Positions 1-64,000 of a stretch of DNA of 64,000 nucleotides are shown in pieces. The first letter of the stretch is position 1, and each line of letters starts with the position of its first letter. This stretch comes from Bugula neritina (taxonomy: Eukaryota > Animalia > Bryozoa): positions 8,236,722-8,300,721 of the forward strand of contig OZ037766.1 in assembly GCA_964035545.1 (NCBI GenBank). The letters are read 5' to 3'. Position numbers and translations under genes: made by a program. The notes under the pieces are model-generated. The model ran no database searches, was not told the origin of the DNA, and saw nothing but the letters and a program-made list of their open reading frames with translations.

Positions 1-1069
1 CGGACAAATACAAAATGCAAAAGATGGCTATAAGCCACCATTTGCTTTTATGTAGTAATTTCAAGTAGTAAAAAAGTTATGCTTACTAATTTAACTCACA
101 AGGCAAACCCAGCTAAATTTTCCATACTAAGCATTATGCGCAAGTTTATGTTCTTAATTGACTAAAACGGTTAGTAATAAAAAGAGCAGCTACTCAAGCA
201 TTGAAAACAAACAATTGTATTATATAAAACGTATTGTTTTGCAATTTTCACAGCCATCAATGAGGGACATATTCCAGATATTGGGCTCTGGAGTCAACAT
301 GGAGTATAAAGTTTGATAAAGTTGCCCCAAGATAGCTCTAAGATCTATAATTTGAGGATAGTTACAGTTTATAGCTGCTATTAATATGGAGGATAGTATA
401 TAGAAATACTCAACCGGAAAATAGGTAGCATTCCCATGTTCAGCAAAACAAGGTAAATGCATAGCTTTGTCTGCATTATTCAACTAACATTTTTGCTTAA
501 TAAATAATCAGATTTTTAGTTCAACTAAGGCATAGTATGATACAATAGAAATAAGGTAAATGTAAACAAAATGAACAAAAATCAAAGCTGAAAACTGTAT
601 AAAAACAATTGTCACATTGATAGAAATTTGAGACATCAAAACATTACGAGGCCAGATCAATGTCTGAAATGATGTTGACAATATTATAGCTACCATTAAT
701 ATGAAACAATCAAATAAAATAGCAGAATGTGTATGTAAAGCAAAAACACCATGTGTATCGATTGCAAGCCTGTTTATTGAGCATTCTAAGAAAACTATTA
801 TATAAAAAAGTACAAATTTAAAATTTTTAAACGCCAAGTTATAAGAATGGTAAAAAATGATATAAAATCAATAGAGCTCATATGATTAAAATCAAAGTTA
901 GCAACAAAATCAGCACCTCATAGAATTAATTAAGTAAATAATATATTAGATAATCCCTTATAGCACAAAAGCTAAAGATAATTTGACTAGATTTATACTA
1001 TGGATATTATTAACAATATGATTGGAGTTCACAGCTAAGCCTACAAGCGTTCAAGGGTAGGAATACAAA

Positions 1070-4000
1070 TCAGTTGTGCAACTGGCGAGCAATTTTCTCA
1101 ACTTGACATTCTTCAGCTAATCCATCCTAATAAAAATAAAAAGTAAATATAGAGATCTATTTTAGGAAGTGTGTAAAGAAATTAAACTTAATTTTAATTT
1201 TTTACCGGTTAATCTCACAAATATTATTAAATGCGATGCATTCAACAGAAAAACAATTAATGTGTTAGGGGTGAATGAAATACATGTGATATATGACTAT
1301 ATGATATTGAAAAATGCAGTTCAACCAAGTACTGAAAAAAGGTCAAGTGTTTGACTTTATCTGGGGGGGGGGGTTTATACCATATTCTGTAAAGCAAATC
1401 ATTATTCTTTTCTGTTTGATCCTAATTGACTTTCAGTCCCAAAGCAGGAGACTCTGCAGTCTTAATAAATATACATCTCTTGTTTGTGCATCTAATTTAG
1501 ACGTAATAGTAAGCAGACTTGGTATAAATGTCTTAAGCTTTCTAGAATCATAGCTGAACTGATATTGATAATGTTACTCTGATACTACTTAATATTGTCT
1601 CTAGGCATATCATGAGAACTACAGCAGTTCTCAGTCTGAGCTCGGCAGCACTGACAGCAAGTCTAAGTCAGCAAACGGACCTGCAAATCACCTGAAGTTC
1701 AATTTTCACTTGAACTGTCAATCAAATAACACGTCACTGTTCAGAATAGTAACTACTTATTTTCATTTTAGCAACATTGACTATCCTTGTAATTTTAATG
1801 ATGAGAAGCCATTGAAAGCACATACCAATCTAACCTTCATACAGCTTCTTTGGCATAAGATTAGCAACTGTACAATCACTAAATGTCGCAGGTGAAATAT
1901 TTTGACCTGCACATCTTTTACATGACACGACCAGAAATGGATCCCAAGACTTGCTTGACAAGCCCTATAGCTATATGTACAAAAATAGTTAAGGGAACTT
2001 TCTTACTTTCTGGGCCAAATTAATGTACATACGCAAGGGTTATAGCAGGCAGGCCTAAACAAGACTTTCATCAAAAAAATAGAGGAGAACATGTTAGAAG
2101 CATATAAGAATATATTACAAATATATATTTAGCAGTTGACTTTGTAAACTGAAATCAATTTCGAACCAATCCACCTAGCTAAACACTACTCCTAAAGAGT
2201 GGAAAAAACTCTAGCTGATAATGAAACAAAAAGCTACATTATTAGCTTCATGTTAGACTGAGCACCTAGATATAATATCTGAATAAATAAATGCCCGCAT
2301 CAATTGGATGATGTAAAGAAATGAACTGAGATTCATAGCAATAGCACTAAGGCAACCAAATATGTCCAATTTTAGTTCCAGTTTATGTTAAAAATCTCTA
2401 CCATAGCAGAAAAGGCAAGCAGTGAAAAATAAAACCATATGGGGCCTACAGTAGAGGTTGCATCCTTTCATTTACATCAATTATTCTGGAAAAAAGTCAA
2501 CCATCTGGATTTAAATCAGAGTAGTACTAAAAATCCTGTTGTATGACTTTGACAAGTAATTATGCAAGCATTAGCTGCACCTCTGATTATTGACTTTCAG
2601 GACCAAAACATTAACTTGCAATAAAATTTTCAAAAACAATGGGCTTTGTTTTCACAGTATGGTATTACTTTCTGTTAGTTCAACCACAACAATTATTCTA
2701 GCAATAAATTTTTACTGTCTGACTGCTCCGGTGCATGATGATTGTCCCAGTGAAACTGACAGTTGTTTGTCAGGCTTTTATTTCCAGCTATGACATAATT
2801 GAGAATTGAAACAGGTAAAAATCTGGTTAAAATAGTCTTTAATAGAAGTTTGAGATTTCTGAGATATTTGTTTAGAATTCCAGCCAGGAATTATAAAAAA
2901 CATTGTATGCGTTTATGTCAACTGCCAGTATTCATTCACATTGGCATTGCCAAAATAGGTTAGTGGCCTTGCCTAGCTTATCATTGACTTTACGCAGTGC
3001 CCAGTGCGTGGTGTCATGAGAAACACTTCATTTACATTCAGTAATTCCACTAATCTTACACCTGCAGTGCATCTTTATCATACAAATTACAGGAAATGAG
3101 GTACATCAAGATAAGACAACTAACATCAACTAAACATTGAATAAAATTTAGCAAGAAGCCCGCCATGAAAAATGCTTTTCGACTAAACATTTACGTTGAA
3201 TGCATGGAAACCATCTTCATTTCTTATTAACTCTACTTTAGTTTATCGTATTAGCAACCCTCTCCAAGCTTTCTTTGAAAAAGATACTTCATTCTAGATT
3301 GATAGGTAATACATCTTAGAATATTTAAACCCACTATAGGGATTCCCCAAATTGGTTTTCAAAATTTCAATAATAAAATCTTTGGTGGCTGGCAACTAAT
3401 ATTTACAGCAAAGTGAAACAATTCTGTTTAGGTTTGAAGCTTCAGACCAGTTGCTAATTTCACTGCTAAGTTGTATAGTTAACTGTAAAATAGTAGTTGG
3501 CGTATAATTTTAAATTAAGGACAGTACAATCACTATGAAAGTTGTAAAGGTTGCGGTTGATAAACTTTGGTGACTGTAATTGCAGACTAATTGATAATAA
3601 CCAAAAGCTGAAAATTTGCTTAGATGTAATCAATATAATAAAAATTCATAAACATTTCTATATTTACTAAAAACAAAAAGTAAAACTCTTTTAGATAACA
3701 AGGTATCAAATTAATTAAAACAATTTTAACCAAGTGTCATAATAAATCACTTAACATAACCAATAAAAAGATAATTTTTGTAAGAAATTGGTTAGGTGAG
3801 GAAGTAGTGGGTGGGTTTGTTGAAAAACTACTCAACTAGCTGGCCATGTATTTAGCTACATTGAGTATTTCATAATCTTATAATACTATTAAATCTTCAT
3901 CAATGGAATTGTTTCATTTAAATAATTGGGCGTTTTGACTCAAAAATTGAGCAAATTCGTAAACTGATATTTATTCTTACAAGGTATGTGATGAAGTTTG

Positions 4001-7000
4001 GGTGATAGAGGATTCCCCCATCCTCTTCAACTTTTTTCATAGCTAGTCTTTCGGGATCTCCTGCCACCAGGATTGCTTCCTGCCCATCGGCCTACAAATA
4101 CAGACCACAGGCTTAAACATAAAAAAAACTTTGAAACAAATTTTAATCGGATAAATGTTTTTCCAGGACAAACTAGACCTGCGGGCTGCAATGTCTATGT
4201 GTAACAGTTTTCTAAAGATATGGAAATAATGGCTGCTCTGATTATGGCAGGCTCAACTAGAAATGAAAATTCGGAGAGTAAGCAAATCGGTCAATTTATT
4301 TTTAATACAAATCTTTAAGAACACAAAATTAGTGCTCAAGTTAAGTTAATAAGTAAATGGAGTACATAAAAAATTCTCCAATGGTACCAATATTTACAAA
4401 AGCTAAATTGTAACTCAAATCAAGAAGATGTAATTTTTGTATGATCTAATAAGTTTTTATTCAGCTGGTTTTTCATCTATGCTGAAGAGCATATAAAGCA
4501 TGTTTAGCCTGTCCATTACATACTACACATGACAATAAACTATTAGAGAGTTGTAAAATTTACAAGATTTAATAACTGAATCAAAATCTAAGTACCATTA
4601 ACTGCCTATCAATTTACTTAAAGGGTTACTGTGCCCAGAAGGAAAGCTGCATCGGAGGGAAGGCTCAAGTTAAACTTTAACGTAATTGAATATAAACTAT
4701 AAAATTTAACTTAAACCTATTGCTCAAAGTTAAACCATAATTAATTGGTTACACAATTTTATATAAAAGAATTGAATAGTGCTTAAATTTACCGATAAAA
4801 AGTTATTTTTATATTTGAAAACTACAGCATAAACAATCAAGCACTAACACCCTAATCGTTCTTAGATGTTCAAAAGAAAATGTGTAATTGACACCAATAT
4901 TTAGTAAAGCATAGAGGCCTGCATAATTGCACTTATTATTGTAAACATGGGTCTAGACATTGAATTGATATTTTATCTAAATATTGGCATGAATGAAACT
5001 ATCATTGTCTAGTAACATGTATATCATTGTTTTGAGAAAATATGTAATTACATATGTGTGAATTGCAAATATGTTACATATTGATTACACTAAAAGTTAA
5101 AAAGCTATATAAACAACACTTTAATTTGATAGCTTTTTTCATGGGCATCAATGCTTTTAGACATTCCTAGAGTTTTACATGTGCATGTAAATAAAAATAG
5201 TATGTACTGTTAAAGGTCTGCTAGAAAAATAATGTATGCAAGTATGTAATTATATATCGCATTGTTGGTATAATGAAGCCGTGTTAAACAAGCTCTTCCA
5301 TGTCCATTAAATAAAGTATGATTATGGTTATACCCACTTGTAATATTTTTATTTGCAGATGTCTTGCTAGATTTCATGTCTTTCAAGTGGATTGCACGTA
5401 ATTTAGACGTTAAAATCCGCTACTAGGCCATTGTGTTATGTTATAGTAATAATTCAGTGTGATTCCATCTTCAATGCTTGTTCTTCTCATTTAGATATAT
5501 TGACACACGCACATTCAATTTACTGTTTTTAGCAAGGTAAAGTAAACATACATGGTTTAAATCAGTTAGCAAACATACAGAGTACCAGATTAAATCTCGT
5601 GAGAAAATATAACAAGACTCTGATGTTACATTATAAAGAAATAGAAGATCAAAAAGATGGAACAAGTGCACACTGTGTTGAAGCATGTGCTACTGCAACC
5701 TAAATCTCTATTCATAATGCATGCATCTATATTTAAATATTGTGCAACATGCATTATCTAATAAAAGAAAAGATAGATGCCTCCACTTAAGACTTTGCTA
5801 TGACGTAGTTTCCCAACGAATACAAATCTTTGCTCGATCCCAGTTACATTTCATTCCAAGTAACAGTTTTTACGAATTAATTGCTTGCAAAAATTGATAC
5901 TTTATTTGAATATGGATACATAATTGAGATATCAGAAATTTACAGTTTGGTTAATGCACCATGATGCCTTGCAACTTGAATAATTCTAGCAGAGTATACT
6001 TTGTCTATACTTTGTACCAGAACAGCGCTGCCAATAACTAGGTGAGAGTCAAGCCTATGATAGTGATACCAAATAAGAAGGGCATCAAAAGCTTAAGACG
6101 TTGTGATTCGTAATTTTCATATACTTGGTTTAAACAATGATATATAATGCAAAATAAAATTATAAAATCTCACCAGGAAAGTATGATACTCAACAGATAT
6201 ACAAAATGCTTTTTGAACAAGACTAAATTAGAAAAACTCTTTCTTAATATAATGGCAATACAGAATTCAATTCGCATGCCTTGGTCAACTTGAGATGTCC
6301 ATTTGTATGTTATAAGCAATGTGAGCTGATTGTTTGAAACAAGAAGTGATGCTCTTTGTTTAATTTTTCTTAAAAGGACAATTAATTGCTTTAACAGAAA
6401 ATTCATTGACTTATTGAACTTGTAGGCAGCTGCCCCACACTTATTTATGAGTAGTAACTATGTGCAAACATTCCCGACAATCTGAGACTTGATCTGTAAC
6501 CAATATGTGTCAGAGCTTTTAAAAAGCTTAAAATAGATAAATATAGATTTTATATTCAATTGGTAGAATGATAGAGGAAACATTGCTTAGTTGCATTTAG
6601 TTAATTTGTACACTAATGCACAGGTTTCCCCTGTTTAAATAAAGCAAGTTGGTTATTAAAAACTCCATCAATTTAAATAACCAATATTCAAATATATAGT
6701 ACTAGGCAATAAAGATGGCTCACCTTTAATCAATAGCTACACTTATGATGCAAACGAGTTGTAGCCAAGCAAGAAAATTACAAGGAGTAGCGAACTCTCA
6801 TAAGATTTGACCTCAGAATGGAGGAAAATGTCTGGATAAAGTGGATTGATAAACTTATTTACTAACCAAAGCAGAAGCATAGAAACAACTCATACAAAAA
6901 ATATTTCCTTAATTCAAAAAGCACCAAAAATTAAAAAAAATTATATTTGGAGAAAAAAATGTTCAAGGTATTATTTTTAACTGATGACTATTACTAAAAG

Positions 7001-10000
7001 GAACATGGTTACCCAAACAAACCTTCAGAAAGAATGTTGTATTACAGCTCAAGTGGTTTTAAAACACGAAAACCTTAAATTTAGACAGAGTATATAAGTA
7101 CATTAACCCCTTGACAAGCTATTTTGAAATTCTGATGAGATGGTCACATAATGGAACTTTACATATTTTCAGAAACTTAAAACTCAATTAATACTGTGTG
7201 AATCTGCCATGCAAGATTTTTCACTAAATTGTCTTGATGCCACAAAGTATGTCCATACACTCTTAGCAATGTTAACACTTGAGATTCCAGTGTAATCAAG
7301 CAAACCGATAAACAATGTATATTGCATGTGCTGAACTTTCTTACTTTGAAGCATTTCAAGAAAACGACTCATTATTAAAAATTTTATTGCATAACTTAAA
7401 GATTAGATTATGTCTGACACCTACTACAAAAAATTAAAGGAATTTTTCCATAGACAACAGTCAATTACATGATCAAAGTTACTAAATAACTCACACTTAT
7501 TTAACTTATTTAAATGTCACACATAATTTAGTGTGTAACCCATTGTTATGTGCTTTACAAAAAAATAAACCAATAAAAACAAGCTAAATGTACAAAAGCA
7601 CAAAAGAATACAATATACTAAAATAGTTTATCTAGTGTGTTGATCAGCAACATAGCCATATAATTACAATTTCTACATAGTGTGACGTCCATTCCCCTAG
7701 TCACTGTTTCTATGTGGGGGAACTCTGTTGACTAAACATAATGCGTACAGTATTTTTCCAATACAAACGCTATGACAAATGAGTTGAAGCTGCTACACAT
7801 ATACACACTTAAAGCTTGCTGTCTGTATGAATTACGCCAAATATCGGTTTATACTTCTACATGATTACAACTTCACTAGTCGCCAGTAATACACTCTCTT
7901 GTACAAGAAGTATAAAAGTTACAACTAATCATTGATTACCCCGAGACTATAGGTCCAGTAATGGAGAAATATGGAAAATTCTGTGTTCTACATTTCATAG
8001 AAAAAGTTATGTTATCAAAAGATTTTCAATCTTCACTCAAAATCAAAAGTCCCAAAAAACCATTAAATAACTTAAGCTATTAAAATTTCTCAGTTACTGC
8101 ATATAAGCTGTGTTGATGATTGCAAAATATCTAAAGAAAAACGACTCAAATAAAGTATTTTTAGATTTGCACTTTTTGCAATACAAATACTGTTACTAAT
8201 ACTAATGCTAGCGCCAATACTGTACTAATATTAAAACTAGTACTAATACTAATACTAGCACTAGTACTAATACTAACACTGCTACTAATACTAATACTGT
8301 TACTAATACTAATACTAGTACTAATACTGCTACTAATACTAATACTGTTACTAATACTAATACTAGTACTAATACTGTTACTAGTACTAATACTGTTACT
8401 AGTACTAGTCATTACTTACTGGCTTCAAATCTCTGTAGCCTTTCATCAAATCCGCAAGTCTTGCTTGAAATCCAGGAGCAAACATTTCAGGATTAACAGC
8501 TATAAAACACTGCCCCTGCAAACATAACCACGTAATGTTTATAAATACAATATAACCCCCTATGGACATAGGCATATAAACAAGCAAGTAGAACTTGGAG
8601 CTCCAAGACTGCTGCTTTCCAAAGGTTTCTCATCAGTTAAAGAGTCAATCAGAGATGGAAGACACAATGCTGACCCAGAAACATAAACTTAGCATTGCAA
8701 AACCTTCTTCAACAAATTGACAAGGAAGTAAAATCCAGAGCTCAATTCAACCTTACAAAATATCAGCTGTTGGAACTTTGTAAACAGAACAGACAACTGT
8801 GCTCTTCTGCATGGCTCTACTTTAACAATACCAGTCATCAGATGTAAATGTAGCTATAGGTGTACATATAGTTGTATGTGTGTAGGTATACGTGTACGTG
8901 AAGTTGTACAAGTGTAGGTGTACACAGTACATGTGAGTGTGTGTGTAGGTGTACATTTATAAGTGAAGGTGCAGGTGTAGGTGCACATGTAAGTATATGT
9001 GTAGGTGTAAATGTGTAGGTGTAGATGTGTAAGTGTAGATGTGTAGGTGCATATGTAGGTGTAGATGTGTAGGTGTATGTGTAGAAGTACATGTACAGGC
9101 GTAGAGCGTAGGTAGTAGCAAGTTACCAGGTTGGCGTAGCCTTCATTAGATTGCCAGGTTCTCACATTGTTGCCATAATGAGAGCCACTCAGAATTCCGC
9201 ATAGAATTTCCACCATCATTGCCAAGCCAGACCCCTTATACCCACCTTAAACATTACAATCATACACTCAAGTAGCAATATTAATAATAAACATTCGGAA
9301 CGTAAGATAATTTAACAACACACAACACTTTATAAAAAGAGAATGTCAAAAAGTTTAGATATTGAACTTATAGCACAAAAATAGATGGTTGTGACTAGAC
9401 CACTCACTAGTTTCCTCTGGCCCTCCTAGAGGATACAGCCCTCCACTCTTCAGAACTTCCTGAGGATCTGTGCAATTCTCACCACTGCTATTTGTACCCC
9501 AGCCATTCGGCAACTTGACGTCTTTTCTTCTTGCAACTTCAACCTGAGAAATATGTGTTACAGACACGTGACTTATCTCAACATCGAAACAGCATTGCCT
9601 GGTCACCATGGCTTAGAAGTAAAGTACAGGTTTGTGCTAGCTGATCCCACTAAGGCAAAATAGAAGACCATCTATGATGGAAAATTTTTGATATAGATGC
9701 GTAGATCAATAAAATAAAAAAAAATTGTCAAGAACTTTCATTTAGGTGCAGTAGCAGAGAAATTCCAATAGCCTAGCTTCTTTAACAGAGCTTCTTCAGA
9801 TATTTCATCTAGACACAAACTTTTATGAGATTCTCCAGTCCTGCACTATCAGAATCTTCCAGAGCTACTTGATAATACTTTTTGAGCTAAACTGTTAATT
9901 TGTAAGCTCAATAAAATTTAAAACTTGGCAGAATTTTGAATAAAAAACACTTATTTTCCAATTAACTGATAGCACTCATCAAGTGATATGACAGGCTTTA

Positions 10001-13000
10001 ACCTCACCAACTATTAAACTTTCTTGATGCAATAGATTTGCCAAAGTCTATGAATGAACTGTCCAAGGCAGAAGGAGAACAAATATTTTATTACCTCACA
10101 GAAATATAAACCACAGACAAAGACACATTAAATCATCACCTAAATTAAACACCATCAGTCAAACTTTTTAGCAAAAACAAAAAACAACAGGAAACAGAAA
10201 GCTAAAAGTTTTGTGGCTAAACATTATTATGCAAATACAGCAAAATGATAATTAAGTATTAATTAATTATTTTGACCCACGAGGTGTTGTTGACTAGCCG
10301 TTACAGCCCCAACAATATAAGTTCTTTTCTAGTTCTTAGTCTACACAAAATTATATGTATTTGCTATTTTAGTCTAGAAAGTATTAACTGTTTGAAAAAT
10401 CTAAAATTGCCAAGTTAAAGAAGAGCCTATGACACTGTTAAGAGCTATGATCTAAAAGCCCCACAGTTATGCCAAAGGGACTTGAAACTATACATGAAAA
10501 TCACCATTTCTACAAGTGGTACATTTGAAAGTTATAAATAGCTAAAAGCTGCTGTTACAGACACAATGAATCACATTAAAGTTATCTGATGATCAGCAGA
10601 CAAGTTGACAAACAAAGCCAGACAAAGCAAGACACAAGGTCAGCATTGATGAATCACACTTAAGAGTTACTAAAAATATACACTTAGTGGCAGCATAATT
10701 AAAAATAGATTTTTTAATTATTGTAGGTGAAAAGTGGTGTTTATAAGCTGCTTAACATTGCAAACATGTTTCAACATTTTAAGTGTATTTGTTTATAGAC
10801 CCAGACAACAAAGAATAATAGAGTTTAGAAGAAAAGCATAGAAGCTGCCAAAATTTGACAAATTAATTTGAGACTAGAATTTGATATGAATAAACTGGCT
10901 GGTGGAGAACACGTACCTTCCCTTGAGCTACAGCAGTGGTAGCCATGTCAAGGACAAATGGGTCTTCAGGGTTTGTGGACGGAGCAGCACAAGTTATAGG
11001 ATTAGTACCTAGATATCTCTGCAGTGATAAAAGTAATCAGGCAATTAGTTTTTCTATTTACATTCAGAAGCTGGATTAGAAAATGACTTAAATTTAGATT
11101 AAAGAGTTTTGAGCTAAAAGCCCTCATTCACACTTTGCCGTATAGCACGCCGTAACGTAAAATGTCAGCCATTTTTAATATGTCTGGGCTGAAGTTTTCA
11201 AAGTCCGATATTAGGCACGATCTATGACACTTCGTTGGACAATTATATCCAATGAGTTAACGCAAAAGTTTTTCCGTCGAACAGGAGCCCGCCGGAATTT
11301 GTTTGAATCAAGCAGCGCTTGATCCTAACACACCGTACAGGAAGCTCAGACATTTGTAAAAATGGTTGATATTTTACGTTACGGCGTACGATACGACAAA
11401 GTGTGAATGAGGGGTAAGATAAAAGTCAACAAAATGATTTCAGTAATAACGAATAACTCATATAGTACTGCCTACACTGGTCACTTTGGAAAATTATACT
11501 CTCGATGTGACCTTGTGCTCAAAGAGATTACCCACCGGTAGTGTTATTATAACTTCGATATAGTCCTGTTACTAATTTTTGGTTGAGTCATGAAAATGAA
11601 ACTGGTTTTCTGAATTAATATGCTTACCTCCTTTGACCGGGTAGGAACCAGGAATGGTGATGAGTTGGTGAAGGAAAAGCCCTACAGCAAACACATCACA
11701 CACTGGTTAGCACAATCCAGTTTGACAGTAGAGAATGCCAGTTGGTGCACAAATACTTCATGTAAACTAAGGGTATTGGATACTCAGGTAAAATAATCAA
11801 AGCCGAAACCCACTTCTATTTTATATAATGTTTTGATAAAAATGCTGCAGTATGAAAACATGTGAGAATGAATAAAATACTGAAAGCAGACATTTTACTT
11901 ATAGTCATATAGTAAAAATTGTTTACTAAATATTGATTTAGTATCAGTCTGAGACTTGGTTACTAAGCCTTGTGAATTGCATCAACATTCATTATCTTTA
12001 ACGACTTGCCTCATAGAATATAAGATTGGTACTAAAAATAAAATAATTTCTCTCATGAGTACATTTGTAACTATCCTAAATCAGTTTAGACCTATGATTA
12101 GATAACATGTACATTGCAGTATGCTTTCAAGCACACAACATAATGGCGTGCCTGAACACTATGTGTGTATTGGATTTGCAACGGTAAATTCGTGAACTTG
12201 AATCAATGTCTTGACTTACCATAAGGCCTTGCTCAACAGCCTGTAAACTATACATGCCAGCTATACCATAATGATTGGAGTGATTTGCTGCTACCCATCC
12301 CACGCCAGCTTCTTTTGCTTTTTTTATTGCAACTGACATGGCAAAATTTCCAACTACGCAGCCCATGGCATTGTTCCCATTCACTAATGCTGTCGAAACG
12401 GTTTCCTTTTCAATGAACGGATCGTTTTCAACGATCACAGATTTAGATTTAACCTCATTCACATATTTTTCTGCAATAAGAAATTTATATGTAGTGTATT
12501 GAGGAAAATTGAAACAAAAGTAAAAAAATTAGAGTTGTCTTCTCATGATTAACTAGTATAAAACAATTCATAAAAAATAGCTGCAAGAGTTGTGTTTCCC
12601 TTCCCTTCTAAAGTGCTCAATGTTTAGTTGAACATATTTAACAATATCCTTTTTATAAAATAATTTACCAGAAAATTTCAAGATAAAAATATGGGTTCGA
12701 TGGAGGCCTAAAAAAGAGAGTTAATTCCAACCTAACTAAAAACATAATTCAACTACAATAATATTAGAAAATTTTTTAAACATTTGTTGTTACTCAATAT
12801 CTAGAGTGTCTTAATCAACTGTTGTAAGCATTGACAGTTTTTAGATGCCAAAATATTAAAGCTGTTCAACACCTGGGTCCAGCACCTCGACTACCTTTGC
12901 TATTGTGCATATGGACCCTCATCACTGATTTTTTTTCTATTTTTCAACCTATGACATAAACTACTATTTTGATGAAAATACAAACAAGCAAACAAACAAA

Positions 13001-13322
13001 CAAACCTTTCATGTTGGTACATAACAGACACTGCTAGCATACCTAATCGATTTAGACCATGACTGTAATGTCCTCTTTGATCAGCTAGGACTAGCACATC
13101 AGCCAGAGCCTGTGCATGACTCGGCTGTGTTCCAATGGCTACCATTGAAGACACAACAAAATTCTTAGCATCCTCAACCTTAACAATGTAATTCTTTTCT
13201 GCCATGGTGGAAAGTCGAAGAGCAGGTGTTCTGGCCTGTCCTGCTATAGCACTGTCACAAATCAAACATCTGTTGAAGTTAAGTATAGTTCGAAATACGT
13301 TGGTTTTGGGCCAGGAAATCAT
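1070..13322 (-). CDS. Ldh_2-family (type 2 malate/L-lactate dehydrogenase, YjmC/AllD/ComC-like) oxidoreductase, 9 coding exons, ~401 aa
   Basis: Exons 13322-13043, 12470-12220, 11681-11628, 11018-10917, 9543-9408, 9245-9127, 8515-8420, 4091-3981, 1126-1070. All junctions are GT-AG with consistent phases (1206 nt). Family motifs: ADQRGHYSHGLNRL, ANHSNHYGIAGMY, GFSFTNSSP, LGTNPI, FVLDMATT, PLGG..GYKGSGLAMMVEILCGILSG, GQCFIAVNP, ILVAGDPE. A second in-frame ATG lies at 13205. Confidence 0.93.
8186..8410. repeat. (ACTAAT/ACTAGT)n hexamer-based microsatellite in intron 7 of the Ldh_2 gene
   Basis: Visible tandem ACTAAT/ACTGTT/ACTAGT units; explains the Ser/Ile/Thr ORF at 8161-8412. Confidence 0.9.
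8838..9115. repeat. Degenerate (GTGTAG)n repeat in intron 6 of the Ldh_2 gene
   Basis: Repeated GTGTAG/ATGTGT units; explains the spurious His/Thr/Tyr ORFs. Confidence 0.85.
11120..11414. mobile_element. MITE (PIF/Harbinger- or Tourist-like), copy 1, in Ldh_2 intron 3
   Basis: ~55-bp imperfect TIRs (GCCCTCATTCACACTTTGCCGTAT... / ...ATACGACAAAGTGTGAATGAGGGG), flanked by AAA and TAA; clearly homologous to 61592-61893. Superfamily assignment is tentative. Confidence 0.85.
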
Positions 13323-13663
13323 TTTTCGAATTTCATAAATTTACATTAATTCTACAACATAGAATACTCAACATGAGTTTGTTACATGTCTGGTTGACTA
13401 CTTCTATTAAATTACTCTACAATATAGGACAGGCGCTGATCCGATTTTAATGACGAACTTTGACAAGAGAATAGAGGTTCAAACAGATTATTACAAGTAT
13501 AAGTATGAAGAAATGCTGGGAACACTCTAAACAACAAGAGCAATTATTTTGATAATTCAAGAAAGTCTTTAAATTTATTAACTGCAGCAAAACTAGTGCA
13601 AGTTTCTTGCTTACATTTCTCTCCAATTGAATCCAGTTATTTTTTAATGGCAAGGCAAAATAA

Positions 13664-13666
<3 letters not shown>

Positions 13667-13738
<72 letters not shown>
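13667..13738. repeat. (AT)36 microsatellite
   Basis: Perfect dinucleotide run. Confidence 0.98.
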
Positions 13739-13743
<5 letters not shown>

Positions 13744-14896
13744 GATCATGGCTATTGTGCTCAATATAAGTATGCAACTTCTCAAAAACTTCATATTTCA
13801 AAATGCAAGCAGAAAATTTTGTAGAAAAATTTAAATCAACTTTTAGGGTATCTTCGTCAAATATTTTGAACTTAAAAAGCACTTGAAAATAATAAAATAG
13901 CATATCCTAGTGAACTATGTTATGCTACTATAAAATATAGGTAGTTCCAACACAGATTTGGCTAAACGTTTTATTGAGCCATTTCAATAAGTGCAATAAT
14001 CTTTCATGTATTATACCTGTGCCATACAAGTTTGCTCTATTAGCTACATCATTTATTCAAGAGTATTATTTTTATTTATAGCTGTATACAAGTTATTTCT
14101 CAAAAAACATTTACCAGGTAAAATCTTAATGAAGATTTTTATTAACCACATTATTTTAGACAGCTTTTTTGCATGTATCCATAAATAACTGAAATTTTGG
14201 TAGTGGCAAATATTAGCCTAACAAAAATGCATATTGATATATGGAAATCAAGAGAAGACAGAAATATTTATGGAGGTAGAGTGCCAACTGAAGTACATAA
14301 AACGTTCAACAGCCACCATAGACAACCCAAATAACACAAAATTAGTTTTTCATAGAACTAATATATATATTTTTGTCAGACTGAGATCTTAGTGCATTGA
14401 AAAAATACTGAATACTATAACCAAACATATTTAACTTGCCACCTTCTTTTAGCTTATTGGCTAAGATCTAAAAGTCATAAAAACCATGCATAAGACGAAA
14501 AGCTATATTTAGAATTTCTACACCCTTGTCAGATATGCACATGCCTTAACTAACTCACAAACCGCCATACATAAAAGGCATCACTTTATACCTTATATAC
14601 ACCATCATGATGCACTATGTCCAATTACCTAAATTTGGTGACTAAATTATTAACAATGCTAAAATATGCACAGTTCATACAGCAAAAATGCATGTAATTG
14701 CAGAATTACCAAGCAATATTTGATATTTATCATAAGACATATTAGATAAATTATATCAAAACGGGTGTAGGTCATTTCGTACCCACTTTTTCAGGTTTCG
14801 TACACATCTATATAAATTAATTAAAATACATAATTTTTTATATTTATTTCTTATTTGATGTTTGATCATATATATTTTTGTTTCAAAAAACATGAT

Positions 14897-14985
14897 GAGA
14901 GAGAGAGGGGGGAGAGAGAGGGGGAGGAGAGAGAGAGGGGGAAGAGAGAGAGAGGGGGGAGAGGGGAGAGAGAGAGGGGGAGAGG
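14897..14985. repeat. GA/G-rich polypurine simple repeat
   Basis: (GA)n interrupted by G runs. Confidence 0.9.
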
Positions 14986-15119
14986 TTTGGGATAACCCAT
15001 TAAAACAATCAAAGAAGCCAGACACAATGTAGCACACATGAGTTATACCAATATGTTTTCACAATCTATCTTATTCTGTATCAAACCTACTATCTACTTC
15101 CAGTATTCACTATTCTGAT

Positions 15120-15425
15120 TCAGATTCAGTATGAGTACTATCAGTAACTATCAGCATGATTTTCAGTGTCACTATGAATAATAATTCTGAATATGATAGT
15201 GATACTGGCTATTATTATGACTATAAGCATCACCACCACTATGATGCTGCCTATGCCGTGCCTATGACCATCAGATTCATTATGATTATCATTATGACTA
15301 TGACTATGATTATGAGTATGATTATCACTATGAACATCAGTGTCACAGTCACCATGAAGCATCACTATTAGTATGACTATGAGTCAGTATGAATGATTAT
15401 GATGATTGTTGAGTGTATCGCTATC
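15120..15425. repeat. Degenerate (ATGACT/ATGATT/ATC)n low-complexity repeat
   Basis: Repeated ATGATT, ATGACT and ATCACT units; explains the His/Asp and Met/Ile ORFs. Confidence 0.8.
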
Positions 15426-15429
15426 AGTA

Positions 15430-16020
15430 TTACTTCAGTTTATGACCTCATCTGAGGTAGGACTTCCCAGCAGCTACTGGAATGTCTATAGGAAAGCCTC
15501 TAGCGACAACTTATATTAGACCAGGGTGAGCACTTGTTACAGCATTGCGATTTTGTATTTAGTTATTATATTCTCGCATTGTTCGTGGCAGAAAACAAGT
15601 GTGGAACATGCTTTTCCTAGCCGATATTGAGATAAGCTCTCCTCTGGCAGCTATTCAGGTGGTTACAGTTACAAACACCCTGTCTTCAATAATCTCATCA
15701 TAGGCTGTGGATAAAGGTTGGTGTTGATCCTCATTCATTTTCTCTTCTGTATTCCAGTTACCGAAGTCCTAACTCATCCCTCGCCTCAGATGCACTGACG
15801 CGTCCCTTCATATTACTTATGAACCGTATGGCCATGTTCTGGACCAGCTCTATATCATGCACCTTGCTTCTAGCCGCAGGATCCCAAACCACAACTGCAT
15901 AATCAATTACAATAGCCTATATAGACTTGTATAAGCCAGTAGCTTAGCATCCTTTGGGGCATCATAATCATACATCAGGTGCTTGATCCCCCCAAAGACA
16001 TTCTGGGACTCGGTACACTT
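15430..16020 (-). mobile_element. 5'-truncated non-LTR retrotransposon (CR1/L2-group LINE) 3' end, decayed
   Basis: Minus-strand translation gives ..KLLAYTSLYR../DYAVVVWDP..IELVQNMAIRFI..ELGL*LEYRR..CFLPRTMRE, the typical ORF2 C-terminus downstream of RT, with a frameshift and stops, followed by a 3' UTR. Confidence 0.8.
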
Positions 16021-16029
16021 CTCATTTAT

Positions 16030-16282
16030 ATGCTATTATATGCTATTATTTATAATTATATGCTATTATTTATATAACTATAACTATACGTATGACTACT
16101 AGTTACAAGTTACAGATTTATACTTATAGTATAACTACTAGTGTTGGTACTACTAGTATAACTATAAATATTACTATTAGTATAACCGATAACTTATATT
16201 ACTATTACTATTAGTATTAGTATTACTATTATTATTTACTATTACTATTAGTATTAGTAATACTAATAGTATTACTATTACA
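16030..16282. repeat. (TATTAC/TATAAC)n low-complexity repeat between the LINE fragments; similar sequence continues at 16620-16830
   Basis: Repeated TATTAC/TATTAG/TATAAC units. Confidence 0.8.
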
Positions 16283-16286
16283 AATA

Positions 16287-16620
16287 CCCCGGAAAGTTTT
16301 ATCCAAACTAGGGCCCAAACACTAGGACAGCCAAGATCAGTCAGCACCAATAATAACTGCTATTATAACAGCTTCTTGCCACGAACAATCCGTGACCTTA
16401 AAGGGAACAATCCTTGCAAGACTAATTTACACACAGAATAATCTAAACATTGACAGGTTAACTTACCTGTACTAATAAACAATATTGCAACACACACTGC
16501 AACCAATTTATGGACTATTATATGCATTTTACTTTCTGACCAACCATAAACATATGAGGCATGCCGCTTCTGCTACCTAGTGGTCTAGCATGATCGTAAT
16601 CTGGAGGTAACCTGGAGGTA
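16287..16620 (+). mobile_element. Short LINE 3' end (ORF2 C-terminal tail plus 3' UTR), related to the 15430-16020 element
   Basis: Translates QTRAQTLGQPRSVSTNNNCYYNSFLPRTIRDLK (same xFLPRTxR terminal motif) and ends in a tandem CTGGAGGTA(A) tail. Confidence 0.65.
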
Positions 16621-19392
16621 TTACTATTAGTAATAGTAATAGTATTACTATTACTATTAGTATTAGGTATTTTAACTGAAACTCTGCGGCTATGTAATAA
16701 TAATAATACTATAAAGTTCTATAAGTCTATAACTATAATTATAAGTATTACTAATAAACAATAGTAATACTAATACTAATAGACATGGTTATACTTATAC
16801 TTATAGTATAACTAATACTATAAGTATTAGTAATTGACTAATTTAAATCGATTACACATTCTTCGTTTAATATAACGGAAATATTGTAATCAGGCACAGC
16901 TAATTTCCCATTGAAACTAACTTTGAAATTATGCTTTATTATGCTTTATTATGCTTATAGTTTAAAATTTAAAATTTAAAGTTGACTGGATATGGAGGTG
17001 AGGCTGGGAGGCTTGGCAATAAGTGTAACGCGATAGACTTGTTCTATAAGCAGCTCTGAGTCAAAGGTGAAAGATGATCTTATTTTGGAGGATCTCTAGT
17101 TTGCGGTTGGGTCTCAACTCCAAAATAAATAGCATTATTTGAACGCGTAGAATGCTTTATTACAGGCTATTTAAGTTTCTCTTTCTAATCTTATTGAAAT
17201 TTATACCGCGGTGTCCCAAGAGGTCAATTATATAACGCTTGCTAATTTGTACACCGAGCTTACGCACACGGTAACATGCTTCTGCATCAATCACCAATGA
17301 TAATCTCAATAGCTGGAAGCTGCTACTTCCTCGTAGTTGTTAGTATTTTTGACAGCTTAACAATAGCCGCAGGTTTTGCTTAAATTTCTTTAAGCCTCAC
17401 TGCAACCTCTTAATAACTACTGTAAGTGTACAATGGTAACATTTCAATTCCATTAAACTTAATTGCAGTGTTAATCACTTCAAGACTCAAGTTAAACTAA
17501 GTTATTGTTAATCACTTTCACCTTCTGATTTACAATTACATTATGATTAACATTGTGATTGTTATTGTCAATCACTCAATGCCATTCACATTGTGGCTTG
17601 TCATTGTGATTGTGATCATCATCATGAGCATGATGATGATGTGATTAAATGAAATTAAATCATTGAATGATTGATGCTGAAGTATTAGTATAACATTAAG
17701 TTTAACTGTAACACCAACAGTAACTGAAGTTGTAGTCATAGTGATCGTGATACAGTCAATGCCTGTGTTATACTGGTACTGATAGTAATACTACTAGTGA
17801 TACTGATAGACAATAGTCATATTCATATTGATGCTATCAATCTTCATTATGATAATGATAATCATAATGATAATCATAATGATAATTATGAGTTATGACT
17901 AAGTTTAGGTACATTCACATTTCATTTTAAATTTTTATTTTATAGTACATTTATCATTATGATTATTATTGTTATATTTATTAGTAATGACTTTTTGGAT
18001 TGTTGAACTTGAATGTGATCTGGATATCAGTTGAAATTAAAATTAAAGTGACTGAAAAATCATAATATTAGAAATATTCAAATGCAAATAGAAAATTTAA
18101 CTCTCACTCTAACTTACAACTGGTCTTATTACTATGACATTACTGATTAACTAACAGAATGAAGTATAGCTGACTAATACTAATAGTAGTACTAATAGCA
18201 ATATAGTTTATAGTGAATGTAATGCGTAGTAAATCTGATGTTGTAAATTAGTACTGAAAAACATCCTTAGTGTAATAAAAAAAACCTTTTCATGGGGGTT
18301 CTTACAGTAAACACAGTTATTTTTAATATGGTATGACTATTTTATTTTAACTCATACCATCAACTAGTCCCATAGGTGTAGTTAGGCTAATATTTATATG
18401 AAAACAGGAAATGTACCAGTAACTAAGTATTAGTATCAATGTAACTATATTTATAATACTTATAGTTATAATAATGAGATAATCACTATATGTAAACTAT
18501 TATAATATCTAGTTTTATATTAATAGTGATTATATAAAGAGCTTTTAACTTGTAAGAAGACCTATACTAATACATAATTATACTGATACTAATACAATAA
18601 ATGTGGTAAGATTGTAATTTAGTATCACTATATGTTTAAGTGGGATTTGTAATGATTAAAATGTTAGTAACATCATATTGGTTGTGTCAGCTTTTTTATT
18701 TGTGTAATCTACCATCAACATAATTCTACCTATGTTTCTCAAAATATGAACCATTCATATATAAAAGTTAATCAATTTTTTGCCCGTATTAACTTGTAAC
18801 CTTGAGCTACCTCTTTTAGTAAAATTGAAGTTTGAGTATAACAGTCACAAAGAGGAGAATCTATAGATTATAGGGAATCTCCTTGAAAATCTCTCTGCTT
18901 GGCGTCTACAATCCTAATCTTTTCACTCAGGTAATCCTGCTCAGTCCTCCACAACAATAATATTATAACAACCTAACCACCTCTGTTAGTTACATAGTTT
19001 CTAAGATTCATGAGTATGTGATATGCTTTCTGATTTGTTCAACACATTTCTGCACCTACATATCATTAAAATTTTTAAATTCTTCAATGGCATTTAATTG
19101 GAAGTTTGTTTGAAACTGCTGTGTATTAATATAAAGACTTTTAAGCAAGGTTCTCAGTGCAATTCCTAAACAAAATCTATAGCTAATAGAAAAAATAATA
19201 TTTTTAAGAATATTAGGTTTTCCCTACATCAATTGTTGTGTTTCTGTGGTTGATTAGATTCATAAACATAGATATCTCTACAACCCCTAGTATCTGCGTT
19301 TTTTATGTTGATCAGCAAACTCTAACATTTTGTGTTCTAGCTCTAAAGGAAATTTTGGTGAGGATACAATGTAAAGCTTCAATCTTATTAGA

Positions 19393-22300
19393 ATGGCAAC
19401 TAATTCTGATGAACAAGATGGTGAGTGTATCCCAACTTCTTATAAGAGTGCATAGCTTTATATAATATATTTTCAACAAAAATAATCAAATAGTCTTATA
19501 AGTTAAGCACTTTAAAAATGCTATGGGCACTTTAGATAAAGTATAATTCTATAATACTTATTTTATCTTAAACTCATTGTAACTAGAATTATCTACTCTG
19601 TAAGTGTATTTTGCAAAGTTTTGTTACTTTAAAAGAGCTATAGAAAATTTATTTAATTTATTGTAAATAATATCCAACAGTTGAATGTTGGGTAGAAATT
19701 TAATAGCAATTTATTTCTTTTTTATTATTTGTATCATTTAATTACTCTATTTATTTGAATAGCCTACATTTTTGTGCCATATTTTTTATCTTCTAAGTTG
19801 TTGGAAACTGTCATTGAATCATGTATGTTTGAGCGGGACTAGCACAACTTATTGCTGGCTATTTTATATATAACTTTGATTAGCTGTTCACATTGTTTTG
19901 CCTGTTTATTCTATCATACACTGAATTGCTGTGGTCGTACTTTTCTATAATGTGTTGTGTTTACAGTCAGTCAAATTGACATCTGGTGTAATAGTGATGC
20001 AACTAGTACAGTCAGTCGGTTTACGGAACTTCTCTCGAGGATATTTACTAATCCCATAAATCAGCATGAAATAGAAAGTCTGTCGGACAATAGTAATTGT
20101 AAGTATTATTTCCCAATCTGATTTTGATTGAAATTTAATGTATGGGAGCACATATTATATGCTATGTTGAAATAAATTTGTCTAAAAGTAAAACAACAAA
20201 CATAATTGTACAAGTTTTTAAATTGTCTTTTAGATTTTGGATGTAATGGAACCATTGTGGTAGTGGTGACGCCTGAAACACTGCGTATGCTTCAGAGTAC
20301 AGCTCTTGCTTATGGTCGTCTCATTTCCAACTGTAAGGAGAGATACTATATCGATGAATATGAGTTGCTGGCCGCAGATCACAACACTAGAGTGACGCTG
20401 TTTGGAGCAGAGAATGCATGCGTCTGGAATAAAGTAGAAGTCAATGATAGTAGTGTTAAGAAAATATCACAAGTTTCTCTCAAACAGGGCATGCCCAGTT
20501 CAAAAGGAAGTGAGTAGTTTCAACCATTCTGGTGGTATCTTTCAAAGCAAAGTAGTAATAGCTTATACTTGTCAACTCACATTCTATCTCCCTTTTACTC
20601 AACAGAACCTACAAGGAATAGCAAAGGCAGAGGAAACATAAAAGGTCTCTTCACAGTTATCCCAAATGAGTTTTATTGTGATTCAGTAAGTTGTCTTCTA
20701 TTTTCTCATATAAAATCGTTTAGCACAATGTTTTTAACACAAGGTATATACTTTTATTTCAAAGTTTTGTTCCCGATTTTTTGCAAAACATCATGAGCAA
20801 CCTGTTATAGATAATGATCCGTTTAGAATTTAAGTAATCACTATGTTCCGTACTGCGTATGATTTTTTATTGTGAGAAGCTTGCTATTTGATAAATTTGT
20901 GCTCCTGTATAAGATGGTTGTTGCAATAAACTCGGTTTTTATGGTTCTTATTATTCACAATAAATTGCAGTTTAGTATTTTGAATTGTTATTCAGTTGAG
21001 GAGAGAAAGAGTTGAAGATGGCGTCATAGTGATTGATGCATCAGTGTATGAAGGTTCCGGAGTGTCATGGCCCTACTCTGGTAACCAAGTTTCTGCCAAC
21101 CTGGTCAACAATGCGGACAAGTCAGAGAACTTTAGCTTGGAGTTAACCACAGTGGTGCCGGCTAAAGTATTCAAATTCAAACTTCCTGGTATAACATACA
21201 GTTGTTTATTCACTAATCAACTTATACATGAAACACAATCAAAACCAATTTTGATAAATTATATCAAGTTGGTTTATTAATACTGTATGTCCTTACTTGA
21301 GATTAATATGCTGTGCACACTTGTGTATGTAGCGTAATTTTATATAAAGATTTGTTCTCTAGTTAGCGGTATTCACAGTGCATTAATCAAACAATGCAGA
21401 TAAAAGCTACTCTTTCCACTTTGCTAAGTGCTGGTTATGTCAGCCCACTGTTGACTTAATAGTATAGCATTGGGCCTTTGGTGTCTTCATTTACTCATTG
21501 TTTAAGGTACTTACACAATAGGAATGCCTAATTTTAATATTATGAAACTATGTTGTGCAGTCTTGCTTCAGTTCATTCAAATGTTGCTTACATGGAATGA
21601 AATGGGAATACAGTGCACATGACTGACACCCACGCCTACATACGTGTTCATACTGCGTGTGTGTTTGGAGTAGTGTACACACCAGTTCACATATTTTAAA
21701 GTTTCAGCATATATTGTATTTAGCATTATGAGCTATGCCTTGGTATAAAGCCTTTTGAGTTTTGTTTACACTTTAAATTGTTTATTTTGAAGAAAATTAC
21801 TCAGATTTGTAATATTTGAAAAACAAATGCAAAACTTTAATGTGATTAGAATATTTTTTGTTGACTAAACAATATTTGATGTTTAACTAACAGGGCAATT
21901 TATTATTCACCCTAGCTAGTAAAATGTTTGGTTTTACAATAATCAATTGCTGAGGTCATTGTCTGTGTTTTTGACATTAACTATTAATTGTTAGATGCTC
22001 CTTTGCAAACACTTAGTTATATGTTTTGGTCTGTTTGTTTTTATCTGCATCTTGTATTACTTTCATATCATTTCTAGGGATCTTCCTTATATTTGTCAAT
22101 GTTTAAAGTAACTGTTATAAGTGTACATTATTTATACTCATAATTTCATTATTAGGTTGTGTGTAATAATCTTGAGTGTTATTGTAGATGATCTTAAAGC
22201 TTCATCATATATGATAATTGTTAGAGACGGGAATACTTCTCAGTCCTATAAACTAGGTACACATCTATTCACATCATATTTTTTGTTTGCATTTATGAGC

Positions 22301-25300
22301 TAATTATTTGTCTACAGTTTTTAGCTGGGCTAGAGTATTATTCTGTCACATTATCTGAATGATACAAATCTACCAAATATGGACCAATTGCTGTAAATTA
22401 TTATTCTAGAATCTTCTGTTGATATCTATTAGCAAAGAGCTTTTGCAATATTAATCTGCAGAACAATTTCTATGATAATCAGCAGGTGGTTTGGTTCTGT
22501 AGGTAGCAGAAGTGTTAAGATAAAGCAGCACACAGCTCCCATAAATAGTGATCTGTTTTCTGAAGAAAATTTGACAGCTCTGACCAGTGTTCCTGACCTG
22601 TCAACAGAAGAACATTGTCGTAATGCTGACAAAAAGCTCTGTGATTTCTATGATAAATCTCAGCTGCCATTAAAGTTACCCCAATATCTTGGTTAGTATA
22701 ATAAAATATGCACGTGTCTTTATAGTCTTATATCAAAAGCTGATACTTCTGTTCTCTCTAGAACTGTTTTATTGAGACATATAAATATTTATCTATTTAT
22801 TGATTATTGACTGCTAAATGGTAGTGTTATGTTGCTAATAATTTTCAGGACAAAAGTGCCCAACACTGCTGCATGTTGCTTGCTATTATGGGTTTGAAAA
22901 CCTACTGATGAGGATATTGGACTCTTTCTGTTCCCTGCACTCTTTGCACAACATTGTCAATGTTGATAATCTAAAACCTGAGGCTATAGCTCGGAAAAAT
23001 GGGCATATGGTGTTGGCAGATTCACTACATGAGCAACTGGTAATAAAGCAATATTTATTTTATTGTGGTTAGTAATTTGATTTATTTTGATTCATATACT
23101 GGAGTAAGTTAAACACTTTTTTAACTGTAGGTATATCATAATTATAAAAATGAGTGCTTTTTTATTTATATACTTAGACAATAGTTCTGCCCTTAGTTTT
23201 GCTAATGTTTTTAAATAAAATATGTATAAAGATTTAAGAGCTTACAAGACCTTTTTTGATGAATCATCTAAATTATGTTTTGCAAATGAAGATTATGTAC
23301 TTTATTTTCAATTCCAATTAATTTATATATAAAAATAGTAATGAATTTAATTAAATTGAATCTGGTAGACAGAAATATTAAAAAATCTAGTGAAAAGTTT
23401 TACTCGAAATGATTTGTTAGTGTAACTACAAGAAAGAATAAGATTTTTATTATATAACTGCTAACATAGTCAGTACCAAAGTTTATAGATTTGCTATTAA
23501 TTCTGCTTGAGTCAAAATTTATGTGAACCCAACTTTCTCGGCTGAAATAAAAACTTTTATGCCTGCTTATAAGCTTCAGGAACTGAGTGGTTTGTAAGCT
23601 CTTTGCTGCGTGTGGTACTAGGTTTAATCTAATCTAATCAAGAAATTTTATACTTAGTACCATGTGTTTATACTTAATGTCTTTGCAATACAATTGAAAT
23701 GTAAACAATACTTACTGCTGTTATCTCTTTAAGGAAATTCAGAATTTATACATGGAACATGCCCCAGAGAAGGGTGAGTAACTGGTATTGTTCTTTACTC
23801 TCACCAATGCAGTCTGTGTGCAATTTTCTCCTTTTTCTACATATTGTATGGTTAATTAAGAATTTTAATGTTAAAACAATGTTGGTACTTGAAATTGCAT
23901 ACTAAGCTGTTGTTTTTAGCTTTAGTTCGTCGCAATGAATTCCATTATTATTGGATTTTTTTGTGGTTTGTGAAGTTTTTATTGCACTTGAGCAGTTGTG
24001 TTAAATGCCTGACAGTAGTTAAACCTGAAACTTATAGCATGCAAGGCAAATGCACCTTCTTGTAATAGTTCTAAGTTGAGATTCTGTTGAAGCAAATTGT
24101 TTTCACAAAGAAAATAAATTGTTATAAATTTTTAGACAAATCCATGTTTCGTCATTCTGGTTTGTAAAGTTTTTTTATCAATTATTGCATGTGCAGGTGC
24201 TGTAGTTGCATGTCACAATGGCTATGTCTTTGCTACCCGGTGTTAGGGCACTTGCCTTTCTAATGCATGTTGTTTACTTCTTGAATCCACTGGCAATTAG
24301 TGTTAGTAGCCTATTTGAAGAGGCGTGCTTCATACTCGGGTAGTGCTACTACTCTACACTCCCAGTGCATATACCCTTCCTTGCTAATGCTTCACCCATT
24401 ACTATGTTTAATTTTTAGCCAAAGCTACAGAGTTTCACGATATCTACTGTACAGTGTCATTTGACTCTAATTACTCTTCAGGTAGTACTCCGCTACTTTT
24501 TTATATAAAAATCACTAATCTTCTGCCGCTGATCTAGTAGATGCTAAATTTAAACATTCTTTTGAGGATTTAGTATTTACAATACTTCTCAATTTCATTT
24601 TTTGAAAAATTTATGAAACTATATAATGCATACAGCAATATCTTTGTGGTACTGAAGTTGTAGCTAGTTCACTTTGCTATCAGGCCAATCCATATTAGAT
24701 TAATAGTCAAAAAGTTCTCTTTTATAATAAACTGGTGATTTTTTGAGAGCACTTTTAATTAAATGCCTCTTTGATCACCCTGCTGGTTATATGTGTAAAT
24801 GACACAGGATTCAAACAAGTAGGAAAACCAATATGGTCTTCTTTGTAAATTTAGACACATTTGTTACTATTCAAATGATACATGATTTGTCTTACATGCT
24901 TCAAATTGTGTTCAAGAGAAGATGAAAAGAAAAACTTAGCAAGGCATACTGGGTAGTCTGGAATATGGTGTGGGCGAGTTTTTAAACTATACAACTATGA
25001 AACCTTAAGCTTGGTGTAAGAATTTTAAAATGGTGCCGGACGAATTTTAAATATAAATATCAGTGTGGTGTGGCTGGTGTTAGTAATTCTAATGAAACCT
25101 CTGGAGAAAAACATTACAAAGTCATAGGCCTGTCAGTTTCTTTGTTACTTTTACCAACTCAATGTTTAAAAACCATGATTTTGTGGCTATACTAGACACT
25201 GACCATTGTTAAATAAGTTGCCTTTTATGCATGCCTAGTGCTTTTGCAGACATGTGTATGTTGTTTGTCATTTATTTTTGTTACCAAGTGGTCTCATAGC

Positions 25301-28164
25301 AGGCTGAATCAAAAGTATTTCCTGCTCCTAAAAAGGAAGTTTTGTTACTATGAATTGCAATATCAAAGCTTCTTCAGTCGTTGTGTTCTATATTTTAAAT
25401 GCAATCTATGAAAACAATAGCTAATAAATAGAAGGTTATATGATTTTATTAAAGATTAGTATCTAAATAGTTTAATTTTTTGTAGGCATAGTTTATGTGT
25501 ATGGCGCGGTGGTGGATGGCGATCAATCTGAAGGTTTGTTTTGATACTTATAGCTGCTACTAGTTTTAGTCATGTACCAGCAGCAACTAATTTTAATTGC
25601 TTTATTTTAAATTAAACTCATGTAATTTAACCAAAGTTATGTGTAGCTATATGTCATTTAAAAAGAAACTTTCTACAGCAAGTCCAATTTAATTATATTA
25701 TAGTGGAATATTTTATATTTGTAAATATTTTAGCGTATTGCTTATAATAGGTCATTTCATAACAAATATTTACCGTTGAACAATTTTAATTGTTTCAATT
25801 CATTTTACTGTGCACTTACACTAAATGTAGATGACGATGTTATATACTCTGAAGCGGAAAGCAAGGAGAGTTTAGAAAGGCGGACTTCTCTATCTGCACT
25901 GCTTCACACTCCTCGTGTGGCACGTGATGATCATGATCTAAGGAGCCAAACCCTTCCCGGTATGGTTGTTTACATATATTAAACAAGTGATAACCATTAT
26001 GCATGGTGTGCTATCTGGCGCGTGCCAATGTCTATACTTTTATTGAGATTATTCATTTTCAGTCAATGCTAGACTACCAACTTATGAAAATGAAGGGCTA
26101 TATTTGAACGGAAATCATGCAGCAGACTTACCTGAACAAAACCTGCGTGACTGGACCAAGAAAATGCAGTCATTTAGAAATCTAAAACTTGAAGAAAGAT
26201 TGGAGGTACATGATGTCTATTTCATTATATGGATAGAATGAGTTCACGCAATGGTTCTAACTGGAGATGTCAGGCTTTATTAGAGTAGTGTCTTTGTATG
26301 TTGTGGCGCTGGTTTGAGTTTAACTCAAGTAAAGTTGTTAATATTGTACTATCACATATTACACATATTGGCAGTTTCCATTCAGAAAAAAAATAATTGC
26401 ACCCTATTCAATTGAGATTTTCAATCTTTGGTTCCATGAGGACGCAACCATGGTCATGGAAAATAACTTCACGTGCTCTATTTTCATAACAAAATATTGA
26501 ACAATACCATTTCTTGGATACTGATTAAAAGATTTTGCAAAAAAAATTTTGAATGTTTTTAATATGTAACTTTTTATATATAATTATAAAAGATGTAAGA
26601 TTTACCTGATCTACTTAGTACAAAAATATGTGCACCTGAAATTTTTTTTTTAGTATGGTAGGGTCAATGCTTCCTTAGATCAAGTTATGGTGGTTAAAGA
26701 ATACTTTCTTTTGTGTATGTTTGCTTATGTGCATTGTAGAGTATAATAAGTATACAGTGTATACAAATTATTATGGTTATATAGAATCAGTGCATTTAGA
26801 CTTTCTAAAGATATAAAAGGGTGCACAAATTAAAGTGAAGTAACTTTATCATTTTTAGAACCAGCAAGTCTTTCTGATCCTAAAAAATAAATATTTTTGT
26901 ATATAAAAGGCACAGTTGCTTTATGTACTATGTAACCAGAATGCTATAAGAAATGAGTCTAATTTGGAGAGCTGAACATTTCTTTAATTTTTACAGCTAT
27001 TAGGTTCTGTCTCCTTTAATTATGTGGTTATATATATTATCATTATAACTTTCTATACTGCTATACTAATCTAAGATTAACACCAAGTTTTTGTATTTTT
27101 AAGCTTTTGGATATTATATTGATGTAAAACTACAATTTACTACTTTGAAAAGCAGAATTTCTTGTAAATTCATCATAATTTAGTAACTTAATGTTACTTT
27201 TGTTTTTTTTATTTGATTGCAGTGACATTTGTTTATTGTCTAATTTAATCTAAAGTGACATACTTCTGTTTTACTTTGAAGTGTCAAAGAAAACTAGTGG
27301 CTGAGCAAAAAGCCGTAATAAAGAAACATGGACAGGTGAGTAGCCCTTTATAATGAGAGTTTCCTTAATGATGATTCTCTTATCTCTAATTTTATTAGCA
27401 TTATAATTTTTTGTGTTAGACACTTTCGTCACAAAGTAGTAGTGCTCACTGAACTATTCATGTGAAAGTTGGGAGAACCTTGGTCTAATACTTGCTCTGT
27501 GTTAGCTTATGACTAGTGCATAATTCAGACAGCTTCTTGAATTTTAAATTAAAATATGTTCATTATATAGATTGGCAACATTTGTCCAAGAAAAACTTGT
27601 TTGTCAACAACTTATTTCAGCTCATACAGCAAACGGGGCGTAAACAAATTTTTGTAGATAAATCTTGAATAAAGTACTTGTGACTCCTAATGCTGCTAGA
27701 TTTATACTAATGCTATTCTAGAAAATAAGCAATTATTAGTAGAACATTCCAGAATACCGAATTTATGGCAACTTCAGCTTGTGCCAGACCTGTACATTTG
27801 AGGCATATGCTATAAACAATGTGGTATTAGCGGCTACTGCTATTAAATAAATCAGAAGTTTGACACCTTGTAGCTTCCTCCTCCTCCCATTCCCTCTCGT
27901 CCTGCGACACTCGATATGACCAACTCTACCAAAGTGAAAAAACTACCAGCACCGCCTCCTGGATCTAAAAACGGATGTCCAGTACCTAGACCAAGAAGAC
28001 AGCTTTCAAAAGAAAATGGTCTTAGCAACATGAAATCTCCTTCTCCTGATTATGTGGAGCCCATTAGTACAGTCCCTCTATCTCCTGCATCTACTAGTTC
28101 TACTCCTCGTTCTCTCAGCTTTGATACCCCACCTGTGGTTCTTCCAAGACAAACTAGGCCATGA
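19393..28164 (+). CDS. PIK3AP1: BCAP/BANK1/Dof (DBB)-family signalling adaptor: TIR-like, DBB, 2 ankyrin, Tyr/Pro-rich tail; 14 coding exons, ~620 aa
   Basis: Exons 19393-19420, 19967-20098, 20234-20509, 20606-20685, 20996-21188, 22188-22256, 22503-22691, 22849-23039, 23734-23773, 25486-25533, 25831-25959, 26063-26205, 27282-27335, 27874-28164. All GT-AG with consistent phases (1863 nt). The exon CPTLLHVACYYGFENLLMRIL..IVNVDNLKPEAIARKNGHMVLADSL matches the BCAP/BANK ankyrin block (PTLLHFAAKYGL..NKHGHYPNTIAEKHG). FTVIPNEFYC resembles the DBB start, and the C-terminus is PPPPIPSR..PPVVLPR. The symbol is family-level, not a proven 1:1 orthologue. Confidence 0.8.
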
Positions 28165-29155
28165 GGCATAGTATTTCTAATGTTGTACCATCATATAAGC
28201 CTATAATATAGCTTTGTGTATGTTGAACAAGTCTTAGATTTGTGTTCAAAGTGTATAATATATTTATATCTAAATATTTTTATATTGATTTATTAACAAC
28301 ATTTAAATATAGAATGTAATTAAAATTAATCATTGCTTCTTTCAGCAAAATGATGAAATGAAGTTTTGCCAATATTTAGTTTTTCACCACTTGTATCCTG
28401 GCTAACATAAATCTACGCTTTGTGTTTTATTATTTACAAAATTGTTTAGCATATTTCTTACAATGGGTACAATGTATATAATTTGTTACACATGGTTCTT
28501 TTACTGCTAAAACAATCTTAAAACTTGTCATGTTTCATATGCTGTATATTATTTTCACAATTTTTTACTTTTTGCTAGGAATTATTATTAATTAAAAATT
28601 ACCTGAATGCTTTATAACAATCATTGTCAATGTCCAGAAAAATTTAAACTTCAAAAGAATATGTTGGTTTTCAACTTTTTATTCTATATAGTCATTTATT
28701 AACTATAAATATTACTTAGTAGTAAAATATAAATGCTGATAACATTTTAATTATATATCTACTATAAAATATTTTATTTGAATTAAAAAATGGGAAAATC
28801 AATTATGTCATCATAAACTAAAATAGATGTTTCAAACAGTATTAGAAATAAATTGCATACTAAAATATATTAGATATGTTATTATGATGAGATGTAAAGT
28901 TCTCTAATAAAAATAATAGGATGCGAGTGAGCTCTAGATAAAAATGCTGCTTTAAAAAATCAAGCATCAGAAAAAGTTATGTAAAAGCGGTTAATAAAAA
29001 GTCTTTGTAAGATGTTATGCAGTTTGTGATTGAGAAATATTCGATGATTGAAATTTATTTGAAATAAAATTGTTAATATGAGGTAAAATTGAGCATAAAA
29101 AGTTCACCAGTCAGAGCACAAACTATTATCATTTATGATGTTTTATACTTGTCAC

Positions 29156-32100
29156 TCACTTGCTTAAGTAGCAACTTTCAAAGTTTGTGAAGCAAACGGG
29201 AGGCGTTGGGACCGTCTCGTCTATTTCAAGCCACACAGTTTTGCTGTCTTTGTTTACTGAATAGCAGAAGTTCATATACTGTGTAAACGATGAGGATTCT
29301 CTCACAATGCTCGACACATCAGTTAGAAGTTCAAGTAACTTCACATTCGGTAACGGAGCATTGGCTAAGGCACCATTTCCTATCTCTTTGTCGTCCAAAG
29401 ATGTTGCTTCTGTTGCACCATGTTCAGATAAAATTTGATCATTCACTGATGTAACATCCTGTTTGTCCACATCCACAATATCTTGAGGAGTGTTACCATC
29501 GCTCATACTGTCTTTCTTTAGACTTGCCATATCAGTGACAGAACTTTCATTGGAGGTGACATTTTCTTCCACTACTGTCAGCATAGTCTCTTGTCTTGTT
29601 TGAAGATGGCTATCTTGGTTAATATGATATCTGTACAGATTTCTCAGGTGTTCTCTCATTGCCTTAAACATTTCACCTCGTTTGGACCTACAAAAACAAT
29701 AGTGGCGTCAATAGAAAGCCTAAATGAAATACTGAATCGAAGACATACAATAACTCATCATCAGTCACAAATGACCTCATGAATTATTTTGATATAGCCT
29801 TCTTACCTGCTGTCCGGCATTGTAGAGAAACAAACATAGCTGTTGAGAGATAAGTTTAAGCTTGGCATTGCTTTACGATTCCACTCCAACTCCAACTCTT
29901 CTAAAGACAGCTCGTCTTTCGTGACATTAAAACCAGAGTATGGCTCCATTTCAAACAGTTCATTACATTCCCAGTTCTGTTTTGTTCTGTTTTTCCGAGC
30001 AATGTTTCCACGACAGAATCCCAACAAGAAAAGCTTGAAATATACCAACAAAATTTACGTAGATCATATCAAACATTTAACAGAACCCAAACTGTATCAG
30101 ACATAGAATAGACATAAGAAAATTTTAAAAAATATGTTAGCAAATTTGCCAGGAATTCTTATGAGTGAAAGTTTGTACCATTATGTAGGTTACCTTGACA
30201 GTTTCTTCTGGCAGACTTGTGTTTAATGTATCAAAAAGACTCTGGACGCTGCACACACTACCATCATCGCCACAGATATTACCCTTCGAATCTCCATGTG
30301 ACATAATAGCCAAGGCTACCATTGTGCCATGAGTTGGCAACTCGCCAAATGCCTTCACTCTGTTAATCATCTCCGCTGCCGAAAGATCGACAGCAATTTC
30401 TACCTGTACAAAAAATTATATATTTCCTAATACCATTTAACTACGTTTTATGTGAAAAAATAGCATGTACTAATAAAAAGGTTTAAATCCTTGCAGCACC
30501 ATCTTACTTAGCAGAGTGAAATAAGCTCTTACTCACAACACTACCAGCCTAATCCTAAAAATGGAAAGTTGGATAGTGAGCTTACCAAAACACACTATAC
30601 AATGAACCACTCAAACCCATACAAATTGATGAGCACTTTCAGCTGTGCTTACATCTAAAGCACCTAAAGAAAAAAAGCCAAGCCTTTTGGGGGATAGAAA
30701 TATATTATTTTTCTGTTTTTCTTAGCTATCTGTTATGTGATAAAGAAAATAACTTGTGGAATGAACTCTTAGTAAGTTCTCTATCCAGTCTTCCATTTGT
30801 ATAGTTGGCCGATAGATACTGCTAAGAAAATTGTGCTACAAGAGTTCAAACTCAAAAATTGGCATGCTATTTCACACACATTTATTGTTTTCGTCGATTC
30901 AGCATAAAATTTCAATTAGATGGCAACATGATTTTGTTATTTTTTTATCGCAACAAGCATAACGTGTTACAAGTAAATAAATATGTCAGATAAGGTTTTA
31001 TTATACTCATGTTTCTATTATTGAATGAATTACCGAAAAGCCCAATTGAGTTTCCAACACAATAGATGCATCTTTTAGCTCCTTTTCATAATCAGATCTA
31101 TCTTTACTATTGCATATCACTAGCGCTTTCCTTTTGTCCCTTTTAGTTATTAGTAAATGATTCATTGCAGAGGAGATAGTACTTTCATCAGCTTGAAGTT
31201 GACGACCATAGGTAGAATTTATAGAAAGGCTTTTGACATCTGATCTCCTCAGCAATCGAGCTAATACAGAGTTAACATCTTCTTCAGAGTGCAGTTGAAT
31301 CACACCATCATCCTGACAACTGAATAAACACATCAGATAGAGGTAACAGCTGAGTTAAACCTATTAGGTACAAATTCATAAAAAGCAATCAGTCGAAAGA
31401 ACAAAGTTCTCAACTTTAACTAAAGCTAAGTCCTACTGAATACGTAAATGCCTTATGAGTCAGTTGCACAGCCTAAGAATGTAGTCATTATTAAAAACTT
31501 ACAACAGTTGTCAAAACCCAGCAGAACAAACAGAACACAAGCAAAACTCTATACCTAATATATCGCTTAAAAAATAAATTATCCTGAAAAATTTTAAAAT
31601 CAGTATTAGATAGAATAAAAAATAATATAACATGGAGAATATGTAACCTTGGCTTGTCCATGTGAACTGTAACCATCATATAGTCTGGATTTGGTGGAAT
31701 CAGGCATTTTTTATGTTCATCTGAATCAGACGTACAAAATATCACTGCCTAAAACAGATGTCAGTAAAAGTAACTTTACTTGTGATTAGAACTATGTAAT
31801 AGCAACTTAACTGGTATTTAGGCAAATAAAAAAGCAATACAAACAGAAAAGTAGATGTTATCATGAATAAACACCTTGGGTTGCCCACGCAGGTTTTCAA
31901 TTTCTTCAGCCTTCATACACTCCATTTTAGGAAGAGATAATCCTTGCGTCCCAAGAAGTAAAATTTCTGCTTTAGCAGAAAACTCATTGATGGCATAATG
32001 CATGATTTTCCAAGTTTGGCTTCGGTCACCTTCTGCTATGGTTGGTGGATTGATGGTGTCAACAAGAAAGCCTGAAAAATGAGCTTGATAAACATATGTA

Positions 32101-33692
32101 GGTGATACAGTAACTGAATCCATTGGTACTCCAAGAATTTTTTGTACATAGTAGGAAAGATCAAATTCCGTCTCCCGACTTCGATTCACCAATGATTTGC
32201 AGTTAGCCCCTTTGGGATTCTTCTTCTTCAACATTTGTTTCCTTTGAGCTAGAGGTAAGGACATGATGGTCTGCGCAAAGGCTTTTGGAATAGACATAGC
32301 TGCAACATGAAGTAAAGGGTTGTTTCCTTGATGGTCACTCTTTATCATAGTCTTACTATCACCAGTAATGTCTAGTTTCTCAAACAGTTCATGAAAGGCT
32401 TTACTATTTGGACTCCTGTAAGCCAGTTGATAAACATCATCTCCTTCATATGTTTTCTTAGCTAGGTACATGCTTATGTCATCATCGTCCTCATCATTGC
32501 TGTCAATGCACTCCTCTAGGCACGTTAGCAAATACCCAACTACGTCTACGCAGCCTCGCTGAGCAGCAGTTGATAATGAAGTAAACTTTATTTGATCCTC
32601 ACGTAGTATGTATTCTTTTCTTAAAGATGTGTCTATGCTACTAATGACAGCTTTTGCACTGTCAAGGTTTGTAACAAAATGAAGAGGGGTTCTTCTAGCA
32701 ATATTTTCAAGATTTAGCATTTCATTTGCAGTGGCCGCATCAAGAAAGTTTAGCATTGCTTGAAGAACATCACCCCTACCATACAAGGCATGGGTATGAC
32801 ATGCAGACTGCCTACTTACATCTTTATGTTTCAACAGTGAATTGAAATCTAAGTCCTTAATGCTTTGTGCTGACTCCATAAGAGCAAGTGCAGCAGGACC
32901 ACCCGTCACAACATGGAGAGCGGTTTCTCCTAATAAATCTAGTTTCAATATAAGTTCCTTGGCAAAACTTTCTATCGAAAGAAGATATTTAACAAGCTCA
33001 GCGTTATTTTTCATTGCAGCATGATGTAGCACAGTGTATTTGGGCATTCCCGGAGTGGTTAGCAAGAATTCTCGCACAAGTTCTGGAGTAGTACAGTCTA
33101 CGAAACATTTCGCAGATGAAACACTTTCAGCACAGTGGAGTGGGCTCTGTATAGAGTTGTTCAACAAGAGAGATTGATCGCTGATTTCACTCATCAAGTA
33201 GGTCACCATATCAACATTGTTATCTTTGACAGCAATGTGTATAGCAGTTTGACCAGCGCCATTGGTTAAAAGGATATAATCATCTCTCAAATTAGGGTCA
33301 ATGGCTTGAAGAAGAAGTTTAGCAATGTCGGTTGATGAGGTCATGTGAAGAGGGGACGAATGAAAATCATCAAGAGTGTACACTAGTTTTGGGCTAATGG
33401 TAGGAAAGCTAAGTAGATACTCCACCACATCTATTCTTTGGGCCATACATTGAAAATGCAAAGCTGTATGTCCACATTCGCTCCTTTTCAATAAGTAGCG
33501 TTCTTCATGAGGTGTCATACTATAGACCAAAGCTTCTGCAACATCTTTGTCTTGAGCAGAAAATAGTGGAAAATCTCCATCCTCAAATGGTTTTCTCCGA
33601 GCAGCATTATTTAAAAGAAATGCTTGTAAAGCCTCAACTTGCTTTTTTACTTTGTCCTCTTCTGATAAAAAGTGAATAAATGACAAATCCAT
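29156..33692 (-). CDS. Ankyrin-repeat / caspase (peptidase C14-like) fusion protein, 5-6 coding exons, ~1021-1057 aa
   Basis: Exons 33692-31875 (about 11 ankyrin repeats), 31748-31648 (probable), 31319 (or 31312)-31034, 30403-30194, 30033-29807, 29687-29156. GT-AG junctions, frame preserved. Caspase elements in order: KALVICN..DRSD (beta1 plus S1 Arg), LGFSVEIAVDLSAAEM, VALAIMSHG (catalytic His), KLFLLGFCRG (catalytic Cys), YVCFSTMPDSRSKRGEMF (p10 start), LLELLTDVSSIV..TQYMNF (p10 end). An acceptor at 33730 implies a 5' UTR intron. Confidence 0.85.
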
Positions 33693-36503
33693 AATGCAGA
33701 TAGCTTGAAAGATCCAGGTTGTCAACAAGCTGAAAATAAACAAAAACAGCACTAGAAAAAATATAAATTATTATTCTATGCTTAACTTCAACATTAATAT
33801 ATTAACATTATGGTTATAGTTAATTTTATGTCTCTCAAACAATTGGAATAAACTACTCTAATTCTGTAACATAATTTAACAACTATGCTGCTATAGATGT
33901 ATCTATTATCTAAGCAGGTTATTATCACTGATAATGTCTACGCTATGCTAATATATAATATACCAACTCTCATGCCGTATTATCTAGGACTCAGATTTGT
34001 CTTGTATTAGTGGTTACAGGTTTTCTTTATTTACATTTATACCTTGTTACTTCCCTATATAGCATATTATAATAGCAACATTAAGTAAACACATAGGAGG
34101 TTGTATATCAAGATGCAAGACATATACTTATTGCTGAAAATTATATATATATATATATATATAGTTAACTTAATAAAGGCATGCATACTTTCACATACGT
34201 ATAAACTTCTGTAACATGGATTTCTAACCTAAGGATTATAGCATTTTAACCATTAGCTAAACGACACTTTAGTTATTCTTACCTTTATGTACAGTTTTGG
34301 AGCTCTAATTAACAGAACAGCTTTTTGAACACAACTTGGCAATTTTGAAACTTAATCTTCTTTCTCTTATGCACGGGAGTCTGTCCTGATCAAAGGCTAA
34401 GCTCTATAAACAATATGTCAATATAGAATAAATCTACTATACATATATATTATATCATAATATTATACACGTATATTAAGAATATAAATGCATGTATATT
34501 TTGTGCTTAGTACATCTTTAAACACCCAGAGCTAGCATTTTATAAGAAGAAACCAAAGGTTCTAAAGCTTACTTACAGTGTTTTTTCCAGATACTAAAAT
34601 ATGTTAACAATATTACTACTGTAAATTTAGTATTTCTAAAATATATAACCTCCAGTTACTATTTTTCGATAAAATAGCTAAGCTATATTTGAGAAATAAA
34701 TTTGTGTTTGTTTTTAACTGGATTTCAAGCATACGCATTTAATATAATATATTGCAATATAATGCTTGTAGATTGTTGCTAAACTTCACTGCCTGCCTTC
34801 TTAAACTGCTGAGACTCTTTGTTACTATTACTATAAAGTTCATACTTTTACAATTTTAAAGATATTAGGCTAGTCATATATTTGATAGGGCGACAAATGA
34901 AATATAAATCAACAACTAGCTTTACTGTTTGCTTTGGTTACTACAATACATCTGATCTTACATTTCTGTTAAGACTAACTTGAAGTTTTGCACGTGACAT
35001 CTTTACAAGAATGAAGAAGGTGTAACTATACAAATAATGAATTATAAACGTAAACAAATTTAAAATAAATTTAAAACATCAAAACTAAAATTAGATATAA
35101 TGACTATTTTTATAATTAAACATCAAACTTTAGTTTAAACTTAGGCTTACTCTTAGTCCCAGAATGAAGCAATGCTCATAATCACATGGAGTAATTTTTG
35201 AATGTGATGTAAAGTAGCAATTAGTATAAGTTTTAAAATTAAAATAAGAATGCTAACAAATAATAACATAAAAAGTAAGCCGTAAAACTAAAAGTAAACG
35301 CCATAACGGTTGTATCTACTTTTAGTTTTAGTGGGATCCCGTGTCTAATTTTAGTGTAGCACTACTACTAGTAGAGTTGTAGTTCCCCAACAGTATTTGA
35401 ATGATAAGTCACAATTTAAACCACATTAAACTCATTTGGTCCAAAATTTTCTTTACCAAAACCATGGTAATATACAGTTTGTAAAAGTAAACCTAAAGAA
35501 TTGACTAACAGTAACCTTCAAAGCGAATATTCTCAAAACCAGGAAATAATAACAGGAAAAAGTATGCAATAGCAGATACTTGACCCGCTATTATAATAGA
35601 CCAAAATTTCACGAGGTGACGCTGAAGTGTTCTATTTCATTCTAAAATTCCTTCATTTTTCGAGCTGCAACCACAATCTTAAATGCAGATTAGTGGTTAA
35701 GCCATTTCTTGTTGACCCGCTGCTTAGAAACATTCCACGCCAGCATATGCTTGTTCAGTCACTATTTCAAAACCGCGTTTTTCTAAAACTGAGAATATTG
35801 TTAAATTAACCTATAACAGAAAAATTCAACATCTATTAGCAGGTGCTGCAGATTTCACACTTCATGTTTTAAATAATATATTATTACTATCCTAAAGTAT
35901 GCGAGTATACCATTTTTCAACATTATTTATGTAGTAATGCTAAAAGTAAAAGTTAACTTCTTGTGATAAATTTAAGTATATTTAGTCAGTTTAAAAATTT
36001 AAACTGCTACTATTACCATTATCAACTACGATGATATTATAATTATAAAGATAGTCATAGTTGTTATATTAGACACTGGAGGTTTTCAGATATGCTAAGT
36101 ACCTAATACGTAACTTATGCATACATTTATATTATAGCTATCTGTGTAGACTATGATATAAGTATAATGTATACTCTATATGTGCATATATGTTATGTTG
36201 GCATTGTACTATAACAGTTTGTATTGTTTATAGAAGCTTCTTCTCTTCAGTGACATTTGATCAGGACAAATTCTGGTGCATAAGAGGTAGCAGATTTTGT
36301 TCCACACCTGCCACATTAAGACAAAAAGGTCTTTTCTCAGTTACTCGTTAGAGCCCGAGCTCAGACGCTCGACATAAAGATAATAATATTACAAAAGTAT
36401 TGAGCATCGTTTAACTAAGTAGTAAAATGTTGCAATCTTTAGGCTAGAAGCTCAAGTACAAAAGTTCATATCACAAAATATTTATCTCATTATTAAGCTA
36501 ATT

Positions 36504-36832
36504 ACACACACACCACACAGACACACACACACGCCACACACACACCCACACACACGCCACACACACACACACACACGCCACACACACACCCCCACACACA
36601 CGCCACACAGACACACACACACACACACACCCACCACACACACACGCCACACACACACACACACGCCACACAGACACACACACACACCACACACACACAC
36701 ACCACACACACACACACGCACACACCACACACCACACACACACACCACACACACACACCACACACACACGCCACACACACACACACCACACAGACACACA
36801 CACACCCACACACACACCACACACACACACCA

Positions 36833-36887
<55 letters not shown>

Positions 36888-36896
36888 ACACACACA

Positions 36897-36965
<69 letters not shown>

Positions 36966-36980
36966 ACACACACACACACC
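36504..36980. repeat. ~480-bp compound (CA)n / CACCA / CGCCA microsatellite
   Basis: Visible directly; source of the three Cys/Val ORFs. Confidence 0.98.
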
Positions 36981-37458
36981 ATTCCAAGTAACTAGGTGGC
37001 TGTCCTTCTGTACCATAATATATAGCCTCCATAAGTGTCTATTTAATATTGCAATTAATATACACTGTATAATATGTATGGAAATAGGAAGATATAGTTA
37101 TAAAAAAGCACAGATTACATGTAAGCATTTAATACAAGACAATATTGAGCCCTTACTAATGTTGCAGTGTCACCTTACCTATCTCTACTCTGTCCTGTTT
37201 GATTGGAGGGGGGGGGGGTGGTTGAATGCTATATACATTGTTTATCATTATATGTCAGCATAGCATGCAAAATATTAGACTTTATAATATAAGGCTTGAA
37301 TACATATATACTCTATAGCATAGCAATCATAGTTTATAGTTTATAATAGATATAGTTATATATTATAAAGTCTAAATACTTGGTGTTGCGCTTATGAAGT
37401 ATGTACCAACTGATAGTTATATCATAAGACTGTTTTATTTTAGTACAATAAGACAAAT

Positions 37459-40248
37459 ATGGAATCTTCAAGAAATGTCACTTTAGAAAATCACATAAAG
37501 CTTTTTGTGGAAGCTAAAATTGGAGAAAGAGTGTTGCTTGAGTTTTCAACTGATTGTGTTTACGTCAAACCACACTCTAAACAAGGTTCTACTACTTTGG
37601 GAGCCTTCTGGGTTAGAGTAATACAGTGCTACTTTCCACGTTCAAAGTTTCCTTACAAAAAAGGCTACAGTTCTAGCCATGGCTCAGAGACCCTCTCAGT
37701 AAGTTTTATGGCTAATAATTGTAGAGTTGAGATTGCCCAGAGGCCCCTGTGGTATAATGGTATTACGCCTGCTTGCAAGCGGCACCTCTCTGGTCCGAGC
37801 CCCAATGTGGCCAAAATTATTTTACAGTAATTACACGTTCACATACATGACCATCTAATGTATGTTATTAAATGTATGCTGCAAGTGTATATGCTATTAT
37901 ATGCGTAGTATTTTATATTACTAAATATTTTATATCTTCTTCCAAGTATAATAGTTGCCATAATGTATTGCATAATACTCTTGTAGACAAGTGCTGATAA
38001 CTACACCATTACAATCTGTCTGAAAACTGGACTGCTTATTGTTGAGGGAAAACTACCTTACGAGTGGTTTAAAATAATATTCACAAAAATTCTTAAGTAT
38101 TATGATAAAACAACACATTCTGAGTCTGAACACTATTTTGAAGATCAAATTATATTTGATTCCAGAAGAGAAATTCACAAGCAAGGTAAGTAATGATTTA
38201 TTGAGTAACATAATATTAAACTTGAAGTTTTAAAAAATCATGTTCATATTTTTTCAAGTTGGTAAGAGGTTTATATTTATATTGCTAAACAAAGGCTGTT
38301 GCATTAGCTAATAATATTTGATCTATACTTTTCTTTGCTAACTTTTAAAAAGTCATGTTAAAGAAAATTTTAATAGGATTATTCAACATTGAAGTATTAA
38401 ATAAAATAAAAGTTGCTGCTAGACCACAATATGCAAAACATAAGCCTTAGTTAAACATATATCTTGGTTTTGTATATTTATATGGCAACATCTTATTACT
38501 CAACATGCACAAAATGTTTGCCATTAGATTTAAACAGGCATCAAACAAATTGTAATTTTTACTTGGACTACAAATAAATAAACAATTATCAAAGCTTTTC
38601 TGTAACACTTTTGTGCCTACTGTATAATAAATTAGGTAAAAGGATGTTTGAAGATACAACAAAACCCAAAATTGTTGATGAGAGACTGGCTCTTGTTTCC
38701 TCTGATGTTAACATGCCTTCCATTGATGGGAGATTTGAAGAAGTTACATGTTCAGACAAACTTCAACCCGGCACACAGCTGGTAAATGCTTAATATCTCA
38801 TACACAAGATACTTAATGGGAAATATTAAATTTTTCAACATGAACAAATTAAAATAAGTTTGAACCAAAATATGTAAACATAAAATTATACCTTTATACT
38901 CATGAACTCACGAAAGTTTAGAGTCATCTTCCCTGTGAGAAAACTCCTGATAGGATGTTTTTTTAAATTGGGCTAAGGGCTTATTCAGATGAGGCACAGA
39001 AGCAATTATGACTGGGAGCTCTTCCTAACATCACCAATGGCCTTTGTCGGGCTCGAACCCATGACTTCGTGGTTACTAGGCAAACACTCTAACCCCTAGA
39101 CCAAAACTGCTCCCTACACTGATACCTTTATTGTGTTACTGCCATATTAGGTTGCACTAAATGAGTCATCTGGATATACACCCAAGTGCTCAACGGCCTT
39201 GAGAGATGGTGAGCTGCAGGTCTACCCAATGTGGAAGCAACTGCTTAATAAATGGCTTGGTACTGACAACTGTAAAGTATTTGTATGTTCAAAACATATT
39301 GATGCAGAAAGACTGAAAGATTTGACTGTTATAGCATATAAGGTAAATTAAAGATAAACTTTTTGAAAAGAATATTAAATATTTTGAAGCTGCTGTTAAA
39401 TGATAATAGATGTTTATATAAATTATTAAATTAAGTTTCCTGAAGTTACATACTGCATATATTATATGTAGTCTGCAATTTTAAATTGTTGAAAGTGAAA
39501 ACTCAGCTAGAGGATATTTAAATGGTATTTAATTTTGTATTTTAATTTTAGCTGTTGATATAAGCAATTAAAATAACAATGAAATCTCAATATATTACTC
39601 GTTATCATTTACAGTTATATACATCTTCTTAGAGTAGCTTTTTTCAAGTCATATGTGCTATAATGACAACTTGTAAAGTTTTTTGGATTATATGATACAC
39701 TATCAGTTGATTATAACAGATTATATTGCTATCTATATTTATATATAGCACAGAGCTAAAACACTTTCTAGTAAATGCACATGTTTCATTAAGTTAAATT
39801 ATTTTAGCTACATGCTATGAATATTTATATTTTCTTTATGATATAGCACAGGTAAAGATCCTCATTTGTGTATTTTATGTACTGGTATCTTTTACAGTAC
39901 AGGCTATATAATGGCTTAGAGGCAGTGTATACTGATGCCGTATCAGCTAACGGCAGTAGAATGGTGCAGGTCAAGGACGAACTATTTAAAGGGTGTACAG
40001 CGGATGAAAAACTGTTTATTGAATACAGAATACTGAACAAGATTAAATATGGTGCAACTAAGTCTGTGTCTGCCAACTTTATTGCTGGCCTCTATGAGAG
40101 CAGTGGTAGGGTAGAGTTAATGATTACTTCAGCAACATTTGACTCTGAGGGATTTGATAGACTGAGCACCCTTCATTCTGTTACCATGACACAAATGAGT
40201 TCGAGGGAATTCACACAAACCTTTCTTGAAGAACTTAATACTGTATAA
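37459..40248 (+). CDS. Uncharacterised protein, 5 exons, ~375 aa; putative TBP-like segment plus degenerate PLD-like (HKD-nuclease fold) C-terminal domain
   Basis: Exons 37459-37698, 37987-38185, 38636-38781, 39151-39342, 39898-40248; canonical GT-AG, phases consistent, 1128 nt open. The gene model is well supported; the domain calls rest on weak motifs (YTITICLKTGLLIVEG..W; KVFVCSKHID; VSANFIAG..ELMITSATF). Confidence 0.75.
37719..37825 (+). repeat. Degenerate tRNA-like repeat (same family as 55766-55870) in intron 1 of the uncharacterised gene
   Basis: GGCCCCTGTGGTATAATGGTATTACGCCTGCTTGCAAGC..CCCAATGTGGCCAAAATTATTTTAC aligns with 55789-55870; A box retained, B box decayed. Confidence 0.7.
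38898..39121 (-). mobile_element. tRNA-derived SINE (second family) in intron 3 of the uncharacterised gene
   Basis: Minus strand GGGAGCAGTTTTGGTCTAGGGGTTAGAG (A box) ... GGGTTCGAGCCC (B box), then a non-tRNA body; flanked by the direct repeat ATACCTTTAT at 38888-38897 and 39122-39131 (candidate TSD). Confidence 0.75.
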
Positions 40249-43200
40249 GTAGTTGCGTTGAGTTTGACTGTATTTCTTCTTTTTTTCACATTATATATAA
40301 AGCTCTCAAAACTATAACCATAGTATGCCATGTTTAGAGTGTTAATGCAACTTAATAAATAGATATTGTATGAAATCTGTAGAAAACTGTTATGAAATGT
40401 AAATCTAAATACTAGGCACTTGGGCAGAAGAATATCTTCATGATTGATATTGCTGTCATAGAAATATTAAAAAGTTTATAAACTTATTTGAGAATAGTAT
40501 TAAACTGAAAAATATAATTGCAGCTGAAAGCTAACAAATATTGTCAGCAAATATAATTTCGAAAACTATCTATTGTTTGGGCATATAGAGAGAGAAAAGT
40601 TAAATTTTCTAGCTGCTATTTTTAAAATTTGGGAGAATTAATAAGATACTCTAAATAATTAATACTATAATCTCAACACAAAGATGCTATGTGAGTGCAG
40701 GTTACAGTCTCAGCATTTTGTTTTTAGTGCTAATGTTAAGGCTAAATTTTCAAAATCTTTAAAGTAAAAGACACCAGAAAAAAGTGCAATAAAATTAAGC
40801 ATCATGAAAATGAAACATAACATAGTGACTGCACAAACTCGAATCAGGTTATTAAAGTTAAGGATTTTATAAAACAAGCGACTTATTATTTTAGCACTAT
40901 TGACATTTATGAAAAAAATTGTATTAATTAGCTTTACATTTATAAAATAAAGCATGGGTAGCATGTATATATTGAAAAAAATTGACAGAATAATTGCTAC
41001 TGAATAAAATTGTTTATTGACAAAGCAGTTCAAGTAATCATATATGGCAATGGATATAATATAATTTTTTTCTATTTTGGCATTTCATAAAGAATGGAAA
41101 CTTTACAGAAGCTACATAATGTAATAAGTGATTGCATGTTTTTTTACCGCCAACAAACATGATATTCTTTAAATATTTAAAGAAAATACTATAGAAATCT
41201 TTAAAATGAATATCAAGCTACCATAAACCAATAAATAACTGTTGATATTGAAAATGTTTGGAGTAATGATTTTTAACTTCAAAAAAGGGGACATGCAATT
41301 ATAAATAAAAATGTTATAATTAGCATATTGTTGAATGTTGGAAAGTTTTAATAAATATGTCAAGTAAGTAATTATAATCGACAATTTTTTAACATTTTTT
41401 ACCAAATTAATGCTGATGCTCACAATATGTATGGTTGATTTTTAAAAAACACATTCACATATCAATTAAATTATTGTTTTTAAATTGCATACACAGTATG
41501 TCTAAAAAAATTTAGCGCCATTGGATATAATTGTCACATCACAACATTTAATTACGCTGAATAGTCTTTCACGAATCTTTCGCGCAGAGAGCCTTCAACT
41601 TCAAGAATCAAAATAATTCATTTGCAAAAAGGGTTGGTAAGTGATGAGCCCCGTATATCAGAGTGGGGAAGAGATTAGAATATGAGTTGACATAGAAAGC
41701 AGCAGGATTGTAATAATATTATCGAGTGTTCAACTCAAAATTCGAACTATAGAGTGCCACCATACCCGTGGATTAATTTAAAATTTTCAGTCCTCCTGTA
41801 GCTAAGCAACATGCAGGATATCTAGCACATAATCTATATACATTAGAAGTTAGAACTTGAACGAATTTCACAGGTAAACTATGCACAAAGATATAATTAA
41901 AACACATTAAGCTTCGTGAGTTTATGCAACAGCTGCAACTTGCATGTTAATTGAAACTTACATATAATACCTTAGTTTAGCTTTGAATTGTATTTTTGCT
42001 AAAAATTGATGCTTCTATCTGTGAAAAGGCATCGATTCTCTGCAACTAAAAAAAACCTAAAAGTTGAAACCATTTCATTTCATATTTACTTTCAAAAGCT
42101 ATTTAGAAATGCTGAACCTAATCGCTAAGAATGTAATTGATAGAGTAGACTGAGTGTATTGACTCAATTGAGAAAATACGTAAAGGAAGAATAAGGATTA
42201 GCCCCACAAAGAATTTGCTGAAAGGTTGAAAACTTAAGCTTAGTGTTTTGCATAGAAACAAGTAATATAGTGTTGTAGTAATTGATTATTGATAAAATGG
42301 TACTAACAATTATAACTTTGTATTAATTGGGTGTACTACTAACAATCATTGCTTCCACTTCATTGGTGTGGGTTGTACTATATAATTGATTATAACACGG
42401 AGTATTCATTCTAGAATCTAGAATTTTGCTTATTGGGATTTGGCTTGCAGTGTTTCAACTCCAGGGTAAGACTTCATCTACATGTATATCAACTAAAAGA
42501 TATAATACAGCAACTAGGCTATTAAAATAAAAATACTTGGATTTATCAGGATGCCGAAAAGTGAAATTAGCCAGCTGCTTTCATGAGAATCAAGTTGGAC
42601 AATACATGGCAATTTGACAGTTTAATTCAATTGATTGAAACTATTTCTCCAATTTACTCCATTAAGTTGGGGAGTTTAACCAACTTGAATTCACTTCTGC
42701 TTTAAAGTTTAAAGTATAAAGATACTTAGGAGTAGCAGTGAAGAAATTGAGATAGCCTAAGGTAAGTTCTTTAATTTCCTTAATAAATTTTGGTTTTGGG
42801 GGGGGGCAGATTGAGAACATAAATTTTTTTGCTAGATTTCTAATCTAGAACACAGGCTTCTCCCAATCTCTCCATTACTGCACCTACCACCATAAGGAGA
42901 GATTAACATGTCTCCTCTAAGTTTTCATTAGTTTTTCTCTGAAACTCCTAGCAGCAACCTATATTGAGTATGTTAGTCTGGTCACCAGAAAGAATATGAC
43001 TCATCTTTGCAAATAGGTCCAAGTTTTTCTTTGCTTGTAATTACAAGTTTTCAATAATCTATATATTTTTCAATCAGACAGGCTTGCTTTCTTTTTCATT
43101 ATTACTCAAATATTTTTTTACAACTAAACTGCAACAAACTGCTTGTTTCAAGGCTTAATTTAATTTCAAAATTTTGAGTACATCCTGTGACACATTTCAA

Positions 43201-43553
43201 GCAGTGATACAACTTTTTGAGCGTAAAACTCAAACCAACCAATAAAAGTCAATACTTTCTTCTGTATATTTTGCTCTTATTAGTTTTATGAAAAGTACAA
43301 CAACCTTTTGTATATGAAATTTTAACACTATATATACAAAATGTTAATTTCCATTCACTGCTGATCATACATGTTAGAAAAGGGAAGCAGCTGTAGCCAG
43401 TGACAAGATGATCCAAAGCTTCTGATACTAAAACAGGCCGACAACCAGAAAGAACACTGAACAAGGCAAAGCTGATGTCAACATGAGTAGCTGATGTCAA
43501 CATTAGTAGTCATAATTATTGCAGATCAATCTATCACACTTTAACCCACAACA

Positions 43554-45174
43554 ATGCCATGTGGCAACCGTAGGTAAATACGTTGTACTATAACCAGTAC
43601 ATAAAAATGTTCAGCTTAGCAGCAAGTAGTTTTGTAAGTTGATAATAAGCTGGGCCTGTATCAAAGGAACTTAATTGTTTGCTGTTCAACGAGACAAAGT
43701 AAACATGCTTTATAGCATGCAGCTCTGCGCTTAGTAATGCCATTCGAAATTGTTTAATCAATAAAGACAAGCAAGCCTAAGTCCTGAGATTGAAAGGAAG
43801 CTATTGAGTACTTGCTATTGTAGAAACTGCTGCCAATGTCTACACTAAAGAAGGCATTGATCGCAATGGTTTATTTGGCTCAACCTAATATAGAAAAAGT
43901 TTTAATCTCATGACAAAACTTTAAAACAGGATCAAGTAACGAAATCCTTAGCGAACAAACACAGCCATAGTATTTCTTGAAAGTCATCGCCATACAAACT
44001 AATTAGCAGTAGTTATTCCCTTAAGCTTGCTTCATTTTATAAAGGCTGGTTCTCTGATTAAGTTAAGGAACATTGTATTTGTGAGTAACCATTTGGAACA
44101 GCTACTGGGCATGACTTGTAAAGCAGTCCTCTTCACAAAATTTTTGTTCTGCTCAGACTATACAACATATACTTGGACTATTCGTATAGTGCAGCCATTC
44201 TGAAAAGCTGTTTTTATGCATTTACTTACAAAATAAACAACTTTTTAAAACTTAATGGTCCAACTTGTGTCATGCTGTCATTGAAACCATGGTAGTAGCT
44301 ACTCTGATGTATTCCATCTTCATTATGTTGTTAGGTATATGAACCCCAGACCCGATGATGGCAAGCCATATGTGCCTACTAAGAGTGAGCATAGAGCCAA
44401 CATATGTACTCATGGAGTGAGTATGTGTCCTTATTCATCAGCTATACGAAGCTTGCCTACTGACTATTGCGATTAGGCTTCTAGTATTGCATCAGAGTTT
44501 AACATTCCCACTTTAAGGACAGGGTATTCCAGGCTATCCTGTGTTACATAGCAACAAGATGCTATAATAAATGCATTTCTAGTATTTTATTGTTCACGTA
44601 AATAACTTGGCAAAAAATAAAGTAACCATATAAATGATAAATATAACATATTTTTATTTATAGAAACAGAGTGCAACATGTTTGTTGAAATTTTTGTAGT
44701 TGCTGGTCATCCCTAGTCTCATAGCATTAAAGTGGCTGGTCGGTCTTGCCCCCACATACAGTCACAAATGGATAGCTTGGATCTATGGCACATGTCTCAT
44801 ACTTTTATTTGTTACGTCCACAATGTTCCACATAGTATGCTACTGTGGCAACACTGGGTATATTTCTTGATAAACCTTACTGCAAACTACTGTCTAGATG
44901 TAAATTAAATCTGTATAAATGCATTTGCTATGTGAAAACACGCTGAACATACTGCTTCACACTCATTTAATAGTTTGTTGAACTTTATAACGCAAAGTAG
45001 CTTCATTGAGTCTGAGTATTGAAAGTTGAACTGTACAGCAGTTTCTGCTGACATTCATTTATCCTGAATATTTACCCAATTAGAGATGTGATGGTTTTCT
45101 AATACTGTTTATTTTTAATACTTTATTTACTCATGCTGAAACTCAAACTAATTGTAGAGATGACATGTTTTTCA

Positions 45175-45250
<76 letters not shown>

Positions 45251-48200
45251 TTGTAGAAGATTGAAGAGGTTGTGCCATCTGGGAGACCGAGCCATAATAT
45301 ATATTTTCATAGCAGCTTCATACACTCCATGGTAAGTGGCAGCTTGTGATGAATTAATGCAGTAGTGATAGTAACAATTATTGACAGTACTGAACAGTGT
45401 AACACCATTAATAATAATGTTAGTAAACTTGAAACAGTAGGGATGTAGGCTTCTTACGGTTTCTGAATGTAAAACTAATTATGCTATCAATTTATGGTTG
45501 ATACGAATGCTTAATTGCTGACAGACTGTTTGCATAGAACAAGATGACACATGTTTTAGTTACTAGTTATGAGCAGCAAACAGCAAGTTCCAACACCACA
45601 ACTATATAAATAATTATCTATCTAATACCTATCTATTTAATGTTCTAATCTGAACACAATGTCTGTTCTTTATTAAGCTAATGGGACTATTTTTGAAATT
45701 ACATGCTTTGATTTGTCTAAATCAGTGTCCAAAGCCTGTAAACTAATAAGGTTAAGATTATTTATTGTTCTCTGTGGTTCAACTATCCCCACTCTCCCTT
45801 ATATTAGAAAAGCTTTTAAAACTCTGCAAATTAATACAGTTTCACATGATATATTCATAAATAGTAAAGTATTAGCAAATGTACGCAGTTTTTACACTTG
45901 AAACACTAAATTTTGGAATGAAACTCTGAGATGAGCAATTTATTTCCTTTTTGTCTCAACGAAACATAAAACAAATAAACACATTACAAATTGCTATTAA
46001 TTTTCCGCCTTGACTTGGGTTACTATTTATTACATTCTTTAGCAAATGCTGGGCTAAGGGCATGGCCAGTGAAAAGTCTTAATTAGTAAATCTTAGCGTG
46101 CTTAGCCCTAATATTTCATGCAATAAGCAAGACCTGTAGAACAGTTACAATTATTGAATAAAACAAAACCATTTCTCCATTACCATGCACCCACTTCAGC
46201 AAAACAGTATATTAGGTATTTTATAGGTAGTACTTCCTTCGTACCAGGGTTGGGGTCAATTACATGTGAATGTAATTAATTACAATTACCATTACATGAA
46301 GATTTGTCAATTACAATTACAATTATAATTACAGTTAAAAGGTAATGTAATTAATTACAATTACCATTACATGAAGATTTGTCAATTACAATTACAATTA
46401 TAATTACAGTTAAAAGGTAATGTAATTAATTACAATTACAATTACATGGTAATGTAATTAATTACAATTACAATTACTTTTGTTCTCACAGGGAATAACT
46501 AGAGGTTATACAATGTCACTTCTAGGGTCCAACTACCAGAGGCAATGTTAACAGCGGTGAACCTCCTTTGTTCCCAATAGTGACACTATAGGGTCACTCC
46601 ATGCCAAATCAACCAAATTTTAAGGGGTCCCACACCTTTGCTTCTCAGATTTTGCTTATGTTTACACATGTCCGGTGTACTATTCGTGAATATTTCTGAC
46701 ATGACACAAAAACTTTTTGAGAAATAACTACATTTGTGGAAAAAGGTTGGGAAAACCTTTGAGGAAAATTTGTGATTTCTACTTTTAGACCAACTTATAA
46801 ATGTCTATATCTCAACCATATTTTCAGACTGAGCCTTAAAAATTGATGTGGGGGATATTTAAAAAATTTTCAAAATTTACACAAACTTACCCATATTCGA
46901 TGGTTTAGCATATATGCACACAAATTTTTCTGTAGTATGTGTTGGTACTAGTGCAAGTTGATAGGCATTATCAAATTGCACAGCAAATTTTAAGGCTTAG
47001 CCTAGAAAAATGGTTGAGATATAGACATTTATAAATTGCTCTAAAAGTAGAAATCACCAATTTTCCTTACAGTTTTTCCCAACCTTTGTCCACAAATGTA
47101 GTAATTTCTCAAAAGGTTTTCTGTCAGGCCAAAAATATTTAAGAAGAGTACTCAGAACATATGTAGGCCTATTTGGTGTAAATATGAACAAACTCTGAGA
47201 CACAAAGGCACCGGCCATGTGGTGAGTTAGCATGGAATGACCCTATACTATATTGACTTAATCTGAACTTGTTATTTAACAGTAGATATGGTAGGAAAAG
47301 AAAGATTTTTTCAAGATTTAAAAGTTTGAAGTAATTGACATGTAATTATAAAGTAATTGTAAAATTCAATTACATTAGCAATGTAATTAATTACAATTAC
47401 AATTACATTTTTATGCATCAATTACAAATTACATTCAATTACTTGAAAAAATGTAATTAATTACAACCAATTACAATTACAAATTACAATTACCCCAACC
47501 CTGCTTCGTACATATTGAAAATATGCAAGAAGGTTTTTTTTATATAAAAAAGACAATTTAGCATATTCTCAGTATCAACAAAATACATAAGATTTGACAA
47601 CAACTTACTAGGCAACTGTACAACTCTAAAAGTTCCAACACAGCAGGATATTAGTTACAATGCCTACAATATGTTATAATTAGCACGTATTAGTTAGCAA
47701 CCACTTAGTCTTTTATTTGAACAATAACTCTCATTATCTGCAAAGAGCTGTTGATACTTATATATTGATTATTCGGCAGCTTGACAATAATTTATTGCTT
47801 TAAAACTTAGCATGTGAGATAATCTGGCAGCTGTTGTCAGCATTAGGCTACTATACAACAGCAATATCAGTGCCTTGAATTCTACTGCTCTGAATTCGAG
47901 TTTACACCTTCACTGAAAAGAGAACAGAGTTTTAGTTAATTTAACTCTGCCTGACCAAGTACCCCTTTACACCAGCTGAGTGTAATATAGGACTGAGTAT
48001 ACACAAATAAACCCATAGTTTGATTAGACCCAGGTTTATATTGCCTGCATATTGCTCTACTAGCCAATGTAGAAACATTTCCACTTTCTCCATGAAGCAA
48101 CAAAAGTTGCTTAATTTTTATTAATAAAACTTTAAAAAAGACAAATTGTAACTATTCTCTAAAATAGTCATTGTTTAATAACTAAGTATTATACGGGTGT

Positions 48201-50642
48201 AGTCAAGTTATAAATCAATCCTACCAGCATTTTAAGGAAGTTTGTTGGTTGATTTAATGGCTTGCAAGCTTGCATGTTGGCAAGCAGCTATGGGTTTAAT
48301 TTACATGTTTATATTATATATATCTTAACCTAACCTCAGACTGCTATCTTAGTGAAATATATTGTACAGTACATTATGGTTTTCAGTAATTCCAGTAAAC
48401 CACACAACCAGAATTACTGCTAGTAATTATGACCTTCCACCAGCCTTACTAATTATTGCTAATTATCATTATTATCCAGACCTCAGTATTGTATATGCAT
48501 AATTAAGAAAGCAATAATTTGATAAAATAGCAGTTTTCTTTGCTCCTAAAATGTTGCTAACTTATTTTGCTTATAATTTTTAAAGATTCAATATATATTT
48601 AGTTTTATAAATTGTAACTAATAGCATTTTACATGAGTTGAATTGGAGTTTTCTACACTTTGCAGTTATTACCCTATGCTACACTCTAGACCTCTCTGTT
48701 GAGGCTTCCCAATGCCGCTGTATTGTACTTGTTGCCAGCAACAGTCTATAGCTAGGGCTTTTTATGTAGGCTAAACAAAATGTAGTTAGAGCTTTCTAAA
48801 GTTCCCACCGCACTCACATGTATAAATTGTTTAATATTATATATTCTCTGTTATTTGAAGTATATAATTGATAAAATCTTTGTTAAATACTTGGCATATA
48901 GTTGACATTTTTCTCACATTAGTATAACACTCCTGTAGAACAGCTTTTCAATTTAGCTGCCACGTTACTTTAAAAATTTTAACCCAACTATTTACTAGCC
49001 ATTACTGAATTAAAAAGTTATTAATACATATACTGCTACTAGCAGCATTTATTAAGGCTATATTATCATAGCATGTTTGTAATAAGGTAAAGCATATAAA
49101 CAGCGATACTATAACTTATAATCTAAAAATAACATCAAGTGTTGATATATTTCTTTACATACAAATGAGTACCAATCAGTAAATTAATAACACAAGGCTG
49201 CTGCTATACTTCAAGCACTGCATTTTGCTCGTTTGTTATAGTTATATTAATTCTGCAATCACTAACATTTTTTCGTGCAACATATTGAAAAGAATAGAGC
49301 TGAATTCATGTCTAATATAATTAGTATATAATAGTCAATATGTTATTTATTCTAATTATATGGAAAGCTGATGCATGCAAAAAGTCAATTGTAATAAAAC
49401 CTGTAACATTACTCTGTATTTAAACTGCTAATATATTATAAACTGCATATAACTAACTGGTTATGGAATTGTAGGATGGTTTTAAAGAAACACAACATGA
49501 ATGAGATTGTGTGGCTAACATGGCTGGCAACATTATTCTGTGTGGTCTACCAGTTTTCATTCCATGATAAGTAAGTACTAAGTTGACTTTGTGTTTCAGC
49601 AACTGTCAGAAAATATCGACTCTGAAGAATTAAAATATTCAGTAAACAGTTATTGCGAGAACTGCACCCATAATTGCATTAACAAAGCCTTCTAAAGTTT
49701 TAATAAAATTTAGCCTTTGACGGAAGGTTGACTTTTAGCTATTTTATATAGTGAACTGGGTGCTCTTTCTACCTCTAGGTGTGCTTCCTTGGAGATATGC
49801 TTTTATTTGGCTCTGGGAATATGCCCATCAGTGTTTATCACTGAAATGGTAAGTACAGTTTTTAATTTTATTGCAGATATTAATGCAGCATTTACTCACG
49901 TTATGCTACACATTTTAAAAAAAATTCTATTTCATTACTTCAAGATACCGGCTTTACCCTAATTTTAGAAACAAACATAATTTTAGATGCTATTTTCCAA
50001 AATTTTATTTTTTGGCTTCACAAAGATTACAATGAATTATAGCAGAGCAAAATTGACTTCATAAATAGCTATAGACCAAATAAAACATATATGTCAGCTT
50101 AAATAAGAAAAACTCTGTTGATTAGTGATGCACTTCTGTTTTATAAAATATGATAATATTTGCTGATGTACCAAAAGTATTGCTGTTGATAACTCAACAT
50201 TTTAATGAGTAAAAGCTGTAACAAAATTGCTTAAAACACTATTTTTTGTTCATGCACATTTTATGTTTTATTACAAGCTTTATGATGCAGCTAGAATAAA
50301 TTATACAGTATGCGAATAATTGAAATTTTTAGCACCTTATATATTATAGTGAAATATTATATATATTATATAAATAAAATGACAAACATGGAAATTTCAC
50401 ATCTAAGCATGAGTTTTTATGTGTTCTATTTGTAGCATAATAAAGACGGTATACTGGAAATGGCACTGAGTGGGTTTATAGTTATATCAGGAATATTCTT
50501 TTTCAAAGCAGATGGTATGATTCCATTCGCTCATGCAATTTGGCATTGCTTTGTGGCGGCTGGTGCTGCGTTCCATTACTACGCAATTCTAAAATACTTG
50601 TATATACTTACGGCTACACATGATTACGAAGTTATTTCTTAG
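43554..50642 (+). CDS. MMD: Monocyte-to-macrophage differentiation factor (MMD/MMD2, PAQR10/11, haemolysin-III family), 7 coding exons, ~235 aa
   Basis: Exons 43554-43573, 44335-44416, 44700-44857, 45257-45331, 49475-49570, 49779-49848, 50436-50642 (708 nt). Motifs: [69 protein letters not shown]. The first micro-exon is less certain. Confidence 0.93.
45178..45248. repeat. (TA)~35 microsatellite directly upstream of an MMD splice acceptor
   Basis: Perfect run ending 8 nt before the exon start at 45257. Confidence 0.97.
46245..47503. mobile_element. Non-autonomous hAT-type DNA transposon with (AATTAC)n subterminal arrays, in MMD intron 4
   Basis: TIR CAGGGTTGGGGT / ACCCCAACCCTG; perfect 8-bp TSD CTTCGTAC at 46237-46244 and 47504-47511; internal 75-bp tandem duplication at ~46269-46418. 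Confidence 0.92.
46591..47243. mobile_element. Fold-back MITE nested inside the hAT element
   Basis: Termini GGGTCACTCCATGC / GCATGGAATGACCC flanked by TATA on both sides; long imperfect inverted arms (e.g. TTATAAATGTCTATATCTCAACCAT vs ATGGTTGAGATATAGACATTTATAA). Confidence 0.85.
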
Positions 50643-51983
50643 GGCTATTTCCTACTGATATATTTTAAATAATAATTTCATCTACAAATAACTTTGGAGA
50701 CTTATTGGACAGAAAAGAAACCGACCAATTCCATTTATTTCCATTACATTTAAAAATCCTTTTACAGCTGTTGCTTCTGCAACACTGAATTCAAATCAGT
50801 ATATCCCAGAGTTTGGCTGTGTTTTAGTGCTGTTATTTTTCTTGAAAGATATTTATTTATGCATATTGGATATTAATGTGCACTAGTTCTCAGTAGCTGC
50901 AGGGAAAAATGCAAACCATAAAGTTTGATATTTTTACAATCTCTCTAAATATATAATTGCCATGTCTTTCAATTTTTCTAAAAGATTTTAGCTATGAAGT
51001 TACAAAGCATATTTCATCATCTTTGCTCATGTTTACTTTTTAGTTCTGCTAAATTACTAGCTAGAAACAACCAAAGTGTACAGTTTTTTCCAACTAAATT
51101 ATATTCCTTTAATAAACAAGTATAATTTATCCTTTGTTTAGCTAATAGATACTGGAAAGCATTATCTATAGAATTTGTTAGCATTGTATAAGATACAACT
51201 ATAGAAGACAGTATGAGGTATAGGTTGCACAGGTTTTTATTCATCAGAAACTACACACTATATAAAGGTGCTATTCAATAGCATTATAATATTTTAGTAT
51301 ATAATTTCTAAAAAATACCCACTAAGAGACAGACTTCTTATCAGTGAACTTCCATCTTTTAGAATTTTTTTATGTCATCACAAAATATTTTCCAAGTATT
51401 TTCTATGTAGACTAAATGTTTCTTGTGCTGTTTTTAATTGTTTTTTTACAACACTTTAGTTGCTATAACTTACATAATAAATAACTTTGACAATACCAAC
51501 TCAGCTTTTGTATAATCTAGATATGCAATTGATTCAACTTTGTTTTTTTTAACAAATAAAAACAATGAAGCCAATCAGATAACGCATCATAAAGTCTGAA
51601 AACATTGGTATAGCAGCTCTAATTTATATAAACTCTAAAACATACTCAGGGAATAGCATGTCTTAGAAAAATGCTTTGGCCATTACAATTACTATATCTG
51701 TATATACTGTACAAGCATCATGCATATAGAAAACCAAGCACAAATAAAATGCAATGTGAAATAGGCAATCATTTGACAATATTCAAAACCGACACCTGCC
51801 ATATAGAGATTGTTAACAGCTCCAAGAAACCAGAAACAAAATCACCAAGAACTAAATAAATGAATATGATTGGTCAATGTTTGGCCAATAAGCTCTATAA
51901 TAGCAGGAATTGTAGCAGTGGAGAGATCTCTTTATATATCCTGGTGAGAGGTGTTTCAGCGATGACTAGTGAACTGGAAAGGG

Positions 51984-54900
51984 TTACTGTATGCTACACA
52001 TACTGCTACTCTTCTGGGAATGGACCACAGCTGCTCCAGCCTCTTTCTTAGAGTAATTTGTTATTTCAGCTTTCACTACTTTGTGTTGTAATTCCAAGTC
52101 CATTCTTGTTAATTTTATGTTTAAAATGTCAGCTGCGATCTTCTGAAAGCATGTGTTAACCTAAAACCGGGACCATTTTAAGTTGGAAAACATTTATATA
52201 ATGAATTGGAAACATTTAATTTTTAAATTTTTCAATAAAGCTACATACAGCAGTAATTGTTTCCTTTATAATCTGTTTTTAGCATACAGTGGTTTACTAA
52301 TATAAGTAACAGGGTTTATTAAGTGCATTTACTACAAATCTTGTTAACTAAACGCAATTTGTTGACTGTTGTGACCTATGACAAAATATGAGCCGATAAT
52401 AACATCCAAGCATAATGTCGATATAAGTTTAAATATCTTACAGAGTCACCAGTTTTGGCTGACACATAATGAGAGGACATGCCATGCTGCTTTGCGTAAG
52501 AAGTGTGCTTTTCTAACTTCACAGTTCGCATATGCTCTAAGTCACCTGTAATCAACACAAACCTAGTATAAAGAACTTCCAACTAAATATAACATTACAA
52601 ATTACTATCTATTATGAAACCCTGTTCGCAATTCACTGCTAAAACATACTGTAACTTGTATGCATTCACCCCAACTGCAGTCAACTCACCTTGACTAAGC
52701 TCATTTAATTTATGTCATTTTGATTACCAGGTTTCATAGTATTTTTATTTGTAAAAAGTTAAAGTTATCAACTTTTGGTTTCAATTCACTTGAAATTTTC
52801 TCAGGCTTTCTCTTTCAAATTTGATTACGAATTGCTTCATTTTGAGGAACAAAGCAAATGCAGCAGCAAATAAAAAATAAGTTAAAAAAATAATTAGGAG
52901 CATTACTAATAATGTGAAATATTTGTATTCTTCAATTATATAAATAATTATAAACAGTCAATAAAAATAGTTTTCACTAATATTAATCAAAATTCCAAAA
53001 GACAACTTTTCATAAGAGTTAATATAACTGCTAGTAACCGTGATATGATTTAGGCTATATGATAACACGGAATCTTTTTGTTAGCATAATTCAAGATTAT
53101 TATTTTAGCTGGTACTTTTGATACAGCGATATAAATATTTAGTTTTAAGAAGAAGACAACTCTTGTACAAAAGATCTATCTCCTTAGTTGTTTATATTCT
53201 ATATTTTATAATATAGCAACGCAAATCCTATAGCAAATTTACATACTCATTGGTGACTATTACAGATAAATATAAACATAATAAGCACATAAAAACTATA
53301 GTGTGAGCAGTTTTGGTACTTACTTTTATTGCCTACAAGAGCCAGGTGGGGCTTTCTATACTCCGGCCCCTGAGTTTCAGTAACTTTCTTCACTACACTC
53401 AGCCAATCATCAATGTTTTCAAAGCTGGAATGATTTGTTACATCGTATACCAATAATATCCCCTGTAAAATTCCTAGAATCTTTATAAAAAGGTCACAGA
53501 TAAAAAAATTCAAACTTCCAAACTACATTTTATAACTGTTGGATATGTTAGCCAATCTCATCTAGTTATTTATTCATTTATTCTGTTAAAAATTCAACAA
53601 TGAAGTGCAAGAAACACTATGACACCCAAATTTTACGTTTCTAATGACTATTTTCACAAATCAAGTTATTCAATAAGTATTTAGCAATTTGGAAGAAATA
53701 GAAATTCAAACACTGTGGTAATGATTGGTTGAATAGTAAAATAGGTAATTAGCTTTGTTTTAAACCCATTTGAACACCTGTTCATATAAGATTTTTTAAT
53801 CTCAAAGACTCATGATAATAAAAAGGCTTTATGTGTGCCAATTATTAGGACGTCACCAATAAAGTTATTGGATAAATGATTTGAATTATTCTGACGGTTA
53901 CATTAATTAAACTTAAATAAGGTTTATCCACTCAACAAGGTTTACATGGTGAAGATAAGAAAACTCCAAGTTTAGTGTAACATAACTTGCTAATAAATCT
54001 GGCTGCAAAGTTTTAGTTTCTAGGTATAAAGAAAAAAAATTCTATAAAATAAAATATATGTGTCTGGGTGCTGCTATAAAATACTAAAAATAATTGCGGC
54101 AACCAAAATGTAATTAAACAATTTGCAATCTATACTAAAACAGGTGTAATTATAAGTGACTATTATATAATTTTGTATATGTGCCCTTAGATTTTATGAT
54201 TGAAAGCAGCAGTGAAACTTGAATAGAACTATGCAGCTTTGAATAGAACTGAAATAAAATAATTTAAATGGTTTATCTAAAAATCTCTAGTCAATGATTC
54301 AGTTGCAAAGTAGTGGCTGCAAAATAGTTAAAGCAGTAAACAGGTTTACTTACATCAGCACCATAAATGTACTTATCCAGCATGCCACCTGCTATTGATT
54401 GACCACCAATATCCCACACTTGCATGGCTACATTTGTGTTGCCTATATGTTTCAGAAATAAAATAAGCATGTATGAAAAATAGTACAGTATATTTTATTC
54501 TCCTGTTATGTGGAGTAGATAAAAAGCAATATACTTACCACTTTCTGTACTATCAGTATATTTGAGTCAATTACTGAACTTAATTAGTATTAAAATATAT
54601 GCATCAGAAAATAAATGCTATGAGATTAGAAGACAAAAGTGTCCCATGAAAGCATCATCTAAAGTTAAATAACACATTAACCATGCATTTTTGACAACTT
54701 GTCCTGTTACATGGCAGAATGTATTTTTGTGGTGTACAAAACCATGTTAAATAGAATCAGTGTTCCAAAAAAAGTGCTGGATGATAAAAAATTTTAAGGA
54801 ACAAAATATCTTGTTTATAGTGAACTTTCTTTGCTGGTCATAGTGAAAGAGTGTTTGCTATAGTGATTTCTAGATGCTATGAACACCAAAAAGCTCTAAA

Positions 54901-55624
54901 AATATTTAGAAGAAGGTCACCAAAGTAATTAAAAGTGTTTCGGGGCTTAGAATCTACAAATTAACTAATAACACATTAAGCTCATTCCTAAACAACGCTT
55001 GTCTAATATTAGAAGCAAACAATGGAAATAAAATTCCTACCGTGTTTCAAACACCGCATATTATTTAAACTGTTGCTGTGTCAATACTGTCTATAATTTT
55101 GTCACAAATATCTCGCATTAAAAATTAAATTTCAACATTTTTATAAACTAGATACACCTTTCTAGCTATGGCTACCTGGCAAAACTATTCTTTTCAAAAA
55201 GAAATCCACTCCAACAGTCTGTCTGTAATGTTTTCCAAATTGCTCTTGGGCATACCTTGTAGTGATTGAGGTCTGAAAATAAAGTAAAACAAATCAAATT
55301 CATAAATGCAGCTGCTATATTTGCTGACAGCATATTTTATATTGCATTTGTAATTTATATGTAACATAAAAAATTCATATACAGAGTTGAATGCTATAAA
55401 TATAGTAACATATAACATAATATATTAGAATAGAATATTTGAAATACAGTATTACTTTATAAATTGATTAAAACCAAGCTATTATTTTAACTTTATTCAA
55501 ATAAAAAGTTAAATCACAGTGACAGTAAATTATTTGGGGAAATGCTTACTTTTCCGCTAGAACCATCACCAAGGATCACAATTTTTAATTGTTGGTCAGT
55601 AGTCTCATCTTCTGAATCTGACAT
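51984..55624 (-). CDS. RAB28: Ras-related protein Rab-28, 6 coding exons, ~226 aa
   Basis: Exons 55624-55550, 55272-55176, 54442-54354, 53462-53324, 52545-52442, 52160-51984 (681 nt). Motifs: [43 protein letters not shown] (Rab28 signature), [33 protein letters not shown]-terminal CaaX CSIQ. Confidence 0.97.
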
Positions 55625-55789
55625 CACGCTATGTGAAAGTCTGTAAAGTTGTAAGTATTTCACTTAAATCCTGCAAACTCTACAAGCATTGTACTTTTGT
55701 TTATCCCAATGAAAACATTGTAAATTAATATTGTTTGCTATAATGAAAAAAAATACATTTAATTGTTGTAGTGTTGAGTTTACCTAGTG

Positions 55790-55860
55790 GCCTCCGTGGT
55801 GTAATGGTAGCACACTTGCTTGCAAGCCAGAAGATTCGGGTTCGATTCCCAATAGGGGCA
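55790..55860 (+). pseudogene. tRNA-like sequence (pseudo-tRNA or head of a tRNA-derived repeat)
   Basis: GCCTCCGTGGTGTAATGGTAGCAC..GGGTTCGATTCCC..GGGGCA has intact A and B boxes and a recognisable cloverleaf. The acceptor, anticodon and T stems each carry a mismatch, the anticodon loop is only 6 nt (TTGCAA), and a related decayed copy lies at 37742. Confidence 0.7.
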
Positions 55861-56364
55861 ATTATTTTACGAGCTTTTTTCGGTTTGTCAAATACCATCT
55901 GACTTTGTTTAGTATTTTCATAATGATAATCAAATTCAATAAGATTTAATAAAAAAAATTTAAAATCTGATTTTGATAAAAATTAAAATAATAAAATAAA
56001 GCTTGCAGTTTAAACTAAAATTTAAATTAAATTTAATTACTCATATTAATGTTCATATTGATATACATGATACATATTCATACCGAATACTATAAGTATA
56101 AGTATAAGAGTAGAACTGATAAGTGATAAGTGATGACCAACATGAACATGAACATTCAATTTCATACTATTGGCACTGGTAGTAAATCTCATACTAAATA
56201 TAATGGTTATTAATTAAAGTAGAATTATTGTCAAAAATTTTAGTGGCAAACTATGATAAACTAATTACTAAATAAACTAGCAAATATCAATATCAATATG
56301 GTTATGTGTGCTTTGGCAGTTCAACATTGACTTGGCACCCACATCGTGTTGATAATTATTGTTT

Positions 56365-56500
56365 TGGAGTTGCTGTGCGTGACGTATAATCGATTGCCCA
56401 ATGACAGTGCGAAATTCTGAATTTTGACCAATGGAATCCTAATAATTTTTCAGCCTCCAAATCTAAAGCGCTATCTCACCGGAAACTCTACCAATCACAA
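56365..56500. promoter_or_regulatory. Candidate bidirectional promoter of RAB28 and ATRN
   Basis: Head-to-head ATGs ~900 bp apart; CCAAT at 56398, 56428 and 56491; CCGGAA at 56479; TGACGT at 56380; X-box-like GTTGCTGTGCGTGAC at 56369-56383. Confidence 0.5.
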
Positions 56501-56521
56501 ACAGAAGATGGACTGAGGAAC

Positions 56522-59500
56522 ATGTCAAAACATAATTATATGCTTCTATTTTCTTTTGTTGTACTTTTCTTGGTAACACAATATACTTTAGCTGATGTAA
56601 AATCTACTTCAGTAAAATGCTCTGACGGACAGTGTGAAAATGGCTTTTGTGTAAATGAGACATGTGTGTGTAAAGATGGCTGGACAGGATCATATTGTCA
56701 ATTTTGTGATGGGAGGTTCAGGTAAGCCCGTAGTGTTATATACTTGTAGGTATAACAAATTTTAACTTACGTGGTTAACTTTAAGAGTGAGACTCAGACT
56801 GAGAGTGGGTAGCATGTAGGCATTGTTATTGTATTTGTTATTGTAGTCGAGTTGAATTTTTGTATTTTAAGCTGATATTATCAAACATGTAGTTGTACTG
56901 TTTCAAAAATGCCATTATAAAGTCAAAATCAAAATGCATCTAGTGGCACTTTAGATCAGGTGAAAATTCACGGCCAAATTATGATGCATACGGCAGGGGG
57001 GCAGATTGTTGTTATCTCTATAATGCTTTGGCTTGTCCAGAGAATATTAATTTTTGTAGTAGGATCGGCATTTCGTCTTTCTGAGCAGCTTGCTGACTTG
57101 CTCATCGAAAAATATTAATATAATTGGTGTGATTGAGTGCAAATTATAGTGCATATATTTAAGTTCCCCTATGAAATTCGCTTCTGGTTGAGTTTAATGA
57201 ATGTAGTTTTATTGAATTGATAGTCATGAGGCAGAAAGTTGTTAGCCTTTAATATTGAAACTTTATATTGTACTAATTTGATTATTTGAGTTTAGCTTGA
57301 AAGATAGTTTTTATTTATGGTGTACTCTAACAGTTTGTGAAATATGAAGTTCTATGTTTTTTTTGAGGTCATGCTGCAAATTAATTTTTTATGTCTTATG
57401 TTGCCCAGTTCTCTCTAAATCTGAACTGAAAATTAAAGGCACATTATTTAATGAAGATTGTTTTACCTACTCTTTAAATATCAATTCCACAACGTGTAGG
57501 CCATATGATGCTAGTATCAAAATGCATGCTACTTAGATAATTATATATAAGACAATAAATAAACGTTAAAAAGTACTAATTGTATACGCAAGTCCAGTCT
57601 TGCCTTGTTTTATTTAAACTTTGTTTCTGAAGGTTATGCTGTGTTTATATTCTATTAAAATATTACTCAGTGTGCTAGATAATTAATATTCCATTCCATT
57701 TAACTATTGACGTTTCTCTCCAGTCTGACAGCATCTGAAGGAGAATTGCACGATGGGGTTGGAGACTATCCTACTAACACCAAGTGTAGTTGGCTCATAG
57801 ACACAAATTCTACTTTGCCTATCAAGCTGACCTTCCATCATTTTTCCACAGAATGTGGCTGGGATCACCTCCATGTGTTTGATGGCTCATCTATCTATGC
57901 ACCTCTGGTTGGCAGTTTCAGGTAGTTCCTGCTTTCGGTAGCTTTCCCTGGCAGTTACTAGCATTCTACTGTTCTGAAACTATCAACATTTTTTCAACAA
58001 TAATTTTTTCAAAAATTATAACATTAAAATTTAGAATTGTGATAGAGGAACTATTCTAAAAAGGAAAAGTTAAATTCTTGGTCATCCTAAGGAAACTAAT
58101 GTCATCCAGAGAGTTTGTTTTGTCTAAATTTGAAAAGTTTGGTTTTTTAAGCTAAGTACTATAAAGATTAGTAATTGCCTATTATTCTAAGATTTGGTGT
58201 TGTTGGCCTTTATATTGCGCAAGCACACTTAGCATATACCCATCACATATGAATCTTTGCAAAAAATTGTTTACATAGTTTATACATGTAATATGTCTTT
58301 ATTACATCTAAGGTGTATTTTATGTTCAAAAAAAAGTTTCATATTGGAAGATTTTTAAGTACATTTAAAAAATAAATTTGTAGTTTACCAACTACAGCTG
58401 CAGCTCAATGCCCACTAAGAACTAAATTAATATATGACATCTCTTGTGCAACAATTGTTTTCATCCATGTAACCTAGGGTACGAATTTTTGAATGTTATT
58501 ATGAAAAATGTGATTCAGATTTTTAACTTTGCTGTGACGAAAGCAATATGTTCCGCATAGCTACAGCTGCCTTGTTGAATAAAATTATAAAGCTGTAGCG
58601 GCTGTAACATTTGCCTATCAGACTTTGCCCTATAATTTCCCTGTGTTAAATGCTTAATATGCATGTATTTTATGTGTTTCTTTATAGTGGCATATCTCAT
58701 TCTATAAAGGACATAACACTGCATTCTGGCTATGGTTTCCTCTACTTCTATAGTGATGTTGCATATAGTATGGGTGGATTTAACCTTACTTACAGGTGAG
58801 CTGCTTTAATCAGTGTAAATGCTATGCACATTTATAGCTACACCTATGCAGGTGAGTTTTAGGCTGGAAGTTTCTCATCAATAGGCTATTACTGCATATC
58901 ATATTTATTCTTAGGTATGGAATAAAATCTTCATTTATAATGACCATTGTATACACAGGTATTCTCTGCAACATATTGCATGTAATAGTTGTAGTTTATC
59001 ATCCTAATCGTTCTTATATTACATGGAGTTTTGTTTTGATAGCTGCCAAATGTACAAGCTCCTTTAATGTATCAACTGTAAGCTGATGGGTATTTTATAA
59101 CATTGTATCTGTGCCTTAATGCTGTATGTTATATTATACTTCTGTAGTAGAATGTGCAATTCATGCTGTATGCTCATATTGTCAATAGTAACTGTGCTCC
59201 TTCCTATGTGTCCCAAAATATACCAGAATACCGGGCTTAACTTACCGGTTCCATTAAATTCGGCCATCTTGTCCATTTGTATACAAACATCAGCCACAAA
59301 AGGGGGGGGAGCCTTTCTCATGACCTGTAGAAGTTCTTGAGAAATGGATTCGTGAGCTACAGAGGGAGCTCTGTAATTTTTATTTAACTAGCTAACATAT
59401 GACACTAACCATGTTTTCCCAGACTGGTTAGCTGCCCTGCAGATTGCAATAGCCATGGCACCTGCCTGCAAGACAATGCCACGTGTGTGTGTGAGAAGGG

Positions 59501-62500
59501 TTGGACTGGGTCAGCCTGTGATATACAGGAAAACTGCTACAATGACTGCTCTAATAAGGGAGTTTGTGAAAACGGCACATGCAAATGTCAATCACCTTGG
59601 CTTGGTAAGTGTTGTATTCATCGAGTAACAATAGCATAATTCATTATTCTTCAATAATATTATTGTTAATTATTCTTATTTCTTTTTAATTTGATGGATG
59701 AAAATTAGTTTTAATATGTATTTGCATTTCAATTTGCTTGTCTATTTGCAAATATGTTTTCTGAAATGCTTCAGAGTGCCAAGTTAGAATTATTTAAATT
59801 TGTGTGAAATTTTGAAGCTTTTTGTTCAAGCTCTTGGATCGATGCTGCTGATAAAAAATTTATCTCAAACTCATCGCAATGTCTATCAATTTTTACAATC
59901 ATGGGTTTTTATTAATGAATGGGTCCCAAATTATCTCAAGATCGTTTTCTGATTCTGCTATCTACTCATTTCCACAGGAACTCCTGTTACACCTCAATAA
60001 CTACCAGATGCATATCTTGTAATGTTTTCTGATATCCCCTAACTGAGCCAAAGATATATTTTCATTAATTGGGTAGTTTCCAGTCTAATTCAGGTAGCTG
60101 TGATTGCCAACTTGCATCACAGTCCAAGTTATATTCAGCTTGTGTAGTAAAATTTTTTGGCGGCTGATGCGTGGCAACATCTTCCAAGAACTCATTTACG
60201 TGGGACTCTGGTATTTACATTTCCTTGTGCAGAGGCTGTGACTGGTCTTCCGCAGCACTGGATGCTTACCATGGCCCCAAACGCTATGCTAATTTATCAG
60301 CAGTTTTAATGCTACAGTTTCTGACTCACCAGTTTTTATATTGTCAAGACTGCAAGACAAGAGACAAATTGCTGTGTTTATATAACTACTAGAAATTTAT
60401 TTGTTTAAGATTGTGGCTTTAATTAAGAATTTATATCAACAAGTGTTGGCTTAGAACTAGTAGCTGCAGACTGTGTCACTAGAAGTTTGATTGACTTGTA
60501 TACTTGCAGGAATCGACTGTTCAGTACCTACTGATAATATAACATGGCTATCTATTCATACTCAATCATCTCCATTGGGCCGAGCGTCTCTGGGTGCAGA
60601 TGTACTCGGAGATTTCTTGTATACTTACGGAGGGGAAACTTTGCTCAACAGATTTATAAACCACAGCAACGATTCTATAGCTTTCTACAGGTGTGTGTTT
60701 TTACATAGTGAAACTTCTTAAATATTTTTCTGTTGTGTATAATGTAAATAATAAATTGTGTCATTTGTGAAACATTATTTATCTTGATGCTATATACAAA
60801 GTTTCAACTTATAACTGAAATATGTTCCTCATACTGTTATACCAACATATTGAGGTTGCTCTTTTTGAGTAACAGAAGCTGGTCTGTAAAGCATTCTAAC
60901 TATTAGTTGTAGCCTATTAAGTAATGCCAGTGCATTCATGCAGCAAGTAAAATAATATGGCCTATTGTTGAATGTTTTGTCTGTTAATTTGACTGTTCTG
61001 ATTCCCATTGTAGATACAACATATTGACGCAGACTTGGTCTAGTCTCAGTGTAAATTCATCAGTTAACTCTAATCTATATGGCCATTCACTCAGTGCCAA
61101 TCCTTCGGACCAGAAGGTAAAGTTTGTAATAATATTACATAAATTAGTTATCGGATACATTCATGTTTTTATATAATTATATACATAATTCAGTGAATTA
61201 TAGTGTAGAATTAAATAGAATATTATTGCCTATGCCCTACAAAATTACGATGTTCAGTTGGTGTAAAATAGTTATTGTATTTCTGGCAATTGTATATATG
61301 CAAGTTTAATTGTGTCGTAATGTTGAGACATTTAACTGGCTTCATCAGGAGTTATTGACACTGTGAATTATTATAACTTGAAATATCATCTGCATTTAGG
61401 AAGCTACCTCATCAAGATAAATAATAGTCATTTCCTCTTCTCTTACAAGTATAGGATTTCCTTGTTCAGTTACTTCATTGCAGCCACTGTTCAGTAGGAT
61501 CACTCGTCCATGTATTATTTTCTGTGCCACTGTGGTGCAACTGTACAGTCTACAGTACCACTTTATAGTATATAGTACCACTTTATAGTAACTCCATAGA
61601 CACACTTTATCGCACCGTAGGCCGTAACATATAATGTCAGCCATTTTAGTGTGTCCGGACTGAAGTTCTCAAAGTGCACTATTGGGTACGATCTATGACA
61701 CCTCATTGGACATTTATATCCAATGAATTGCCGTGAATGTCTTCCTGTTCAATAGGAGTCCGTCGCAACTTTTTCTGATCGAGCAGTGCTTGATCCTGAC
61801 ATACCGCAACGTCGTACAGGAAGCTCGGACATTTCTAAGAATGGCTGACATTTGCTGTTACAGCCTACGATACGGCAAAGTGTGTCTAGGGGGTATACAG
61901 TACCACTGTAGAGTGTACAGTAACACTGTAAAACTTGCAACTAATGCTGAACAGGTTGTTGCAGGTCTTCACTGTAGAAACACCCTTCAGTATTGTATAG
62001 GAATTTTAAGGACTAGAAACATCTTAGCCAACTGAAACAAATAGATAATATTTTCACACTAACCACTTGCCATCAAACACTTTATGTTTTCAAGATGATA
62101 TTAAACCAAACATAGTAGTGGCACTTGATAAATATTACAAAATACCTTCTCAAGTAATTATAATATTTACATTGGTTTACATGGTTTACCTTCTCCAAGC
62201 TGCCTTCTTTTCACAAGGTTTTGTTACCCTTGGGAAAGGATATGACTAGTTCAAAGTCACAGAATTGACATCTGCATTCCCTTATATTACTGATTTGAAC
62301 ACAGAATTCCAAATGTGAAAACAGCTGCGTTTAGAAATAATGTAGCTGTTATAAGGAAATGGTTTATTTAGAAATTTAAGGGGGCAACTTACTTATTTTA
62401 TATCAAATGCTGAACATTACAATATTATAATTCATTTATGTTATTCAGGTTGTATGATTTTGTAGTTGTATTTATATGGTGGGACAACTGATGATTCGCC

Positions 62501-63873
62501 CACAGCTGCCTTAGCTTCCTACCATACTGTGTCTTCAACATGGGAGGCGTTACCACCAGGTCCCGTCGCGGTCACTGGGCACACTGCCCACATCATAAAC
62601 AACAAGCTCTACGTCTTCTTTGGCCAGAGTGCAATATACAGCTTCATACACTATATACAAGTCTATGATATTGGTATGTTGTTATCTCCTATATACAGGA
62701 TAGAAAATATTAGAGTATTCTCTTTTAATTAGAAGATTCACAATTTTATAGTTTGCTCATGTGACATATCTTATATTCAATTTTTTTGGAGATGCAGTTT
62801 AAACTTTGAAGAGTCTGGCGTCATATTATACTCCTTTTTCACATTATAATGTATAACATTTAATTAATATAAGAGTAAATAGACCATATTATAGTCCTAT
62901 ACTCTTGTATAAATTTATTGTATGACATTCTTATAGCTGTAATCTGTTTAGTTCCATGCAAATTAATGTTCTCGGTATTGTACTATGTTGTATCTTGATT
63001 AGATAAGTCCAGTTGGAGTATAGAGAGAACATCCGGTGTTCTCGTGCCTGGAAGGTATGGACACAGTAGTGTTTATGATCCCCATAGCCGATCTGTGTTC
63101 ATATTTGGTGGATATCACAGCAGTCACAAGCCAGGCTCTTACAAACTCTCTCATTCTTTGTATAAATATATGGTTGATGCATCTATATGGTAAGTATTTT
63201 AGATTGTTAATATGCACATTTCAACATTATCGTACACCAAATAAAGATATTATAATTGTTACCTCTGTAAAAGGGTTTGTCACTATTATAAAGTAATATT
63301 AATATTCTATTTTATAAATTTAAAGCTTTTGCAATTTCAACATTTTCTCCGATAATTTTCAAACTAGACGGCGTTTTCTATTGCGAGTAAATCAGTTTAT
63401 TTGGAAAGTAATTTTCAAAGTTGTAATAGGCAAGATTTTTATGATACTTGTTTTTGAGTTTTGTAATATCTACAAGAAATACAGATTTGCCATCTGTTTC
63501 TAAGTTTCAAGTTTCACCAATGCAAATGATGTGTTGCAACTTCATTACTTATTGGAATTTATAATTTTTCAGTTATGGAAATTATATTATGCTCAAGTCA
63601 ACACACCCAGTTTTAATTATACTGCCTTTTCACTTAGTCAATTAATCTCCTGCACATGTACCTATTAGCATAATATAGTAGGAGTACCATGTACCATGTA
63701 CCATTGTATATGCAGGGTGGGTCTGTCTCCGGCACATAGACCCTCGTTCCTTCACTCTATGACACTCCTGCCCCAAGGCTATCTGTTGGTGTCTGGCGGT
63801 AACTCTCACAATGACACTGTGGGTAGTTCAGGATCGCAGTGTTACTCTAGTACTCTGCTTGTATATAATATGT
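56522..63873 (+). CDS. ATRN: Attractin / attractin-like (signal peptide, EGF, CUB, EGF, EGF, Kelch repeats); 5' part only, continues beyond the window
   Basis: Exons 56522-56721, 57724-57921, 58688-58795, 59423-59604, 60510-60690, 61014-61116, 62466-62673, 63003-63189, 63716-63873; GT-AG, phases consistent. Motifs: CQFCDGRF, KCSWLI, FSTECGWDHLHVFDGSSIYAPLVGSFSG, FYSDVAYSMGGFNLTY, GRYGHSSVYD, GGNSHNDT..CYS. Confidence 0.93.
61592..61893. mobile_element. MITE (PIF/Harbinger- or Tourist-like), copy 2, in an attractin intron
   Basis: TIRs CTCCATAGACACACTTTATCG.. / ..CGGCAAAGTGTGTCTAGGGGG, flanked by TAA and TAT; internal sequence colinear with 11120-11414 (CTGAAGTT.TCAAAGT, CGATCTATGACAC, TATATCCAATGA, GCTTGATCCT, CGTACAGGAAGCTC). 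Confidence 0.85.
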
Positions 63874-64000
63874 GTGAGTTTGTTATTATGTCTATATGTG
63901 TACACCCTATCTACCCCATAATTCATTTCTTCTGTCAGTTGATGTAATTTACTTTAGCTGAAGCTGCAAGTGATGGTGATGGTAGAAGTGTTCATAGCAC

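Follow-up and report, generated by a model that had tools for sequence, protein, structure and literature searches.

A transcribed ankyrin-caspase gene from a family of about 20 in the bryozoan Bugula neritina

The minus strand of the window (the whole stretch of 64,000 nucleotides of Bugula neritina DNA that was analyzed) carries, between positions 33692 and 29156, six coding exons (33692-31875, 31748-31648, 31319-31034, 30403-30194, 30033-29807, and 29687-29156) that are joined in frame through five GT-AG introns. A scripted splice check gave a coding sequence of 3,174 nt, corresponding to 1,057 codons and a stop codon, with no internal stops and canonical AG...GT at all junctions. The initial annotation had proposed that six exons splice in frame into a protein of about 1,050 residues, and both the splice check and the RNA contigs bear this out, with all of the exons as placed and a protein of 1,057 residues. 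Exon 1 (31875..33729) comprises 37 nt of 5'UTR followed by codons 1-606, which begin with the ATG at 33692, as given by the ORF list, the splice check, and RNA contigs. It is preceded by a 5'UTR exon (34283..34370, the 5' end being a minimum), which two RNA contigs (record 25 of run X9 and record 22 of run X7) splice to position 33729, skipping 553 nt with CT..AC ends. No ATG occurs in this exon. An in-frame TAA stands at its 3' end, shortly upstream of the coding start, and the ATG at 33692 is therefore assigned as the start codon.

The gene model is carried by transcripts. A single 3,241-nt RNA contig from run X9 spans all five coding joints, skipping 126, 328, 630, 160, and 119 nt with CT..AC ends on the plus strand, as well as the sixth joint from the 5'UTR exon (34370-34283) to 33729. 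Five of these six joints are also seen in the RNA contigs of a second study (X7), and the DNA-type runs X1 and X2 contain no spliced joints. It should be noted that the RNA contigs derive from a sibling lineage, whose sequence is about 96-97% identical to that of the window, rather than from the sequenced individual. A 1-nt deletion at 29183 in a sibling lineage alters the last eight residues only. At 100% identity the locus occurs once in the genome. It was considered at the outset that the ankyrin exon might end at 31818 as a gene separate from the caspase exons, but the transcripts run across the 31875 junction and join the two. That an ankyrin protein and a short-prodomain caspase are two genes which only seem joinable in frame is, in our judgment, exceedingly improbable: prokaryote-style gene callers do report the ankyrin ORF by itself on metagenome contigs (P0001), but a single RNA contig runs from the UTR exon through the ankyrin exon and every caspase exon, the second study has the same joints, and the exon order recurs at no fewer than 18 other sites. 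The locus is one intact, transcribed gene that encodes a protein of 1,057 residues. Inspection of the protein by eye reveals neither a signal peptide nor a transmembrane stretch, and it is therefore probably cytosolic.

The N-terminal part of the protein is predicted to be a tandem-repeat ankyrin solenoid extending over residues ~42-505 (32178..33569, minus strand), with ~11-12 repeats arranged as double units of ~72 residues. Exon 1 matches Pfam Ank_2 with an E-value of 6.6e-28 (97.6 bits against a cut-off of 27.3) and Ank with 9.9e-24, and it contains 11 'xxLH' repeat motifs. Its AlphaFold model has paired helices throughout, with a pLDDT of 78.6 overall and above 90 over residues ~80-390, and the best Foldseek matches of that model (E ~1e-11) are ankyrin-1, AnkB with 24 repeats, NOMPC, and TRPA1. 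The initial estimate of about 11 N-terminal repeats agrees with the motif count. Pfam scans of exon 1, of its tail, and of exon 3 gave no CARD, DED, or Death domain at E-values up to 1-10. The description of the protein as death-fold-independent holds at the Pfam level because these domains are absent from the scanned exons.

Between the ankyrin array and the caspase domain lies a linker of ~230 residues made up of blocks that are conserved across a family of paralogues. The exon-1 tail (31875..32177, residues ~506-606), a non-ankyrin segment ending in the ..QPK donor, is also present in 18 paralogues, with identities of 21-35% (alignment A3), and has no match in Pfam. Exon 2 (31648..31748; 101 nt, phase 0 to 2), a short and conserved part of the linker, has PP.P(D/E)(Y/F) as its invariant core and is found at 19 paralogous sites (alignment A6), and the first half of exon 3 (31034..31319) is a conserved '..NST..' block. 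Some motifs in these blocks are suggestive of half a caspase, as exon 2 of a paralogue reads IAVIQS...PPGPDYLILS and ..VNSTLNKRY.. occurs in exon 3, and the intron phases of exons 2 and 5 are identical (0 to 2). Profile-profile comparisons of the exon-1 tail with exon 4 and with caspase-2, of exon 2 with caspase-2 and with exon 5, and of the first half of exon 3 with caspase-2 all gave probabilities below 1%, and the exon-1 tail is helical in AlphaFold at low confidence. A dead half-caspase made up of the exon-1 tail, exon 2, and the first half of exon 3 is accordingly unsupported by these comparisons.

The remaining exon sequence, from the second half of exon 3 to exon 6, aligns in order along the caspase domain. 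Searches and folding were run exon by exon, and the caspase assignments rest on single exons and on family profiles. The second half of exon 3 corresponds to the start of the p20 subunit (strand 1, 'ALVICN', and helix 1), and the profile built for it from the family (A9) lines up with residues 109-155 in the profile of a barnacle caspase-2 at an E-value of 2e-4. Exon 4 (30194..30403) is the p20 core with the catalytic His: the 30 best phmmer matches in the PDB are all caspases (caspase-2 at 6.5e-4, with SHG aligned), the family profile of the exon reaches CED-3 at 5.4e-10, and hhalign places it on residues 152-215 of the caspase-2 profile with a probability of 98% and an E-value of 1e-13. Against Pfam Peptidase_C14, entry PF00656 and MEROPS C14A, exon 4 scores 16.1 bits, below the cut-off of 21.4, and exons 3, 5, and 6, each searched alone, have no match to this family. 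In a paralogue, L004, the caspase part of exon 3 and exon 4 lie in one ORF, which scores 34.7 bits and passes the same cut-off. A C-terminal region that failed to match Peptidase_C14 would have spoken against a caspase, as the initial annotation recognized, and this region is caspase-like by the PDB, family-profile, and paralogue Pfam searches.

In caspases the catalytic His stands in an SHG motif where strand 3 ends. The His codon of SHG lies at 30298-30296, the MSHG of exon 4 being aligned with LSHG of caspase-2, and the codon of the catalytic Cys in CRG lies at 30015-30013, in a GFCRG motif at the start of exon 5 (29807..30033), seven residues past the ..VK donor and in the same position as in the KPK-LFFIQACRG of caspases. 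Exon 5 continues from this active-site strand through an inter-subunit linker of ~50 residues to the putative start of p10 (..CFSTMPDS). Its C-terminal block aligns to 'DIYITYSTIPG' of caspase-2 (residues 268-278) with an E-value of 1.9e-4 and a probability of 48%, and neither the exon alone nor its family profile has a caspase match in the PDB. Exon 6 (29156..29687) is assigned the remainder of p10 and contains a Ser/Asp/Glu-rich insert of ~100 residues, a block reading 'LLTDV..RE...Y.N.CY' that is present in all 20 copies of the family (alignment A4), and the stop codon (29158-29156). The p10 subunit of caspases has an STxPG..S.R strand, a GSWF helix, and a C-terminal strand. Since the conserved block of exon 6 has no significant match to the caspase-2 profile, the p10 assignment of this exon rests on order and motifs. 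Of the complete caspase fold initially proposed, the SHG His, the CRG Cys, and a statistically significant N-terminal half therefore stand, whereas statistical support for the domain is limited to that half and the p10 half is assigned from motifs and order.

Conservation across the family bears on whether this divergent domain is a protease. The SHG motif is invariant in 20 of 20 copies, as are the C, R, and G of CRG and the T.PDS motif. The Gln of QACRG, which in caspases helps to form the Asp-binding S1 pocket, is replaced by Gly in the window copy, by Cys in one other, and by Ser in the remaining 18 of the 20, and cleavage after Asp (P1 = Asp) therefore cannot be assumed. The gene might encode a scaffold with poor catalysis or none, comparable to the pseudo-caspase cFLIP, that pairs with and regulates other caspases while the ankyrin array recruits partners. 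The absence of the Gln, the lengthy insertions in both the linker and p10, and the strong divergence of the domain, which is absent from the 150 Peptidase_C14 matches listed out of 184 in the 216-Mb genome, are all in keeping with such a role, which we nevertheless consider improbable, as the invariance of the His, the Cys, and the R and G that follow it in all 20 copies would be hard to explain without catalysis. Hence, we describe the domain as a divergent caspase domain that retains the predicted His (SHG) and Cys (CRG) dyad and whose proteolytic activity and specificity are putative.

The gene is not a one-off. A check of the paralogue count in the genome gave ~20 genes, with exon order and strand shared by no fewer than 18 sites besides the window locus. 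The upstream ORFs are ankyrin arrays at all nine of the paralogous sites tested (E-values from 1e-26 to 1e-152), with array lengths across the family from ~490 to >3,000 residues. These comparisons place the window gene in a family of about 20 lineage-specific ankyrin-caspase genes of this bryozoan genome. The main clade of the family comprises 15 paralogous sites; the window copy is not among them and belongs to a subgroup that is divergent and dispersed. Compared with a contig of the sibling lineage (L001), exon 1 is 96.5% identical without gaps and the introns are ~90% identical with gaps; exon 2 is 100% identical at the amino acid level, and the read-through of its adjoining intron diverges. 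The dN/dS of exon 1 is 0.167, with values of 0.16-0.18 in both parts of the ankyrin exon, which points to purifying selection on the window copy.

These same properties can be read in another way. Bryozoan feeding polypides undergo cyclic breakdown, and the gene might encode a developmental or housekeeping death protease, acting for example in larval metamorphosis or polypide breakdown, in which the ankyrin array simply tethers the caspase to a structure or substrate in the cell and senses neither ligand nor pathogen. A single, dispersed copy that lies outside the main clade and whose entire ankyrin exon is under purifying selection would suit such a protease, as would the presence of its transcript in the RNA assemblies of two unrelated studies and the nature of the top structural matches, as ankyrins and NOMPC are anchoring scaffolds. 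On the other hand, the ~20 members of the family and the wide range of their array lengths form a pattern commoner in recognition families, and we regard a developmental or housekeeping protease of this kind as unlikely.

The reading that we favor, and hold to be reasonably likely, is that the window carries an intact ankyrin-caspase gene of a family of about 20 members in which the array serves as a binding platform that switches on the protease. Caspases are usually activated through death-fold adaptors, and initiator caspases are activated by proximity. We propose that in the bryozoan protein the ankyrin array stands in for the CARD or DED prodomain in binding other proteins. When the array engages a partner or ligand, or is clustered on a scaffold, two caspase domains would be drawn together, or an auto-inhibited one would be released. 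Either pairing or release would then switch proteolysis on, as proximity does in initiator caspases. A one-component function, in which sensor and effector reside in the same chain, is plausible. A more far-reaching version of this proposal, which we offer as a doubtful speculation, is that the bryozoan ankyrin-caspases are one-chain sensor-proteases that arose independently of those in flatworms. The variable arrays of the bryozoan proteins would directly recognize non-self or danger ligands and fire the attached caspase, whose specificity would be altered, much as NLRs and fungal ankyrin-type receptors do in recognition; exon 2 and the first half of exon 3 could then be the relic of a duplicated C-terminal half of a caspase, now a regulatory pseudo-subunit.

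If a ligand-binding repeat solenoid is wired straight to the protease in this family, cell death or immune signaling would be reached by a simpler route that needs no adaptor, and the expansion of the family in a colonial, symbiont-bearing animal provides a place to study how such receptors evolve. The window locus is a compact, transcript-verified member of the family under purifying selection, and with 1,057 residues its protein is small enough to express and is therefore a practical entry for biochemistry.

The architecture itself, ankyrin repeats N-terminal to p20 and p10 in one polypeptide, is that of the ANK-caspases, with p10 in the window gene assigned from motifs and order. Horkan et al. 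(Genome Biol Evol 2024, PMC11463336) describe ANK-caspases from parasitic flatworms, with Schistosoma as the first, and from the annelid Alitta virens, and the initial view that an ankyrin prodomain is not a textbook arrangement is right in that the architecture is unusual, although it had already been reported in those animals. Bryozoans were absent from the sampling of that study, in which the flatworm ANK-caspases form a clade whose sister group is the DED-caspases and which is confined to parasitic flatworms (PMC11463336). Literature searches gave no sponge or bryozoan ankyrin-caspases, and with the window gene the range reported for parasitic flatworms and a single annelid now reaches a bryozoan. 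When the p20 of a paralogue was searched against 1.84 billion representative proteins, it gave 14 matches, namely 13 fragments of 78-147 residues (two were looked up and come from metagenome contigs of JGI and ENA) and one barnacle CARD caspase-2-like protein, which is the nearest named protein; no ankyrin-caspase of another animal and no flatworm-like long protein was among them.

The bryozoan protein shares with the flatworm and Alitta ANK-caspases a long ankyrin prodomain instead of a CARD or DED, a lophotrochozoan host, and a function that is putative in both. It differs in that its best matches are of the CED-3 and caspase-2 types, and the bryozoan family has ~20 paralogues, conserved linker exons, and an S/G-x-CRG active site, unlike the flatworm proteins as described. 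A separate origin of the bryozoan ANK-caspases is likely. With canonical ankyrins, NOMPC, and TRPA1 the protein shares the predicted fold of residues ~42-505 (Foldseek alignments of 420-560 columns), but at 15-20% identity and with a caspase following the array instead of a ZU5, UPA, death, or channel domain. The initiator caspases (caspase-2, caspase-9, and CED-3) are closest to its p20 half, with the His-Cys dyad, a long prodomain, and a p20-p10 linker in common. Compared with them, it is without a CARD, the S1-pocket Gln is replaced, p10 has an insert of ~100 residues, and the prodomain is a predicted repeat solenoid that could bind ligands directly rather than via an adaptor.

The ORF list gives the region as a 644-residue open frame (31818-33752) and short ORFs with caspase motifs at lower coordinates, and reading of the strand together with a script check shows that it is one gene. 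Its coding exons, all on the minus strand, are exon 1 (33692-31875, phase 0), exon 2 (31748-31648, phase 0), exon 3 (31319-31034, phase 2), exon 4 (30403-30194, phase 0), exon 5 (30033-29807, phase 0), and exon 6 (29687-29156, phase 2). By script, all five introns have GT-AG ends and the coding sequence comprises 1,057 codons plus a stop with no internal stops, which bears out the six-exon, in-frame model of about 1,050 residues put forward in the initial annotation, whose coordinates, including the 31875 junction, proved exact. An in-frame TAA at the end of the UTR exon fixes the ATG at 33692 as the start. Nearby, an (AC)n microsatellite (36504-36979, about 249 copies) explains three overlapping ORFs of 166-176 residues and the strong GC skew of its bin.

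Of the 19 public sequencing runs that contain this stretch, four were placed on 28700-34600. A 3,241-nt contig from run X9 covers 34370-34283, 33729-31874, 31747-31648, 31319-31031, 30400-30194, 30033-29805, and 29685-29214, and it contains all five predicted joints together with a sixth from the 5'UTR exon, each with CT..AC ends on the plus strand and no fewer than 88 letters to either side. Five of the six joints are also present in X7, a run from a different study that is labelled metagenomic RNA-Seq, and the DNA-type runs X1 and X2 are unspliced across the introns, with none of these joints seen. Two separate genes, with the ankyrin exon terminating at 31818, are excluded because the spliced RNA contigs of X9 and X7 join the ankyrin exon to the caspase exons. 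A processed retrocopy is likewise ruled out as the origin of these contigs, since the exon-1 tail and exon 4 each have a single 100% copy in the genome. At about 96-97% identity to the window, the RNA contigs derive from a sibling lineage or haplotype and not the individual that was sequenced. One X7 contig (record 20), of lower depth than the spliced contigs, is unspliced through intron 2 (31292-31677) and stems from a retained intron, from pre-mRNA, or from DNA present in the X7 library.

The coding sequence is also constrained. L001, a JGI metagenome contig of the sibling lineage, is 95% identical to the window protein; the exons are 96.5-99% identical and free of gaps versus about 90% with gaps in the introns, read-through past each donor diverges at once, and the exon 2 protein is identical. 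For exon 1, dN/dS is 0.167, with similar values for the repeat part and the tail. L001 (at 1677/1678) has no counterpart of 126 nt (window 34282-34407) that include the 5'UTR exon (34283-34370); the break point falls exactly at the donor of that exon, which RNA contigs of similar divergence do carry, and the absence may reflect either a presence/absence polymorphism or an artefact of assembly.

Exon 1 matches Pfam Ank_2 (E 6.6e-28) as well as Ank, Ank_3, Ank_4, and Ank_5, and its 11 'xxLH' motifs make the earlier count of about 11 repeats a fair one. The repeats are organized in double units of about 72 residues, each formed by one canonical and one variant repeat. AlphaFold, given an alignment of paralogues, predicts (mean pLDDT 78.6, above 90 over residues ~80-390) an unbroken solenoid of helix pairs from residue ~42 to 505, the Foldseek neighbors of which are ankyrin-1, the 24-repeat AnkB array, NOMPC, and TRPA1 (E ~1e-11). 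The exon-1 tail that follows (residues ~506-606) is kept among paralogues in the family alignment, has no Pfam match, and is modeled as low-confidence helices.

The caspase part was searched exon by exon, with the exons unjoined. Exon 4 alone does match Pfam Peptidase_C14, weakly (E 0.009; 16.1 bits, under the 21.4 cut-off), and its best 30 PDB matches are all caspases, with SHG, the catalytic His motif, aligned to SHG (caspase-2, E 6.5e-4). With a profile of 20 paralogues, exon 4 matches CED-3 (5.4e-10) and caspase-2 (3e-9), and residues 152-215 of a barnacle caspase-2 profile at 98% probability (E 1e-13); a family profile of the second half of exon 3 aligns with the adjoining upstream residues 109-155 of the same caspase (E 2e-4), and the end of exon 5 (..CFSTMPDS) aligns with caspase-2 residues 268-278 (E 1.9e-4). 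The pieces thus map in order onto a caspase. In the paralogue L004, where exons 3 and 4 lie in a single ORF, the match exceeds the Pfam cut-off (34.7 bits, profile positions 1-111). The cysteine of CRG, the catalytic Cys motif, lies seven residues into exon 5, immediately after the ..VK/..PK donor; the caspase sequence at the corresponding position is KPK-LFFIQACRG. Exon 5 searched alone found no match and the exon 6 block had no significant match to the caspase profile, so that the small-subunit (p10) half rests on order and motifs. Of the complete caspase fold claimed initially, the ordered pieces with SHG and CRG stand, and the p10 half is assigned by order and motifs only.

The Gln of QACRG helps to form the Asp pocket. 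Its replacement (Gly in the window copy, Ser in most paralogues), together with an acidic, Ser-rich p10 insert of about 100 residues, calls for caution in assuming a standard caspase, and a rival reading of the protein is a pseudo-enzyme regulator. In the exon 5 inter-subunit linker (29919-29922) the sibling lineage has a 1-nt deletion three bases from a 1-nt insertion, and the two compensate each other and preserve the frame. Its X7 and X9 contigs (RNA and DNA) lack one base at 29183, which the near-identical run X1 keeps; the shift alters only the last 8 residues, with a stop three codons earlier, so that variation is tolerated in the C-terminal tail past the conserved block.

The gene is one of a family. 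Searches of the window's own genome (216 Mb, 321 contigs) gave 16 further matches with the exon-1 tail and 19 with exon 4, which form same-strand pairs with mostly 2-3 kb and at most ~7 kb between the two matches. Exon-1 tail, exon 4, exon 5, and exon 6, each searched separately by tblastn, occur in the same order at 18 of 19 stretches, the nineteenth (L021) overlapping L020, and paralogue exons 2 and 3 were recovered through further searches. The upstream open frames range from 491 to >3,000 residues, and each of the nine large ones that were scanned encodes an ankyrin array (Ank_2, E 1e-26 to 1e-152). Across all 20 aligned copies there is no variation in SHG, CRG, or T.PDS, nor in much of the last block. 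In the exon 4 and exon 5 trees, a main clade of 15 sites excludes the window copy, which sits with or beside four dispersed, long-branched members (L004, L005, L006, and L017). Its caspase is highly divergent, given that the locus is absent among the best 150 of at least 184 Peptidase_C14 matches in the whole genome.

Main-clade members lie mostly in two clusters on contig C8 (7.33-7.58 and 8.69-8.71 Mb), some on opposite strands a few kb apart. Ankyrin open frames reach 2,453 residues at L008 and 3,025 at C6:3.07 Mb. At L004 (3847-5600; G000:C1:63846-65599), a short tandem repeat that reads in frame 'YHITLYHTIL...' fills the introns between ankyrin and caspase exons, and the fusion of exons 3 and 4 there indicates intron loss within the family. 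The metagenome contig L003 (7030-11662) has three successive ankyrin ORFs on one strand (233, 393, and 553 residues) with two exon-1-tail-like blocks, probably a tandem pair of members.

A lead from the paralogue sequences is that exon 2 and the first half of exon 3 may form a second, Cys-less caspase-like segment. Exon 2 resembles a caspase active-site strand that lacks the cysteine and continues into a p10-like strand, exon 3 has, at the end of its first half, a motif like the caspase C-terminal strand, and exons 2 and 5 share intron phases; by-exon profile comparisons gave this reading no support.

Initiator caspases are activated through induced proximity on a platform. By analogy, we propose that the ankyrin array would act as a platform-binding or ligand-binding module, and that clustering or release of auto-inhibition would activate the protease. 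The rival here is an anchored developmental death protease.

Pfam found no CARD, DED, or Death domain in the exons scanned, in agreement with a death-fold-independent fusion. The fusion is real and, at the level of Pfam, death-fold-free; the architecture, initially regarded as outside the textbook, has already been named, as the 'ANK-caspases' (Horkan et al., Genome Biol Evol 2024; PMC11463336; preprint 10.1101/2023.12.11.571055). These were first identified in Schistosoma, form the sister group of the DED-caspases, and occur only in parasitic flatworms except for one in the annelid Alitta virens (PMC11463336). Bryozoans are absent from that study, and we found no literature on bryozoan or sponge ankyrin-caspases. 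A paralogue large subunit (p20) searched against 1.84 billion representatives gave only 14 matches, namely 13 fragments of 78-147 residues, two of which were looked up and traced to metagenome contigs of JGI and ENA, and a barnacle CARD caspase-2-like protein. Together with the literature, this search indicates that the bryozoan family is lineage-specific and probably distinct from the flatworm ANK-caspase clade, and what the window locus adds to the ankyrin-caspases is a compact, constrained member fully verified by transcripts.
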